A stretch of 64,000 bases of DNA from sequence record NC_048747.1. One strand, written 5' to 3'. Of this stretch, positions 1 to 64,000 are shown one piece after another (position 1 is the first letter of the stretch; each line of letters begins with the position of its first letter). A model generated the notes under the pieces. It was not told the origin of the DNA. It ran no database searches and saw only the letters and a list, made by a program, of their open reading frames with translations. The translations under genes were made by a program, and so were the position numbers.

Positions 1-127
1 CACGCACTAACTTAGGTTCCGTAGATAGCCAAGCTTCCATATCTCGGATACGTTGTTCCAAAACCCATAAACGTTGGATTTCTTTTTTCGCTACTTTAAG
101 TTTAATAAAACGTTTAAACCAGTTCAT
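1..127 (-). CDS. Hypothetical protein, runs off the window edge; paralog of 156..530
   Basis: Manual translation from ATG at 127: MNWFKRFIKLKVAKKEIQRLWVLEQRIRDMEAWLSTEPKLVR, open to position 1; not in the ORF track. Confidence 0.7.
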   Translation of the reverse strand, partial: MNWFKRFIKLKVAKKEIQRLWVLEQRIRDMEAWLSTEPKLVR

Positions 128-155
128 GTTTATTCCTTTCTTTTTTATTTATAAC

Positions 156-530
156 TCAATCCCTTGGGAACGGGACGACATTGGATGAACCGAGTTCATC
201 GTTGATAGTCAGGCTAGGTGACCCGGAAGTTAATTCAGAGGTATCGCGTGTTCGGTAATACTTGGGTTGAGACTTGATCAGTTCTTCCCGGGAGTATTTT
301 AAATTAGGTAACGAACGAGCTATGGCGGTGTATTTAAAACGATAGTGGTCACGGAAGCCTCGGATGTCGGATTTGTTCTTACCACTTATCCAATCAACCG
401 TGTCGACCACTCTTGGGTCTTCCCGCATATAGGAACGTGCCTCACCAAGTCTTTTCTTCAACTCAGCTAATTCTCTTAGTTCCTCACCCGCCACCTTTTC
501 ACGTAACCATAAGTAAAGTTTCTTTAACAT
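156..530 (-). CDS. Hypothetical phage protein
   Basis: 124 aa ORF with AAGG RBS-like sequence upstream; resembles the adjacent partial ORF. Confidence 0.75.
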   Translation of the reverse strand: MLKKLYLWLREKVAGEELRELAELKKRLGEARSYMREDPRVVDTVDWISGKNKSDIRGFRDHYRFKYTAIARSLPNLKYSREELIKSQPKYYRTRDTSELTSGSPSLTINDELGSSNVVPFPRD

Positions 531-560
531 AGATTACCTTAAAAAAATAATTATCTAAAG

Positions 561-588
561 TATGTGGACTCCCGTAGGAGTCCACATA
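561..588 (-). terminator. Intrinsic terminator after the chaperonin gene
   Basis: 12-bp perfect stem TATGTGGACTCC/GGAGTCCACATA, UACG loop on minus strand, T-rich tail. Confidence 0.7.
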
Positions 589-596
589 TCTTTTAT

Positions 597-2156
597 TTAG
601 AATCGAAGTTCGCTAAGGCGAGAGTTAAGAATCATGGAGTCAGTGTCAATCAGCATGATCGCCATAGAAGTCGCAGCTTCTAGTGCAGTGATCGTTGCTA
701 ACGACGCATCCCAGATTCCGATTTCACCCGGTTCTTTACCTTCTTCACCTGTTGCTAGGTTAGTGAAAGTCATGTCGTCAGAGTAATCGGTACTCATCAG
801 GTATTGGGTTTGTTGTTTCAGAATAGCAACAAAGTCTTCCGCGATTTCACACTTAGGGTATTTAGCTTCTAAGATCTTAGACGCCATAACTAGTGAGTAA
901 CCACAACCTTGTAGAACACCGTTACGTAGAGCCGACTTACAAACACGAGCCACGTCTTCAAAACGGTCTTTGCGTTCACGGATATCAGACTCAGTCAGAC
1001 CACCCACATACAACGTTACTGAACCACCAGATAAAATACGTAGACGAGATTCCACGATACGACCTAATGCAGAGTGACGTTGATCTACGTTCAGATCGTT
1101 TAGTGCACGGTTAACTTCTTTGATTGCTGTATCCAGTTGAGCTTCATGTTTATCAGAGAACCCTACGATAGTTAACGCCGCGCTACTGATGTGTGCGATA
1201 GGGTACTCTTTAGGTTCACGGAACTCAGGATGGTCAGCAAGCAACTCAGTATACATCTTAGAACCCATCACCGTGGCGATATCATTCATTAACGATACGC
1301 CAGAAGAACCCGCTGCACGGATAGTGACGATTTTGTAAGCCACTCGTCCAATGTGTGAGTTCAATGCTTTAATCGCGTTCTCACTCACACTCTCGGTACT
1401 ACGACACAACAACAAATACGTACCACCGGCACTCACGTAGTCTTTGGTGTACGCCATGAATTTATCAAGGTTTTCTTTACTTGATAACCCATTCAGTTCA
1501 CCTGACAACACGATTGGTCGGTATTGGTCTTTTTGATCAAAGTGTTCCGGAGCACCAGTGCCCAGATCAGAGAACTCAGGAGAAGCAAAGCCACCCGGCC
1601 AGCTACAACCCGTATTGGATTGAACTTGGTCTTTATCGTCGTTAGCTTCACGCAAATCTAGATCAGGGAGATGTGGATGTTCTTCATAGATCTCCAACAC
1701 TTTGTTAACGATGCGTTCGTCGTTGTTACTCGTGGTCATCATTACTTGACGCAGTAAATCAGAGTCGATCTTAACTTGGACGGAAAGTTGTTTCAAAATG
1801 TCTACGATTTCTTGAGAGTACTTGTTGATCAACTTCTTATTACGGAAGTTACACTTGTATTTAAAGCGGTTGTAGATCTCACGGAGTAAGAAGGCAGTCG
1901 TAGTAGTACCATCACCACAGATCTTGTCTGTACGCAAACAACACTCAGCGATCATCGATGCGATCAAATCCTTTTCTGGTTCATCAAAACGCATGGCTTT
2001 CGCAGCGGTTACGCCATCTTTAGTAGGATGCGGGATACCGCTTTTATCACATAACACAAACTTACCATCCGGACCCATGGTCGCGATAACGGTTCCGGTG
2101 ACTTTACGAACTACTTCATCTTTGATGTTGTTAGTTTCAGAAGTTTGGTATAACAT
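597..2156 (-). CDS. groEL: GroEL-like phage chaperonin (Cpn60 family)
   Basis: 519 aa; TMGPDGKFV, TKDGVTAAK, GDGTTTT ATP-binding motif, LYVGGLTESDIRERKDRFED, GVLQGCG. Confidence 0.92.
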   Translation of the reverse strand: MLYQTSETNNIKDEVVRKVTGTVIATMGPDGKFVLCDKSGIPHPTKDGVTAAKAMRFDEPEKDLIASMIAECCLRTDKICGDGTTTTAFLLREIYNRFKYKCNFRNKKLINKYSQEIVDILKQLSVQVKIDSDLLRQVMMTTSNNDERIVNKVLEIYEEHPHLPDLDLREANDDKDQVQSNTGCSWPGGFASPEFSDLGTGAPEHFDQKDQYRPIVLSGELNGLSSKENLDKFMAYTKDYVSAGGTYLLLCRSTESVSENAIKALNSHIGRVAYKIVTIRAAGSSGVSLMNDIATVMGSKMYTELLADHPEFREPKEYPIAHISSAALTIVGFSDKHEAQLDTAIKEVNRALNDLNVDQRHSALGRIVESRLRILSGGSVTLYVGGLTESDIRERKDRFEDVARVCKSALRNGVLQGCGYSLVMASKILEAKYPKCEIAEDFVAILKQQTQYLMSTDYSDDMTFTNLATGEEGKEPGEIGIWDASLATITALEAATSMAIMLIDTDSMILNSRLSELRF

Positions 2157-2206
2157 ATTTCTTTCCTCATGAAAGGTTTTATTAATGGGGTGGTAAGTAC
2201 ACTCAA

Positions 2207-2219
2207 GTAATATAGAGTT
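2207..2219 (-). promoter_or_regulatory. Putative phiKZ-type early promoter
   Basis: Minus strand AACTCTATATTAC contains the TATATTAC core known for phiKZ early promoters; about 50 nt upstream of groEL. Confidence 0.55.
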
Positions 2220-2228
2220 GAATTCTTT

Positions 2229-3386
2229 TTAGAGACCAATGTAATCGAAGGTTTTAACTTCTTCTTTAGTCAAAGGTACTTCAACGATACTTAGGTTGCT
2301 AGGTCGCTGTAGTTGAACCTTACCAACTTTGGTGTAGTCGAGTTCAGACTCTTTGATCTTAATTAACATACCTTTGGTTTCTTTATCCAACAACAAGTAA
2401 TCTACGTCCAACGTGAACGACGTATTGATCATGTTTGTTTTAAGTGCAACTTGTTCAGCGTAAAGCATGTAAGGTAACACTTCAGTCGAGTACTCTTTTA
2501 AAGGAGACAGTACCGATAACATTAAACGAGTGTGGAGTTCAAAGCGAGGAACGTGAACAGTGCTTAACATCTCTGTAATGACGTTACTGCGATCTACTAA
2601 GTCGTAGTCTTCTTCACTCATGTCCAGCCCGAGCTCCACTAAGTCTTTGTAAGGCAAGTCCTTAGCGACTCCAAGGATGAGTTTGGTAACTTGGTTCTCA
2701 CCACGAGATTGCATAATCGCAATACGGCGCTCCACCGGGATTTCCGTTTGCAGGAAACTCATTTGGATTTGTTTAGGAGTATTGATGTAACGACCTTCAC
2801 CAGCCGCTTCCGATACCGTGTGGTTTGGTTCCGGTAGTAGATCGGGTGAGTGGAACAAAATTACTCCAGTGGTGGTCGGTGTTTGAAATGCTTTACCTGC
2901 ACTCAATCCAATCTCACCTTTCTTCACCACCACTTCTTCTGCGGCTTCAGGGAGACCCATGGCAGTCATGCATCCCTCTAAAGTAAGGTGTTTGTCCATC
3001 ATGCCGTTATCTAAGAAAGCAGACTTAAGTGCGTCAACGTCTTCTAAGATGACACCGGCTTCAAAGAAGCGTTCTTTAGCCTTTTCCACACGCTCATTAA
3101 ACGTATAGTTACGAACGTAGGTAACGTCTTCTTCTACCGCCATATAGTCACGGTGGTTCAGACCAGCATCGTGCAAGATGTCCAGTGAGGACTCTTGACT
3201 CAGTACCCACTCTAACTCTTTGATCGCAACATCAACCCCAGGTGTGTTGGTTACCGCCGACCATTGTGGTAGGTACCCTTCTTTGGTAATGTCAAATTTG
3301 TGTTTCCAGTGCAGTGCGTAATGGTCACCGTTAGCTTCATTGCCTTCATTCACTACTTGCTCTAGTGCATCGATAAAATGTTTCAT
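2229..3386 (-). CDS. Thymidylate synthase (ThyA)-fold protein, catalytic residues missing
   Basis: N-terminus aligns by eye with ThyA (MKHFIDALEQVVNEG, FDITKEGYLP, IKELEWVL); C-terminus follows the ThyA C-terminal pattern; no RTG, PCH or RSxD motifs. Confidence 0.6.
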   Translation of the reverse strand: MKHFIDALEQVVNEGNEANGDHYALHWKHKFDITKEGYLPQWSAVTNTPGVDVAIKELEWVLSQESSLDILHDAGLNHRDYMAVEEDVTYVRNYTFNERVEKAKERFFEAGVILEDVDALKSAFLDNGMMDKHLTLEGCMTAMGLPEAAEEVVVKKGEIGLSAGKAFQTPTTTGVILFHSPDLLPEPNHTVSEAAGEGRYINTPKQIQMSFLQTEIPVERRIAIMQSRGENQVTKLILGVAKDLPYKDLVELGLDMSEEDYDLVDRSNVITEMLSTVHVPRFELHTRLMLSVLSPLKEYSTEVLPYMLYAEQVALKTNMINTSFTLDVDYLLLDKETKGMLIKIKESELDYTKVGKVQLQRPSNLSIVEVPLTKEEVKTFDYIGL

Positions 3387-3388
3387 GA

Positions 3389-4036
3389 TTAACCCTTAAT
3401 GGTTCTGAGTTCTTGTCGAGTAAACAACTCGGTGAAATGGTGTCGTTTGATGGTCAAGTAATCGTCTTCATCAAACGGAGTATTAAACACTCCTGTTTCG
3501 TACAGCGAGTCCGCAATAGAGTCTTCTGCTGCATCGAGGTTGTATTCGTCCGAGTTAAATAAGTAATAACCAAAACCACATATCTGGTCACCGGACTTTA
3601 ATTGTGTACCTTTATATTCGGCTTCGTTGACGATGTTACGTTTAAGTTCTCGCAGACAGTCTTCAACGAATTCGTTCCATGGAGTAGCAATCCCTACGTG
3701 GGTTTGTTTCTTAAACTCTTGTAGGTAAGAGAACACTTCTACCGTTTCTCCAGTATCTACCCCGACAAATAAAAACAGTTGCCACGGCGACGGTTCACTC
3801 AACAACGTGATCAATGCTTTTATTGCTACCTGTCTATCTTTGGATTGCTTCAGTCGCATTAACTTAGGGGCCCAATCAACCGTATCCAGTTGATGCGCAT
3901 GACTACCAAAGAAATAAAAGTGATCACTGATCTCCTTTACCGTGTTAGCGATGGTGTATTGGTTTAACTTAGTTAGGCGTTGTTGACGACCTTTGATTTG
4001 GACACCTCGACGTGTGCCCTTATTTTTCTTACTCAT
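3389..4036 (-). CDS. Hypothetical protein
   Basis: 215 aa ORF, 2 nt from the downstream gene, basic N-terminus. Confidence 0.75.
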   Translation of the reverse strand: MSKKNKGTRRGVQIKGRQQRLTKLNQYTIANTVKEISDHFYFFGSHAHQLDTVDWAPKLMRLKQSKDRQVAIKALITLLSEPSPWQLFLFVGVDTGETVEVFSYLQEFKKQTHVGIATPWNEFVEDCLRELKRNIVNEAEYKGTQLKSGDQICGFGYYLFNSDEYNLDAAEDSIADSLYETGVFNTPFDEDDYLTIKRHHFTELFTRQELRTIKG

Positions 4037-4061
4037 GACGTTGTCTTATTTATGCTAATGT

Positions 4062-4532
4062 TTATTCTAATGGTTCGGCTGTTAGATTATTGAAGTAGAA
4101 AGTCTGACCTACAAAAGGTTGCAGGATGTCTACCAGACGTTCGGCTTCTTCGACTGGAACATCGTAAGCCACACTCATATGTGGTTTGTATTCCGGCCAG
4201 CTGTGATCGTAACCTAAAGATAACCAACTGTAGTGTTCTTCAGTCAAGTCATTAGAACTCAACGTTAGCGCTACCGCAGCTTGAACGCCATCTTTGACTT
4301 CACCTAAGAGTTCGACACCAATGACCTCAGCTTCAAACACCTTACTTGGGTCGATCTTAGGTTCTAAAGCGCTGTCGATTAAATCGCGGTCAAAGGCTAT
4401 CGTGCAATGAAACTTACCTTGGTCGATAGGGGTGATGTTTTGACTCACCAACATATCACGAATAGCGCCACATTGATGGTACGCTAAATCTACACTGACA
4501 TAACCTTTGGTCTTACTAGCTTCAGTGGTCAT
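4062..4532 (-). CDS. acb1: 2H phosphoesterase, Acb1/T4 gp57B-like anti-CBASS nuclease
   Basis: 156 aa with two HxT/S motifs (KFHCTIAF, KPHMSVAYDV); LGYDHSWPEYKPH resembles T4 57B LGATHDFDDYTPH; C-terminal EPL. Confidence 0.72.
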   Translation of the reverse strand: MTTEASKTKGYVSVDLAYHQCGAIRDMLVSQNITPIDQGKFHCTIAFDRDLIDSALEPKIDPSKVFEAEVIGVELLGEVKDGVQAAVALTLSSNDLTEEHYSWLSLGYDHSWPEYKPHMSVAYDVPVEEAERLVDILQPFVGQTFYFNNLTAEPLE

Positions 4533-4567
4533 AACTAATCCTTAAATATTCAATAAGCAAATAAAAG

Positions 4568-4583
4568 AGGAGCCGAAGCTCCT
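4568..4583 (-). terminator. Intrinsic terminator with UUCG loop
   Basis: Minus strand AGGAGC-TTCG-GCTCCT followed by CTTTTATTT. Confidence 0.65.
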
Positions 4584-4586
4584 ACG

Positions 4587-4925
4587 TTAATCGAGACTCC
4601 AGTGTGTTCGATAGATCTTCATGAAAGGTTCTGGGAAGCTGCTTCTCCAACGACACGCAGGACACTCGAACTGCCCATCTACGTAGTTGGTTCTCGGCAT
4701 GCTATCACACTCACCTAGTCTCCCACAGTACGGTGAGTAATTAGGTCTCGTCATAAGGTTATTACGGACGATACTGTTGATCAGAGGATGTTGTGAGATA
4801 TTAGTGTTGAACTCACTCACTTCCAAAGGCGTCATGTCTTTGTAGGCTTTTTGTGAAGCTTCCTTAATCTTGTTCAGAATCTCTTTGGATTCGGTCATGT
4901 CGATCATCGTTTGTATCTCCACCAT
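4587..4925 (-). CDS. Small Cys4 putative zinc-binding protein
   Basis: YCGRLGEC and FECPAC motifs; overlaps the RNase H stop; true start may be a downstream Met. Confidence 0.6.
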
Positions 4926-5428
4926 TGTTTGGATTTGTCTGGTGTGAATTTTGGAAGGTTTTCATTGAAAGTGAAATACCCTTCATCTTCTAATGTTGCA
5001 TTATTACGAGCAGCGTTTTGTGCTAATGTGTCGCAACGTTCGTTATCTGGATCCCCGGAGTGACCCTTTACCCAATTCCACGTCACATCATGGTAACGTG
5101 TCATATCGTAAAGTCGTTTCCAGAGGTCTACGTTTTTAACAGGACCGCCATCCGCACGCTTCCAGCCTCTTCTACGCCAACCGTGAATCCATTGTTCGAT
5201 TCCTTGTTTGACATACTGAGAATCAGTGGTAACCGATACCTTACGTCTTTCAGGCAGTCCCTCTAGGGCTACAATTGTGGCAAGCATCTCCATACGGTTG
5301 TTAGTGGAGCGTCGATAACCCGCACTTAACTCTATGGTGACTTCTCCATCACGAATAACAATCCCGTACCCCGAAGGGCCAGCACCGGATTCTCCCACAG
5401 AGGAACCGTCGGTGTTGATAATGAGCAT
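4904..5428 (-). CDS. rnhA: Ribonuclease HI
   Basis: [36 protein letters not shown]: catalytic D/E/D/H/D set present. Confidence 0.96.
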
Positions 5429-5452
5429 GATAAGTTTCCTTTTGAATTATCG

Positions 5453-6421
5453 TCATACATACGACCTGACAGTTAGATTTGATTGACGACCAGTGAGTAC
5501 GTCGTGTTTAAATTGGAAATACGTTTGTTTAGCATAGTAAGTGATGACCTTACGTATTGCTTGTTGAGGTAAGTCAATTTTCTCCGCAATTGCTTCAATA
5601 CGCACTTCCCAATCGATAATGTTTTCTTTGATAGTCTCCAACCACTCTTTACCTAAGAGTTCATCGTACCCATCTTTACGGCGACGTGGGACACCCTCTA
5701 TCTGCTTCCGAGCCCAAGAACGGAAAGTGACTCCGTAGTGTGATCTGTGTAGGGAATCCACAAAGTTGGAAGTGAGATCATTTTTTAAGAAGTACTCTTT
5801 AGGGGTCATATTACTCTTCAGGAAGTCTCTTCTAATGCAAGAAATGCGGGTATAGGAAATGAACTCGTAAGGAGTTTCTGGACCGTTGTGTTGGTACCAA
5901 ATGCGGTAAAACCAACAATGACTGCCTCTAAAGAAGTTCACTAAGTCTTCTCTAACTTTAAGTTTGCCTTTAGCTTTTTGGATGATACGAATCATTACAA
6001 ACGCCAGGTATTCCTCAACGTTGTCAAATTCACTATCAATGTAATCTTTGGCAAGACCAAGTGAGCGCAAGTATGTTATCTCGGAAACGGTGAACTTGAA
6101 TTTCTCACGGAAATAAACACAAAGGTTGCGTGGGTCCCCATAACCCATCTTCACATGCAACTGATTCAGATCAAAGTTGGGGTCTCTGAGTAAGTCGAGT
6201 ACTGCTTTTTCTCTTTGGATCACAAACCATTGGACAGAGCCCATGTCTGTCGCTTTAACAATCAATTTAGAGATGATGGACTTATCTATGCCGAAAAGTT
6301 GAGATAAGTGTTTTAAAGTGACTCTGTGTGCTTTACCCTGGACCTCTTGGTTAATCCTTTCCCATAATTCTTTTTCTTTATTGGAAAGATGATCTAGGGT
6401 TTTGTTGTTTGCTTGTTCCAT
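5453..6421 (-). CDS. Protein of tandem AraC/XylS-type DNA-binding domains
   Basis: Residues ~19-117 and ~140-238 each follow the AraC double-HTH pattern (MGYGDPRNLCVYFREKFKFT; TPYEFISYTRI; HYGVTFRSW); third partial HTH at ~258-312. Confidence 0.6.
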   Translation of the reverse strand: MEQANNKTLDHLSNKEKELWERINQEVQGKAHRVTLKHLSQLFGIDKSIISKLIVKATDMGSVQWFVIQREKAVLDLLRDPNFDLNQLHVKMGYGDPRNLCVYFREKFKFTVSEITYLRSLGLAKDYIDSEFDNVEEYLAFVMIRIIQKAKGKLKVREDLVNFFRGSHCWFYRIWYQHNGPETPYEFISYTRISCIRRDFLKSNMTPKEYFLKNDLTSNFVDSLHRSHYGVTFRSWARKQIEGVPRRRKDGYDELLGKEWLETIKENIIDWEVRIEAIAEKIDLPQQAIRKVITYYAKQTYFQFKHDVLTGRQSNLTVRSYV

Positions 6422-6452
6422 GTTATTCCTTAGTAAAGGTTAATTATTTGCT

Positions 6453-6464
6453 GGTGTATAGATT
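6453..6464 (-). promoter_or_regulatory. Degenerate early-promoter-like motif
   Basis: Minus strand AATCTATACACC upstream of 5453..6421; partial match to the AAATCTATATTA motif. Confidence 0.35.
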
Positions 6465-6480
6465 AAAGGAACTTAATACA

Positions 6481-6595
6481 TTTGCTGTTATATTAAGTAT
6501 ATAAATATATTAAAAATAATAAATAGACAACGTTTTTTCTTTTTTCTTTCTCCCCCTCCCCAAAAAGATAGAAATAGTAGTTAGAAAATAATTAA
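6481..6595. other. AT-rich non-coding element with CCCCCTCCCC core
   Basis: TATAT-rich tract, T-tract, CCCCCTCCCC at 6552-6561; same layout at 55001-55097. Confidence 0.5.
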
Positions 6596-6596
6596 T

Positions 6597-6627
6597 TATC
6601 CCTCTTCCTTTATCGGGAAGAGGGATA
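6597..6627. terminator. Intergenic hairpin/terminator
   Basis: 12-bp stem TATCCCTCTTCC/GGAAGAGGGATA right after the 6632 stop. Confidence 0.65.
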
Positions 6628-6631
6628 GTGT

Positions 6632-7114
6632 TTAAGTGATGTGCACGTTACGGGTGTTGCCTTCCAACTTAATGAGTGTGGTGTTGTATAGTGTGATGCC
6701 CGGACTAAGTGCGTATTGGTTAAACAAGAACGAATCTTTCATTACCACGCCGGATGCGGGGATGTGTGAGTTAAACATACCACAGACACCCTCAACGCGT
6801 AATCGCCCTTGCCAAGAGCTATCAAACGTCCAGAACGCCACACGCTGTCCAGGAGTGACTTCGATGTCCAAGTGACACTCTGGCTGGAACTCAATCGTAA
6901 TAAGCTCGTCATCGCTCACATAGGTGTAAATAACGCCATCTTCAGGGAAGTTAGCCACCCACTCGTTAATCGCTAGTTTGATGAACGGGTCATCATTCAT
7001 TACCGCATTAACAGCCATAGGAACCAATAACGGTTTATTGCTGATGGTGACAGTTAGCGTTTCTTCCACCCCATTAATGGTGATGGGAACTTCAGTAGTT
7101 GGTAGATTATCCAT
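6632..7114 (-). CDS. Hypothetical protein, C-terminal beta-solenoid-like repeats
   Basis: 160 aa; MFNSHI, VMKDSFL, TLYNTTL periodic pattern. Confidence 0.6.
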   Translation of the reverse strand: MDNLPTTEVPITINGVEETLTVTISNKPLLVPMAVNAVMNDDPFIKLAINEWVANFPEDGVIYTYVSDDELITIEFQPECHLDIEVTPGQRVAFWTFDSSWQGRLRVEGVCGMFNSHIPASGVVMKDSFLFNQYALSPGITLYNTTLIKLEGNTRNVHIT

Positions 7115-7130
7115 AGGAACTCCTAATAAC

Positions 7131-7159
7131 CCTCAGAGGCCCGGTAAGGCTCTCTGAGG
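7131..7159. terminator. Intergenic hairpin
   Basis: CCTCAGAG...CTCTGAGG inverted repeat between genes. Confidence 0.5.
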
Positions 7160-7171
7160 ACTAATTGCGAC

Positions 7172-8410
7172 TTACAGTAGTGAAGCTGTACGTACTTGTT
7201 TAATGATGCGCAGACGGTTGTATAGAACCGATACTGCTTCGTTAATCACGGAACCTTCAATAGTACCAATCGTACCCAGAACATCTTCAGTAGACTGTTT
7301 AGGGAACAACAACGCAGTAACATGTTTACGAAGCTCTTGCTTGGACATGTCCCACGTCACTTTGGTGGTTGGGGTAGCGTAGTCCTCACCTTCTTTCTTC
7401 GGTGCAAACAACAAGAACTCAACTTTGTCACCCGTGCGTTCAAGCGGTACGAATGTTAGCGTGTTGTACACGTAGCCAGAACCGATAGTATCGAATTCAA
7501 ATCCACGGAAGATCTCGATGCTCACATCAGATTGATAGATGTGGAATTCATTGATGTTTAGTCGAGGTGCGTAAAGACTACGGTCTGACGGTGCAAAGCG
7601 ACCAACTCGTAGCGAGTTACACACAATGTGGCTATTTTTGATCATCGCGTTGCTAATATGAGAGTATTTATCAACGCTAACATGAGAGTCGTTGATAAAC
7701 GTTTCTTCGATATTACCAGGGATTCTGACGTAAGAATTTTCAATGTGAGTTTTGTTAACACGGCTGGCTTCAAACTTAAACCCGTTGAAACTTACTTCAG
7801 AGTCAAAGATGGAATAAAGTTCTACTTCTCCACGACGATAATCAGGACCAATCAAAACCGAGTTTTGGATATGATCAATTTTACCTTCAACTGAAACAAG
7901 TATTGAAGTGCCTTCATCATACGTGTCAGAGTAGTCGATACGATCTAATTCCACTTCAGAGTTGTAGACGATCAAAGTGCGAGGTCTAGCGTCCACAGGA
8001 TTATCAATAGTGCTTAGGTAAGCCGGACGAGGTCGCTCCATTTCAAACTTGATGCTAGAAGATTTATCCAGCCAAATAACAAGACCTGCACCCATCTCGA
8101 TTGGATAAAAATCAACCTCTTCTAACTTAGGTTCAGGTAAGTCATGGTCAAAGAACCCACGACTTTGTGAGGTACCATTTAACTTGCGTTTTAAGTCGCT
8201 GTAACGGTATGAGCCACGACTCATTAGTAGGTCGGATAATTTCTTTGAAGGGCCGGTTTCGTCGATCATGATGACGTTACCTTTCTTATCCACGACGCCG
8301 CCTTTGAGTGTACTGACGTGCATTTTTGCTTCTTCTTTCACTACCGGAGCTTCTGCTGCCGCTGGAACTTCAGGAGTTTCTACTTTGGTAGCTTTCTTGT
8401 TGTTAGCCAT
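7172..8410 (-). CDS. Hypothetical protein with beta-helix-like I-x-N/D-S repeats
   Basis: 412 aa; IQNSVL, IFDSEV, IENSYV, INDSHV, IKNSHI repeats. Confidence 0.65.
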   Translation of the reverse strand: MANNKKATKVETPEVPAAAEAPVVKEEAKMHVSTLKGGVVDKKGNVIMIDETGPSKKLSDLLMSRGSYRYSDLKRKLNGTSQSRGFFDHDLPEPKLEEVDFYPIEMGAGLVIWLDKSSSIKFEMERPRPAYLSTIDNPVDARPRTLIVYNSEVELDRIDYSDTYDEGTSILVSVEGKIDHIQNSVLIGPDYRRGEVELYSIFDSEVSFNGFKFEASRVNKTHIENSYVRIPGNIEETFINDSHVSVDKYSHISNAMIKNSHIVCNSLRVGRFAPSDRSLYAPRLNINEFHIYQSDVSIEIFRGFEFDTIGSGYVYNTLTFVPLERTGDKVEFLLFAPKKEGEDYATPTTKVTWDMSKQELRKHVTALLFPKQSTEDVLGTIGTIEGSVINEAVSVLYNRLRIIKQVRTASLL

Positions 8411-8443
8411 TATGTTGTCTTCCTTTTTCTTTAGATGGAGGGA

Positions 8444-8752
8444 TTAGTTGTTAAAAAGATGACCAGCGAGTTGATGATCTTTCTTATTAAAATTGATGTC
8501 ACCGTTAGGTTTTAAACAAACAACAAAATGGTGATCGTTTAGTTTCAACATTTCGGTGTTGCTCGTCGAGATAGAAGTTACGTCTTCCAGCTCAGACAGC
8601 ACAACTTGTTCGTTGTTCAACTTAGTGTAGTAAGTCACTTGATATTTCTCAACGGAGTGGATGCGAGACTTAGGGAAAGCCTTTAGCTTGTCTTCAATCT
8701 CCTTTCCGGTTAATTCACCGATGTGGACAGTCACTAAGTAAATTTGTTCCAT
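8444..8752 (-). CDS. Hypothetical protein
   Basis: 102 aa ORF with GAGG RBS. Confidence 0.7.
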   Translation of the reverse strand: MEQIYLVTVHIGELTGKEIEDKLKAFPKSRIHSVEKYQVTYYTKLNNEQVVLSELEDVTSISTSNTEMLKLNDHHFVVCLKPNGDINFNKKDHQLAGHLFNN

Positions 8753-8782
8753 TGTGTTTTCCTCTTGATGGTAAGGAGGGCG

Positions 8783-10747
8783 CTATAAACGCCCTTGTAG
8801 CTCTTTTAAAATATCACTGACTGTGAGTTCCGGATGAACGCTAATGTTCAACACAGGGATCCCCAGTTCGTTTGCGGTGGTCTCTTTATGTTTGGTAGGA
8901 AACTCACCTAACACCACTGCTTTAGTTTTGGAAGTGACTCGATCACCTACATCAAACCCGTGGGTTAATAACCCTTCCTCAATCGCTTTACGACGGATAG
9001 GGAACTTACCGGTCACCACAATTGGGATTAAGGTATCTGGAACTTCCGTAACTTCAAATTCCAACAGCTCTAATAGTGTCTCGATAGTAGCACGGTTCTC
9101 CTTAACGTAACTCGCTACGTTCATAGCAATACCCCAACCGATATCAGGGATTTCCATCAACCCGTCAGAGTCCTCCATGAACTGAATGAACTCCTCTTTA
9201 GACTTAATGTGTGCAGCTAAGTCTCGCGCAGTGCCTTTACCAACTCCATTGATACCTAAAGCGGTAATAAAGCGAGCAAAGGAAGTCTTACGACACTTAT
9301 CAATTTCGTCTAAGAGTTTCAACTCATTCTTACTCAACGGAGTGTTTTGAGTTAAATCACGAAGATGGAAGAAATCTACAAACGTGTTTAACAAACCCAG
9401 TTGGTTAAAACGACTAATAGAAGCTGGCCCCAATCCACGGATATTCATCGCGTGTGTGCTACCAAAGTTATACAAACGACCTAAAGTCTGTGCGGGACAC
9501 TTAGCGTGGTTAGTGCAAGTCAGGAAGATTTGTTCTTGATCACCACCTTCATAACGCAACGGTTCGTCACACGCAGGACAGTTCTTAGGCGGTTTACACT
9601 GACGACCTTTTCCTACTTTCTCTACTTCAAAGAACTGAGGGATGATGTCGCCCGCCATACCGACTTTGATTATAGAACCTACTCGAAGACCTTCTGCTTC
9701 TCTTTGGAAAGTACGGTAGTTATGTAAAGTAGCGCGACGCACCGTCACTCCCGCGATAGGTACAGGTGAGAACGTAGCCACAGGTGTTATTGTTCCAGTA
9801 CGACCTGTTTCCCAAATTACATCTTCTAACTTAGGAGACTCGAATAACGTAGGGAATTTGTAAGCAGTTGCCCAACGAGGATGGTGATTGGTTTCCCCTA
9901 ATTCTTTACGGCGCTCATGATTACGCACTTTAGCGACGATACCATCTACGGCAAAGGGAAGGTGTGTAGGACGTTCTACGGTAATGCCGTCGACACGATA
10001 ATCTTGGCTGGTACTAAATCCTAACTTGCGCAACGCCATCATGGTGTCATCATAACCGCTCTTAATAGCACGAGGGAACGAATGCGCGACGAACGTTAAG
10101 GAACCCTTAACTAACTCTTTCAGGCTACGGTTACGGGTGATTCCAGAAGCTGCGTGACGAGGAGTCACATAAGGGGTAGGAACCAAGTCATTCAGTTCTT
10201 CGAACAACTTAGTTTCTATTACACCTTCGCCGTCAATGATGATCTTTTTGCCTTCTGTGAAATCTTCCGGTAACTCTTCAGGGATGTTGGCATAGTTATC
10301 AACGTTCTCAGTCACGTCTTCACCAATCAAGCCAGTCCCGCGGGTGAGTAGTTGAGACAACTTACCGTCTTCATAAACCAAGCGCAATGCAATGCCGTCG
10401 AACTTCCATTCCAACGCAATATCGTCTTGGTCTTGTTCAGGGAGTTTAGCTTTCCATTCCTCATAAGCTTCTGGAGTAAACACGTTATCCAGCGATAACA
10501 TTGGAGGTTCATGCGGTACCTTCTGGAATTCCGTACCAGTGGTGTCGATAGGAACCGCTTTGCCTTTAAACACGTCTGTTTCTTCTGTAAGCAACTCAGG
10601 GTGTTCATTTACGATCTGGTTGTATTCTTGAACCAGTAAGTCATAATCAGCGTCACTGATCTCACTACGGTCTTCTCGGTAATATACACCGGCATGGTAC
10701 CGGATTTGTTTTACCAAGGTTTCCAGTCTAGTTTTAAATAGACTCAT
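8783..10747 (-). CDS. ligA: NAD+-dependent DNA ligase
   Basis: KFDG adenylation motif, MLSLDN, TRGTG, DGIVAKV, PRWATAYKF, TGRTG, ATLHN, Cys4 Zn finger, C-terminal BRCT (IVVTGKF). Confidence 0.97.
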   Translation of the reverse strand: MSLFKTRLETLVKQIRYHAGVYYREDRSEISDADYDLLVQEYNQIVNEHPELLTEETDVFKGKAVPIDTTGTEFQKVPHEPPMLSLDNVFTPEAYEEWKAKLPEQDQDDIALEWKFDGIALRLVYEDGKLSQLLTRGTGLIGEDVTENVDNYANIPEELPEDFTEGKKIIIDGEGVIETKLFEELNDLVPTPYVTPRHAASGITRNRSLKELVKGSLTFVAHSFPRAIKSGYDDTMMALRKLGFSTSQDYRVDGITVERPTHLPFAVDGIVAKVRNHERRKELGETNHHPRWATAYKFPTLFESPKLEDVIWETGRTGTITPVATFSPVPIAGVTVRRATLHNYRTFQREAEGLRVGSIIKVGMAGDIIPQFFEVEKVGKGRQCKPPKNCPACDEPLRYEGGDQEQIFLTCTNHAKCPAQTLGRLYNFGSTHAMNIRGLGPASISRFNQLGLLNTFVDFFHLRDLTQNTPLSKNELKLLDEIDKCRKTSFARFITALGINGVGKGTARDLAAHIKSKEEFIQFMEDSDGLMEIPDIGWGIAMNVASYVKENRATIETLLELLEFEVTEVPDTLIPIVVTGKFPIRRKAIEEGLLTHGFDVGDRVTSKTKAVVLGEFPTKHKETTANELGIPVLNISVHPELTVSDILKELQGRL

Positions 10748-11378
10748 GTTTAGCTCCTAACAATAAGGTTAATAAATGTTCTTTAAATTCAGGGAAGCTG
10801 GCAAAGGTACGGAAGTGTATGTACTCCGGTACGGTGTGTTCCCCTACACACTGAATAACGTTTTGGTTAAAACTTAGTTCCTTAGCACGATCGATTCCGT
10901 GATAAGGATTATCGTCTACTATAATGAAGTCACGCGCATATAGGTTTTCTAAGTAAGTTAACTTACAAGGATGAACTCCAGAATCCAAACAATGGATCTC
11001 TTCGAATAAATCCAGTGCTTTGGTATTCAACCACTCTGCGGTCAGAGACTCACCTCGGTCCGACCAACCACGGTGGGTACATATGCTGAACGTGTGACCA
11101 AGTTCCTTCAAGGACATGATCAATGCACAAAATTCTTCATAGTGGTTCTTAATCCACTCCGCCACACCAGACTTCAACATAAACTGTTCACCCTTTAGGA
11201 TTTGTTCATAGATGTCGTCTTGCAACTCGCTGGAAGCGTTGATGTAAGCATGACCAAGCTGGTCACATTCAATCATGGCTTGGAGGTTCGCTTCAGTCGT
11301 GGGGTTTAAGTTATCTCGGATGAAAGCGTGGGTTGCTGTTAGTGTGTCGTCCATATCAAAGGCAATGTGTTTATGCAT
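10734..11378 (-). CDS. HAD-superfamily phosphatase, 5'(3')-deoxyribonucleotidase-like
   Basis: Motif I FDMDDTL, motif II CTHRG, motif III K in PCK, motif IV VDDNP. Confidence 0.75.
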   Translation of the reverse strand: MHKHIAFDMDDTLTATHAFIRDNLNPTTEANLQAMIECDQLGHAYINASSELQDDIYEQILKGEQFMLKSGVAEWIKNHYEEFCALIMSLKELGHTFSICTHRGWSDRGESLTAEWLNTKALDLFEEIHCLDSGVHPCKLTYLENLYARDFIIVDDNPYHGIDRAKELSFNQNVIQCVGEHTVPEYIHFRTFASFPEFKEHLLTLLLGAKHESI

Positions 11379-11389
11379 TGGTGATGTTC

Positions 11390-11839
11390 CTAATTAGTTA
11401 GTTTTAAATGTTCTACGTCGTTGTTAAAACGGTAAAGGTCTCCACGTAACCATGAGTTCCCTTCTTTGTTTCCTTGTTCCCTAAAAGCTTCCATTAACTC
11501 TTTGGTCATCTCAATGAATTTTTCAAGGTAACTGGGATCAAGGTTTTCTATTTCCGTGTTCGGTTTCTGTATTGTGGTGAGTAATTCATCGATAGCATAA
11601 TCTACCGGTGAGTCTGGTAAATTATCCTTCCAGTCAGTTTGGTGGACTAGCTGGATATAACCTTGGTTAAATATACAACCGTCTAACGCAAACTCGAATT
11701 CATCCCCCACTACCAATACGGCTTGAAAGGGATCGTAACGTAAAGACAACTTAGATTTAAGTCGATAGCCTTCATTGGAGAAAAACCCTTCAGTGTCTAA
11801 TAAAGGGATGGCGTTTTCTAAAAGCTCTTTATTATTCAT
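11390..11839 (-). CDS. Hypothetical protein
   Basis: 149 aa ORF in the same operon direction. Confidence 0.7.
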   Translation of the reverse strand: MNNKELLENAIPLLDTEGFFSNEGYRLKSKLSLRYDPFQAVLVVGDEFEFALDGCIFNQGYIQLVHQTDWKDNLPDSPVDYAIDELLTTIQKPNTEIENLDPSYLEKFIEMTKELMEAFREQGNKEGNSWLRGDLYRFNNDVEHLKLTN

Positions 11840-11861
11840 GGACTTTCTCTTAAATAAAGAA

Positions 11862-11893
11862 GGTCTGTGAGATGGACAACCACCCCACAGACC
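11862..11893. terminator. Intergenic hairpin
   Basis: GGTCTGTG/CACAGACC stem with a long loop. Confidence 0.4.
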
Positions 11894-11902
11894 GTTACTT
11901 AA

Positions 11903-12178
11903 TTAGTGTATAACCGAAATGATGTTGTGAATCGATTCCGCAACTCGGTTATCGTCCCAACATCCACCTTGGGCAAAGGTGCTGATGGCGCGCTCGTTAC
12001 TCAACCCGAAGGTTACAAATCCTTGGTTGATTTCGTTAACGTACACCGATGCTTGCAAGTGGTTATGTGTTTTAGTGAATTCCACACGGATGTTTTCGTT
12101 ACCGTTAGGATCACAATGAATGACACCATTGGCGTCGTATGTGCCTGTTAGACACACTGGTTCTCTCGTGTTCGACAT
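11903..12178 (-). CDS. Hypothetical early protein
   Basis: ORF track 11903..12220; AAGGAAG RBS favours the MSNTREP start at 12178. Confidence 0.65.
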   Translation of the reverse strand: MSNTREPVCLTGTYDANGVIHCDPNGNENIRVEFTKTHNHLQASVYVNEINQGFVTFGLSNERAISTFAQGGCWDDNRVAESIHNIISVIH

Positions 12179-12249
12179 GATTAAACTTCCTTTAAAAACT
12201 GAGTGTCTATAAAAGTGCATTAGTTGTTACGAATCACTAAGGACACCCA

Positions 12250-12263
12250 GATAATATAGATTT
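12250..12263 (-). promoter_or_regulatory. Putative early promoter
   Basis: Minus strand AAATCTATATTATC, identical to the 14-mer at 44554-44567. Confidence 0.6.
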
Positions 12264-12267
12264 AAAT

Positions 12268-14745
12268 TTATTTGAACTTGGCGTTACGGTTCGCGTCTTC
12301 CGGAACGGTAATGCCTTCTGAATTTAACGCCACGACGTTAGCACCTTTGAACATACTGATGTGAGTGAAGAAGTGTGACACCATGAGTATTTGGTTCACA
12401 TCACCGTTAGTCGATATGCTTAAGATGTAGTCAAACAAACGTTGTTGGTGGTACGTATCAAGTTTCACGCCAACTTCATCCAAAACTAATGGGAATCGGT
12501 TGCGGGACTGATAACGCATCAGCACCATACGGAAAGCGAGGTTGATGATGTCTTGTTCCCCACCCGAGCAATCACTAACGTCCTTAGAAGGTTTTCCATC
12601 TATGGAGTTAATGACTGGGAAACGGTACGACAACTCCCCTTTGTTATTGACACACGGCAATACATAAAGCGGGGTGGTAAATACCTCACGTATGACGGCA
12701 TTCATATTTCCCACTAATGCCTTAATAAAGTCTTCCATCAATTTAGCGATCATACCCTTATTAGGACAAATCGAATCTTGTAATAATTGGAGTTTCTCTC
12801 GACGATCTTCCAAACGAACGATATCTTGTTCGATGGACTCAATCACGGACTCCGTACTACGACCCCGAATCAACATCTGCATGTGTTGATCTTTTGCGGG
12901 GATCCACTCATTGATTGCATTATTAGTAGCTTGCTGTAAAATGAACTTACCTTGTTCTCTGAACGAATCCATAATGTGTTCGCCCAATGCACTCAGTAAA
13001 TCTATTTTGGTGTCTCTAGTTCGCATCTCCTCCAGTTTATATTCAACTTGCTCGAGCTTTTCGTTGAAGCGACGTAGCGATTCTTGTTCACTTGCCAACA
13101 ACGATTCGTGCTCTGTTAATTGACGCCCCAGTTCAGAAATATCATTTCTTCTTAGAGTGTCTATTCGAATAGACAACGATTGAATCTCAGATTCATGCTG
13201 TTTTATAAGGTCACGCTTCTCACGATACAGTACCGTCATTTTGATACCATTGATCACTGGGTCTGCGTCAACGTAACCTACTTTGTGTTCTTTAAGGATG
13301 TTTAACAACGTATGGTTGTCATCATCCAAATAGCGGGTGGTGGACACTACCTTAGACAAAGAGCTGTAGAATTCTTCATCTAAAGAGAGTTTTTGTTTCA
13401 AACGGTTACGTTCTTCCACTACACGTTTTAGTTGTTCTGTTAATCGAACTAGTTCAGCTCGCTTGTGTTCTACGTCCTTGACATCAAACCCTGGCTTAAA
13501 CTCGTGCTCACACTCAGGACACTTCATATCTTCAGTCATGTCAAAGTGTTTCAAAGCGTGACGGAGTTCTTCGACTTGGTATTTAAGATTACGACCTTGA
13601 GAATTGATTTCTTCTAATCGTTCTTCCCAAAGACGATAATCCATTAATGTAACTTGAGGGTTACTCGCCAAAGTGACGTGTTCCAGTACACTCACCAATT
13701 GACCAGAGCTACGAGCTATTAAGTCCACTACGTCGTCGCTGATTTCACCAAAGGTTTGATAAACAATACGTTGAGCATCGTTTGCACTGACACTATCTTG
13801 TTGATGCAGCGATTGTAGTTGTTGTCGCTGTTCCTCCAATACTTCTGGAGTTTCAGTGATGTAGTTAACACCACTTAGAGTTTCCATTAAGTCAGCGATC
13901 TTAGAACGACGCACGGTGATCTGCGTGTTCATTTTGGTCATGATGCGTTTGTACTGTAGTGTTTGCTGTTCTAGTTCTTCTGACGTTTGTATGGAAGTAA
14001 CTGAACCTACTACGAGCTCTTTAGTGGTTTTAACGAAGCGGCGGATATCTCGGTTAAGTTCTTCGTCCATAGGAACTACATTAGATAACGCACCGGACAA
14101 CACCATGGCTTCTTTGATACGTCCATCGAGTTGTTCGATTTCTTGTTCGAGTTGCTCAACACTTTTACCCATCAATTGTTCTTTGCGCTGATTTTCTTCA
14201 GCTAAGCGATGGTGTTGGTTTTTAATAGCACCTATGCAGTTACGTAACTCGGCTTTGATTTTATTGTAGACACCGACCGCGTAACGAGTATCGTTAGGGT
14301 ACATATCCATGATGATTTGCTTTCTTGCCGCAGTAGATAAAGCAGTGAACAAATCATTTACCTTGAGTCCCGTGAGGTATTTGACTAATGATGGAGTTAA
14401 ACCAAAGTACTCTTTACACAAATCTTTTTGTACGGTTAGTGTACCGCCTGTGTTGAGTTCTTCCACACCGTTCTTTTTAAAGGAATGTTTGGAACTTGAA
14501 CCGGTGTGAGATTCTAAGATATAGAACTCTTGTTCACTGACCACCCACTTAACGTATTTGTACCCACCTTTGGCGTAGTCCGCATTATCTGGTGGGAGTG
14601 GGTGGCACTCTTTTAATATACTGGTTTTACCGAAACCATTTCTTCCCATGAAGATGTTTACAAGGTCGCTGAACACTAACTCGACAGAACGCGTGCCTTT
14701 GGTCAGCAACCCTGTATTATTCTTTAAACGTAATTCTGTGATCAT
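12268..14745 (-). CDS. sbcC: SbcC/Rad50-like SMC ATPase
   Basis: Walker A GRNGFGKTS, long coiled coil, CPEC zinc hook, CSGGE signature, Walker B LVLDE, SH motif. Confidence 0.9.
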   Translation of the reverse strand: MITELRLKNNTGLLTKGTRSVELVFSDLVNIFMGRNGFGKTSILKECHPLPPDNADYAKGGYKYVKWVVSEQEFYILESHTGSSSKHSFKKNGVEELNTGGTLTVQKDLCKEYFGLTPSLVKYLTGLKVNDLFTALSTAARKQIIMDMYPNDTRYAVGVYNKIKAELRNCIGAIKNQHHRLAEENQRKEQLMGKSVEQLEQEIEQLDGRIKEAMVLSGALSNVVPMDEELNRDIRRFVKTTKELVVGSVTSIQTSEELEQQTLQYKRIMTKMNTQITVRRSKIADLMETLSGVNYITETPEVLEEQRQQLQSLHQQDSVSANDAQRIVYQTFGEISDDVVDLIARSSGQLVSVLEHVTLASNPQVTLMDYRLWEERLEEINSQGRNLKYQVEELRHALKHFDMTEDMKCPECEHEFKPGFDVKDVEHKRAELVRLTEQLKRVVEERNRLKQKLSLDEEFYSSLSKVVSTTRYLDDDNHTLLNILKEHKVGYVDADPVINGIKMTVLYREKRDLIKQHESEIQSLSIRIDTLRRNDISELGRQLTEHESLLASEQESLRRFNEKLEQVEYKLEEMRTRDTKIDLLSALGEHIMDSFREQGKFILQQATNNAINEWIPAKDQHMQMLIRGRSTESVIESIEQDIVRLEDRREKLQLLQDSICPNKGMIAKLMEDFIKALVGNMNAVIREVFTTPLYVLPCVNNKGELSYRFPVINSIDGKPSKDVSDCSGGEQDIINLAFRMVLMRYQSRNRFPLVLDEVGVKLDTYHQQRLFDYILSISTNGDVNQILMVSHFFTHISMFKGANVVALNSEGITVPEDANRNAKFK

Positions 14746-14790
14746 AATTAACTCAATTAATTTACCCTACTTATCTATAGGACACCATGT

Positions 14791-15843
14791 ATGAATTTAC
14801 TTAATTTCATCGGTGTGGGGACAGTTTTAGAAAACAAACCTGAGAATTCATATTTCATTAAGGTCACTAACAAAGCTGAATTTCCACAAAGTGATGGTGC
14901 CGGGCTAGCTAACGCCCAAGCCGTCAGTAGCTCCAACCCCACAGGTGAAAGCGGTTACCAGACCAGCAAAGGTTTACGCGCTAACTTTTACACCGCTAAG
15001 TGGATGCCGTTTACCCCTAACCGTTTAACCGCACCTGACGTTCGCGTGGGGTCTAAGGTTGCACTCTACAAGTTTAATGATGACGACCAACTTTATTGGA
15101 CTACGTGGGGGATAGGGAATGAAAGCTTCCGATTAGAACACGTACTGTACGCTTGGAATGCGAACCCCCATACTGACCGTAATGCACCGTTCAGTTTCGA
15201 GGACTACTACACATTGGTTTTCTCTACTCGTCACCAAGAAGTCGTGTTCAAGACCACTCAGGCTAACAAAGAACCGGTTGCATACCGATTAGGATTCAAT
15301 ACCCGCAACGGCACATGGGCTTTAACCGATACTGAGAAAAACGCCTTTGCTTTAGATTCATTGAAACATTCCTGGGTGATGCGTAACCGTGAAGGTTCTA
15401 TCTTTAACATCAACCGCAAAGACATTTCTTTGATCAACAAGGGGACTCAATTATTTGATGCCGCTAAATCGATCAACATGAAGACAGACAAGTTCTTTGT
15501 GAAGTGTAATGACTTTGTCATGAACTCAGGTACGATGCAAGTCACTACCGACTCCCTAACTATGGAAGCTAAGACAACCGATTGGAAAGGTGACGCTATT
15601 AACATAGTGTGTCCTACAACCTCTATCAAAGGTAACGTGGGCATTCAGGGTAACCTAGGTGTAGCGGGTGGTATGAGTTGTAAAGCAGGTCCTGGGGGTA
15701 GCGGTGGCACGTTAGCGACCTCTGGTGGTATTAAAGCAGAAGACGTCGTAGAGTCCGATGTGGATGTCGTTGCTGCGGGTGTTTCGTTAAAGAACCACAA
15801 ACACACAGGTAATAAGGGAGCTCCAACTTCCCCACCAATCTAA
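14791..15843 (+). CDS. Baseplate central spike protein (gpV/gp138-like; phiKZ gp164 position)
   Basis: N-terminal OB-like region, beta-helix repeats, C-terminal VSLKNHKHTG HxH apex; divergent from sbcC. Confidence 0.75.
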   Translation: MNLLNFIGVGTVLENKPENSYFIKVTNKAEFPQSDGAGLANAQAVSSSNPTGESGYQTSKGLRANFYTAKWMPFTPNRLTAPDVRVGSKVALYKFNDDDQLYWTTWGIGNESFRLEHVLYAWNANPHTDRNAPFSFEDYYTLVFSTRHQEVVFKTTQANKEPVAYRLGFNTRNGTWALTDTEKNAFALDSLKHSWVMRNREGSIFNINRKDISLINKGTQLFDAAKSINMKTDKFFVKCNDFVMNSGTMQVTTDSLTMEAKTTDWKGDAINIVCPTTSIKGNVGIQGNLGVAGGMSCKAGPGGSGGTLATSGGIKAEDVVESDVDVVAAGVSLKNHKHTGNKGAPTSPPI

Positions 15844-15851
15844 AAGTAAAT

Positions 15852-15885
15852 ATAACTCCTACTCCTTTGCGGGAGTAGGAGTTAT
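15852..15885. terminator. Bidirectional terminator hairpin, CCTAC family
   Basis: 14-bp perfect stem ATAACTCCTACTCC/GGAGTAGGAGTTAT between convergent genes. Confidence 0.75.
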
Positions 15886-15895
15886 TATTCGTTTC

Positions 15896-18451
15896 TTAAT
15901 TCGGGTAAGACAAATTAGAATCAATTACGCTGTCTGAGGTCTCTGGGTTGAGTTCCCCATCTTTGATGTTGAAGCTAATCTCTTTACCGTAGGGATCCAG
16001 CCATTTGAACCCAGGTGGGATAGAGTAAGGTCGACCTTTAATTACAACACGGTCACTGGTGTTAGCGTAAACATCATCACTATAAGCAACTCGACTTCCG
16101 GTCATACTCTTATTACCCAAACGATAAAACCCGTCCAACCCACCTAATACCGGCATGAAGATACCGTAGGTAGTTGGGAACGGGAAGTAGAACAACGTGA
16201 GTCCAACTTCGTTAGGTTCGGGGGCAAACGTTTCTTCTACGGTGATGGCTTCACCTATGTCCAGTCTAAGGATTAGTGTGCGGTCCATCACTGGATGTTT
16301 GATCGTCACCTTAGGTGTTTGACCGTCAGCTAGATAAACATAGAAGTCTCGCTTAAGGAAACGGCGCAGGTTGTCAGGTGCACCCACTACTGGACCTTCG
16401 CTTTGGTAGACGTTTTGGTAATCTCCCTTGCGAGTGACCTGGAATCGGTTTCCAGATTTAACCACTTCGTATTTAACTACTTCCACATTACCTTGTGAGT
16501 CACAACGCATTCCCAAACCTTGGAATAGTTCCCCGACAGGATAAACCATCACACAAGCGTAAGCGTCATAACTGTTCTCAATCAAATAAGTTTGGTGTTC
16601 TTCTTTGATCACAGCTAATGACTGATCGGTTAAGTGTACTGCTTTAGATAACATCCCCTTACCGACTACCCCTCGGATTTCTCCTTTACCTTGATGCAGG
16701 TTGTCAGTGGACCACACCATGCCAGTTAAGTTAACCTTACCATTATCAGTAATCGTGTTAACACACTCTTGGTTGAAGTCTTCTAGTTCCGAGATGAGTC
16801 GAGTGGACGTACTAGGAATCCAAGAAAGTCCACCAAACCCACCGTCATCCAAAATACCATCTTGGAATTCTTGTCGGTAGAAGTCCCATTCGCCATTGGC
16901 TTTGAATTGACCGTTAATCAACGTATGGTCGTTCTGAAGGAAGAATCGTCCTTGGTTGTTACCCAACATGGTCGGTGACATACCAAAGTGTAGCTTGAGA
17001 TTGGTGCTGACCGGGATAGAAGGTATCTCCTTGCAACGATCAAAGAGCTCTTTCAAACTACCTAGTTCATGCACGTGGTCTCGCACTAAGTACTTAAGGT
17101 TGTAGGTGTAAACCGAAGCATGACCCCCACGGCGACGCATAGCACCTGACCCATGGTAAGGATGGAAGGGATGGGTGTTGTCCAACTGAGGGGTCGCAGA
17201 ATCACTCCAGTCGAACGGAGTACGTAACCTAGTGATTGTTACTGACCCAGGAGTTCGAACGTTAGCCGTCCAACCAAAGAACGCGGTGTGTTTATTCCCA
17301 TCAGCATCCGTTAAGTTAGCACTCAAGAAAATAAACAGTTCACGATTATGTTCGATCCATTCAAACCCACCATGAACTTCGAAGTCATGATTGAAAACAA
17401 TCCCAGTCTTACCAGTTAGTGTCGTCCAGTCTACATCAATCAAGGTATCGGTGGCTTGCTGACCTTCAAACGTGTACTGGAATACTAACGGGTCACTAAT
17501 GACCTTACTACCCCAGCCAAAGAATGGGTCTCCATTGATCCCGTTGTGGAAATCAAAGGTGGCTTTCTCACAGTGGATAAGTCCAAAGCGAATACCGTCA
17601 GCATTAGCTGAGATGGTTCCCCCAAAATGGTTGTCGATGTTGTCTGTGTCTAACCAAGTGACGTGATTAGCCGTAAGTTGATCATTGGATTGATCGTAAC
17701 CGGTTGGTGCGTAGAGGGCATCGTAGGCGAAACCGCTCGTACCCAGGAAAGTCAGTGGGTGGGAAGCACGACGTTCTCGTAAAGCAATTGCATTCCAACC
17801 TAAGACGTCACCCGTCCCGGATCCGTATCGAACACCCACTTGACGTAACCCGTGGATTTGCTTAGCACCAGGAGTTTCATCGACAACCATCGCTGTAGAC
17901 TTACCGCGGATAGGGAAACCTACGTAAGCATGTCCATCTAAGTGATGGATTGAACCACCGCGCTCCCATTGTTGTGTCCCGCCGCTTTCTCCGGTATCTC
18001 GGACCCAACCGTTTAACTCCGGAGCTAGATCAACCATACAGTAATGCGTGCGACCAATACTCATGAGCTCTGGTTCAGGGTTATGGATAACTTGGTGCAA
18101 CGCATCATTCAAAGCACTAGGGGTGATGTATTCGTCGTATACACCACCTTCTAAGATGTGTTGAGCATGTGTTAAGGTGAAATCCCCAACCATGTTCAAC
18201 CCTAGCGTCTTTAAGTTTTCACCGTGCTGAGGACCTTCTTTAGCCATGTGCTCGGTCAACTTAAGGTTAAGTGACTCGTAGTTAGCATTGAGGGTATCTG
18301 TTATCACTCCACCTAACTGACTGGTTTGTCGTTCGGTTTCGTTGAGTTGTTCACCACGAGCAAAAGCGATGCGATGCAGTTGTGCATAAACATCACCAAC
18401 TTTGGTCGTGTACTGTGGTCTTCCAGGAATACCACCACTTATTACTTTCAT
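15896..18451 (-). CDS. Tail fibre/baseplate-associated structural protein
   Basis: 851 aa; carries the HMAKEGPQHG..LGLNMVGDF..YITP motif shared with neighbours; beta-rich. Confidence 0.6.
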   Translation of the reverse strand: MKVISGGIPGRPQYTTKVGDVYAQLHRIAFARGEQLNETERQTSQLGGVITDTLNANYESLNLKLTEHMAKEGPQHGENLKTLGLNMVGDFTLTHAQHILEGGVYDEYITPSALNDALHQVIHNPEPELMSIGRTHYCMVDLAPELNGWVRDTGESGGTQQWERGGSIHHLDGHAYVGFPIRGKSTAMVVDETPGAKQIHGLRQVGVRYGSGTGDVLGWNAIALRERRASHPLTFLGTSGFAYDALYAPTGYDQSNDQLTANHVTWLDTDNIDNHFGGTISANADGIRFGLIHCEKATFDFHNGINGDPFFGWGSKVISDPLVFQYTFEGQQATDTLIDVDWTTLTGKTGIVFNHDFEVHGGFEWIEHNRELFIFLSANLTDADGNKHTAFFGWTANVRTPGSVTITRLRTPFDWSDSATPQLDNTHPFHPYHGSGAMRRRGGHASVYTYNLKYLVRDHVHELGSLKELFDRCKEIPSIPVSTNLKLHFGMSPTMLGNNQGRFFLQNDHTLINGQFKANGEWDFYRQEFQDGILDDGGFGGLSWIPSTSTRLISELEDFNQECVNTITDNGKVNLTGMVWSTDNLHQGKGEIRGVVGKGMLSKAVHLTDQSLAVIKEEHQTYLIENSYDAYACVMVYPVGELFQGLGMRCDSQGNVEVVKYEVVKSGNRFQVTRKGDYQNVYQSEGPVVGAPDNLRRFLKRDFYVYLADGQTPKVTIKHPVMDRTLILRLDIGEAITVEETFAPEPNEVGLTLFYFPFPTTYGIFMPVLGGLDGFYRLGNKSMTGSRVAYSDDVYANTSDRVVIKGRPYSIPPGFKWLDPYGKEISFNIKDGELNPETSDSVIDSNLSYPN

Positions 18452-18452
18452 G

Positions 18453-20669
18453 TTAAACCTCGGTGAGTTTGTTAACCTTTACTATGCCTGAGGAGTCGAT
18501 GTCTACCATAGCGATATCGAAAACGTCTCTGAACGGCTGACCGTTAGCATCAGCTGTTAAACGTAGTCCGCTCGGAGTGGAGTAAACCCCTACCGTAATA
18601 GTCCCTTCAAAACCCGGTGAAACTCTAGGGTTGGTGCGGACGTCGATCATACCCTTCTTAAGGGTCATCGGTTGACCACGGTAGACGATAGGACAATCAT
18701 TAGGAACAACCAACATCCAGTTAAAACTATCCGGTTGCGGATCAACGATCAAACCCACGTTAAGTTCTTTAGACTCCATCCCTAAGTTCAAACGGGACTC
18801 GATAGGGGTACGATAGAACTCAATCAAGTTATCTAAGGTCACTTTACCCACGGTGTACTTAGACCCACCAAAGTAGTTAAAGATATCACCTTTATGACCG
18901 ATGGCTAAAGTAGGGTAACGCGTACCTCCTCTGGTTAACTTAATTAGTGATTCCCCAAAAGTTACACTTCCGGACAGGTTATCCACTGGTCGACTGTTTG
19001 ACCCAGAAGACAGACGAGTGAACTCACGCTTAAAGTGATCGAACTCCCAAGCCATTTCAATCGGATATTGATTGCCGTCTAAGGTTGCTGTGGTAAAAAG
19101 TTTAATCATCACTTTATTCCCACCATTGACGTCAACATCTGAAACGAGGGAAATCCCGTAACCACTTAAATCAAACACTTTGATTGGGTCGGTGAACGTA
19201 TGATGAAAACGGTCGTACGTTCCAGCTATTGTTCCTTCTACCATATCCACCATAGATAGGGAATTGGAGTCTTGTACCTTAGTTCCAGTTATCGTCTCGT
19301 AGTCAAACGTAAAGTAAGTCGGTGACAATATCGGGTAAGGACCAATGCCGTGTGCAACGTTAAACATACGGAACTCAAAGGTGTAAGGTCGGTTTGGGTT
19401 CGCAGTGTTGTGGTGTGCGACCATCAAACCTTTAGGGGTAGGGATAAACCAAGAACGTTCTTCCCAACCTGAACCTAGTTGAGCTTCTAAGTCCTCAAAA
19501 TCTAATTGACAATAATCAGAAGAATTTGGGTCTAAGAAATCGTTAGGTTTGGGGTAGTAACGACCTAGGTGAGTGGTGGATTGTTTTAAGACCACGCCTT
19601 GTCCGGCGGTTCTTAATACCACATCGAATTTAGGTACGTCGTTCATCAGCGTGTTAAACTTACCAGTTAAAGTAAGTTCACCACCTTTACCGTATAACGA
19701 AGTACTCACCTGACCAGTCGCATCACCCACATAGAAGTTAAGTCCACCATCACGGTCACGAGTTACCGAAGCCTTGGTCATTTGATCGATCTGGAACGTT
19801 CTTCCCGGTGCCAAGGTACTCAACCCACCCAGTTCATGGAATGCACTCACTTTGAGTTCACCAGAACGAACCATGTTGGGGGACAAACGTTGTTGGTAGT
19901 TGACCGCATGCGCTAAACCTTTAGGTGTAGTAAAACGGTTAGGTTTGTTACCACGGTGGTCTTCTGACAAACTCGCTAACGGCAAGTTAGGTATGTGTTC
20001 TAACTCGAAGTGTTCTCGCTTCAACTTATGCGGGTTGTTGTAGTCTTGGTCGTGAGCTTTTAATCGAGCACGGTAATCACGGTGTTCTTTGCTGAACAAC
20101 CCTTCCACTTTGTTGATCATCACCATAACACGGTCGTAATGTGAACGCTTGGTTTCCATTACGTAGTTTAAGTGTTGAGTGGCAAAGCGGGTGAATTGAT
20201 CCCAGTTAGCAACTTCTGTTTCAATATCGTGCCAATGTTGGTAGGCAGGGAGCGTTGGTGGTTTTCCTAAGACTTGAGTATCCCAATCAACCCAGTAATC
20301 ACTGTTGATCAAATCGTTCACCATCTTCGAGATCAATGAACGTGGGAACCCAGTATTACCCACACTACGATATTTAATGCGGTAAGACTTTTTGTAGTTT
20401 AACGTTGTGTCCAGGATTCGGAAGAAGTGGTAAACCGGACGACCGGTCTTTTTAACTAACTCCGAGTTCATGGACTCTAGGGTGTAATGCTTGTTACGCT
20501 TTAGCAACATCCCGTCGCCATCAAATAACTCAAAGTCATCGATAAAGAAAGGACTGTAATCAGGACGATACCAGTCTCTTGACAAAATAGTTACAGGCTG
20601 TGTCTCTTCCAAATAGTTGGACTCTAACTCAGCACGTAAATCTAAAGGCAGAACCTTAACAATTTCCAT
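18453..20669 (-). CDS. Tail fibre/baseplate-associated structural protein
   Basis: 738 aa; PFF, VDWDTQVLGKP and NPH..L..IPN motifs paralogous to the adjacent genes. Confidence 0.65.
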   Translation of the reverse strand: MEIVKVLPLDLRAELESNYLEETQPVTILSRDWYRPDYSPFFIDDFELFDGDGMLLKRNKHYTLESMNSELVKKTGRPVYHFFRILDTTLNYKKSYRIKYRSVGNTGFPRSLISKMVNDLINSDYWVDWDTQVLGKPPTLPAYQHWHDIETEVANWDQFTRFATQHLNYVMETKRSHYDRVMVMINKVEGLFSKEHRDYRARLKAHDQDYNNPHKLKREHFELEHIPNLPLASLSEDHRGNKPNRFTTPKGLAHAVNYQQRLSPNMVRSGELKVSAFHELGGLSTLAPGRTFQIDQMTKASVTRDRDGGLNFYVGDATGQVSTSLYGKGGELTLTGKFNTLMNDVPKFDVVLRTAGQGVVLKQSTTHLGRYYPKPNDFLDPNSSDYCQLDFEDLEAQLGSGWEERSWFIPTPKGLMVAHHNTANPNRPYTFEFRMFNVAHGIGPYPILSPTYFTFDYETITGTKVQDSNSLSMVDMVEGTIAGTYDRFHHTFTDPIKVFDLSGYGISLVSDVDVNGGNKVMIKLFTTATLDGNQYPIEMAWEFDHFKREFTRLSSGSNSRPVDNLSGSVTFGESLIKLTRGGTRYPTLAIGHKGDIFNYFGGSKYTVGKVTLDNLIEFYRTPIESRLNLGMESKELNVGLIVDPQPDSFNWMLVVPNDCPIVYRGQPMTLKKGMIDVRTNPRVSPGFEGTITVGVYSTPSGLRLTADANGQPFRDVFDIAMVDIDSSGIVKVNKLTEV

Positions 20670-20689
20670 AAGTCCTCGTTATGAAAGTA

Positions 20690-20709
20690 AAGGGAGGTTA
20701 ACCTCCCTT
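20690..20709. repeat. Perfect 20-bp palindrome between tail genes
   Basis: AAGGGAGGTTAACCTCCCTT. Confidence 0.7.
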
Positions 20710-20713
20710 AAGT

Positions 20714-23700
20714 TTAATTTAATTTCACACCGGCATCCGTGACATCGATAAACCAACCGTCATCCAGGGCGTGGTGCGAGTCCACTTCAAAGCAAGGTCC
20801 GGTCAACCCATTAATGAGATTTAGCATATAACTTGCAGTATCCCCAGGAGAAATCAAATGCTTGGTATTGTAAGCTGTGGCATCGAGTCGGTGAAGGACG
20901 TTCCCTTCCAAGACCAATAGTGGGACCGGGAAGTAAACTTGGTGTTCATTCTCAGGTACCATATTGAACATACCCACAGGACCATCGTAATTAGGAACGT
21001 AGGAAGGTCGAGCTTGATAACCTGAGTTTAATTGCTCACCTGCGTTAACTAACCCACCAAACTTAGTTTGTTCACTAAGACTGGTGCGTACCCAACCTAG
21101 GTCAGGAGAAAGTCCAATGCAGCCTTCAAAGCGGGTTTCATCAAATAACACGATAGAGTCGTCGGATTGATTGAAGTTTAAAACTGTAGGGAACGTTTGA
21201 CTGTAAGAGTCATTACCGTAGCGGTTATTAGGACACAACAAAATAGTCGTGCGTCCAGAATCGCTGATCAACACGTTAATAACATTCGTGTCTAAGGTAG
21301 GTTCTGGGATGTCCACTTTGGTAAGGTTCAAGTGCTTAGGTACACTGTGTGTTACCACACGCCCGCCACTTACTGTTGCCTTATCTGTCGCAGTTAAACG
21401 AGTAGTAGGAACCCGTGAACTCATCCCATCTATTCTCGTTAGCACGGAAGAGTTTAAACGGAATACTTGAACTTTGGTCTTCAGTTCACCCGCTTCTACG
21501 TAAGTATTGTAGAGTATGTCAGGAAGTCCATAGCGTCCACCTAAGACTAAAGTCCAATGTCCGTCTAGATTAACATTCATCGCAGTTAAGAACTCGTCTG
21601 TGACCTCTACGTAACTCAATGGGTTGAAACTACCTCCACCAAAACCAACTCGGTTAGGAATGAGTCTTGAAGGCGAATCTGAACCACCTACGGACCACAC
21701 GAACTCACTTTCTTGTTCTTCCACATCTAAGGAAGTACCGATCCAGTGATCAGGTGTTAGGTGGTGAACGAAATCGATGTTATCCAGCGGAAGACTAGTA
21801 TGGACGTCAGTGTTACCTATTCGGACCTTATTCACCCCACCGTACAAGTTCTTATAAAAGAAACCCATGCCATGCACGGAGTGAATACCTTTGACCAATC
21901 CATAGCGGTTACGTTCGTTAGATTCCGCCCAAACCCCCATGTAAGGATTCATTGGACTAACGTGACCTACATCCACTCGACTGTAGACTTTAGGGATGCA
22001 ACCACCAGCACGAGTTACTGACCATTCATCGGTGTCCGCCAAATGCCAAAGGCGTCCGCGTTCATTTAAGGTGTAATCACCAGGAGTGAGACGAACCACG
22101 AACATTTCACCTTGCCCACCTGCTTTAAACCCAAACCCGAAGAAACCTTCTTGGGACATAGAGACCAAAGAAGCACGACGACTGGTCAACTCGAATGGGA
22201 AAGGAACCGCTACTTGCTCAAAGTAGTTGTTTGCTTCCGGGTTAGCTGAGAACAAACGTTCCGTAACAATGTAAGGTCTTGCGCGAGTATCAGTCCATGT
22301 CAATGACACGGTCTTGTTAGCGTGGTTCATCGTAGCTTCAGCCATATGAGAATGAACGTAACTCCGTTCTTCTCCTTTATAACTGAATGTTTCTGGGAGT
22401 AAGAACTCAAAATAGAGCTTGCCTTTAAAGACCGTAGGGAGTACTAAGATCTGACAGTCACGTTCAACCAAGTCCACGGGATCAGAGAACACCAAATCAC
22501 CGTTCGAGTACTTACCTGCACTAAAGCCACGGTGGAACATAATGACTCGACCTTTCTCATTATAAGCGGTGTTGTCATTGATGGTGTTATAACTAAATGT
22601 GTATTCAGTCACTGACTCAGCAGTACCTGCGGCTTTATCGTACTTAATCGTTTTCCAGATCACCGTTGGTTTGGATGCGTGACCGATGGTTCGAATCAGA
22701 TGCACTGCACTATCGGTGTGGATCAAACGGTACTCGCGGTAGTTAGCCAAGACATCCGACATATCCCCAGAGATCGTTAAACGTTGACTAGGGAGTTGGT
22801 TATATTCGGTAAGTTCCGCGTTATCGATCACTAAGTACCAACGGTCCTTATAAAAGACTCTGGCTTCCGAGTTACCACCCGCTATCATGATGTCATAATC
22901 AGTGGGTTGTTGGTCACAATACCAAATATTTGATTCTGGATTACGGGACTGCCCAACTGGGTTAGGGTTGGTAAAGCTTAACACTTTATTTCCCTTGACG
23001 CCCGATACGGTAATTTCTCCTCGACCCACCCCGCTACGATCAACATAAGCATTGACGAGTAAATCTTTGATACCTACGGTAAGTTCAGTTACGGGTGAGA
23101 TCTTGGCGTTATCGATTACACTTGCTGTTTTGTACCCATCTTCGTTCAAAAAGATGTTAGGAATGTAACCGTCGTGGTCAGGACCTTGCTGAGCAATATG
23201 GTTAGTGGCTTGAGCACTTACCGTACGAAGACGTTCACTTAAACCTAAGTAAGCTTCTTCATTAGTTGCCGTCTGGACTTCATCGATTTGATCTAGTCCG
23301 GGAATGTCCCTAGAACGCGTGCCATGAGGATCTTGGTCATGATTGATGTGATTATCAGTGTAACGGTCTAAAAGCAGTCTGAACGGCTCTACGTAGGTTT
23401 TAAGGTTATTAAGTTGTCCTAGGAACCATTCACGATAAGGGATTAGAGCTTGGTCACCGAATAAAGTTTCGTAACGGTCTTCGTAGACTTCGATTAAGCG
23501 CTGGAAGTTAAAGAAACCTTGAGCCAAATCATGACCGTGTAGCATTGGGATAAAGTGCTTCGGTTTGTTCAGCAATTGGTCAAACCAAACTGGACGTTGG
23601 TCTAGAGCTGCGGCTTCATACCAGTATTTTGTGGTTTCTGTTAGGGCCGGGATAGTACCTAAAGTTTGGTAAGTGACCTCTAGATCAGGTAAGTCATTCT

Positions 23701-23974
23701 TTAACTTACGGATGACCCAGGATACACGATTACCACAGTACTCTGATAAGTCGTGGTCGATACTTACGAAATCGTAGTGTTCACCTAACGTTAGTGGGAT
23801 GGTGTGTCCTGCACGATAGACGTGGACCGACTCAATAAAGAAAGGTGCGTGTCTAGGGACCACGATCTTTGCATTACGTTCGTCGCTTGCAGGAATCAGT
23901 TCACGAGGTATTAGGTTTTCTTTTACTGTACCTGATACATCGAACCGATATTGTTTAATCTCGGGGAGGTTCAT
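20714..23974 (-). CDS. Large tail fibre/baseplate-associated structural protein
   Basis: 1086 aa; N-terminal VPRHAPFF, VWFDQLLNKP, HGHD and DPHG module as in paralogs. Confidence 0.65.
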   Translation of the reverse strand: MNLPEIKQYRFDVSGTVKENLIPRELIPASDERNAKIVVPRHAPFFIESVHVYRAGHTIPLTLGEHYDFVSIDHDLSEYCGNRVSWVIRKLKNDLPDLEVTYQTLGTIPALTETTKYWYEAAALDQRPVWFDQLLNKPKHFIPMLHGHDLAQGFFNFQRLIEVYEDRYETLFGDQALIPYREWFLGQLNNLKTYVEPFRLLLDRYTDNHINHDQDPHGTRSRDIPGLDQIDEVQTATNEEAYLGLSERLRTVSAQATNHIAQQGPDHDGYIPNIFLNEDGYKTASVIDNAKISPVTELTVGIKDLLVNAYVDRSGVGRGEITVSGVKGNKVLSFTNPNPVGQSRNPESNIWYCDQQPTDYDIMIAGGNSEARVFYKDRWYLVIDNAELTEYNQLPSQRLTISGDMSDVLANYREYRLIHTDSAVHLIRTIGHASKPTVIWKTIKYDKAAGTAESVTEYTFSYNTINDNTAYNEKGRVIMFHRGFSAGKYSNGDLVFSDPVDLVERDCQILVLPTVFKGKLYFEFLLPETFSYKGEERSYVHSHMAEATMNHANKTVSLTWTDTRARPYIVTERLFSANPEANNYFEQVAVPFPFELTSRRASLVSMSQEGFFGFGFKAGGQGEMFVVRLTPGDYTLNERGRLWHLADTDEWSVTRAGGCIPKVYSRVDVGHVSPMNPYMGVWAESNERNRYGLVKGIHSVHGMGFFYKNLYGGVNKVRIGNTDVHTSLPLDNIDFVHHLTPDHWIGTSLDVEEQESEFVWSVGGSDSPSRLIPNRVGFGGGSFNPLSYVEVTDEFLTAMNVNLDGHWTLVLGGRYGLPDILYNTYVEAGELKTKVQVFRLNSSVLTRIDGMSSRVPTTRLTATDKATVSGGRVVTHSVPKHLNLTKVDIPEPTLDTNVINVLISDSGRTTILLCPNNRYGNDSYSQTFPTVLNFNQSDDSIVLFDETRFEGCIGLSPDLGWVRTSLSEQTKFGGLVNAGEQLNSGYQARPSYVPNYDGPVGMFNMVPENEHQVYFPVPLLVLEGNVLHRLDATAYNTKHLISPGDTASYMLNLINGLTGPCFEVDSHHALDDGWFIDVTDAGVKLN

Positions 23975-24020
23975 AATCCGTCCTTTAATAAGTTCCGGGC
24001 ATTCACCCTAGAAGTTAATG

Positions 24021-24030
24021 AATCATAAAA
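24021..24030 (-). promoter_or_regulatory. Putative late promoter (TATG core)
   Basis: Minus strand TTTTATGATT, identical 10-mer at 62572-62581, both upstream of structural genes. Confidence 0.4.
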
Positions 24031-24045
24031 TTCTTCACACAGTAA

Positions 24046-24081
24046 TATAATCCAGGAGCCCGTTAGGACCCCTGGATTATA
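24046..24081. terminator. Intergenic hairpin
   Basis: TATAATCCAGG/CCTGGATTATA 11-bp stem. Confidence 0.55.
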
Positions 24082-24093
24082 GTTAAGGAAGTG

Positions 24094-26235
24094 TTATTTC
24101 CATTCGTACAGTTCGTAGTTACTGATCTTACCGGATGAGATATACGCACCTGAGCCATAGAACTTGATCCAGATTTGATGTCCTTTGTTCCAGTATTGTT
24201 TCAGAACCACTTCATAGTCAACACCCCACCAACAGGCGTTAGCGTTACTAGAGGTAATGTTACCTAAGGTTTCTGGGATGACACGGAAACGACCTTTGTC
24301 GAAACGACGACCATCTTCATAAGGAAGACGTAGACCGGTATCGACCTCACCAGTATAAACACGGTAACCGTTACGCAAGTTGAAACTAACCGAAGCGTCT
24401 TTTACTTTAACCCAACGTTTGTTTTCAACTCGGCTTAGTCCCACATCTGACGCTGTCAAAGTAATGTTTGAGCTTAACGCTTTACCATTGACCGTGCGTG
24501 ATGTTGGAACACGCTTGTTTAGGTTGTCCGTCACGGCTTTCTGAGACATCACGTAAAGCGAGTTGTTACCGGTACCTTGAGAAATGTAAGATTTGTCAAA
24601 CTTACCGTTCAATCGAGTATCGGTCTCCGATTTAGTATAAGCACCAACGTTAGCCGCAGACAAACTGATGTTAGAGCTTAGTGGTTTACCGTTAATGGTT
24701 CTGGACGTGGGAACCTTGGCATTTAACTGGTCAGTCACCGCTTTCTGGGTCATGACGTAAGTTGTGCTACCGCCTGTACTACCGGTTAGTCGACCTTTGT
24801 CGAACTTTTCGTCTAGACGAGTGTTAACTTCAGACTTGGTGTAAGCACCCACATCCCCTGCACTTAAAGAAATGTTAGAGCTTAGCGGTTTGCCGTTAAC
24901 AGTACGACCGTTAGGTACACGACCATTAACCAAATCATTGACTTGGGTCTTAGTGTACGCACCAACGTCTCCAGGAGATAAATTAACATCCGAACTTAAC
25001 GGTTTCCCATTCACCTTACGAGTATTAGGAACTTTGGCGTTAAGAGCGTCTGTAGTCGCTTTCTGAGACATAACCGCCGACGTGTTAGAACCCGCACTCT
25101 GAGAGACCGCTGACTTATCGAACTTCTTAGCAAGCAAGTTATCAGTTTCTGTTCGAGAGTACGAGTCGTTATCGTTAACGTCAATGATGATGTCTTTGTC
25201 TAACGGCATGCCGTTAATGGTACGAGTTTGAGGCACCAATAAGTTTAAGGCATCGGTGATTGCTTTTTGTGACATCAAGGCTTTAAGACCTTGACCTACC
25301 GTTTGCTCAATAGTTGCCGTTGCCGCATCACCTAGTCCCAGGTTATTACGAGCATTACGACGCGCTATTTTACCTCGCCCGTCGATTTCAGCCAGGTCGC
25401 TGTCTTTTGATGTGAAGAGTTTTAAAGCTTCTCGCAAAGTAAGCGGTTGATCTAGCTCATCGTCAGAACCAGGAGCAGTTGGTTCGTCATCAGGGTAAAT
25501 CCCTAATTCCTTTAAGATAACTTCAGTTAACTTACGACCTTTGGCTAAGGTCAAGTAAAGTTGGTCCGAGTTACCCTGAAGGTCAGCTTCCGTTGCTACA
25601 CCAAAGTCTTCTACGTTGCCGAGATTAAAATCTTCCGCGGTAGCATTAGGGTGAGCAAGCTTGAATGCTTGGGTGACGTGCTCCGCTAATTGAGAAGCAA
25701 CGGTCGGGTTGTTGAACTCCGTGCGTTGACCTTGGTCTATCGCTTTCATCACTTCGATGAATTTGTGATAGTTGTAAGTCAAGTCCGGTTCATGTTCATG
25801 GGGGTCCGCAGGGAAACCCTCCATAGGTAGGTTAACTACCTGACTCCAATCCGCAATACGTTCGGAGTGGATAATCGTAGAACAAAGACGAATAAAGTCT
25901 TGGTCGTTCTGAGTGAACGGTTCACCGATCGTTTTGTATTGCTCTAATACCAGCTGGCGGTTGCGACCACTCTCTAATAGAGTGATGCCACCGTAAATCG
26001 TACGACTGTAGTACTTAATGAATTCATCGAATGGGTAACTGAAAACGAAATCTCGACCCGGCTTTAGTTCGACACCCGTTTGCGCATCTTTGAGAATTAA
26101 ATCCTTCTCAAAGAACGGGCCGTAACGAGGGACTAATAGACTCCGCTCCTCACCTAACGCACTGATCGATTCGTTATATACCACACTCTTTTCGTTGTCC
26201 CCAAAGGGGTTCCAAGGGTGGATAATGTAACTCAT
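24094..26235 (-). CDS. Tail fibre protein with internal repeats
   Basis: Likely start MSYIIHPW at 26235 (track start 26310 overlaps the divergent gene); paralogous N-terminal module; VP..RT.NGKPLSS repeats typical of fibre shafts. Confidence 0.75.
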   Translation of the reverse strand: MSYIIHPWNPFGDNEKSVVYNESISALGEERSLLVPRYGPFFEKDLILKDAQTGVELKPGRDFVFSYPFDEFIKYYSRTIYGGITLLESGRNRQLVLEQYKTIGEPFTQNDQDFIRLCSTIIHSERIADWSQVVNLPMEGFPADPHEHEPDLTYNYHKFIEVMKAIDQGQRTEFNNPTVASQLAEHVTQAFKLAHPNATAEDFNLGNVEDFGVATEADLQGNSDQLYLTLAKGRKLTEVILKELGIYPDDEPTAPGSDDELDQPLTLREALKLFTSKDSDLAEIDGRGKIARRNARNNLGLGDAATATIEQTVGQGLKALMSQKAITDALNLLVPQTRTINGMPLDKDIIIDVNDNDSYSRTETDNLLAKKFDKSAVSQSAGSNTSAVMSQKATTDALNAKVPNTRKVNGKPLSSDVNLSPGDVGAYTKTQVNDLVNGRVPNGRTVNGKPLSSNISLSAGDVGAYTKSEVNTRLDEKFDKGRLTGSTGGSTTYVMTQKAVTDQLNAKVPTSRTINGKPLSSNISLSAANVGAYTKSETDTRLNGKFDKSYISQGTGNNSLYVMSQKAVTDNLNKRVPTSRTVNGKALSSNITLTASDVGLSRVENKRWVKVKDASVSFNLRNGYRVYTGEVDTGLRLPYEDGRRFDKGRFRVIPETLGNITSSNANACWWGVDYEVVLKQYWNKGHQIWIKFYGSGAYISSGKISNYELYEWK
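24435..25320 (-). repeat. Intragenic protein repeats: 4x (VMSQKAVTD) and 5x (VP..RT.NGKPLSS)
   Basis: Order A-B, A-B-B, A-B, A-B; ATGTTAGAGCTTAG is an exact nucleotide repeat in two B units. Confidence 0.8.
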
Positions 26236-26313
26236 AACAAAGGGCCTTATGTTAGTGTCAAATCGTACAAGTATCGTAACGATTCTATAGAATTCACCAA
26301 GGAGATTCACATA

Positions 26314-27549
26314 ATGTATCTTTACCGACGCTCTATCGGGGCTTATAAGGGAAGTCTGGCCGGTCTACAACCGCTTAAAATAGAGAACGCTAAGTTAAGC
26401 TCGGTTATGGAGAAAACACGAGCGTTGTTTATTACCGTGTGGGATGGTCTCTTGCTTAGAGAAATTACCATCGACATGACAGTCTATCGCTCTGAGGCGC
26501 TTTACTTTACCGGTACCATTCAGGACTGGTTAGATACCAAGGAACGCCAACCCTTAGAAGTCTATCTGGGTAAGATGGGTGAGACCTATCACTATGCTCG
26601 CATGGAAGACATGCAGATGGCGGGTTACACCTTATTACCAGGTCGTGCAGATTTTGCTGCTGGACGACAAGAAAAGATAACCTCTTCAGGTGCCGTGGAT
26701 TTACTAGTGAAACATCGCACTGCAAGTTCGCCGGATTACCGAAAGTTTAACAAGACGACGTTATTCACCTACAACGGTTATTTCATCCGCTCTATCGCAA
26801 GACCGGATGGGTTCTACCTATTGGGTGGTGGTCGCAACTTCCATATCGACGATTCCGGTCATGTGGGGGCTATCGATTTCAAAGGGATTACTTCTGTGGA
26901 AACCGAACCTTTTGAAATTGAACAACTGGACGTGGATGAGAAAGGACGATCGGTTCTGGTTACTGTGGACCGAGAAATCCTAGAAGAAACGGTCTGGTTC
27001 GTGATAGCGGGTAAACTAGTATGTGGTAGCCCTGCGATAACTAAAGTGGGACATAATAGCCTACGCTTGGATTTACGTGTTTTAGACTTAGGACGTTTAC
27101 TAGTTAAAGGTGCTAAGCATATCGACTTGGACAATATCGCAAATTGCCGTAGCGGTGTTGTCGAAGCGGAGCTCTTAGAGCGACCTGACGTGATAAAGGA
27201 TCTGTTAACTAACATTAACAGTTTCATTATCTATATGTCAAACCCGTACATGGGAGTGGATGTAGTTCCTTTGGAAAAATACACCTTCCCTACGACGTTT
27301 GCTACCAAGGATAAATTCCACCATCCAGTTATGTTATCGGATGGACGTTTTCCTACCTACCGACACCGTTTAGGTGCAGGTAGACGGTTGCTGGACTTTG
27401 ACGTAAGGTATATCGAAATCTCGACAGATTACTCTACTGGCTCTGATAACGGCGGTGGGTTGTTCCATGATAAGATCAACCAGTATGACCGCCACCGTAG
27501 TGTTGAAGCTTACCACTTCAAAATTTATTCGATATTTAAGGACATGTAA
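26314..27549 (+). CDS. Probable virion structural protein (phiKZ gp130-like position)
   Basis: GGAG RBS at 26301 supports the MYLYRRS start at 26314; divergent from the tail-fibre cluster. Confidence 0.55.
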   Translation: MYLYRRSIGAYKGSLAGLQPLKIENAKLSSVMEKTRALFITVWDGLLLREITIDMTVYRSEALYFTGTIQDWLDTKERQPLEVYLGKMGETYHYARMEDMQMAGYTLLPGRADFAAGRQEKITSSGAVDLLVKHRTASSPDYRKFNKTTLFTYNGYFIRSIARPDGFYLLGGGRNFHIDDSGHVGAIDFKGITSVETEPFEIEQLDVDEKGRSVLVTVDREILEETVWFVIAGKLVCGSPAITKVGHNSLRLDLRVLDLGRLLVKGAKHIDLDNIANCRSGVVEAELLERPDVIKDLLTNINSFIIYMSNPYMGVDVVPLEKYTFPTTFATKDKFHHPVMLSDGRFPTYRHRLGAGRRLLDFDVRYIEISTDYSTGSDNGGGLFHDKINQYDRHRSVEAYHFKIYSIFKDM

Positions 27550-27552
27550 ATT

Positions 27553-27942
27553 ATGCCTGACGCAGATAAAAGAATGACGTCGAGAACGATTCAGTTCGGC
27601 ACGATCGTTGGATTGTTGCTGCTGCTGATTGTTATTAGTTTGATGGAAACCTTCTCTAATAAGAACGATGGGATGTCAGAAGAGAGTATTGCTCAACTTG
27701 AAAACATCCTGGAAACCTTTAAACAGATCAACAAGGAATCCCGTCTTATTTTAGAAGAGAACCGTAAAAGTAATCTCGAGTTATCTCGATTCTTAGAGGA
27801 AAAGAAAGGCGTACGTCGAGAGACATACCAATCGATGATGGATGAATATCAACAAGAAATGAAAGGAGTGATACCTAGTGGGTCTATTGATGAAAGTCTT
27901 CAAGTGGATCCAGATATTAAAGAGCCTGGGCCTGAAGGTTAA
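27553..27942 (+). CDS. Putative i-spanin (Rz-like)
   Basis: Single N-terminal TM helix (FGTIVGLLLLLIVISLM) followed by a coiled coil. Confidence 0.55.
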   Translation: MPDADKRMTSRTIQFGTIVGLLLLLIVISLMETFSNKNDGMSEESIAQLENILETFKQINKESRLILEENRKSNLELSRFLEEKKGVRRETYQSMMDEYQQEMKGVIPSGSIDESLQVDPDIKEPGPEG

Positions 27943-28384
27943 TATAGGTTTACTGACCGTAGTTGTATTCGCGGTCTTACTTTTATCTGGGTGTTCAAGT
28001 AAACCTTCTTTTGAAGAAGGGAGTGCACAACTACGAGTCAATGCCGAAGTTGCAAAGATGGATGTGGTTCGCGCAAACATTGGTGCTTTAAGGAGTAGTG
28101 TCACGGACATCCCTCCGTACCTAAAAGAAAATCCGCCCAAACTCTCTCCAAGTGAATTGGGGATGTTACAAGCGTATTTGAGTTCAAACAAATGCGAAGG
28201 TGAGTTGATCGAGAAACGATGTCATTACGCTAGTGTGATCTATGCTATTGAACTCGCCAATCGTTCAGACACAAGATCTGAAGAACTCTATGGAGCTAAG
28301 GTTACGATTCAGTCATTGCTTAAAACGTTAGATCGTATTTACGCAATACTGCAACCCCCTCCACCAGACAGCGTAGAAGAATAA
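27878..28384 (+). CDS. Putative lipoprotein, o-spanin (Rz1-like)
   Basis: Hydrophobic signal with lipobox LLLSG-C; overlaps the 3' end of the preceding TM gene. Confidence 0.55.
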   Translation: MGLLMKVFKWIQILKSLGLKVNIGLLTVVVFAVLLLSGCSSKPSFEEGSAQLRVNAEVAKMDVVRANIGALRSSVTDIPPYLKENPPKLSPSELGMLQAYLSSNKCEGELIEKRCHYASVIYAIELANRSDTRSEELYGAKVTIQSLLKTLDRIYAILQPPPPDSVEE

Positions 28385-28391
28385 AGCGATA

Positions 28392-28425
28392 ATAACTCCC
28401 TACCCCGTTTGGGGTAGGGAGTTAT
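28392..28425. terminator. Bidirectional terminator hairpin, CCTAC family
   Basis: 15-bp perfect stem ATAACTCCCTACCCC/GGGGTAGGGAGTTAT. Confidence 0.75.
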
Positions 28426-28431
28426 ATTTAC

Positions 28432-28785
28432 TTATGGTTTTTGTGAGGGTGATGGATCAAGAAACCCACGTAAACGATCTTTGATGTTTACAGCGTTCTG
28501 ACTATCCGATGAGAATAGTAAGGACAACAGTTTGTTTACACTCATGTATTGCCAGGCAATGGCTACAGGACCAAAGACAAACAAAAAGATTGTCATGTCA
28601 CTAGGCCAACCTTTACCGGCATTTACAGAGGCAACAATAGAACTCATACCAGAGTATGAAACCCAACAGGTAGTGAGCACCGCAACGATACCACAAAATG
28701 TTCGGATACGAGTTCCCCACTTACCTAAAACCACGCCTTCCGCAGTATCTAAATGATCATTGCGTTCAGGTATTTTTTGTGTCAT
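28432..28785 (-). CDS. Small two-TM membrane protein, putative holin
   Basis: Start MTQKIPERN at 28785 with GAGG RBS; two hydrophobic segments; polar C-terminus. Confidence 0.45.
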   Translation of the reverse strand: MTQKIPERNDHLDTAEGVVLGKWGTRIRTFCGIVAVLTTCWVSYSGMSSIVASVNAGKGWPSDMTIFLFVFGPVAIAWQYMSVNKLLSLLFSSDSQNAVNIKDRLRGFLDPSPSQKP

Positions 28786-29368
28786 GGAATTTACCTCGGT
28801 CTTTAGCGATACGTTCACACACATTTAAGTTTATCGCTATAGCATCGATCGAGTGTTCATCCAACACATCTAAGTCGTGTCCGTTAAGGTCGATGTTCTC
28901 GTATTTCTTAATGCCTTTGGTCACGTCTTCTTTTTGAGTGCCCTTGAAGTTAGCTCCAACGGTTTCCTTAGCCGCTCGAGGTGGGACGTTTACCATGTAA
29001 AGTCCGTTACCATAACTTTCAGTTTCGGTACGCAGCAATGAGACCGCTTCGATAAGTCGCTTAAAGGTGTCTGGGGACGCCCCTAAGAAGTTATCTTCAC
29101 ACGCTGCTATCGTAGGGTTAAAGAAGTCTAATAGTTTACGGTACGCTTTAGACAGTCCCAGAATACGGGATTGTACTGCACCGTCATCGTCATAGTTCGT
29201 TGAACCGAAGTGTTCTTGTTTGTCACCATGGATGGTTTCCACCCATTGTAACTTGAAACGCTCAGGTTGTTGAAGGTTGACGTCGATAATAGACATACCC
29301 ATCCGAGATGTGGATGGGTCTATCGCTATGGAACGGATCCACCCATCGGGTAGAGGGAGTGTTTCCAT
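28766..29368 (-). CDS. ruvC: RuvC-like Holliday junction resolvase
   Basis: IAIDPST (D7), ACED (E66), QKEDV, HSIDAIAI (D138/D141 region). Confidence 0.75.
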   Translation of the reverse strand: METLPLPDGWIRSIAIDPSTSRMGMSIIDVNLQQPERFKLQWVETIHGDKQEHFGSTNYDDDGAVQSRILGLSKAYRKLLDFFNPTIAACEDNFLGASPDTFKRLIEAVSLLRTETESYGNGLYMVNVPPRAAKETVGANFKGTQKEDVTKGIKKYENIDLNGHDLDVLDEHSIDAIAINLNVCERIAKDRGKFHDTKNT

Positions 29369-30282
29369 TATTCCTCAAGTAACATTGGGTAAGCGGCACC
29401 CAAGTCATATTTAAGGACGATGTCGCCGTTAGAGTTAGCATCACGAGCGTGACGTTCTGATACCACGTATTGAGTTACAGCAGAGATCAACTCTTTGTGA
29501 CGGAATGTTGTACCGCCAGGACCTTGACCTTCAGTAGTAGACTCGATGCCCCAAACGATTTGGTATTCTGATACCGCGGCTAGAGAAGGGTCACCAAACA
29601 TCAAACGACATACGTTACGGAGTTCTTCTAATGCTGTGCCGTTTAATGACAAGTCCATAAGACCAGAAGACAACAAATACGTGTTGGCTAGCGGAACGGT
29701 GCCATCTGAAGACAAAGCAATCGGAGACGGGTTTAGAGACTCTGGACGATACACGTAATCGATTGGTACTTCGTTGCCAGTAGATGGATTGCGGTAAGCA
29801 CGTTTAGTCTTAGGATTAAACTCACTCATCCCAGTCTTCATTAACCAGTATAGTGCGGTAGGGACACCATCCAGGATTTGAACTGTACGTAGACGGTATT
29901 TGTCACGTTCTTGTTCTGTTAAGTCATCATCCAGAGGTCGAGCACACAAAGGAATAGAGTAGAACAAGTTTTGGTCAAACGGTTGGTGTTGGTTAGTGTA
30001 GTTCACTGGTACGTTAGTAACCGGGTGATTACCAACAACCTGATAACCTTTAATACCCACACCAAAATAACCTAACACGAAGTCTTGACCGTTTTTAACA
30101 CCTAGTGAATTATTTACTTCTATTTCGTGGTGTTCGTTCAAAGTTGTGTTAGGTGGAATGTTAAGTGATTTGTTAGTCGCCTTAGCGATCATGATGTTCG
30201 TACCCATAGGTTGAGTAGACACCATCTGTGCCGGAACGCGAGAGTTATCTGATTCTCGGATCAGGTCGTTTTGGTTAGCCAT
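29368..30282 (-). CDS. Probable virion structural protein
   Basis: 304 aa; syntenic with the phiKZ-type portal-adjacent structural genes. Confidence 0.55.
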   Translation of the reverse strand: MANQNDLIRESDNSRVPAQMVSTQPMGTNIMIAKATNKSLNIPPNTTLNEHHEIEVNNSLGVKNGQDFVLGYFGVGIKGYQVVGNHPVTNVPVNYTNQHQPFDQNLFYSIPLCARPLDDDLTEQERDKYRLRTVQILDGVPTALYWLMKTGMSEFNPKTKRAYRNPSTGNEVPIDYVYRPESLNPSPIALSSDGTVPLANTYLLSSGLMDLSLNGTALEELRNVCRLMFGDPSLAAVSEYQIVWGIESTTEGQGPGGTTFRHKELISAVTQYVVSERHARDANSNGDIVLKYDLGAAYPMLLEE

Positions 30283-30342
30283 GTGTAGAGATCCTTTTTG
30301 ATCAAATTGTAATGGTTATCATACCATTAGGGATTTAGTAAA

Positions 30343-32454
30343 TTAGTACGCCCAGGTTGCTTCTCTGATACCGACATGATGAGGGATCTTGAGGTTGGCA
30401 ACATTGTCACGCGGAATTTCTTGGATATTGATATCTATCTCACCTTTAACGTAATCCGAACAACTGGACACCAGGGTTTCGTGATGGTTACGGTTATCGA
30501 TCTGAATGAGGTATTCATTGAGACCAGCTAACGGTACCGCATGGATATCTACAGGAACTATTGGGTTGACTAAATAGTCCCCCACGTTACTCATGTAGTT
30601 ATCTCCGGTCAGACCTAAGTGTACTGCATCTTTGTTTTCGGCAGTAGTGTTACCATCATCAATATCTTTCAATATCTGAATGGTGTAAGAACTTAAGTCG
30701 GTCATTAACGAAACTAAGTTGGATTGGATTTGTCTAAGTGAGACCACGCCTTTGATGTCCCAACCCGTTGCCTTAGTGAAGATCTCCCAACACAACTCAA
30801 TCAGTTCAGACTTAGAATAATGAGCTAAGTGGAGTTCTTTATCATCCAACCACGATTGTGTTGTAGGGTAAACCTCAGGATCGTGTAACCAGTAAACACC
30901 GTGATCGTACAAACGACGAACACACTCTTTAGTGTAGGCGTGTTGGTAAAGCTCATCGTGTTGAGAGTAGATCTTCTTAGCTTTCCACTTTGCTTGATGG
31001 ATTTCAAAGCATTGATCGAAGAAAGTGTCAGGAGAGATTACTTTGAGTGTAGGTACCCATTGCTTACGAATATCCGTCACCACGAAATCATGGAGCTGAG
31101 GAGCTGGACCAGCCGCTCGGAAGGTTTCCCAGTCACGAAGTTTCTTAGTCATCACCCACTGGAACCAGAAAGGATCAATGGCGTCCACTGGTGTACCTAG
31201 GTAAGACCTGAGCAACAACTGCCAGTAGATCAAAGCGTCGGTGGTGTTGAGTCGAATATGGTTACCGTTTAGAGGATCCACGAAATCCACAATCGATTCA
31301 TACAGTTTGTGCTTCGACATGTAAATCCATTCATGGAACAATGTCTTCATCAACGTGTCATCGTGACGGTTGGTGTAGTCTTCCATGGTAGAGTCTAACA
31401 CTTTAGTGCTAAGATCGTTAAATATCGCTTCTTTGGATTCAGGTTCCACTAACACTTCATGGTAAGCACGAAGTGTGGAGTTATCCCTCGCCATAGGTTC
31501 TTCTAAGGTGAGAAGTTGTTTGTTGGTGAAACGCTCTCCGGTGTCGTATTCGAGCTCTTTGAAGTTGAGACGTTCTTTGGTGAACAACCCTTCAGGTTGA
31601 CCTTGTTCTTCTTCCATTTTCTCTGTATTAATAAGAGAGCGGTAATGGAAGATAGGGATTGACTCAGGTGTCAACAAGTTATCGATGAGTTGTTCAAGGG
31701 TAAAGTTCTTACCCAAGTTATTACGCAAGTATTCAATGTTGCGGTATAACCACATCTTTTGTTTATCACCGAGTCCAGCTCGATAAGTCCGGAAGTCCCC
31801 ATAAGAGTTCAGACGGTTCCAAACATGGTAGTCTGACACGTTACGTGTACCGAATGCTTCCAATCGTAGTATCAATACCAGAGGAATCATAAGTCCGTAC
31901 ATCGTTGCTAAATCTATAGGGAGTTGTAAGTTTTCAGTATGGATGTAATCACTTTTAAAGTGACGCTGAGTATAAGCGTTAATCCATCTTTGCAGTCCAG
32001 GAATCAACTGATCTTCATTCGATTCGATAAGATCTTTATTGTATCGTAAGATCTTATAGTCTTCGGCTGTGATGGCGGTTTCCATATCAATGGGGTCCAT
32101 AATCCCGTTGATTAGATCGATTTGACCAGGGAACTGTTCAGTCAATCGTTTATACCAGTAAGTTCCAGGTTGGTAAGCTCGACGAGTTGCCAAGTGAATA
32201 TCCAAGCTCGACTTACTAAATAGTATTTGGTCTCCATTATCAATAGAGACCACGTACATGGGTTCATCAGTCTCATGGTATTCCCCGGTCATATTTAGAT
32301 AATAACGCCACTTGCGCTTATCTTCAGACACCGGGTACCCCGCTTCTGCGAGGAGACGGTTATCGGTGACGCCGATGGCTTCACATTTGATAACCAAGGT
32401 ACGCATTAAACTGAGTACGCTCTCCACGTGGGCGTTAAATTCAATATTTTCCAT
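30343..32454 (-). CDS. Probable virion structural protein (baseplate region)
   Basis: 703 aa; divergent from the portal as in phiKZ-like genomes. Confidence 0.55.
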   Translation of the reverse strand: MENIEFNAHVESVLSLMRTLVIKCEAIGVTDNRLLAEAGYPVSEDKRKWRYYLNMTGEYHETDEPMYVVSIDNGDQILFSKSSLDIHLATRRAYQPGTYWYKRLTEQFPGQIDLINGIMDPIDMETAITAEDYKILRYNKDLIESNEDQLIPGLQRWINAYTQRHFKSDYIHTENLQLPIDLATMYGLMIPLVLILRLEAFGTRNVSDYHVWNRLNSYGDFRTYRAGLGDKQKMWLYRNIEYLRNNLGKNFTLEQLIDNLLTPESIPIFHYRSLINTEKMEEEQGQPEGLFTKERLNFKELEYDTGERFTNKQLLTLEEPMARDNSTLRAYHEVLVEPESKEAIFNDLSTKVLDSTMEDYTNRHDDTLMKTLFHEWIYMSKHKLYESIVDFVDPLNGNHIRLNTTDALIYWQLLLRSYLGTPVDAIDPFWFQWVMTKKLRDWETFRAAGPAPQLHDFVVTDIRKQWVPTLKVISPDTFFDQCFEIHQAKWKAKKIYSQHDELYQHAYTKECVRRLYDHGVYWLHDPEVYPTTQSWLDDKELHLAHYSKSELIELCWEIFTKATGWDIKGVVSLRQIQSNLVSLMTDLSSYTIQILKDIDDGNTTAENKDAVHLGLTGDNYMSNVGDYLVNPIVPVDIHAVPLAGLNEYLIQIDNRNHHETLVSSCSDYVKGEIDINIQEIPRDNVANLKIPHHVGIREATWAY

Positions 32455-32474
32455 AGTTTATCCAAGAGGGTGTT

Positions 32475-35387
32475 ATGACAGGAACGAGAGGTAATACTCG
32501 AACCGATCTTACGAAACTTCGTAAATCGCTAACGCACGTCCCTAAACCTTTAGAAGCTATTCTTAACGTTCGAGTAGCGGAAACAAGATCTACTGGTACC
32601 GGGACAGAAGAAGAACAATTACGTCGTGTAGAAGGTCGTAAGCTAAAGAGCTTAGGCGATATCATTGCTAATACGATCAACGCTACGGTAGATTTAAAGA
32701 AAATCACGCCGTACATCACTAAAGCTGAGGTGATTTGGAAGACGTTGATACTGCATCCTAACGGCGCAACCAAAAACATCCTTACCTACGATTCTAACTC
32801 GAGTCAGTTTAAGAACACCAAACTTCATGAAAGTTTGTTAAAAGTCTTAAGTGAGTACTACACCAACGACTATAAAATCGAGGACGAATTACCTCAAATG
32901 GTTTCGGACTTGCTTGTAGGTAGTGGTAGTTACGTTAAGCTTAACATCACACGACCTGCGCTCGATAACATCATCAACGGCAATCAACTCGTTGAAGGTA
33001 ATGAGTCGTTCTCTAAACAGACCTACCGTCAAGAAATTGAATCGGAGATGGATAAGGTGTTTAAAGAATCTACGGTTGGTAGTCGCAAGATGCGTCTGGC
33101 TCGCAATATCGGGTTTGTATCGGATCCAAGCAAGAAGGACGTAGGTGGTTTAGAATCTATCTGGGGCGAAGAAAAAACTGAGGAATACGAGTTCCCTATC
33201 GTCTCTCCAGAGTTTGGCATTACGGTAACGGATAACGTTAGCGTACTGGCAATGCAAAACATGCGCCAGCGTATCAAAGAACGTTTGTCGAACATCGAAG
33301 GCAATGAGTCAATCAGTAACTATATCAATAACCGACTCAATAAGACTGATGAACTCAACGCTGGAGCTAAGAAGAAAAAGACTAAGCAACCTAATCCGGG
33401 AGCTAAGACTAAGAACCTTAACTTAGCCCAACAAGAAGCTTTACAACAAGTCATGCCGGGTGAACGCAGTTACCCAACTAAAGCTGCTCAGTCGATTCGT
33501 AACCCTAGGGTTTATTCTCAAGCTCCATGGGGAACGCCGTTAGGTTATCATTTACCAAGTGAATGTTTCATTCCTATTCACGTACATGGTGATGTTAAAC
33601 GTCTACGTGGTGGCTACGCGCTGATTGATGAGAATGGTGAATTCCTGAAAATGAGTAAGGATTACCAGTTCTACCAATCACTGAGTGCACAAGCCAATAA
33701 GATCGACGATAAACCTTCTGGTACAGACACTAACACTTTGATTGCTAACTTACGTAAGGTACAGCAAGGTGGTGAGTGTGATTTCGATATGAGTCAGTTC
33801 GCGATGATTGCGAAAAACCAAATCGAGAAAGAACTGTATCAAGCGGTGTGGTCTGGTGGTGATGGTGAAGATCTTTCTATTGACTTAGAAGAAGACGTAC
33901 TGAAACTATTCTTGGAGCGTGCATTCCAACAACAACGCACTCGGGTACTGTACATCCCTGAATGTTACTTTACTTACATGGCGTTCCAATATAACCGATT
34001 AGGTATTGGTGAATCTTTAACAACACAAGCTAAAGACTTCATCGCACGTTTGGCGGCTTTGGATGTTGCGGATGCTTTGGCTCAGTTGGATAACGCTCAA
34101 ACTCGTAATGAGTTGGTAGTAGCACTAGAATCTCAAGACACTGACCCTGATCTAACGATCTCTATGGCTCGTTATGAGTTCTTTAAGTCTAACCCTACCG
34201 TTCATAACCTGATCTCCACAGGTACACTCTCCATGCCGATGATTGTGGATGCTCTTAAAGAACAATCCCTTCTTATCCGTGTGGAAGCAGGTGATAACAA
34301 ATTCGTTACTGCTCCGCAGATGCAGTTAAACCAAATTGATCGTACTGGGTTTAAACGTGTTGATGAAGACTCACGTCAGTATTTGTTGGCTTCTATCGCT
34401 AACACCTTTGGTTTACCTCGTAGCTGGTTGGACGAACGTGATGAGAACGGTAACAACTTCCAGATTGAAGCTCTGGCTGAGCAAGAAACGTTATGTAACC
34501 AAACGATCATGTATCAGTCTCAATTAGCGAAGATGTTGAGTGACGTTATTCGTAAAAACCTAATGGTTAACGAACAGGTCATGAACCGTTTGATTGACGT
34601 TATTCTAGAAGCTCCTCGTAAGATCTGGACACCAGATTCTAAGGAACAGATCAAAGGTAACGAGAAAGAGAAAGCGATGATCATTCTGAATGACTTTATT
34701 CAGAACTTCTACGTGGAACTTCCTCGTCCTACTACCATGGAATCGGTAACTAAGATCAAAGAGAAAATGGAGTTGGCGGAAGAGTGGTCTCTTAAAGTAG
34801 TGGAGATGTCTGCGGCTAAAGGTATCATGGGTCCACTATTGAGTCGCATGAATATCGATACCGAACGTTTAGCTCCAGACGAACTAGAAGCTCAGTTCGC
34901 TGCGGTTATTCGTTTCCGTGCATTCAAACTGTTTAACGTTCCTACCCCGTTCGATGACATCATGAACAAAGGTAAAGAAGGTGGTATGTACTCATTGCTC
35001 AACGAACTCGATTACTTTAACGAGAACTTGGGCCACTTCATGATCGAGTACATGAAACAATTTGATGACCGAATCGAGCGCTTGATGAAAGCCATGCCAA
35101 AACCCGAGACCGAATTCCAGGAAGGTGAGGGGGATGACCCTCTAGCTGTCCCAGGAGAAGGGGAAGGTGAAGAGTTAGAAGAAGCTACAGACGGTGAAGA
35201 ATTCACCGATGATTTTGAAGAAGAGTCATTTGATGACGAACTTTCAGAAGAAACTGAGGAAACTGAACTCGACGAAGAGTCAGAAGAACTTTCAGAAGAA
35301 GAGGAAGGTTTAGAAGAATCTGAAGATCTCGAAGGAGAGACTGAAGAGGAAGAAGAACCTGACGAACTGGAAGATCCAAAAGACTAA
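32475..35387 (+). CDS. Probable portal protein
   Basis: 970 aa; synteny with phiKZ gp129; LPSECFIPIHVHG..GGYALIDENG region; G-x-E processing motifs; acidic C-terminal tail. Confidence 0.6.
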   Translation: MTGTRGNTRTDLTKLRKSLTHVPKPLEAILNVRVAETRSTGTGTEEEQLRRVEGRKLKSLGDIIANTINATVDLKKITPYITKAEVIWKTLILHPNGATKNILTYDSNSSQFKNTKLHESLLKVLSEYYTNDYKIEDELPQMVSDLLVGSGSYVKLNITRPALDNIINGNQLVEGNESFSKQTYRQEIESEMDKVFKESTVGSRKMRLARNIGFVSDPSKKDVGGLESIWGEEKTEEYEFPIVSPEFGITVTDNVSVLAMQNMRQRIKERLSNIEGNESISNYINNRLNKTDELNAGAKKKKTKQPNPGAKTKNLNLAQQEALQQVMPGERSYPTKAAQSIRNPRVYSQAPWGTPLGYHLPSECFIPIHVHGDVKRLRGGYALIDENGEFLKMSKDYQFYQSLSAQANKIDDKPSGTDTNTLIANLRKVQQGGECDFDMSQFAMIAKNQIEKELYQAVWSGGDGEDLSIDLEEDVLKLFLERAFQQQRTRVLYIPECYFTYMAFQYNRLGIGESLTTQAKDFIARLAALDVADALAQLDNAQTRNELVVALESQDTDPDLTISMARYEFFKSNPTVHNLISTGTLSMPMIVDALKEQSLLIRVEAGDNKFVTAPQMQLNQIDRTGFKRVDEDSRQYLLASIANTFGLPRSWLDERDENGNNFQIEALAEQETLCNQTIMYQSQLAKMLSDVIRKNLMVNEQVMNRLIDVILEAPRKIWTPDSKEQIKGNEKEKAMIILNDFIQNFYVELPRPTTMESVTKIKEKMELAEEWSLKVVEMSAAKGIMGPLLSRMNIDTERLAPDELEAQFAAVIRFRAFKLFNVPTPFDDIMNKGKEGGMYSLLNELDYFNENLGHFMIEYMKQFDDRIERLMKAMPKPETEFQEGEGDDPLAVPGEGEGEELEEATDGEEFTDDFEEESFDDELSEETEETELDEESEELSEEEEGLEESEDLEGETEEEEEPDELEDPKD

Positions 35388-35404
35388 AAAATAAAGCAAC
35401 CTTT

Positions 35405-35438
35405 AATACCTACCATCCCGTTGGGGATGGTAGGTATT
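35405..35438. terminator. Bidirectional terminator hairpin, CCTAC family
   Basis: 15-bp perfect stem AATACCTACCATCCC/GGGATGGTAGGTATT. Confidence 0.75.
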
Positions 35439-35440
35439 AT

Positions 35441-35833
35441 TTACTTTTTCATTGAAACGTAAGCAGTGTATAACGCATCCAAGTGACCGAAGAACTTGAA
35501 GTTATGATCACCTAGGAGATGGAAGTGGTCATAAGCGCGTTTCAGTAATCGCTCTCGATTACCACACAGATGAAACCACCATAGAAAAACCACGCTGACG
35601 TTATGAGTGAGTTCCGCGTCTCCACGGTACCAGCCTTTATCGTAAAGCACGTTTTTACACATCACTAACGAAGGATGACAATAATCGTCAGGAATGTTTT
35701 CCTCAACCAACAACTTATTTAGTCGGGGTTTAAAGTCTTGAATGTCACCCAAAGTAAACGCTTCTTTAAGAAACGGGATTGAGTGTGGTACGACTTCAAT
35801 GCTCATTGGACTCGACCTTATTAGAATAGACAA
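35441..35833 (-). CDS. Hypothetical protein
   Basis: 130 aa ORF. Confidence 0.6.
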   Translation of the reverse strand: MSILIRSSPMSIEVVPHSIPFLKEAFTLGDIQDFKPRLNKLLVEENIPDDYCHPSLVMCKNVLYDKGWYRGDAELTHNVSVVFLWWFHLCGNRERLLKRAYDHFHLLGDHNFKFFGHLDALYTAYVSMKK

Positions 35834-35886
35834 AAAAATTAATTAGTAAGATGTTACGGGCTTTCACCCATAACATCTTTATCTAT

Positions 35887-36192
35887 TTATTTCTCTACTT
35901 CATCAGAATCATCACCAGACCCAAATATAGAGTTAGCGAGAGCTCCAGTGATGGTAGCTGTAGCGGCACCCATAAGGAGACCTTTAATGGTGTCTCGGAC
36001 CGGCGTGATTTCTTCATCTTCTGGACGAGGTTCCGAAGACGTAGAGTAAATGATTGAGTTGATTGCACCGCTCACCACACCAGTTCCAGAATTGGTGATT
36101 AGACCACCAATTGCTGAACCGATTAACCCACCACTTAAAGTAGAGGTATTGATGTAATAAGTTTTTGAAAACTCTTTGCTTGTTTCTTCCAT
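35887..36192 (-). CDS. Small glycine-zipper membrane protein
   Basis: SGGLIGSAIGG and KGLLMGAAT hydrophobic helices; likely start MEETSK at 36192. Confidence 0.65.
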   Translation of the reverse strand: MEETSKEFSKTYYINTSTLSGGLIGSAIGGLITNSGTGVVSGAINSIIYSTSSEPRPEDEEITPVRDTIKGLLMGAATATITGALANSIFGSGDDSDEVEK

Positions 36193-36193
36193 G

Positions 36194-36661
36194 TTACTCT
36201 TCACTCTCAGTTACTGTTTCTGTTACAGTCTTAATTACGTCGTCAGAATCATGTGATTCATCTGACCCGATGTTAGCGTAAGCGAGCGCTTCGCTAACAA
36301 GTGCGCTAGAAGCAAATCCAGCAAGTAAACCTTTTGCCACATCTTTAAGTGGTTCTGGTTCACCTTTAGCTGCCATCCAGCTAGCCGCTACTGAAGCACC
36401 TGCACCAGTGCAAAAACCGCCGATAGATTTAGTGCGGGCTGCGCCTACACCAGCACCAATAAGACCACCTGCTAGGGTGTAAAGATTAAAGCCAGTTTTG
36501 GTTTCTTCATTAGCTTCGGCTTCTTTAACTTCAGGTTCGTCTTTGACATGTTCCGGAGCTGGATTAACTACCGCTTCATTCTTACCAATTACCGGTTTTT
36601 CGAAATCGTCAGTAATGATAGGTTGGCTTTGAGTTTCTTGAGCTTTGTTAGAGTTAGACAT
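36194..36661 (-). CDS. Glycine-zipper membrane protein, paralog of 35887..36192
   Basis: AGGLIGAGVGAA and KGLLAGFAS; AAGGAAA RBS favours the MSNSNK start at 36661. Confidence 0.7.
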   Translation of the reverse strand: MSNSNKAQETQSQPIITDDFEKPVIGKNEAVVNPAPEHVKDEPEVKEAEANEETKTGFNLYTLAGGLIGAGVGAARTKSIGGFCTGAGASVAASWMAAKGEPEPLKDVAKGLLAGFASSALVSEALAYANIGSDESHDSDDVIKTVTETVTESEE

Positions 36662-36722
36662 AATGTTTTCCTTCTTAAGGTTAATGATTAGGTTTTGTAT
36701 ATACTCATGTTTATACACCTAG

Positions 36723-36735
36723 GTTATATAGGTCT
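36723..36735 (-). promoter_or_regulatory. Putative early promoter
   Basis: Minus strand AGACCTATATAAC, variant of the CTATATTAC motif. Confidence 0.4.
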
Positions 36736-36773
36736 GAAAAGAACTGTATGTTAAAAAATAAAGAAAGTAAACA

Positions 36774-36805
36774 TAACCCTACCTCCTTAACGGGAGGTAG
36801 GGTTA
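36774..36805. terminator. Hairpin, CCTAC family
   Basis: 13-bp stem TAACCCTACCTCC/GGAGGTAGGGTTA. Confidence 0.7.
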
Positions 36806-36814
36806 GGGTGTTTA

Positions 36815-37552
36815 TTAAAGGTCCATGACTTTACGCATGTAGTCAAGGTATTCTTGACGCTCACGGAATTGACGAGTGGTCTTTACGATGTATAAACCGT
36901 CTTCACCTATGCCACCTTCCATGTGTTCAGCCAAAGGTGGTTCTTTTACCTCCTGTATGGCTTCCTGTAAAGAGTTTCCCACTTCTTGGAACATCTCATC
37001 AGATGAATTACTAGGACCGTTCTCGAAACGCTCATTGAGGGTTTTACGGTTATAAACAGTTAAGTCTTGGTAATCGACATAACGAGCAGTCCACTCCGAA
37101 GGATTCATATGAAGTGCGTTCTCAGTCAACATGCTCAAAGTAAGCTTTTCATCCTCCGTCACTATCTCATAAATGAAGGGATAAGAGTTCTGCTTGTTTT
37201 GAGCCATGACCAGGAATTCACGCATAGCGCTCGAAACCACACCATGTGACTTGTAATCACTCAGGATTATGGAGTCGGCTATTTCGTGGTATTCTAACTT
37301 AGTCTTAGCCACCGCCACCGGATAAAACGGAAGGTTCGAGATACAAGCGTATTCCGGGGTATTCATTGGTACAATGACGTTATAGAATTTACCGTCGATT
37401 TCGATGTTCAGAGTCATAGGTAGTGAATCTAATTCACCCATCTCCGATTTTACACTCAGCCAATCACGTAGCAACTTTTCATCGAAGTGCTGCCTCTCAA
37501 TCATGGTTTCCGTTAATTGTTGTGACGACAATTCACTTAATTTTACTTGCAT
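36815..37552 (-). CDS. Hypothetical protein
   Basis: 245 aa, overlaps the upstream gene stop. Confidence 0.75.
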   Translation of the reverse strand: MQVKLSELSSQQLTETMIERQHFDEKLLRDWLSVKSEMGELDSLPMTLNIEIDGKFYNVIVPMNTPEYACISNLPFYPVAVAKTKLEYHEIADSIILSDYKSHGVVSSAMREFLVMAQNKQNSYPFIYEIVTEDEKLTLSMLTENALHMNPSEWTARYVDYQDLTVYNRKTLNERFENGPSNSSDEMFQEVGNSLQEAIQEVKEPPLAEHMEGGIGEDGLYIVKTTRQFRERQEYLDYMRKVMDL

Positions 37553-38571
37553 GGTTCTTCCTCGATATCAATGATATCACCGTTAGGGGACCAACGAGCT
37601 TTTAATCGTGGCATTTCTAATTTGTCACGAAGGGCGTTGATCTCTTTAAGTAAGAGAAGTTGAGGAACCTTTTTAGCCACCCACTCTGACTGGGTGTCAG
37701 GTGACGTGCTGACGCTTTGTGTTGGTTCTTCAGGTTGGATAGGTCCGCCATTGAATTTAACATTGAGTTCAGCAAAATAATTTGTCTTGTGGTTAGCTCT
37801 AATACTTCTCAACTGATTTTCACAGAATGGGTATTCTAAAGACACCCCACCAATTTTGGTTACTGTCCCTGGTGCTACTAGGAAACGGGGATCTTTAAAC
37901 CATTCAGTCACTAACTTCCTACAACCGTCTTGTGTCATATCCAAAATAAGCAATGACACAAATCGAACAGATTCCAAGTAACCTAGAATGTGTCGATCTG
38001 GATTATTCTCATCAGGTTTTAATAGTGATGGCGCACCCAGGTTTTTGTGTTCTAACTTGAAATCATCAAGTCGGTAGGTGTACAGTGCATACGTCACATC
38101 ATCCAACCCACCGTCTTTAGGAACAAAGCGAACCGGACCTAATAGGGGGAATGCGACTTCTGTGTAAGAGCTGGTCGGATAACCTACGTTCTCTTCACCT
38201 AAGTAGATGCGAGTAAACACTTTGTTATCTGAGGTTTGTTCCACCGGTGCTTGTTTAATGCCAACAATCGGGTTTTCATGAAACAGTATGTTGTTATCCA
38301 ATCCAGGACGGAAGTACAACTCAGGCATTTGGTTGAAAATATGAAGGTCACCCTTATCAGCAGGGTAAGTTACCGACACATAACCTTCTTTCAACTTGTA
38401 ACTGGTTTTAGGTACCACCACTAAATCTGAAGTAAAGGGGTAAAGAGCCCAAACCAATTTCTTGATCTTTTCAGCATCGTATTCCAGGGTAAGGTTTTTT
38501 AGATGTTCTTGTGTGCGAACTTGGATAGCTGAGACGATCTCTTCGTAATCAAAATGTGTTTCTGTGTTCAT
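37543..38571 (-). CDS. Hypothetical protein
   Basis: 342 aa, ATGA-coupled to 38568..39137. Confidence 0.75.
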   Translation of the reverse strand: MNTETHFDYEEIVSAIQVRTQEHLKNLTLEYDAEKIKKLVWALYPFTSDLVVVPKTSYKLKEGYVSVTYPADKGDLHIFNQMPELYFRPGLDNNILFHENPIVGIKQAPVEQTSDNKVFTRIYLGEENVGYPTSSYTEVAFPLLGPVRFVPKDGGLDDVTYALYTYRLDDFKLEHKNLGAPSLLKPDENNPDRHILGYLESVRFVSLLILDMTQDGCRKLVTEWFKDPRFLVAPGTVTKIGGVSLEYPFCENQLRSIRANHKTNYFAELNVKFNGGPIQPEEPTQSVSTSPDTQSEWVAKKVPQLLLLKEINALRDKLEMPRLKARWSPNGDIIDIEEEPCK

Positions 38572-39137
38572 TTTAAAATACCTCTCGGTAACTTAAGTAA
38601 ATTGTTGTGGTTGCTCCACGGTAAATGACTACCCCACATGCGTAGGCGGTCTATTTTGCGCTGTAAGCCTGTATTGGGTCTTACTAAGGCAAAACCTGCT
38701 GCATCATAGAAACGATGAGCATGGAGCATTCTGGACGCATGGAATGGGGTTTCTTCATAACCGAACTGAAGAGGTGAATTGTTTTTCAAGTTATTCATTT
38801 TCTCTTCAGTATAACCACGGCAATAGTAGTTACGGATTTTGGCCTCTGGTTTATCAAGCTTAGTTCCACCTACCACTGGTAGACGGAAGAACAAACGCTC
38901 ACCATTACGGTTATTGGTTTTAATGCAAACATTAACAAAGCGAACAGTTTGGCGTGTCTTTTTGATCTTAGGTAAAGTCCTTAGTTCTACCCATGCTTCG
39001 TATTCTTCACGAATGACACCAAACATGGTATCGTAATAAGACGTAGGTTTAGAATGATTAAGGGCTACGATTTTCTCTTCCAGTTGATCTAAGAATGCGT
39101 CAATGGTACGAGGGTATAATAGTTTCTTAATAAACAT
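38568..39137 (-). CDS. Hypothetical basic protein
   Basis: 189 aa, K/R rich. Confidence 0.7.
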   Translation of the reverse strand: MFIKKLLYPRTIDAFLDQLEEKIVALNHSKPTSYYDTMFGVIREEYEAWVELRTLPKIKKTRQTVRFVNVCIKTNNRNGERLFFRLPVVGGTKLDKPEAKIRNYYCRGYTEEKMNNLKNNSPLQFGYEETPFHASRMLHAHRFYDAAGFALVRPNTGLQRKIDRLRMWGSHLPWSNHNNLLKLPRGILK

Positions 39138-39157
39138 ATTAAAAATATTCCAATGAA

Positions 39158-39185
39158 TAAGAGGGACCCCGAAGGACCCCTCTTA
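39158..39185 (-). terminator. Terminator with UUCG loop
   Basis: TAAGAGGG..CC-CGAA-GG..CCCTCTTA. Confidence 0.6.
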
Positions 39186-39199
39186 CAAAGTTAAATGAA

Positions 39200-41692
39200 T
39201 TAATAAGTTTTCATCAATTCCAATAGAGCAAGATGCTCACCGTCTTTCAGTTTACGTAGAGTACCTACGTTACTGCGATCATAACGGTTAGTTTGGAAAG
39301 TCCAACGTTGGTCACTTGCATCCGTAAACACGATAACTTGCTCCGCCCCAGGTTTAAGTTTAGAAGATGCTGTCCCGTAGGCTGCCGCAACTAACTTAAA
39401 TAGGTTAGGTAGTTCGCTTCGTTTCACGATAGAGATGGTGTCCCCTGCGCTATTGACTGGTGGAACCATGTTAGAGATGCGAGTGATGATAACTTCACGT
39501 ACAAAGACTACACGCATTGCTGCGTCGTATTCTTCTACCGCACGAGTGCGGGACTTAGGACGAATGTTCGCTGTCAGTAGACGTAACGCTTCGGTACGGT
39601 CTAGGAAACATTGAGACTTCGCAATAAGGGTTTGAGATGTCACAGACTTAGAAAGCTCGTCATAAGCTTCTGGACAAACTTTAGCGATGTAATCTGCTAG
39701 TTCATCTGAACAGTCTGTTAACGTGTGAACTTCAAAACAGAAGTCACTGTTCGGTGTGTTGTCAAAACCGTAACGCTCGATCATGTGGCGTTCTAGTTCT
39801 GTTTTCAAGTAAGTGTCAACTAGTCGAACCAATTCACCTTCTTGAAGGAACTGACGACCTAACGTTGAGTATACTTGTTTGATGAAGTCAAAGTACGAAG
39901 TGTTAACTGTGTGGTCTTTGATCAACATCGGCAGACAACGGTAAACTTCACCTACCGCAGTAGGAGAGTTCATCAATGTAGTTTCGTAATGAACTTCTAC
40001 ATTGCTTGTTGCATGCATGGTGCCTTCACGACGACCCATGGTGTGAACATGGAATGCTTCACGATCATGTTGTTCTAGATCGTTAACCGCTACTTCATCG
40101 ATAAAGGTGTTGCGAATTTGAGTGTCTTCTAGTGCAGCTTCGCGGACTGCGTCTAGGTCGTATTGTTCCTCTTCGTCTACAGTTAGTTCAACTTCACGAA
40201 CTTCGACGATGCCGTCTTCGGTCTCTTTCAATTCCGGTAACAGCAATTCAGGGTTGGTTAAGAAAGTTTCCACTTTTCTACCTCTTGTAGAGATCAGACG
40301 ATCATCAGGATTAGGAATGCCTTCGTGATCTAACGTGAACACAGTAACAAAACCTGGAATAGAGCGCATGTAACGATAGTCACAACGGAAGAACGCATTA
40401 CGCATTACTTCCAGCATTTCTTCGTCTGCGGTAAACAGGTTAGTGTGAGGGATAGCGATTAAGCGTTCCTTCCAATTGTACTGAGTGTGGTTGTCACGAT
40501 TCATTCGTTCGTAGTCAGAGTAACCACCAGTAGGTTCCCCGAATACGATTGGTTGATCATCATCGAATCCCCAATCGTTACCTTCGTGCGGAGTTAGTTC
40601 CTCACGGTAGTAAGTTTGTTCCACTTGACCACTACGTTTTAGTTCTTCTTGCTCTCTCTTCTTATTTTCTTCCATACGACGATTGAGTTCGAATAACATG
40701 TCTGTAACGGGTGTTGTGGACTCAGGGTTAACTGAAAGGTTAACACCTGCATGAGGTGTGTGGTATGGTTCAGGAGCCACACCGTATAGACCTGGGTTCT
40801 CTACCGCATAGTTAGCAGGGTTGCTAGCGTGGTCGAGTTGTTCTTCTAACTTAGGTTCAAAACCATCGTAAGGAGAAGGGATGCCCATGAATGCAAACGA
40901 CTCTGAAATAGACGGAGCACGTTCACGGTATTGGTCCATAAGACGTTGACGGAATCTTGTGCCTGCCGGACCGTCTTCTAATAATAGTTGACGGGCTGAA
41001 GGTGATACACTCAACCAACGACATAACTCCATTGCTATGGTGTTATCTAAACAGCCTTGGAAAAGCAATTCAGATTGTCGTGCATCAGGTGGAGCGTCCG
41101 CCATGATACCTGTTGCCATTTGGTGAGCAAACAAAGTACCTGCGTTCATACCTATGGTCTGACGGATAGTAGAGTTGTTACAAATCATTTCCCAGTATTT
41201 CTTAACGACTTTAACTGGGTATCCATCAGTGAACTTAACCGAAAAGTTCTTCGCAACGATTTCCAGTGATTTAAACCGGGCGTTACGCATAACTAGTTCG
41301 TTAACGATATGCATGATTAGAGGTGCGACAGTGTTCTTAGCTTCTTCACGACGCAATGCGATGATGTCAGATTGAGACTGTCCATCTGCGCTACCGCCGT
41401 TGATGAAGTTGTCGATCGAAGAGTAATCCATGTTAGTAGGACTTTTTCTCTCTTCGTAAGAAACACTGTTGTTTAACTGACCAGAACGCATCATTGCCTG
41501 GATCTGATCAAGTGGACTCATTTGACGTCCACCCTGAGTTCCAGGCATGCCATTGTTCGGCATTGCGTTGCTCACACCCGGCATCATGCCAGAGGTTTGT
41601 TGTTGTGGTTGATTCCAAGTAGGTCCGGTGCCGATTTCTCGGCCCGGTAACGTACCCGGGCGGCTAGGAAAGTTTGGGTTTTGATGACTCAT
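39200..41692 (-). CDS. Conserved phiKZ-like protein of unknown function, low-complexity N-terminus
   Basis: 830 aa, ATGA overlap with the RNAP subunit gene; Q/P/G/M/N-rich first ~75 aa. Confidence 0.7.
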   Translation of the reverse strand: MSHQNPNFPSRPGTLPGREIGTGPTWNQPQQQTSGMMPGVSNAMPNNGMPGTQGGRQMSPLDQIQAMMRSGQLNNSVSYEERKSPTNMDYSSIDNFINGGSADGQSQSDIIALRREEAKNTVAPLIMHIVNELVMRNARFKSLEIVAKNFSVKFTDGYPVKVVKKYWEMICNNSTIRQTIGMNAGTLFAHQMATGIMADAPPDARQSELLFQGCLDNTIAMELCRWLSVSPSARQLLLEDGPAGTRFRQRLMDQYRERAPSISESFAFMGIPSPYDGFEPKLEEQLDHASNPANYAVENPGLYGVAPEPYHTPHAGVNLSVNPESTTPVTDMLFELNRRMEENKKREQEELKRSGQVEQTYYREELTPHEGNDWGFDDDQPIVFGEPTGGYSDYERMNRDNHTQYNWKERLIAIPHTNLFTADEEMLEVMRNAFFRCDYRYMRSIPGFVTVFTLDHEGIPNPDDRLISTRGRKVETFLTNPELLLPELKETEDGIVEVREVELTVDEEEQYDLDAVREAALEDTQIRNTFIDEVAVNDLEQHDREAFHVHTMGRREGTMHATSNVEVHYETTLMNSPTAVGEVYRCLPMLIKDHTVNTSYFDFIKQVYSTLGRQFLQEGELVRLVDTYLKTELERHMIERYGFDNTPNSDFCFEVHTLTDCSDELADYIAKVCPEAYDELSKSVTSQTLIAKSQCFLDRTEALRLLTANIRPKSRTRAVEEYDAAMRVVFVREVIITRISNMVPPVNSAGDTISIVKRSELPNLFKLVAAAYGTASSKLKPGAEQVIVFTDASDQRWTFQTNRYDRSNVGTLRKLKDGEHLALLELMKTY

Positions 41693-43362
41693 TTTTGGTT
41701 GTCTCTCGGCTGACGTGTCGTCAAACGAGCAGTGGTAGCGTTATACAAATCCCGAAGTTTTGGATCAAGCACGATACAATTAGACAGATTCAAATGAACG
41801 GTTGGGCTAAGATACCCACGACCATCTGGATCCGGTTTAGTAATGCGCTCAGGAGACATAGTGAACGGCAACGACGGATGAATGCTGTTAGCCGGGTCGC
41901 TGACGTTAAAGCCAGCTCGTTTGCTACCTCGCGTCGAACACACCTTAGCCTGAGTCATGACACCTAACACGTAATCTGCTAATGGGCAGTCGGTTGGCGT
42001 TGACTCTTGGATTAGGTTGGATTCTCGGGCAGCGGGTTCTATATCTCTTAGACCAAACCAGCGGACGATAGTGTGACCTACCTTGCTCGTGTTCAGATCA
42101 GTGATATTCTTAATATCGTGTTTAAAACGATTAGCTCGGACGATGAGACGATCCATCGTGTACTCTAGTGAACAGACTTCTTTATGGAGCATATCAGCTC
42201 GGTCGACAGTTTTAACGATTTCAGTACGGTTTGCGATGATGTAGTTGAACAAATCGAACATATCATTCACAACAATTCGTTGCGCTGCAAAGCGCTTGAT
42301 TGAACTCTCATCCATGTATTCATAGATGCTTTGAAAATGGTCTTTCATTTGACGCAATATGTTATCCGCACCGCCTCGAGAGGACATGGACGACATACCA
42401 ATAATCAAACGCCAGAACATTCGGTCATCTAATCGATCTAGATCGACTAGCGTGGAACCGCAATCAAACAAGAATATTAAACTTGCTACGTATTGTAATG
42501 CCACTGTTGGAATCTCTCCCCGTTTACGATTCAACGGACGAACCGCAATCGCAAAGGAGTTGAAAATAGAAGTCTTCGTCAACTGTCTTTCTGAACGTCG
42601 ACCACTGTTTGCGTAGATCTCCCAACCTTCGCTTTCAGGGTAGCTGTCACTAATGACATCACTTTCCCCTACGGCAATTTCGCATTCACCATATTTTTCC
42701 ATCGTTTTGGTTACACCGTATTCCGCGAACATGTACCAAGCCAATAAAGGTTCAGGCACTTTCTTTGGATTAACTCGCCACGCTTCTTTTGGAGTATAGA
42801 AGCGGTTGGCGGGCAAGTTAAGCTGCATAGGTGCAGTACGGTTGCCATTTAAGCTCGGATACAATCGATCGAAACCGATATTCTCCGTACCTATCTTGAA
42901 CTTGTAACCAAGAATTCTCACAAAGATTTGCTCATCTTTGGTAACACTTAGACCACGGTCTGCGAGAACGATCTGCAATGAGTATAAAGAGTCACGTAAA
43001 TACATATCGCCATACTCGTCGGTAAACGGGAGCATAACGTAGATGTTAGGGAAGACACGCTCCACACCTTGGTTATCGGTGTACGTGATGTCTAGCCGTG
43101 TTGGATACAATGATTCTTTGTTGGTCTCAAAGGTTTTGTTCTGAGTCGTTTCGCTAATAACCTTGAACATCTCATCAGGGCGCACGGGTCTCAATCCGTG
43201 AAATTTCACCCCTTTGGATTCTAACGACTTTAGGATCATGCGTAATTGCCGCTCGTACCATTTTTCGATATCTTCGAACTGACGTGCATGGAATCCCTTT
43301 GTTAGCTCCGTATTCATACGGGGCATGGTTTCGTCGATAGCATCAAGTAACCTCGGGTCCAT
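41689..43362 (-). CDS. Non-virion RNA polymerase beta-type subunit (N-terminal part; phiKZ gp123-like)
   Basis: 557 aa; ESLYP..LPFTDEYG..LRDSLY..Q..LADRGLS pattern; position two genes downstream of the capsid gene. Confidence 0.7.
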   Translation of the reverse strand: MDPRLLDAIDETMPRMNTELTKGFHARQFEDIEKWYERQLRMILKSLESKGVKFHGLRPVRPDEMFKVISETTQNKTFETNKESLYPTRLDITYTDNQGVERVFPNIYVMLPFTDEYGDMYLRDSLYSLQIVLADRGLSVTKDEQIFVRILGYKFKIGTENIGFDRLYPSLNGNRTAPMQLNLPANRFYTPKEAWRVNPKKVPEPLLAWYMFAEYGVTKTMEKYGECEIAVGESDVISDSYPESEGWEIYANSGRRSERQLTKTSIFNSFAIAVRPLNRKRGEIPTVALQYVASLIFLFDCGSTLVDLDRLDDRMFWRLIIGMSSMSSRGGADNILRQMKDHFQSIYEYMDESSIKRFAAQRIVVNDMFDLFNYIIANRTEIVKTVDRADMLHKEVCSLEYTMDRLIVRANRFKHDIKNITDLNTSKVGHTIVRWFGLRDIEPAARESNLIQESTPTDCPLADYVLGVMTQAKVCSTRGSKRAGFNVSDPANSIHPSLPFTMSPERITKPDPDGRGYLSPTVHLNLSNCIVLDPKLRDLYNATTARLTTRQPRDNQK

Positions 43363-43407
43363 TTGTGTTTCCTCTTATTATTTTAGCGAGGTAACACATA
43401 GGTAAGA

Positions 43408-44478
43408 TTACAAAATAGCTGACATTAACTTGGGTGCTAAGACCTGGGTTAATTTAGCTTCTAGCAAGTGTCCGATTATGTTGAATGGCACTTTGATTAC
43501 CGATTCAAATAATTTACCCCAAACCGAAGTTTGTTCATGTTTGAGTTGTTGCTTGCTATTCGTTTCTTTAAGCTTACCATGTGCTTCCCTCAGTGTAAGG
43601 GTTTCCTTCTCTAGCGCCTTCACTTTAGTTTGCAGTGAGGACACCATAGATGTGGCTTGCTGTAAAGATTTACTATTAATGGACTCTAAGGCTTCGGAGG
43701 ACGACAAATATAGATTGTTATCTTCTAATGCTTTAAAGAACTTTTCCCGATTAACAACCGGATCAGGTATTGGTGAAAATATCTCTTTCATACCTAATAT
43801 AGAAGTCACGGTAAGTTTTAATCCATCTTCTTGATTTGGATCTTGTTTAGGGACGAGTTTCAACACCTGACCATTCACAGGCGTGTAAATGACTGCGTCC
43901 GGGTTGGTGTTGTTTACGTACTCATAAAGAACTTGTGTTGGTGAGTTACGATCTACGCGATTACCGTTAGGGTCAACAGTGACCCCAGAGTAAAATGGAG
44001 ATGGAACTTTAACAAAGTCCTTTTCAAGTTGTTGGAAGGGATAAAAAGACATACTTAAAAGCCGAGAGTGTATTCCACCATCGCTTCCTACGTATTCCCC
44101 TAAATTGGTTCGGGATATCCCGATAACCAGTCGTCCATTGATTTGACCACCAAATGCGATTAACTCTTCCTCCGACTTATTACGGTACGCTTCTCTGATC
44201 TTAAACATGATGTATAAGTCCAGCGGAGTTTCCGGTTCAAAGAAAGAAGGAATGTTTTCGAAGTTAAAAGAATAAGTCACGATGACTTCTACACAACATC
44301 TTGGTTCATCCATAATAGTGAGCGGTTGACATATAGTGTTATACGAACTACGTTTTATGAACAAATCTTCCGTTGTGTAGTTTAAGACTTCGACGTTAAT
44401 AAACTCGCGATGAGCTGGCTTCTCACGTCCATAAATCTGTGGACGTTCAAGAAAGTTAGAAGGGATCTTTACAGACAT
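43408..44478 (-). CDS. Conserved hypothetical protein with C-terminal coiled coil
   Basis: GAGGAAA RBS favours the MSVKIP start at 44478; coiled coil followed by an amphipathic tail. Confidence 0.7.
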   Translation of the reverse strand: MSVKIPSNFLERPQIYGREKPAHREFINVEVLNYTTEDLFIKRSSYNTICQPLTIMDEPRCCVEVIVTYSFNFENIPSFFEPETPLDLYIMFKIREAYRNKSEEELIAFGGQINGRLVIGISRTNLGEYVGSDGGIHSRLLSMSFYPFQQLEKDFVKVPSPFYSGVTVDPNGNRVDRNSPTQVLYEYVNNTNPDAVIYTPVNGQVLKLVPKQDPNQEDGLKLTVTSILGMKEIFSPIPDPVVNREKFFKALEDNNLYLSSSEALESINSKSLQQATSMVSSLQTKVKALEKETLTLREAHGKLKETNSKQQLKHEQTSVWGKLFESVIKVPFNIIGHLLEAKLTQVLAPKLMSAIL

Positions 44479-44553
44479 AATATATTTCCTCATGAGGTAA
44501 TGTACAACAAACTTAATTAAGTAATTAAACGATACATCGTCATGCATCAGGAA

Positions 44554-44567
44554 GATAATATAGATTT
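44554..44567 (-). promoter_or_regulatory. Putative early promoter of the RNAP-subunit operon
   Basis: Minus strand AAATCTATATTATC, identical to 12250-12263. Confidence 0.6.
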
Positions 44568-44589
44568 GTAAAAATTTAACGAAAGCAGT

Positions 44590-44623
44590 ATACTCCCTCC
44601 TACCTTCTGGTAGGAGGGAGTAT
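44590..44623. terminator. Terminator after the capsid gene, CCTAC family
   Basis: 15-bp stem ATACTCCCTCCTACC/GGTAGGAGGGAGTAT. Confidence 0.75.
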
Positions 44624-44658
44624 TAATGAAAGTTAACGGTTTAGTTAACTAGTTCACT

Positions 44659-46848
44659 CTATGGCAGTTTACCAGCATCAGCGTCAGCTGATGTAGTAGT
44701 TGTACTACCTTCAGGGAACTCGTCTGGGTTAGTTACTTTAACGCGTTGAGCGTTTAGGTAACGGATCAGACCTTCTTCGTCGATCGCGTGTTTCGCATCT
44801 TCGATTTCTAGCACACCGATGATTGGACATACAGAGTGGTGCTTGTATGCTGGTTGAGTGATCACGATACCGAAGTCCGCGTTGTTACGAGTTAGGTTCG
44901 CTTGGATCACTTGGTGTTCTTTAGAAACCATCACCCCCATGCCGCCGATAACGTCGATGTTTTCGCCGTTAGTGTCAGATTCTGGGAAGATGTAGAACTT
45001 GCCGATCATGTCGTCTAGGTTAGACTCGATCGCTTGGAAAGAGATACCAGCACCGATAGTACGCGCATCACCTTGACGGATCATGTAGCGTGCTAGGTTT
45101 TGGTGACCAACGATTACCCACTTCTTGTCGATACGACGGTACTCAGAGATAGCCGCTAGACCAGACACTGTGCTTAGTGCTGCACATAGCTCAGTGATGT
45201 TCATAGTTAGCGTTTTCTCTACAGCTTCTAGAACTGTAGTAGAGTCAAGAGCAGATACAGCGTCCGCTAGCTTCATCTTACGGTTTAGGTAAGAAGCGTT
45301 AACGAAGTGCATACCAGCCATTACAGAAGCAGACTGTTCGTTACCTACGATCGCGTGACCGTTTAGAGATGCTACGCGTGCAATGTGACCTTCAGCAGCT
45401 TGGTAAGCTTTAGCTGTAGTTTGCGCTTGTAGGATTGTGTTCATCTCTTCGATTGCGAAGCTTAGAGACTCTTCGTTTACGTCGTTCTTATCAACTGGGT
45501 ATTTCACAGAGATAGGAGTTTCGCGACGAACGTTCATCACTTTGTGTGCATCGAACACTTCAACGCGGTAACCGAAGTTAGTACGGTTAACGTTGTTGTG
45601 GTTGTACGAAGGCAACCAACCGATTACTTGGCCGTTTTCGAACTTGCTGAATAGCGCTTTCACAGTAGTAGACTTAGTAGCCTGGTTGTGTTTAACGTCA
45701 TCTAGTTCGATGTAGTCAAGGTTCAGATCAGACGCGTTAGTCGTGATCGAGTTAGTTTGACGTTGGTAAGTACCGCCAAGTGTAAAGCTGAAGTAAGCTT
45801 TAGCGCCGCCAGCTTGTACTGGATCGAATGCAGTAGTTTCGCTACCGTCTTTCGCTTGGAATGCAGTAACAGGTAGAGCTTTTACAACCATGTTTAGAAG
45901 ACGGTCGTCAGAGCTGTGGCCGTTAGAAGTCACACCGAAAGAAGAGTTTGTGAAGTTGTTCGTTGGAAGTACTAGAACGTGGTCAGTACCACCGATAGTT
46001 ACTTTGAATAGAACTTTCTGAACAGTGATAGAGTTCGCTTCGATTTCGTCAGTTGAGTTATCGAAAGGAGTCTGTCCAGGTACTTCAGCGATACCTAGTA
46101 GGTTGGTGATCGTTTTACCAGTCTTAAGGAAAGACGTTAGGTGGTTTGTACGGCGTAGAGCGTCCGCGTTAGAGTAAGACTTTTCCCAAGGAGTGAAGTC
46201 TGCTTCGTCTACGAATAGCTTGCGAACTGGAGAATCAGTTGTGCCTGGGTAAACCGGAGTTAGCTCTAGTGTGTCGTCTAGGAAGTATTTAGACTGACGC
46301 AGTAGGCTTGTAACAGGTTGTAGTTGAGACGCCGAATCAAACGCAGATGCGCCGTAGATGTAACGACCTAGACCTGAAGTACGAACTGTGTATTCAAGTT
46401 GCTCTGATTCGTAAGGAACAGAAACAGTTTTGAACATCGCTTCTGCTGCGTCAGTTTGACGGTGAGCTAGAGCGTTAAGCGTGATAGATGCCGCTTTGCC
46501 TTCAACAGAATGACCAGGAGACTGAGCCCAAGAGAAACCTTCCATACCAGCGACTTTCTTTTCTTCGCTTAGTAGAGATTCCATGCCGGCAACAGAGTTC
46601 TTGTTTAGTGCATGCTGAATTGAGTTGATAACAGCGAACTTCTGTTCACCAGTTAGAGACTTAAGTGTTTCACCAGCAGAACCACCGAACGCCTCGTTGC
46701 CAGTAACTAGACCTAGTTGCTCAGTTGCTGTTTGTAGAGATTCAACACCAGCAAAAGACTGGAAAGCGCCTTGGTTAAGACCCGATTTGATAGCTGTGTA
46801 AACGCCAGCAGAACTAGGGGTCAGCTGAGCTACGATATTTCTTTTCAT
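44659..46848 (-). CDS. Major capsid protein (phiKZ gp120-like)
   Basis: 729 aa; strong high-expression codon bias; N-terminal propeptide with four G-x-E sites; near the DnaB helicase as in phiKZ. Confidence 0.85.
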   Translation of the reverse strand: MKRNIVAQLTPSSAGVYTAIKSGLNQGAFQSFAGVESLQTATEQLGLVTGNEAFGGSAGETLKSLTGEQKFAVINSIQHALNKNSVAGMESLLSEEKKVAGMEGFSWAQSPGHSVEGKAASITLNALAHRQTDAAEAMFKTVSVPYESEQLEYTVRTSGLGRYIYGASAFDSASQLQPVTSLLRQSKYFLDDTLELTPVYPGTTDSPVRKLFVDEADFTPWEKSYSNADALRRTNHLTSFLKTGKTITNLLGIAEVPGQTPFDNSTDEIEANSITVQKVLFKVTIGGTDHVLVLPTNNFTNSSFGVTSNGHSSDDRLLNMVVKALPVTAFQAKDGSETTAFDPVQAGGAKAYFSFTLGGTYQRQTNSITTNASDLNLDYIELDDVKHNQATKSTTVKALFSKFENGQVIGWLPSYNHNNVNRTNFGYRVEVFDAHKVMNVRRETPISVKYPVDKNDVNEESLSFAIEEMNTILQAQTTAKAYQAAEGHIARVASLNGHAIVGNEQSASVMAGMHFVNASYLNRKMKLADAVSALDSTTVLEAVEKTLTMNITELCAALSTVSGLAAISEYRRIDKKWVIVGHQNLARYMIRQGDARTIGAGISFQAIESNLDDMIGKFYIFPESDTNGENIDVIGGMGVMVSKEHQVIQANLTRNNADFGIVITQPAYKHHSVCPIIGVLEIEDAKHAIDEEGLIRYLNAQRVKVTNPDEFPEGSTTTTSADADAGKLP

Positions 46849-46890
46849 TACTCTTTTCCTTTATCGAAAAAATGTATTAATTTTAATGAT

Positions 46891-46900
46891 AAACATAAAC
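46891..46900 (-). promoter_or_regulatory. Putative late promoter of the capsid gene
   Basis: Minus strand GTTTATGTTT with TATG core about 45 nt upstream of ATG. Confidence 0.35.
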
Positions 46901-46947
46901 AAATATTTGTTTGTGCTTTTCTGTTGCACATAGAATGTTACAACACA

Positions 46948-47520
46948 CTAGACCAATGCTTGGTAAACCTTAGCCAAGTTGAACTCTCCATCTATCAAAT
47001 TGCGGCAACACTCTTTATGATGAAGGTAAGTGTAACCGTAAGTTTGATACAACGCTTTCAACATGCTTTCGGTAAACGACTGCACATGTAGCTCAGTGAA
47101 CGAAGCACATAGTCCACTAATATAATTCATAGACACTTCAGCGTCTGTGATGACCAACACCAATAATTCATTAGTGTTATGTACATAGAATTTACTGTAG
47201 TTCTTCAATTCCGTAAGATGTTGTACCTTAGAAAGACGTTTCTGTTCAGTTTTAATTTTACTGAGCAGGATATCTTTATAGTCATCATTAAATTGTTCGA
47301 ACACGTTTCCAACGTCTACACCAAACTTCAAACCGGCGCGGTATTGAGTTAATGCAATGTCGATAACATCTTGCTCAGGTAGTTTATCAAGTAACTGAGG
47401 AAGTTCTGACAAACGGTCAAATCCTATACCTGCTGCATCTAAACTTAGTAACTGTTGGTCGGTTAACACCCAAACCTTTTTAGGTGCGGACAGACCACTA
47501 TTCACAAATTTCATATTCAA
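46948..47520 (-). CDS. Conserved hypothetical protein
   Basis: 190 aa between the helicase and capsid genes. Confidence 0.7.
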   Translation of the reverse strand: MNMKFVNSGLSAPKKVWVLTDQQLLSLDAAGIGFDRLSELPQLLDKLPEQDVIDIALTQYRAGLKFGVDVGNVFEQFNDDYKDILLSKIKTEQKRLSKVQHLTELKNYSKFYVHNTNELLVLVITDAEVSMNYISGLCASFTELHVQSFTESMLKALYQTYGYTYLHHKECCRNLIDGEFNLAKVYQALV

Positions 47521-47559
47521 CCTTTAACCTTTAAAGATATACATTAAATTGGAGCATTT

Positions 47560-49098
47560 ATGAGTCCGCTGTTACAATTAGTCAAGATACTAACGTCTCT
47601 CTATCAAGCGAGCAAGCTGACCGACGAATCTTTGACACAAGAATTACTCGATACCTTGGCGCTCATACCAGAAGCAAAAGGCGACGTATTTACCCAAGAC
47701 AAAAAGATAGAGGTTTCAATCAGGGACACCATTAAGTGGGTTCTGGACCAGCCAAAAGACGAACCGGTCATAAAATCAAACTTAATGCAGCGTGTCCTTG
47801 ATTTCTCTAAAGAAGCTCCAGAATTAAAATCCAGTATCGAATACGGTCTGGAAGATTATCCATCAGAAGAACGTACCCGACAAGTCATCTACCAACACAT
47901 CAAAGAAATCCGTAAAGCACGAGCTGATGAAAAGTTTGGCATGGATTTTAAAGAAGCAATCAAAGAACCTTTCTTTGGTGATCCGTCTAAGATGACCAAA
48001 GAGAAGTGGGCGGCATTAGCTGACATGATTGAAGATCAATTGACTCAAAAGATGTTGGGGGACAAAGACCCTTCATTGGTAGAATCTGTTGATACCGATG
48101 ACCCGGACTCCTTTACTAAGATCATCGAACGAGCCAAAGAAGAATCCTCCGCAGAGGGTGTTCTTAAATTAGGCTTGCAAGGTATGAACCGAGCGCTGTA
48201 TCCAGACTGTGGTTTACGTCGTGGTAAGTTCTACCTGATTAACGCCTTGACTAACCGTGGTAAATCCTTTGGTCTGGGTCACGTGGTAGCGTCTGTTGGT
48301 TTATACAACAAACCGATGCTGCGAGACCGTAGTCGCATCCCTACGGTTCTTCTGGACTCAGCAGAAGATGCGTTAGACGTAATCATTGAGCGTATCTACA
48401 AACTCATCATGGTGAACAAAACGGGTGAGGTTGGAGACTTTGCTTCTACTCCTGCTGCGGACATCGCTAAAGTTATCATCGACGCATTCGCTGAGAATGG
48501 TTGGGTATTGAAGATCAACCGTGTTAACCCAACAGAAGATAACTACTACAACATCACGGACCGTATCCGTAAGTTAGAGATGAAAGGTCATGAGATCATT
48601 TTCTACGCTTACGACTACTTGGCGATGGCTGACTTGAAAGGTATGACTGGTGAAACCAAAGGTGATAAGTTACAAGACTTGTATCGTCGTACACGTGCTT
48701 TCATGGTAAACCGTGGTATTGCGTTTGTGACACCTCACCAGTTATCGCCAGAAGCGAAGAAACACTTGCGTGAAGCAGATGATGAATCTGAGCTTTACTT
48801 TGCTCGTGAGGTTGGTGGTAAGTCCATGACTGAGACTTCCACGAAGATTACCAACGAAGTGGATTATGAGTTTACTTTCCACGTTGCTAAACCGGGTGGT
48901 GATAAAGCCTACTTCACTTGGTCCTTGGGTAAAGCACGTGGTGGTGAGGGTTCTCCGATGAGTGACCGCTTTGGCATTTATGACCTCGACCCAACTAAAG
49001 GGTTAGTTCACGACATTAATGGTAAGAACCAATGTCGTCGTTCGTTTAAAGTTCAGCTTGATGATGACGGTAACGAGTTCGACGATTTCGATGCATAA
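47560..49098 (+). CDS. dnaB: DnaB-like replicative helicase
   Basis: GLRRG..INALTNRGKS Walker A, YDYL Walker B region, TPHQLS, KARG. Confidence 0.85.
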   Translation: MSPLLQLVKILTSLYQASKLTDESLTQELLDTLALIPEAKGDVFTQDKKIEVSIRDTIKWVLDQPKDEPVIKSNLMQRVLDFSKEAPELKSSIEYGLEDYPSEERTRQVIYQHIKEIRKARADEKFGMDFKEAIKEPFFGDPSKMTKEKWAALADMIEDQLTQKMLGDKDPSLVESVDTDDPDSFTKIIERAKEESSAEGVLKLGLQGMNRALYPDCGLRRGKFYLINALTNRGKSFGLGHVVASVGLYNKPMLRDRSRIPTVLLDSAEDALDVIIERIYKLIMVNKTGEVGDFASTPAADIAKVIIDAFAENGWVLKINRVNPTEDNYYNITDRIRKLEMKGHEIIFYAYDYLAMADLKGMTGETKGDKLQDLYRRTRAFMVNRGIAFVTPHQLSPEAKKHLREADDESELYFAREVGGKSMTETSTKITNEVDYEFTFHVAKPGGDKAYFTWSLGKARGGEGSPMSDRFGIYDLDPTKGLVHDINGKNQCRRSFKVQLDDDGNEFDDFDA

Positions 49099-49115
49099 AA
49101 AAATAAGTGAGTAAG

Positions 49116-49149
49116 TAACTCCTACCTCCCATTTGGGAGGTAGGAGTTA
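49116..49149. terminator. Bidirectional terminator hairpin, CCTAC family
   Basis: 15-bp stem TAACTCCTACCTCCC/GGGAGGTAGGAGTTA. Confidence 0.75.
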
Positions 49150-49155
49150 TAATTG

Positions 49156-49461
49156 TTAATGATCAAATGTTATTGGCATATCTAAGATATCGTCACCCGT
49201 AAATTGTTCATCTTCTTCAAAATAGTAAGGAATGTATTCCTGAGGTTTTTCGTAAATCAACACGGGCCAAATAGAAGCACATGCTGATGTACAAAAATCT
49301 CTAGTCCCTAATGAAGGTTGGTCTTCATTACGAGTAGAGTCCAATATACCCACGGTGATTGCTCCCGTAGCCGCACCTAGTAAAGTCATTTTCAGGTCTT
49401 CTGTTGTAGCCCCAGTAATAGCGGTACCAAACATAGCACCTAAGACAGCAGGTACGTTCAA
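49156..49461 (-). CDS. Small glycine-zipper membrane protein
   Basis: LGAMFGTAITGA and LLGAATGAITVG; GAGGG RBS; TTG start. Confidence 0.55.
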   Translation of the reverse strand: MNVPAVLGAMFGTAITGATTEDLKMTLLGAATGAITVGILDSTRNEDQPSLGTRDFCTSACASIWPVLIYEKPQEYIPYYFEEDEQFTGDDILDMPITFDH

Positions 49462-49521
49462 ATTACCCTCCTTATAATTACACTACCCAGTCTTTCGACC
49501 AGGTAGTGTATTCGTTAAATG

Positions 49522-49884
49522 TTAAAATGGTAGTTTGTCCGACGGTATCGGGTTCTCTACGGGCTCTGGTAAGGTTTCTTCCATTAAGTCCCACGCTAGG
49601 TCCACCACAACTGGTTTTACACAGTAGCGAACCTCATAGGGTGTTAGAAACAGATGTACCTTTAAATCAGCATGCCTGTATTTCTCCCGGATGTCAGGAC
49701 GAGATATAACGTATGGTCTCAGTATACGAAAGAGTTCACGCGTTAATTCTTGTTGAAGGTTTTGATAAAGATAGGGATCTTCAAAATCATCCAACGTGTA
49801 GTTAAGTTGGTTAAGGAATTTATACACCTCCCTAAAGAAGGGAGGTTGTATTTCATCTACGAGGGACATTTTACCATCCAACAA
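49522..49884 (-). CDS. Hypothetical protein
   Basis: 120 aa ORF. Confidence 0.65.
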   Translation of the reverse strand: MLDGKMSLVDEIQPPFFREVYKFLNQLNYTLDDFEDPYLYQNLQQELTRELFRILRPYVISRPDIREKYRHADLKVHLFLTPYEVRYCVKPVVVDLAWDLMEETLPEPVENPIPSDKLPF

Positions 49885-51733
49885 ATTCCAGAGGTGATAG
49901 GGCCAAGTACAACGCTTCTGCGATAGATTGTCCTAAAGTAGGAAAGCTTTCTATTTGCATTGTTCCTTTGTTAGCGATTAAAGTTTCATAAGTTGTTTTG
50001 ATCTCTTCAGTCAATCCTAGCGTATCTTCGGATTTAGGGAGTAGAACTAAACAACGAATAATCGTGTCGATGGAAATTGGGCGCGCGCTAAAGTACTGAT
50101 TTAGTACGTTATCCAAATCACCACCTTGGTATTTAAGTTTGTCACCTAAGCGGTCTAGGACATACTTCACCACTTTAACTTCATCTGTGGAACTTTGCAA
50201 TTTAACTTGAAACGTGGCTTCTGGGGCTTCTGACTGAGATAAGATGGGTTGTTCAGCCGGAGTGTTGTTAACGATTGGGATCTTGATCTCGTTAACGTCA
50301 TCGAAAACTCCTTCCAAGTTAATCTGATTTTCTAACGCCAATAAAGCTAGAAGATAGACTTCATCTTTTGCATGTTCAATCACCGTTTGAATTTCTTCAG
50401 AAGTGTACTGACGATCTTCAAATAAGAAAGGTGTTGTGCCGGCGATGAATTCCTCTGCTTGTAAACGCGACTTAGTCATCAATTTAGCAAGTGGGGTGTC
50501 TTCTTTTGCTTTCTCTTCCACGTCCTTCTTCGCTTGTAACTTGACACGGATGTTGTGCCAAGCAGTCACCCCTTTCAACACACCACCAAATGTACCGTGG
50601 TATTTTTGGAGCAGAGAACGGATGTAACAGTCTAGCTTCATGAAATCTTCCAATTCGTAATGAGTAACGATGTACTCTGGTTCACGAGTGTGGAAGTCGG
50701 AGTAAAGTCTTGACAACAGTCTTGCTTCCTTACGAGAGAACTTTTCCTCCGCAACTGTGTTGAAAGCATGTTCTATACTTTGCAAACAGAACGACGGTCT
50801 ATTTGACGTTCCCGCACATCCTAATAGCTGAGCGATGTTTGGAGAAGTACTAGCCGGTCTTACGTAGGTTTGGATTAAAGCGTAAGTCTCCATGTTCGAA
50901 TACTGCGCACCAAAATTAGAAAGTAACTTTTGGTAATTTTTCGGTTCTAGGAGGATAGGTTCTTTAGGTATTTCGCCAAGCAACAATAAGTTGGTTAAAC
51001 TAATCAACTTAGGTTCGTACTTAACTCCACTTAATTTACCTAGATGCTTTAGAACCAATTCGTACAACGGTGTTGGATCACTTAAGTCCAAAGCACGAGT
51101 CCCAAATGGAATTGGGGCACTTATTAAGTTCGTGACTCTCATTCCAAATTCAGCTAATTGAGCAGCTTGCACGGAACCATGACTCACTGACGTTTGATTG
51201 AGACAATTAGTGAGGTCAAGTGCTGTAATTTTCTTCGCATCAAATGATGAATTAGTAACATCAGGAGTGAAGACAGCTTTGAAACTTTCCCCTAACCCAA
51301 TGGATGAACATGCATACTCAAAATTAGAGTAGACGTTGCTCGGCAACGTTTTGTTAACTGTTTCACCTAACACCAACCAATGCATGAAGGTTTCTGATAC
51401 CGGCGGTGGTACCTGGGTTAAAGTGGATAAAGTACGAACACACTTGTTGTAGTAAGTCTCGCCAAACGCAAGTGGTGCAGAGATGATGTTGTGGTTGAAA
51501 TTTCTATTGAAGAAGCCGGTACTGTTTTGCAACAAGTTAAGTGCGTCAACCATTTCCAACTCTAAAGATACAGTGTAGTTGCAGAGACTCTTTAAGATAT
51601 CATTTCTCTTCTTAAGGAGTTGTAATGCTAGGTTAGGACAAATTTTAGACATGAAGTCTTTCACATTGGTCTCAGGAAGTTCAAAGTCAAGTACGATACC
51701 AACTTCAACTAATAGTTTGTTAACGTTTTTCAT
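49871..51733 (-). CDS. Hypothetical protein, predicted helical
   Basis: 620 aa ORF with AGAGG RBS. Confidence 0.8.
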   Translation of the reverse strand: MKNVNKLLVEVGIVLDFELPETNVKDFMSKICPNLALQLLKKRNDILKSLCNYTVSLELEMVDALNLLQNSTGFFNRNFNHNIISAPLAFGETYYNKCVRTLSTLTQVPPPVSETFMHWLVLGETVNKTLPSNVYSNFEYACSSIGLGESFKAVFTPDVTNSSFDAKKITALDLTNCLNQTSVSHGSVQAAQLAEFGMRVTNLISAPIPFGTRALDLSDPTPLYELVLKHLGKLSGVKYEPKLISLTNLLLLGEIPKEPILLEPKNYQKLLSNFGAQYSNMETYALIQTYVRPASTSPNIAQLLGCAGTSNRPSFCLQSIEHAFNTVAEEKFSRKEARLLSRLYSDFHTREPEYIVTHYELEDFMKLDCYIRSLLQKYHGTFGGVLKGVTAWHNIRVKLQAKKDVEEKAKEDTPLAKLMTKSRLQAEEFIAGTTPFLFEDRQYTSEEIQTVIEHAKDEVYLLALLALENQINLEGVFDDVNEIKIPIVNNTPAEQPILSQSEAPEATFQVKLQSSTDEVKVVKYVLDRLGDKLKYQGGDLDNVLNQYFSARPISIDTIIRCLVLLPKSEDTLGLTEEIKTTYETLIANKGTMQIESFPTLGQSIAEALYLALSPLEFVGW

Positions 51734-51772
51734 GGTGATTCCTCTATAAAGGTTTATTAAATAATAAGGGTG

Positions 51773-51803
51773 ATCTTACACCCAGGTAATATGGGTGTAA
51801 GAT
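51773..51803. terminator. Intergenic hairpin
   Basis: 12-bp stem ATCTTACACCCA/TGGGTGTAAGAT. Confidence 0.65.
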
Positions 51804-51813
51804 ATTTTAAGTG

Positions 51814-52146
51814 TTAAAAAGTGACTGAGATGATCTGATCTTTCAGTTCTTCTATTTCTGATACGTCGACGTAGCCATAGAGTGTAGTCTCATGGAGGTA
51901 GTCGATATAATACAAGACATTACGAATATTGGCTTCACACTGGGTGAGTGCCTTTAACGCAACCAGCTGTCCAGAGAGTGCACAAGCCATCAAGTTAAGG
52001 AAATTACCATTTGGGTGTAAACACTCGTGCGGCAGTGTGGTTTGAAGTCCTAGGACTAGGATGGTGTCGTCTTGGTGTTGCTTTGGATCGATTGGTCCGG
52101 ACTCTTCCATTTTGTCAGAGAAAGCTTGGATGATTTCCTTTAGCAT
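51814..52146 (-). CDS. Hypothetical protein
   Basis: 110 aa ORF. Confidence 0.7.
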   Translation of the reverse strand: MLKEIIQAFSDKMEESGPIDPKQHQDDTILVLGLQTTLPHECLHPNGNFLNLMACALSGQLVALKALTQCEANIRNVLYYIDYLHETTLYGYVDVSEIEELKDQIISVTF

Positions 52147-52158
52147 AATAGTTCCTGT

Positions 52159-52608
52159 TCAGTAAGTTAAGATTTTGTCGATAGCCTTATTGAGCGCTCT
52201 TGAGAGTTTCACAGTTTCAGTCACTCCCATTCGTTCTAAGGATTCGGCAATCACTACGCTCCTTGGTTTTTCTTCAAACTGATGACGGTGATTAAAAACG
52301 TCCGACAACGTCTGACCAAATGCCAAGCACTGATGATGGTGTTTAAAGCCAAGGTTAAACTCAGCATAACAACACCCAGCAATGAACACAGCTCCCTGGT
52401 AGTTCTGTTTATAATTATGGTAGTTTAAGAACTCAGTTTGACGTTGAATACGCTCGTTGTTTAAAAACAAGTGAACGTTGTCAAAACCGAGCCTGGAAAG
52501 GTAGTGGGTTAAATAACCTACAAACACTTCTTGTTCTGGGTTGATACGATAGAAGATGTTGTAAAACAATCCAACAAAGTACAGATAAGCCTTATTCAAG
52601 ATCTTCAT
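52159..52608 (-). CDS. Hypothetical protein
   Basis: 149 aa, ATGA-coupled. Confidence 0.7.
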   Translation of the reverse strand: MKILNKAYLYFVGLFYNIFYRINPEQEVFVGYLTHYLSRLGFDNVHLFLNNERIQRQTEFLNYHNYKQNYQGAVFIAGCCYAEFNLGFKHHHQCLAFGQTLSDVFNHRHQFEEKPRSVVIAESLERMGVTETVKLSRALNKAIDKILTY

Positions 52609-53009
52609 GCCATGACTCGCTCTTTTAATGCTTCTTCCACAGAACCGATCATTCGTTCCAAGTAGTCCAGTGCAACGTCCGCTACGTTAACAATGATTTC
52701 TTCATTATCGTAGAACTTACTCGGCATAGCGATCATCTCCATCGTAACTGTTTCTTTGTCATATCCCGAACCCAGTAGTCGTACACCTTCGGATAAAGTG
52801 TATGCAGTGACTTGAGATTTTCTGTCATCGAAACGAGTGTGGATCTTGAGGTGGAAATAGGCGACGGTAAATAACGCTTTCGTCTCTTGGTCTTTAATAC
52901 CCAAGTTGGTAATGTGGAGGGAGGAGCGGTTAATGTCAACGGGTTTAAGTTTTTGACTTAAACCCAACACACCTCGGTAGTGGTCTATGAGAGTGCGATA
53001 TTTAGTCAT
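52605..53009 (-). CDS. Hypothetical protein
   Basis: AAGGA RBS favours the MTKYRT start at 53009. Confidence 0.7.
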   Translation of the reverse strand: MTKYRTLIDHYRGVLGLSQKLKPVDINRSSLHITNLGIKDQETKALFTVAYFHLKIHTRFDDRKSQVTAYTLSEGVRLLGSGYDKETVTMEMIAMPSKFYDNEEIIVNVADVALDYLERMIGSVEEALKERVMA

Positions 53010-53023
53010 GGTGGAGTCCTTGT

Positions 53024-53530
53024 TTATTTTAGTGCTTTCTGTGTTATTGTCTTCGCATCGTTTAAGTGACACCATAAGTGTCCGATGAGTGTTGTCAGTA
53101 GTTCTATTGTAGGTTCTCGATCCAAAGTAGTTCTTAGCTTCTTTTCACAACTGGTTAAACTAAAAACGACTTGTTCCCCATTAGCCCATAAATGGACTGT
53201 GCTGGTTTCTCCTACGTAATCTCCGGTATCAGGTTCAACTAATAGCCCGACCGGGCGGTGATCATTTACAACACCACCGTCTTGTAAGTGTTTTACATAC
53301 TCCTGCAAGGTTTTGATGAGACGTTCTATTTTGTTGAACGCCGACTCGATGTTAAGTTCTCGAAGGGGGTATTCTTTCAATGACACTTCACGATGTAATG
53401 TAACATCCGTTTTATTTAGATAGATGGTGAAATACATCTTCAGCAAATTGTTGTCATTGACCGAACAACTGTAAGCGACCATGCTCAACCCTTTGTCACT
53501 CAAGAACTCTCTTCTTCCGATCTTTTTCAT
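53024..53530 (-). CDS. Hypothetical protein
   Basis: 168 aa, ATGA-coupled. Confidence 0.7.
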   Translation of the reverse strand: MKKIGRREFLSDKGLSMVAYSCSVNDNNLLKMYFTIYLNKTDVTLHREVSLKEYPLRELNIESAFNKIERLIKTLQEYVKHLQDGGVVNDHRPVGLLVEPDTGDYVGETSTVHLWANGEQVVFSLTSCEKKLRTTLDREPTIELLTTLIGHLWCHLNDAKTITQKALK

Positions 53531-54024
53531 GACACCACCAATTTAGCCAATGCCTTGTTGTGTTGTTTCGCCAAGTCCGTCAATGTTAAAAGTACATCCA
53601 CCATCTCTTCATCTCCCATAGAGAAATACGTGGTAGAGGTTCCTATTTGTATGATCATTTTAAAAGAGTCCTTAAAATGATGTTGAATGGAAATGGTGAC
53701 TTGGTCGTGGATGTCTCGATGTGGGACCACCCAAGATCGCTGCCGACTTCCTTCACTGTCCGAAGTGGTAATAAACTCATGGACTTTATCCAACACACCA
53801 ATAAGTTCGGTAACGTGTTGGATGTGACGGTTCAGTTCTTGGTTCAGGGTATTATCAACGTCCAACATACAAAACACGGAGGCGGTGTTTCGGTTCTTGA
53901 TGGAATAACCCACATTAATGAATCTTCCTTTGTACGACTCACTAATAAAGAATTCAGCACAACACAGTGCACCTTCATCGTTAGTTAACCAATCTCGAAC
54001 GTAATGGTTTCTTAGATCACTCAT
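53527..54024 (-). CDS. Hypothetical protein, possible paralog of 53024..53530
   Basis: 165 aa, ATGA-coupled, similar N-terminal pattern. Confidence 0.7.
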   Translation of the reverse strand: MSDLRNHYVRDWLTNDEGALCCAEFFISESYKGRFINVGYSIKNRNTASVFCMLDVDNTLNQELNRHIQHVTELIGVLDKVHEFITTSDSEGSRQRSWVVPHRDIHDQVTISIQHHFKDSFKMIIQIGTSTTYFSMGDEEMVDVLLTLTDLAKQHNKALAKLVVS

Positions 54025-54860
54025 ACACGCTCCAGGTCCTTAGGAGTGTAAAGCGATTGAACTGACATCTTTCCTCTTAACACCTCGGTTAGATCTTTCA
54101 GGTCACGCAGTTCAATACGACGGATTTTAACCAGTAGTTTGTCTTTAAGGATGTACGCCGACTTGAAGTGATACCCTTTGATGTAAGCCAAGTGTTCTTC
54201 GGTTTCCGACTCAGGATCAAACCGAACTGTATCAAACGTCCCGACATGAGAAGTGAGTAACCCTAAGCAGTCAAAGTCATACATTTCTACCCGAGTTGTC
54301 ATTAACTCTGTGAAACGCTGGAGTTTTCTAGGGAGTTGAACTTTATCCACGTAACGTTTACCAATCGACTTAGGACCCAGGTGCTTTGTGTAAACCAGTT
54401 TAGGGAAGTAATCAACGACCTTAGACTCTACCGCAGACTCTTCAATCAAGAACTTACTTACTCGACGCATTGCTCTGACCGCCCTAGCAATTTTCTCATC
54501 ATCCATTTGAAGACGATCAAGTCGCTCTAAGAAGCGATACATGTCCATAGATTCATCTCGGTATTTTTCTAACCACTCTTCGAACACATTCACACCATCG
54601 ATCGATTTCTTATCTCCTTTATTACACCAGATACGTTGCAGTGTAGGATAGTATTTGTGTTCTTTATTTTCATCCAACAGCTTAATGATTTCTCGTTCGT
54701 TCTCTAGACCTGCTCTCCAACCCGGTAATGAGTCACAAGCATCATACCAGTAGTCGTGATTACAAATGCGCTGGTATAGTTTTAACAACTCAGGTTGTTG
54801 TGACATAATGTTCTTTTCAAAGCGAGTAGCGAAACGTTGGGTGTAAGTTAGTTTAGTCAT
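54021..54860 (-). CDS. Hypothetical protein
   Basis: 279 aa; HDYWYDACDSLPGWRAG resembles a small HDW-Y..DD..W..G motif I recall from phage proteins. Confidence 0.7.
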   Translation of the reverse strand: MTKLTYTQRFATRFEKNIMSQQPELLKLYQRICNHDYWYDACDSLPGWRAGLENEREIIKLLDENKEHKYYPTLQRIWCNKGDKKSIDGVNVFEEWLEKYRDESMDMYRFLERLDRLQMDDEKIARAVRAMRRVSKFLIEESAVESKVVDYFPKLVYTKHLGPKSIGKRYVDKVQLPRKLQRFTELMTTRVEMYDFDCLGLLTSHVGTFDTVRFDPESETEEHLAYIKGYHFKSAYILKDKLLVKIRRIELRDLKDLTEVLRGKMSVQSLYTPKDLERV

Positions 54861-54904
54861 AATGTGTTCTCTTTGTTATCAGTTGTTATCGTGACCTAAC
54901 GGTC

Positions 54905-55097
54905 GTTAGTCTAGTATACGTTAAATAACCTTTATACGTATTACTTCGTAATACTCACCGTATATACTCCCATCACTTCGTAATGTCGTATATACTCTAA
55001 GGTATATTTAACTTAGTATATTAATTAAATTATCTTCGATGTTTTTCAAGTCTTTGCCCCTCCCCCATTAGGATAACTTTCACAGTAAGAAAATATT
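54905..55097. repeat. AT-rich non-coding region with direct/inverted repeats and CCCCTCCCCC
   Basis: ACTTCGTAAT x2 (54943, 54975), CGTATATACTC x2 (54959, 54987), hairpin GTATTAC-TTC-GTAATAC, C-tract 55057-55066. Confidence 0.65.
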
Positions 55098-55409
55098 TTA
55101 CTTAGATTCAAAATAATCAAGTAATAGGGTTCCGTGAACTAAGTTATTAAACTCAGATACTACGAAGTCACACTTTAATGACTTTAAAGCAGAGATCAGG
55201 AATTTATCTGATGCTTGATCAACGTACTGGTTATACCAAGTTCCATTGCTCCATCGGAAAATGTCGTAAGCATTAACGAAGTACAAGTCCTTGTATCGAG
55301 TTATCCTTAAAGTGAGTTCTTCTTCCGGACTGGTCCGTATTAATAGTCTGGCGACGTTCTCATAAGGAAAGTCTTTGGGTTTCTTTTTGAAACAGTTAAA
55401 TAAACGCAT
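55098..55409 (-). CDS. Possible KilA-N-like DNA-binding protein
   Basis: LRITRYKDLYFVNAYDIFR..W..KFLISAL resembles the KilA-N Y(I/V)NAT..W..F..L pattern. Confidence 0.4.
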   Translation of the reverse strand: MRLFNCFKKKPKDFPYENVARLLIRTSPEEELTLRITRYKDLYFVNAYDIFRWSNGTWYNQYVDQASDKFLISALKSLKCDFVVSEFNNLVHGTLLLDYFESK

Positions 55410-55410
55410 C

Positions 55411-55572
55411 TTAACGCTCCCTGGTAACCGTTTTGTTGAGTTCTCTAATCAATACAGCCTGAAAGTCTTTATCACTGTCTCTGTCCGTTTTACGGCGTTT
55501 TGTTTGATTCTGGATAACTGGTTTAGAGTGATGACCGAAATAAGGTGAGACAGGATTAACTTTTAAAAACAT
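55411..55572 (-). CDS. Small 53 aa protein below the ORF-track cutoff
   Basis: MFLKVNPVSPYFGHHSKPVIQNQTKRRKTDRDSDKDFQAVLIRELNKTVTRER; GGAG RBS; stop 1 nt from the next ATG. Confidence 0.6.
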   Translation of the reverse strand: MFLKVNPVSPYFGHHSKPVIQNQTKRRKTDRDSDKDFQAVLIRELNKTVTRER

Positions 55573-55580
55573 AATAAACT

Positions 55581-55620
55581 CCTATACTCAGAGACCCCGA
55601 AGGATCCCTGAGTATTTAGG
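55581..55620 (-). terminator. Imperfect hairpin with UUCG loop
   Basis: CCTATACTCAG..CC-CGAA-GG..CTGAGTATTTAGG. Confidence 0.5.
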
Positions 55621-55624
55621 TGGA

Positions 55625-56023
55625 TTAAAGGTGTACGACGTTATTTAAACCAGTTTCGTTTAACTGATGGTGACTACGAAGTTGGTTGTACTCTTCTTGG
55701 TAGCTGATCTCTGGTTCTCTTGTATCAGACTTACGAACATTATACACGTCCATCTGGAACGAGTAGCTGGTGATCCCTCTACGGCGCACCATTTGGAAAG
55801 TGTAGTTGATGTTCAAGTTATCCATAATGGCAAAGATGCGATTAAGTGAGATACTTTTAACACTACCGTTCTTAATAGAACTTAACGTTGAAGGGTTCAC
55901 TTTAGCCATCTCCGCCATCGCTTTAATACTCTTCACTTTATGGTGACGGTAAATCCAGCTGCTTAGTTGAACTAGTGCGAAGATACGAATTTGGTTTAGT
56001 GAACCGTCTTTCTTGATAGTCAT
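55625..56023 (-). CDS. XRE/Cro-C1-type HTH regulator
   Basis: SIKAMAEMAKVNPSTLSSIKNG..ISLNRIFAIMDNL. Confidence 0.75.
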   Translation of the reverse strand: MTIKKDGSLNQIRIFALVQLSSWIYRHHKVKSIKAMAEMAKVNPSTLSSIKNGSVKSISLNRIFAIMDNLNINYTFQMVRRRGITSYSFQMDVYNVRKSDTREPEISYQEEYNQLRSHHQLNETGLNNVVHL

Positions 56024-56077
56024 GGTATAAATCCTTAATTAATGTATTGGTAAAATCGGTTGTTATCGGTTGATGAA

Positions 56078-57505
56078 TTAAAGGCGCTTCATCATGCGCT
56101 TCATTAGTGGTGACATCTCTTTACGAGACTGTTTAAGCTTCACGCCTTTGATGGTCGCTTCGATAGGGTTTATGGGACTCTCGAATGTCATTCTTGTTTC
56201 CCAGTTAGGTAGGATCAGATCTTTATTGACCAACATGTTGGTGATCTCTTTAACCAACATGTTGTTCGATAGAGCAGTTCCTTCACCATCTAGGTGTGGG
56301 AAGTGAATCGTGCAATTTACAAACAATTTAGATTCTGAGTAATCTTCTTTGTCTGCACGCTCGCAATTTATTGCTGATGACACACCCAGTGAATGTGAAA
56401 CTAGAGTGTCACCTTTGTTTAGGTAGTTAATGAAGATCGAGGGTTGCACGGATTTAGGACCAAGGTAAGTTTTAGGTGCACTTAATGTATAAGGTCTCCC
56501 GTAAGCACCAAAGGTCGAGTTAGTCAACATGGACTTTGCACGTTTCAGTATAGCTAATTTGCTTTCGTCCGTCTCGTCTTTAATTGGATGCTGAAAGACT
56601 GCAACAGCTTGGTTAATGACCAGACGAACTTTATTAGTGAATATCTGCAACATTAAAATGTCGTCCGGTTCCAGTATGTGAAGAAACTCTTCCACATCAC
56701 ACTTAGTACTCCCCACGTAACACTCTAGATTTTCAGCCAACTCACGAAGTTGATTGACTCGCTCCTCAGTCATGAATCCTTCCACGATACGAGTAGAGAA
56801 CTCGATGTGAGGTCGATAGATCGTTTGTCGTGACAGGTACTGTGAGTCACCATCACGTTGTAAGTTCATTCTTCGCATAGAAAAATCCGGCTTAGATTCA
56901 TCGATATCTTTTATGGTCTCTAACCACAAAGATTTTAAACAAACGAATGCATCCGACCGCATGTGAGGATTTAGTTTAGGTCGTTTTTCACCATCCAGCA
57001 ATGAGATGTTAATACGCCCACCAAACGCTTCCACCATGAAACTATCTTCCACTTCTATTTGTTCAGAAATGGTGATTAAGTCTGTTTCATGATTACCTTG
57101 ATAGAAACGGATCTCCTTTGGTTTTAATTGAGTTTTCAAGTTATCTATCAAACCAGTAGGGTCACCTACGATAGCGTAGTTGCAACGACCTAAGCATTTG
57201 ACCAACTCCATCGTGACCGAATCTTCTTTTAAATTTACTCGGAGTAAGTCTCCCGGCATCCCCATTTCTTTTAGCACTTCGCGTGTGGTAGGACGACCAT
57301 CGATGAGACAATAAATGTTCTCAGGATTTTTATCTTTGATGAAGGGCTGGAGGTCGATAGGAGTGGTAAGTCGAACTTCTCCTTGACCTTCTGGACAAGG
57401 CTTGTAAACCGTCTCCACTAGGGATTTTAAATTTTCATGTTGGTTTTCTTCAAAAAGACCTAACATTGCGCTTTTACGTGATTGGTATTCGTTATTATCA
57501 GACAT
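56078..57505 (-). CDS. Hypothetical early protein
   Basis: 475 aa; isolated KSMLTNSTFGAYG motif. Confidence 0.75.
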   Translation of the reverse strand: MSDNNEYQSRKSAMLGLFEENQHENLKSLVETVYKPCPEGQGEVRLTTPIDLQPFIKDKNPENIYCLIDGRPTTREVLKEMGMPGDLLRVNLKEDSVTMELVKCLGRCNYAIVGDPTGLIDNLKTQLKPKEIRFYQGNHETDLITISEQIEVEDSFMVEAFGGRINISLLDGEKRPKLNPHMRSDAFVCLKSLWLETIKDIDESKPDFSMRRMNLQRDGDSQYLSRQTIYRPHIEFSTRIVEGFMTEERVNQLRELAENLECYVGSTKCDVEEFLHILEPDDILMLQIFTNKVRLVINQAVAVFQHPIKDETDESKLAILKRAKSMLTNSTFGAYGRPYTLSAPKTYLGPKSVQPSIFINYLNKGDTLVSHSLGVSSAINCERADKEDYSESKLFVNCTIHFPHLDGEGTALSNNMLVKEITNMLVNKDLILPNWETRMTFESPINPIEATIKGVKLKQSRKEMSPLMKRMMKRL

Positions 57506-57559
57506 GATTTGGTTCCTATTAAGGTTAATGAAAGTGAAACTGTTCTTAGCTTCATGTAG

Positions 57560-57572
57560 GTGATATAGATTT
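57560..57572 (-). promoter_or_regulatory. Putative early promoter
   Basis: Minus strand AAATCTATATCAC heading the 57.5-49 kb accessory block. Confidence 0.55.
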
Positions 57573-57593
57573 GAAAAAATCTAAATGCAAAGG

Positions 57594-57624
57594 TAACTAC
57601 GGTGGACTAAGTCCACCGTAGTTA
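57594..57624. terminator. Terminator after the structural operon
   Basis: 14-bp stem TAACTACGGTGGAC/GTCCACCGTAGTTA. Confidence 0.7.
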
Positions 57625-58956
57625 TTAAACGTATTGTTCTTCCAGACCCATAAACAGAGTTAAGTTTACGTTGCAATAAAACATGTACTGAGGAGACGCA
57701 TCTTTAGGTACGTAATCGAATGCCATTCCAATGACGGTTCCTGTACGTTGTTTCACTAAACCTTCCGATGTTAAGTAGTAATAACGGAAAGGCATGCCGG
57801 GACGCACCAAACGAGGGTCCGCGTTCTTCCAAGGAATGGTGAGGATTTCACCATTGTTCACTCGAGACTTAGATAACTCACGAGCGACGTTATTAGTGGG
57901 AACGGGATTAACGTTAATGCGTTCTTCTCCAGACTTACGCTCTACGGTACGGTATTGGGTTAACGAGTCTTGACGTGTCAATAAGACTTGTCCTTTCTCA
58001 TAGTGACTACCTACCATGCCGTTAGCGGCTTTACTCGAGATGATCTGTTGACCAGTGCCTTTGTTCTGAAGTTGTATATCGACTGAGTTACGTAACTCAC
58101 CACGTCCACTGGAAACGATACTTAAGTTAGTGTCGTTTAAATAGTACGAAGCTTCAATGGTCGGCATGACATCTTCAGGCACACGGATAATATCCAACGT
58201 ATAGTCACTGCGGTCATATTTTACAGTGTCCCATAACGTGTAGACACGCCACTCTCCTTTAGCATAGTACGAACCCACCCCTCGAGAGTAAACCCCGTAG
58301 TCAGTCTCTTGCAAGAACTGTACGACGTTGATTAAGTTAGTCTTACCTTGAGGGAAAGTAATTTGTCGGTAAACCACCGTGTTGTCCACAGGCTCTTCTA
58401 TAAAGACACCTTTGAATTTATCTTGACCACTTAACTCAAGGTCGATGGTTTCCGAACTTAACGCATAGTGGATGACGTCTTTTACATTCGCAGACAAAAA
58501 CACATCGGAGTAAGGAATGGTCCGTAGTTTAGAAAACCCTAAGTCCATTAGCTGGAAGTCTAAGCTAATGAAGTTTTGATCATCGTAAAGGCTGAGGTCC
58601 ATTTCCTTAGTTGTATTGCCCAAGGACTCCGTATCATTTACTGACAACGGAATGCAACGATAATAGCGAACTTCAGAACCAGCATCAGTAGTCGTGATGA
58701 GTTCAAATTGCAAATCGTCTTTGTAGGGCAATACCTCACGCTGATAAACACCGGGTTGAATACGAACTCTTACCCGAATGTCATCACTCCTTGCTCCAAC
58801 GTAATTAGCTAAACCTGTAATGCGTTCCACACCAATAATGCTCACGTAACCTTCCGGGAGCACAAACATCCCTTCCAACTCATAAACGATCGGTGCAGGT
58901 TTGGTTGCGTTGAGCTGAGCTTGCTCCATGAGGTTACTGAGTTCTAAAGGTATCAT
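57625..58956 (-). CDS. Probable baseplate/tail structural protein (phiKZ gp101-like position)
   Basis: 443 aa, beta-rich, end of a structural operon. Confidence 0.5.
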   Translation of the reverse strand: MIPLELSNLMEQAQLNATKPAPIVYELEGMFVLPEGYVSIIGVERITGLANYVGARSDDIRVRVRIQPGVYQREVLPYKDDLQFELITTTDAGSEVRYYRCIPLSVNDTESLGNTTKEMDLSLYDDQNFISLDFQLMDLGFSKLRTIPYSDVFLSANVKDVIHYALSSETIDLELSGQDKFKGVFIEEPVDNTVVYRQITFPQGKTNLINVVQFLQETDYGVYSRGVGSYYAKGEWRVYTLWDTVKYDRSDYTLDIIRVPEDVMPTIEASYYLNDTNLSIVSSGRGELRNSVDIQLQNKGTGQQIISSKAANGMVGSHYEKGQVLLTRQDSLTQYRTVERKSGEERINVNPVPTNNVARELSKSRVNNGEILTIPWKNADPRLVRPGMPFRYYYLTSEGLVKQRTGTVIGMAFDYVPKDASPQYMFYCNVNLTLFMGLEEQYV

Positions 58957-58964
58957 AGTAACTC

Positions 58965-59669
58965 CTAAGCAATAAGGTCGGCGATATCAGCCATGTTAAT
59001 GCGCCATTCTTCTTCAACATCCATCGTAGCTGCTGCGCGTTTACTTTGGGTGTAGTAGTCTCTCAATCGAGCAGGGAGACGATCGTCGAGTATACTGTTG
59101 AAGCTAATTTCCTCCGGGATCTCATCTACAGACTCAGAAGCCCCCATTCTCAGTAATAGTAAGAATGGATTGACGCTTAGGTCTTCTCCTTCTGCACGGC
59201 GCTTAGCGAGCTTCATATTAGCTCTATGGATCATGACGGGACGATAAGTATGGAACACCCACAAAGCGACGTCTTCTAACTCGTACAGTTCCGGGACATG
59301 CGGAATGTAGTATTGAGGGGCCTCATTCGCAATTTCCATCCACAAGTCTAAGTATTCAGTGATGTGAGTGAAAAGTCTTATGGAATCGTCCGCATCATAA
59401 AACCCGATGGTTGACTCTTTGTTGATACCTTTGATTAAATCCTTGAGCATCGATACGGTAATCAAGAACGGTTGATGAGCACGGATGCTGTCTCCCCAAC
59501 CAAAGGAATCTTGATAACTGACGTGTTCGTGGTTTTGTATCTGATCTTTCGTCATGAACATTTGAGCTGGAACAAACATACGAAACCCTTCATAAGAAAG
59601 CTCTCGCCATAAATCAATCAAACGTTTACGAACATAAGTGTAACGGACGATGTCCACATTAACCTCCAA
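58965..59669 (-). CDS. Conserved hypothetical protein in the structural operon
   Basis: 234 aa, overlaps the upstream stop. Confidence 0.6.
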   Translation of the reverse strand: MEVNVDIVRYTYVRKRLIDLWRELSYEGFRMFVPAQMFMTKDQIQNHEHVSYQDSFGWGDSIRAHQPFLITVSMLKDLIKGINKESTIGFYDADDSIRLFTHITEYLDLWMEIANEAPQYYIPHVPELYELEDVALWVFHTYRPVMIHRANMKLAKRRAEGEDLSVNPFLLLLRMGASESVDEIPEEISFNSILDDRLPARLRDYYTQSKRAAATMDVEEEWRINMADIADLIA

Positions 59670-60948
59670 ATACGCGTTTAGACGTCATGATCGCTGAGAC
59701 CAATATACCCGCTCGGTAGATTTGATCTTTCGGCGTCCATGTGTTATACGCTTCACAGAATTTTAAAATCTTTTCTCGATCGACAGTTCGATCACCAAAG
59801 AACTCCTTACACCATTGTTCAAACTCACCTTTGTACCCTCCGTTGTAAAACTCTTCGGAGAAATAGTTAGGGACTTTGGTACCTTCTTCCATAGGAGGAC
59901 GTGGAGCAAACCCGTTGTCTCTTGAAATATAAAGAGAGTTAAGTTCATTGAACTCCAGTTTACTCGGGAGTAAGATGTAGTCAAACTTGGTGGCAAGGAA
60001 ACCAGTGTAACCTCGAGATGACATCATTGAGGTTCGGTTGTACTTGTAGAGTTCTTTACTTACCATTGGTAAGAAGTCAAACGAACCTTGAATAAAACAA
60101 TCCCAAATAGTGAGTTCTTTATCGTAATTGAAATTACGACCCACCTTAAAGTTAAGCGATTCAATCGGAGAAGCACCCGGGATGTATTTGTGGGGAATAA
60201 CACGTTGTAGGTAACGTACCAAGAAGGCGTCGTAGTAATACAACTTATCATCTTCCACAATAGCGATCGTACGCTCTGGGTTCCAATAATGATTCGTCAA
60301 CAAATGTTGCGAGATCATGTAAGCCCAACGATCTAGCTTCTGGTTTAACTGACGGTTTTCTTCAGTGATGATCGCTTGACCACCCTTAAGTGCCGACTCT
60401 GCTGAGAACCATGAAGTTTCCACCACCTTACTGCGGATGTTTGCTTCGATCGTTTCATTCATCTCCGCCAACAAAGTACACTCACACATGTAAACTTTGT
60501 CTTTAGCGATTGACATAGGTTCTGGGGTTTTGGTGAGCTGAATTAGACCAGCACGCCCGTCGCCAATATCTTGAACAAAGATGTCCGCTTTCAAAGGTTG
60601 TAGATCAAAAACGAAGTGCCCTACCCAAGTTTGGTTAACTTCGTAACGTTCTTCATTCCAGTTACGAGAAGGGTCACCATCCCGTTTGTAGACCAGATTC
60701 TTGATCTCGGTGTACGACTGGTACGTTGCAATATCGTTTAACTGTAAACCAACGACTTCTTCGTCTTGCCCTAAGTACTGACGGTAGTAATCACAACGAA
60801 TAGGTTGACCGCTAACGTTGTGTAACAGACTGGTGTGTGGAATGTACTCAGAATCTACAATAGAGTGACGGTACTCTTTGGCGTAGACCGTAGGTTTATT
60901 TAAATCCGGTTTATCATTGATACCCGGAGCTTGTTCTAAAAAGGACAT
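59659..60948 (-). CDS. Probable virion structural protein
   Basis: 429 aa in the structural operon. Confidence 0.55.
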   Translation of the reverse strand: MSFLEQAPGINDKPDLNKPTVYAKEYRHSIVDSEYIPHTSLLHNVSGQPIRCDYYRQYLGQDEEVVGLQLNDIATYQSYTEIKNLVYKRDGDPSRNWNEERYEVNQTWVGHFVFDLQPLKADIFVQDIGDGRAGLIQLTKTPEPMSIAKDKVYMCECTLLAEMNETIEANIRSKVVETSWFSAESALKGGQAIITEENRQLNQKLDRWAYMISQHLLTNHYWNPERTIAIVEDDKLYYYDAFLVRYLQRVIPHKYIPGASPIESLNFKVGRNFNYDKELTIWDCFIQGSFDFLPMVSKELYKYNRTSMMSSRGYTGFLATKFDYILLPSKLEFNELNSLYISRDNGFAPRPPMEEGTKVPNYFSEEFYNGGYKGEFEQWCKEFFGDRTVDREKILKFCEAYNTWTPKDQIYRAGILVSAIMTSKRVFGG

Positions 60949-60952
60949 TTTG

Positions 60953-62551
60953 TTACCTCACTACTAAGGACATGTCTAGCATGAATGAAGGAGTGTCTGG
61001 GAACTCAGGTAAAGCACCGATCATGTCGATTGCTTTTTCTAACTCTTCCAAAGTCACCACAACGTGATCGTCGTAATAATCCTTACCACCTGTTTCCCAA
61101 CCCGGGATAGGTGTTCCGGTCGTTCCCCATGGTCCTGCTTCTTCCGCTTCTTTAAGCGTATTCCAGTTCCACCAAGGGAATACTTCAGGAAGCACTTTGA
61201 GTCGGTAGTTATCATCCTCAATAATAAGACGCTTGCCTTGATCAGTAAGTAGACCTAACATACCATCGATGTTTAACACAAAACGGTAGTTGTTCTCTAT
61301 CACTGGATCTCTCAATAAAAACAGGTTACCTTCTGCATCCAGTTCGATGTCCTCCTGCAATACCGGGAGATCATCAGAATAAAGCTGAATCCAAAGCACT
61401 AGGTTGTTTCTAACGGTAATCAAATCATGGTACTTCAGGATAAACTGAAGAATGATAGGATTCCATTGCATGCCTGGGATTTCTTTGATGTTGAACAAGA
61501 ACTGTTTGGTGGTCTCATTCTTAACCGTAAAGTTAACGATGACCTTAGGTTCTACACGATCATAGTTCGGTGGCGGGAACCAAGGGTCGTATAACGGATA
61601 ACGAGCGTGGTAGTAATGCTTAGTCCCGTCAAACCCTTTGATAGAATCACCCGCCTGCAATTCGAAGAACTTAAACGGACTGTGTGGATTCCCTGGTTCA
61701 ACTAATGGAGAATTGACAAAGTCTGAACTGATCGGAAGCTGATTAACCATTAGTGGGTAAGTGACCTTCCAGTTAGTGAGTTCTTGCCAATAGAAAGAGT
61801 AACGGAAGCTGACTTCGTATTTACCTAAGACTTCTTGGTTGCGTTGTACCAATGCAATCGTAGGTTCCTCTAATATCAACTCAGAGTTCTCTATACGACG
61901 TTTAATCCCAAAGATGGGATGTTCACCCGCTGCGTTAGTTAAAATGCTTGTAGGAGCCGTACAGTGACGAATAAACCAATCTGGGTACTCTTCTTCTGTA
62001 GAACTGAGCCCTGCTGCTTCACTCAGTTGTTTTAAGTGACTGGTTAGCAACATGAACTCGTAAGGAACTGGATAGTGGATATGAGCACGGAACCAAGGCT
62101 GTGCGCCTTGCAGGTCATAAATACGTTGAAGTCGGTTGCGGAAGTTCTTAGCTTGCTGTCGGGTATTGAAATGAACGTTACAATCCACGTTCACCTTACG
62201 ACCCTCAAAAATAGGAACCATGTTGGTACGAACAAAAGAGTTGTACCATAGCGGGAAGTTGTTCAGTTGTCTCCCCATGTTACCGTAGCCTGAGTTGAAC
62301 TCCGTGGTGACCACTTCTGCTACGGCGAACAGTTTATTACGAAATATGAAATCAGTGTACTGACCTGACCTTGGTCCGTCTTCCGGGCTGGAGTACATAG
62401 GTCGAGCGTCTTGTGCTTCGCCATTCAGGTACACCGTCAGGTCTTTTTCTCGAACTTGGTAGTACTCCAATACAGAGTAGATGCTGTCGAGAATAGCGGG
62501 ACGTGTCGCATTACGATACGTCTCACCTGCATCAAAAAGAGCAGTGAGCAT
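60953..62551 (-). CDS. Probable virion structural protein
   Basis: 532 aa, downstream of a TATG late-promoter candidate. Confidence 0.55.
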   Translation of the reverse strand: MLTALFDAGETYRNATRPAILDSIYSVLEYYQVREKDLTVYLNGEAQDARPMYSSPEDGPRSGQYTDFIFRNKLFAVAEVVTTEFNSGYGNMGRQLNNFPLWYNSFVRTNMVPIFEGRKVNVDCNVHFNTRQQAKNFRNRLQRIYDLQGAQPWFRAHIHYPVPYEFMLLTSHLKQLSEAAGLSSTEEEYPDWFIRHCTAPTSILTNAAGEHPIFGIKRRIENSELILEEPTIALVQRNQEVLGKYEVSFRYSFYWQELTNWKVTYPLMVNQLPISSDFVNSPLVEPGNPHSPFKFFELQAGDSIKGFDGTKHYYHARYPLYDPWFPPPNYDRVEPKVIVNFTVKNETTKQFLFNIKEIPGMQWNPIILQFILKYHDLITVRNNLVLWIQLYSDDLPVLQEDIELDAEGNLFLLRDPVIENNYRFVLNIDGMLGLLTDQGKRLIIEDDNYRLKVLPEVFPWWNWNTLKEAEEAGPWGTTGTPIPGWETGGKDYYDDHVVVTLEELEKAIDMIGALPEFPDTPSFMLDMSLVVR

Positions 62552-62571
62552 AAACTCCCCCTTCAGTGAAT

Positions 62572-62581
62572 AATCATAAAA
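62572..62581 (-). promoter_or_regulatory. Putative late promoter
   Basis: Minus strand TTTTATGATT, same as 24021-24030. Confidence 0.4.
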
Positions 62582-62591
62582 TCGAATAAAG

Positions 62592-62615
62592 GGGTGAGTC
62601 CCGAAGGACCCACCC
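62592..62615 (-). terminator. Terminator with UUCG loop
   Basis: GGGTG.GTCC-CGAA-GGAC.CACCC. Confidence 0.55.
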
Positions 62616-62622
62616 GTTCAGT

Positions 62623-64000
62623 TTAGAGCATCCACGATTCTTGACCGTCGACTTTTTTCTTTTCTTTGTTGGATTCCGTAACACGATCCAGTGTTGCTTT
62701 GATACCACGAAGCATAGCCATCGACTTCATGGATTCACCGATTGAGTCAGACGCTGCTTTCATCAACTCTTTAGCAGTTTTCTGAGCTTCAGACATTTGA
62801 GTCTTGATTTGACCTTTGGTGTTCTCATCAGCATCATCGCTAGTGCCAGCCGGAGGAGTAGAAGCTTCTTTAACTTTCGCTTCTGCTTCACGCAGTTTGG
62901 CTTCTGCTTCTTTCATCTCTGAAATCATGGAACCGAATTCACCTGAGATAGTTGACAAAGCTTGACTTAATTGAGTATAGGTCGTAACACCGTTTAGTTT
63001 AGCGGCTTGGTCTTTAAAGCCAGCTTTCTCTAAACGTTGTTGTAATTGCTTAACATGACCTGAATCAGGTTCACCCGCCATACCCTTTAGCTTATCGATA
63101 GATTCATCGATCGCTTTCTTGATAGACTCGGCTTCTTTAGAACCTTCTTTCTTACGTTCTTCAAAACGAGCTTTCAAAGACTTCATACCGGCAGTCAACA
63201 TTTCTGCTGCTTTACCCGCCATGCGTTTTACGTCTTCTTTAAAGTCTTCGTTGCCAGTTAACTTAAGTAAGTGAAGTGAATGAGATTGATCTAGTTCCTT
63301 CCAGAAACCTTCCATGCCACTCACATCCAACGTTTCCATGTTTTTATCCACAGACTCACGTTGTTCTTTAGTCATCGACTCAGGAGATTCCAACAGATCA
63401 CTGTCAAGGACTTGATCCATTGCAGCCACACCATCGCGGAACTTTTTGTACCAGATGTCTTCAGGTGTTTTGTCTTCTAAGAACAAATCCAGTCCTTTAC
63501 TTTGGACGTGCTCAAAGATAGCAAAGACAAACATCAACTCACGAGTACAACGTTCGATCAAGTCGAAGTCCTTAGAGTACTCTTTACTGATCTCCTCCTC
63601 CAATACTTCTAAGTTGATTTGGAAGTTGGCGAGGTGGAGTTTCATCATCCCGGAATCCACCAAGTTATCACTTGACTCCTTCGGAGTAATGCGGTACAAG
63701 AAACCCGCATGATCAAACTTAGTATCTGGACAGTAGTCACGCATGTCGTAATAGTTGAAGTTGTTTAGCAACGCTTCAAACTTCTCAGGAACTAGGGTGT
63801 CCACTCCATCCATGAAAGAATGTAGTTCATGAACTTTTTGGATTAACTCCTGACGAATGGCAGCAAGCAACCCCCAAGGTTCGTTGATTGTGAAAGTCCC
63901 TACGATATCTTTATCGATACCGAGGTCTTTAGCAACCTTTTCCAACATGATCACATCACGGTGATCTTTAATCATTGAGTCCTTTTCCACAACTCGGTAA
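62623..64000 (-). CDS. Probable processed internal head protein, 5' end outside the window
   Basis: Frame open to the window edge; GMEGF, GNEDF and GQESW motifs; helical A/K/E-rich C-terminal half. Confidence 0.6.
   Translation of the reverse strand, partial: YRVVEKDSMIKDHRDVIMLEKVAKDLGIDKDIVGTFTINEPWGLLAAIRQELIQKVHELHSFMDGVDTLVPEKFEALLNNFNYYDMRDYCPDTKFDHAGFLYRITPKESSDNLVDSGMMKLHLANFQINLEVLEEEISKEYSKDFDLIERCTRELMFVFAIFEHVQSKGLDLFLEDKTPEDIWYKKFRDGVAAMDQVLDSDLLESPESMTKEQRESVDKNMETLDVSGMEGFWKELDQSHSLHLLKLTGNEDFKEDVKRMAGKAAEMLTAGMKSLKARFEERKKEGSKEAESIKKAIDESIDKLKGMAGEPDSGHVKQLQQRLEKAGFKDQAAKLNGVTTYTQLSQALSTISGEFGSMISEMKEAEAKLREAEAKVKEASTPPAGTSDDADENTKGQIKTQMSEAQKTAKELMKAASDSIGESMKSMAMLRGIKATLDRVTESNKEKKKVDGQESWML

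What the first reader, a model, noticed from the sequence alone, without database searches (positions are those of the whole stretch)
5453..6421. Phage protein built only of tandem AraC/XylS DNA-binding domains (about 2.5 copies, no ligand domain)
Residues ~19-117 read as a full AraC double HTH (TLKHLSQLFGIDKSIISKLI..QREKAVLDLLRDPNFDLNQLHVKMGYGDPRNLCVYFREKFKFT). Residues ~140-238 form a second (SHCWFYRIW..G.TPYEFISYTRI..F..LH..YGVTF..W), and ~258-312 a third half-domain (IEAIAEKIDLPQQAIRKVI). AraC regulators are typical of bacteria and, to my knowledge, unusual in lytic jumbo phages; a ligand-free concatemer is stranger still. It could constitutively bind extended or repeated sites, hijack host AraC regulons (in vibrios these include ToxT/ExsA-type virulence and Rob/MarA-type stress regulators), or bind the AT-rich element upstream of its own gene.
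Basis: partly seen in the sequence, partly recalled or inferred. Interest (0 to 1): 0.75.

Follow-up and report, generated by a model that had tools for sequence, protein, structure and literature searches.

The report
Phage protein of 2.5 AraC domains
A nucleus-forming giant Vibrio phage encodes a conserved protein made only of two and a half AraC-type DNA-binding domains, one of four such sensor-less DNA binders in this phage, and a ~70 bp DNA module found only in front of this gene and one other is a concrete candidate for its binding site.

Summary
ORF 5453-6421(-) of Vibrio phage 2 TSL-2019 (Chimalliviridae, Gorgonvirinae) is a real 322 aa gene under purifying selection. It has two complete seven-helix AraC/XylS DNA-binding domains (residues 14-120 and 135-243), a basic disordered linker and a first-half-only AraC unit (258-319). 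There is no sensor or dimerisation domain. Pfam sees only D1. D2 and D3 are supported by profile-profile comparison (97% probability each) and by a confident AlphaFold model that aligns to MarA, SoxS, AdpA and N-Ada.

New context changes the picture:
- The same genome carries three more AraC-domain-only genes (3+2+2 domains), also noted earlier by this scan on another piece of the genome.
- All four genes are conserved across Gorgonvirinae and are essentially absent from other cultured phages.
- Two-domain-only AraC proteins also exist in marine Bacteroidota.
- A ~70 bp module occurs exactly twice in the genome: upstream of this gene and upstream of a 279 aa gene of unknown function. Both copies are conserved in relatives whose proteins are only ~20% identical.

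The most likely function is a ligand-independent, single-chain DNA binder that reads a long asymmetric site, possibly this module. The target and the polymerase partner are untested.

The parts
5453..6421 (-). CDS of the 322 aa protein with 2.5 AraC domains (QAU04271.1)
   Evidence: ORF list; phrog_27247 E=9e-105; 15 syntenic orthologs; dN/dS 0.12-0.14
6062..6382 (-). D1, residues 14-120: complete seven-helix AraC/XylS DNA-binding domain
   Evidence: HTH_18 at 26 bits here and 39-45 bits in orthologs; hhalign 99.9%; MarA Z 8.6, SoxS Z 8.2
6020..6061 (-). Short, well-ordered D1-D2 connector (residues 121-134, contains helix 124-128)
   Evidence: pLDDT about 90 across this stretch
5693..6019 (-). 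D2, residues 135-243: second complete seven-helix AraC-type domain. It is the domain most diverged from canonical AraC but the best conserved within the family
   Evidence: hhalign 96.7%, E=4.7e-10; 3oio Z 8.8, AdpA DNA-binding domain Z 8.5; MarA is the top PDB hit of a D2-only profile; dN/dS 0.05-0.08
5651..5692 (-). Disordered basic linker (residues 244-257, includes a PRRRK patch)
   Evidence: pLDDT below 50 for residues 244-255; R247 and G251 invariant; dN/dS 0.03 in one pair
5465..5650 (-). D3, residues 258-319: half AraC domain (helix 1, first HTH and the long helix 4). There is no second HTH
   Evidence: hhalign 97.2% to positions 8-57 of the 112-position AraC profile; N-Ada HTH part Z 5.7; AraT C-terminal domain E=9e-4
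6597..6627 (-). Intrinsic-terminator-like hairpin ending the upstream gene
   Evidence: 12 bp stem followed by a T-rich tail; the stem is kept by compensatory changes in relatives
6546..6595 (-). Copy A of the conserved cis-module (T-rich TwACT box, 16 nt, GGGGnAGGGG block, AAAG), which continues into the AT-rich block
   Evidence: Invariant core in orthologs whose proteins are 20-38% identical; nhmmer profile built only from distant relatives, E=1.2e-6
6441..6550 (-). AT-rich block, the lowest-GC stretch of the genome
   Evidence: 16% GC, minimum of all 80 nt windows
6454..6462 (-). Degenerate copy of the phage promoter-like core (TCTATAcAc against the consensus TCTATATTAC), about 45 nt before the ATG
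   Evidence: Genome-wide motif survey; diverged orthologs carry the canonical motif at this position
6427..6443 (-). Leader/RBS motif TTAACCTTTAnTAAGGA
   Evidence: Four copies in the genome, each 5-8 nt before an ATG
6064..6545 (-). Cassette of about 480 nt that is 100% identical to Photobacterium phage PDCC-1 (G-block through D1), against 65-90% identity in the flanks
   Evidence: pS=0 and pN=0 in D1 against pS of about 0.75-0.79 elsewhere; identity profile
55024..55102 (-). Copy B of the cis-module, the only other significant copy in the genome
   Evidence: nhmmer E=1.8e-4, next hit E=0.4; conserved upstream of the orthologous gene in five relatives
54021..54860 (-). 279 aa gene of unknown function downstream of module copy B (candidate co-regulated gene)
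   Evidence: ORF list; phrog_27923, no Pfam match; found only in Gorgonvirinae
4904..5428 (-). RNase HI gene immediately downstream and co-oriented (24 nt gap; the two genes overlap in the metagenomic relative L014)

Best explanation
The gene encodes a ligand-independent, sequence-specific DNA-binding protein. It is a single chain carrying five AraC-type helix-turn-helix motifs: two complete AraC/XylS DNA-binding domains joined rigidly, then a flexible basic linker and a lone first-half domain. Shown here: the architecture, its conservation, and the absence of any sensor or dimerisation domain. Inferred: because MarA-type domains place their two HTH motifs in adjacent major grooves, this chain should read a long asymmetric site of roughly 40-55 bp as a monomer. 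The tandem domains would replace the dimerisation that ordinary AraC regulators need, and activity would be set by when the protein is made and not by a ligand. The tethered half-domain either contacts a fifth groove, as N-Ada's single HTH does, or pairs with a second molecule. The most likely target is phage DNA: the conserved ~70 bp module that occurs only upstream of this gene and upstream of a 279 aa gene. That would mean autoregulation plus one co-regulated promoter, inside a phage that transcribes its genome with its own sigma-less RNA polymerases. My rough odds: about 0.95 for the architecture, about 0.8 for a DNA-binding regulator of some kind, and about 0.35 for this module being the target.
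For: Architecture. The distant member P0011 shows all three units against a generic AraC profile (25, 32 and 24 bits), with the third again covering only the first half. All orthologs are basic, pI 8.8-9.6 and net +5 to +17. All domains and the linker are under purifying selection. The gene is fixed in the same slot in every relative, including uncultured ones. The module is a two-copy element by an objective scan, E=1.2e-6 and 1.8e-4 with the next hit at 0.4. Copy A stays with this gene in Tidunavirus despite an inserted gene upstream, and is absent only where no intergenic region exists. Copy B is conserved upstream of the 279 aa orthologs. Both copies lie upstream of promoter-like motifs. 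The leader is not a structured RNA, so the conservation acts at the DNA level. A lone AraC-type HTH half bound to DNA has a precedent in the N-Ada/DNA entry 1u8b. Single-HTH MarA truncations bind the marbox as dimers (preprint 10.64898/2026.09.23.753698).
Against: No binding data exist. The module could be read by any of the three AraC paralogs, by the Cro/C1-type HTH protein two genes upstream of copy B, or by the phage RNA polymerase itself. A co-variation test between the two copies was negative: phiKT1028 has GGGGTAGGGG at copy A but GGGGAGGGGG at copy B. The module has no internal direct repeats. AraC activators normally work through sigma-70 region 4 or the alpha C-terminal domain of host polymerase (established knowledge), and jumbo-phage polymerases are unrelated multisubunit enzymes that act independently of host RNAP (PMC7598289; PMC10299810). 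Activation of phage promoters would therefore need new contacts. The relatives L013 and L014 keep the gene without copy A.
Confidence: 0.45

Rival explanations
1. Host-directed regulator. The protein stays in the cytoplasm, binds host chromosomal sites (as a MarA/SoxS/Rob-like mimic) or captures host RNA polymerase, and so re-programmes or shuts down host transcription early in infection.
For: D1 is a recognisable canonical AraC domain. Canonical AraC activators act through host sigma-70 or the alpha C-terminal domain (established knowledge; MarA/alpha-CTD model 1xs9 and SoxS/RNAP complex 7w5w appear). In diverged orthologs the gene carries the AT-rich promoter-like motif that, by analogy with other jumbo phages, marks early genes (PMC7598289).
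Against: D2 and D3 are far from canonical AraC yet strongly conserved within the phage family, which suggests adaptation to a phage-specific partner or site. A conserved phage-borne two-copy module offers a phage target. No host genome or expression data were available.
Confidence: 0.2
2. Replication-linked or architectural DNA binder and not a transcription factor, for example a protein that marks an origin or organises DNA, as Rob binds oriC in E. coli and AdpA binds oriC in Streptomyces (recalled knowledge).
For: The gene is embedded in a conserved module of Rad50/SMC-like, NAD-dependent DNA ligase, 5'-3' exonuclease (in L014), RNase HI and thymidine kinase genes, and is tightly coupled to RNase HI. 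It lies next to the most AT-rich stretch of the genome.
Against: There is no GC-skew inflection at this locus. There are no iteron-like direct repeats. Both module copies sit just upstream of promoter-like motifs and start codons, which fits promoters better than origins.
Confidence: 0.12
3. The tandem AraC folds have lost DNA binding and act as a protein-protein scaffold or decoy, for example by occupying polymerase surfaces.
For: D2 lacks a Pfam-detectable signature in this protein. The conserved disordered C-terminal tail (T317, Y321 and V322 invariant or nearly so) looks like a short linear interaction motif.
Against: The protein is basic throughout the family. The fold matches DNA-bound AraC domains at rmsd 2.6 A. 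The family hallmark is kept in D2 as YG-x-T-F-x-x-W.
Confidence: 0.08

Closest known systems
MarA / SoxS (stand-alone AraC/XylS DNA-binding domains, PDB 1bl0, 7w5w)
   Same: Seven-helix double-HTH fold with no sensor domain; activity is set by abundance and not by a ligand. D1 aligns at Z 8.2-8.6.
   Different: MarA and SoxS have one domain (about 110-130 aa) and read about 20 bp. This protein chains two full domains plus a half. Its own Pfam score is below the cut-off. The likely polymerase partner in a nucleus-forming phage is not sigma-70 RNAP.
The 3+2+2 AraC-domain operon of the same phage (genome 4411-6996; phrog_7620)
   Same: Same genome and same phage subfamily; proteins made only of tandem AraC DNA-binding domains.
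   Different: Those three are canonical (HTH_18 at 90-97 bits), adjacent to each other and near the genome end. This protein is strongly diverged (hhalign to them only 51-74% probability), forms its own PHROG, sits in the replication module and ends in a half-domain.
N-terminal domain of E. coli Ada (PDB 1u8b, 1wpk)
   Same: A single AraC-type HTH subdomain used without its partner. D3 aligns at Z 5.7 and the first half of D1 at Z 6.4.
   Different: In Ada the HTH is fused to a zinc methyl-acceptor domain. Here it is tethered to two full AraC domains by a basic linker.
Cellular AraC-domain-only tandem proteins (for example P0155, 215 aa, two HTH_18 domains, beside SusC/SusD in marine Bacteroidota; P0072 with four domains)
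   Same: Proteins consisting only of tandem AraC DNA-binding domains.
   Different: They are cellular, have canonical sequences (about 100 bits per domain) and whole-number domain counts. They are uncharacterised as far as my literature searches went.
Six-gene array of tandem-HTH DNA binders in phage Goslar (earlier scan note s1-157511)
   Same: Another nucleus-forming phage with a panel of small, basic multi-HTH proteins.
   Different: A different HTH family (Myb/SANT-like, T5 D5-like according to that note). Not examined here.

Membership tests
AraC/XylS family (Pfam HTH_18 PF12833 / HTH_AraC PF00165) | Sequence match to the family profile above the curated cut-off | tested here: inconclusive
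   This protein scores 26 bits against a cut-off of 33.6, in D1 only. Orthologs pass for D1 at 44.4, 45.2 and 39.1 bits. Distant members pass with matches in D2 (P0008, P0011) and show an HTH_AraC hint in D3 (P0010). Profile-profile comparison gives D1 99.9%, D2 96.7% and D3 97.2%.
AraC/XylS family (Pfam HTH_18 PF12833 / HTH_AraC PF00165) | A domain of about 100 residues with seven helices: two HTH motifs joined by a long central helix | tested here: met
   The model has helix patterns of 7 (residues 14-120) and 7 (135-243) at pLDDT about 85-95. Structural alignments over 103-108 residues at rmsd 2.6 A to MarA and to the AdpA DNA-binding domain. D3 has only the first four helices.
AraC/XylS family (Pfam HTH_18 PF12833 / HTH_AraC PF00165) | Sequence-specific DNA binding and control of transcription through RNA polymerase contacts | not testable with these tools
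   Only indirect evidence: basic pI of 8.8-9.6 and a conserved candidate site.
Classical two-domain AraC regulators (AraC, XylS, ToxT, Rns type) | A companion sensor or dimerisation domain next to the DNA-binding domain | tested here: not met
   Residues 14-319 are fully accounted for by the 2.5 DNA-binding domains and two linkers. No other Pfam family scores significantly.
MarA/SoxS-type minimal AraC proteins | A single DNA-binding domain makes up the whole protein | tested here: not met
   Two complete domains plus a half-domain in one chain.
Gorgonvirinae tandem-AraC paralog group (phrog_7620) | Full-length match to the phrog_7620 profile | tested here: not met
   Only D1 matches phrog_7620 (E=1.2e-14, residues 17-118). 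The full-length match is to a separate family, phrog_27247. hhalign to the paralogs is at domain level only.

The most novel reading that the evidence does not exclude
Gorgonvirinae phages use a panel of four ligand-free tandem AraC-domain proteins (9.5 domains, 19 HTH motifs) as promoter-specificity or timing factors for their own sigma-less multisubunit RNA polymerases inside the phage nucleus. The 2.5-domain member would read the two-copy ~70 bp module. AraC domains would then have been re-wired to a non-bacterial-type polymerase. This would give a handle on the open question of how jumbo-phage polymerases recognise promoter classes they cannot recognise alone in vitro (phiKZ middle promoters, PMC7598289).
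Probability: 0.15. Interest if true: 0.85.

Novelty: new variant of a known kind. Interest (0 to 1): 0.6.

Why it matters
Little is known about how nucleus-forming jumbo phages control transcription. [quoted passage not shown] A phage subfamily that has fixed four sensor-less multi-AraC DNA binders, one of them paired with a conserved two-copy DNA module, offers a small and directly testable regulatory circuit: one protein, two sites and two promoters. It also documents an undescribed AraC architecture, 2.5 domains in a single chain, which shows how tandem duplication can replace dimerisation. This is relevant to AraC-family evolution and to the design of long-site DNA binders. My searches found no paper describing these genes.

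Tried and rejected
- **Structured RNA in the leader:** rejected. The fold z-score is -0.07, RNAalifold finds no covariation and there are no Rfam hits.
- **Internal direct repeats or iterons in the upstream element:** none found.
- **Replication origin from GC skew:** no inflection at this locus.
- **Co-variation of the G-block between the two module copies:** negative in phiKT1028.
- **Extra ~341 aa gene upstream in Tidunavirus as a paralog:** rejected; hhalign probability 0.1% and no Pfam match.
- **Origin by recent truncation of the 3-domain paralog:** not supported; similarity is at domain level only.
- **Link to the published RNase H-clamp protein Rhc:** none. The neighbouring gene is a plain 174 aa RNase HI and the paper does not mention this gene.
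- **Public RNA-seq for expression timing:** no RNA run holds the locus.
- **Detecting the phage RNAP subunits with Pfam PF00562 and PF00623:** no match. This is inconclusive because these subunits are very diverged. I relied on taxonomy and the literature instead.
- **Function of the 279 aa gene:** only a weak language-model lead to integrase N-terminal SAM-like/core-binding domains (score 0.90, 85 shared features), which I treated as a lead only.
- **Restricted tool input:** I did not resend them and used the window sequence, search results and related-loci loci instead.
- **Literature searches for AraC proteins in jumbo or Vibrio phages:** nothing relevant.

Full report
**What is there.** The window is genome 124001-188000 of Vibrio phage 2 TSL-2019 (MK368614, 242,446 bp). 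The phage belongs to genus Aphroditevirus, subfamily Gorgonvirinae, family Chimalliviridae. Its relatives phiKT1019 and phiKT1028 have been shown experimentally to form a phage nucleus, and ChmA is present in Aphrodite1 and pTD1 (PMC10587174). The ORF at 5453-6421 on the minus strand encodes 322 aa and is annotated 'hypothetical protein'. It is a real gene. It matches phrog_27247 end to end (E=9e-105). It has syntenic orthologs in all 15 Gorgonvirinae records at 100% down to ~20% identity. It evolves under purifying selection, with dN/dS of 0.12-0.14 overall and 0.03-0.08 for D2 and the D2-D3 linker.

**Domain count.** On this protein Pfam sees only a sub-threshold HTH_18 match at residues 40-114 (26 bits against a cut-off of 33.6). 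The same region passes the cut-off in Aphrodite1, pTD1 and phiKT1028.

D1 against D2 aligns 94 columns in register (score 28.2), and D1 against D3 aligns 47 columns (score 30.7). None of 200 column-shuffled controls reached either score; the maxima were 20.8 and 17.7.

I then built a generic AraC DNA-binding-domain profile from 142 cellular hits, a sample of which Pfam confirmed as ordinary HTH_18 proteins. Against it D1 scores 99.9%. D2 scores 96.7% (E=4.7e-10, 104 columns). D3 scores 97.2% (E=2.9e-11) but covers only positions 8-57 of 112, the first half. That profile came from hits to the whole family profile, so some circularity is possible. An unbiased search of all PDB sequences with D2-only and D3-only profiles still puts AraC-family proteins at or near the top, with marginal E-values: MarA at 0.04 for D2 and the AraT C-terminal domain at 9e-4 for D3.

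An AlphaFold model built from eight family members is confident (mean pLDDT 83.9, pTM 0.65). It shows seven helices at 14-120, seven at 135-243, a disordered stretch at 244-255 and four helices at 259-319. Structural alignment gives:
- D1 to MarA: Z 8.6, rmsd 2.6 A over 108 residues; SoxS Z 8.2.
- D2 to 3oio: Z 8.8; to the AdpA DNA-binding domain: Z 8.5, rmsd 2.6 A over 103 residues.
- D3 to the single-HTH part of N-Ada: Z 5.7.

The most distant family member, P0011, shows all three units against the generic profile at 25, 32 and 24 bits, and its third unit is again a half. The 2.5-copy layout is therefore ancestral. No other domain is present.

**Family range and context.** A profile search of 1.84 billion representative proteins found about 2,460 hits at E<=0.001. 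Among the 150 listed, only eight align over most of their length; nearly all the rest match the D1 part only. The three metagenomic full-length members I traced sit in the same genomic slot. That slot reads Rad50/SMC-like, NAD-dependent DNA ligase, a 5'-3' exonuclease (in L014), this gene, RNase HI, then Acb1-like, GroEL-like and thymidine kinase genes. The gap to RNase HI is 24 nt here, and the two genes overlap in L014.

**The protein is one of four.** A six-frame HTH_18 scan of the whole genome found seven more domains near the left end, outside the window. They lie in three consecutive, overlapping genes of 392, 241 and 233 aa with 3, 2 and 2 AraC domains (90-97 bits each) and nothing else. 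These genes are conserved in the same 15 phage records, and RefSeq labels them 'transcriptional regulator'. Their similarity to the 2.5-domain protein is at domain level only (51-74% hhalign probability). The protein in the finding is therefore an old, diverged lineage.

Using the most canonical paralog as query, tblastn against 50,697 phage records finds only the Gorgonvirinae genomes, plus unannotated fecal contigs and mis-filed bacterial fragments. AraC domains are thus rare in cultured phages at this sensitivity. Tandem AraC-domain-only proteins do exist in cells: several proteins of 215-254 aa with two domains, and one with four. One of them lies beside SusC/SusD genes in a marine Bacteroidota genome.

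**The upstream region.** After a terminator hairpin (6597-6627) comes a 175 nt leader region. It is better conserved than the protein and contains the most AT-rich 80 nt of the genome. It is not a structured RNA.

A genome-wide k-mer survey revealed a promoter-like consensus: an AT-rich stretch, then TCTATATTAC, then GGTG 3-4 nt later. It occurs at about 15 intergenic sites, all on the gene-sense strand, 30-90 nt upstream of start codons, with 25-30-fold enrichment in upstream regions. By analogy with other RNAP-encoding jumbo phages, this is probably the early, virion-RNAP promoter (PMC7598289). That assignment is inferred, not shown. This gene has a degenerate copy, but its diverged orthologs carry the canonical motif at the same position.

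Further upstream lies a module: a T-rich TwACT(G) box, 16 nt, GGGGnAGGGG, AAAG, and in most lineages an ATAATTTAA-type AT box, about 70 bp in all. It is retained upstream of this gene in relatives whose proteins are only ~20% identical. It stays with this gene in Tidunavirus although another gene has been inserted upstream. It is missing only in two metagenomic relatives that have no intergenic region.

An nhmmer profile built only from the distant relatives finds exactly two significant sites in this genome. One is here (E=1.2e-6). The other is at window 55024-55102 (E=1.8e-4), and the next hit is at E=0.4. The second copy lies upstream of a 279 aa Gorgonvirinae-specific gene of unknown function. 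It is conserved upstream of that gene's orthologs in five relatives and is again followed by a promoter-like motif.

**How it probably works.** The steps that are shown: the fold, the domain count, the lack of a sensor domain, the basic charge, the conservation, and the two-copy module. The steps that are inferred:
- Each AraC domain places two recognition helices in adjacent major grooves, as in MarA-DNA. A chain with five HTH motifs could therefore read about 40-55 bp as a monomer.
- The covalent tandem replaces dimerisation, and the amount of protein replaces a ligand as the control.
- The tethered half-domain adds a fifth contact or pairs between molecules. Precedents are the N-Ada/DNA structure and single-HTH MarA truncations that bind the marbox as dimers.
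- The module is the operator, which would give autoregulation plus one target.

The last step is the weakest. A co-variation test was negative. Other readers are possible: the three paralogs, a nearby Cro-type HTH protein, or the polymerase itself. It is also unknown whether the protein acts in the phage nucleus or on the host. Canonical AraC activation uses sigma-70 or alpha-subunit contacts that jumbo-phage polymerases are not expected to offer (PMC7598289 and PMC10299810). I could not detect the phage RNAP genes with cellular Pfam models, which is expected given their divergence, so I rely on family membership for this point.

**A side observation.** A cassette of about 480 nt (window 6064-6545) is 100% identical to Photobacterium phage PDCC-1, while the flanks are 65-90% identical. 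It runs from the G-block through the promoter and leader to the end of D1, and it stops at the D1/D2 junction. This is a recent recombination patch. A second one lies at 8104-8223. The coincidence with a domain boundary may be chance.

**Verdict.** The protein is a new architectural variant of a well-known family in an unusual biological setting, and it now comes with a specific, testable target hypothesis.

Noticed in passing
L025:1912-4497 (genome 4411-6996, outside the window): Three adjacent, overlapping minus-strand genes of 392, 241 and 233 aa made only of 3, 2 and 2 canonical AraC domains (HTH_18 at 90-97 bits). They are conserved in all 15 Gorgonvirinae records and lie downstream of a 259 aa ORF that has a canonical promoter-like motif at genome 7916.
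   Followed up: partly
window 2207, 12251, 36723, 44555, 51786, 57560 (minus strand) and about 9 more sites genome-wide: Promoter-like consensus: an AT-rich stretch, TCTATATTAC, then GGTG 3-4 nt later. About 15 intergenic copies, all gene-sense, 30-90 nt before start codons. Probably the early (virion RNAP) promoter class, by analogy with other jumbo phages.
   Followed up: partly
window 6427-6443; genome 66430, 54866, 209556: Leader/RBS motif TTAACCTTTAnTAAGGA, 5-8 nt before the ATG of four genes. The other three also share an upstream ACATACAGT-N10-TCTATATAG element, which has five copies in the genome.
   Followed up: partly
window 6064-6545 and 8104-8223: Patches that are 100% identical to Photobacterium phage PDCC-1 against a 65-90% background, indicating recent recombination between phages isolated on different host genera. 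The first patch ends at the D1/D2 junction of the AraC-like gene.
   Followed up: partly
window 4062-4532 (-): A 156 aa protein matching Pfam Acb1 (anti-CBASS 2H phosphodiesterase) at 58.5 bits against a cut-off of 27. Syntenic Acb1-like genes are present in the metagenomic relatives.
   Followed up: partly
window 55625-56023 (-): A 132 aa Cro/C1-type HTH protein (HTH_26 and HTH_3; phrog_7126), two genes upstream of module copy B. It is another candidate reader of that module.
   Followed up: no
window 54021-54860 (-): A 279 aa Gorgonvirinae-specific protein downstream of module copy B. There is only a weak language-model lead to integrase N-terminal SAM-like/core-binding domains (score 0.90, 85 shared features).
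   Followed up: partly
L025:308-1273 (genome 2807-3772, outside the window): A tubulin/FtsZ-like gene (Pfam Tubulin at 27 bits, below the cut-off), probably PhuZ, directly downstream of the 3+2+2 AraC operon.
   Followed up: no
L002:4749-5774, L005:1708-2748, L006:1748-2773: Tidunavirus genomes have an extra 341-346 aa gene of unknown function inserted between the 160 aa gene and the AraC-like gene's regulatory module. It has no Pfam match and is not a paralog of the AraC-like gene.
   Followed up: partly
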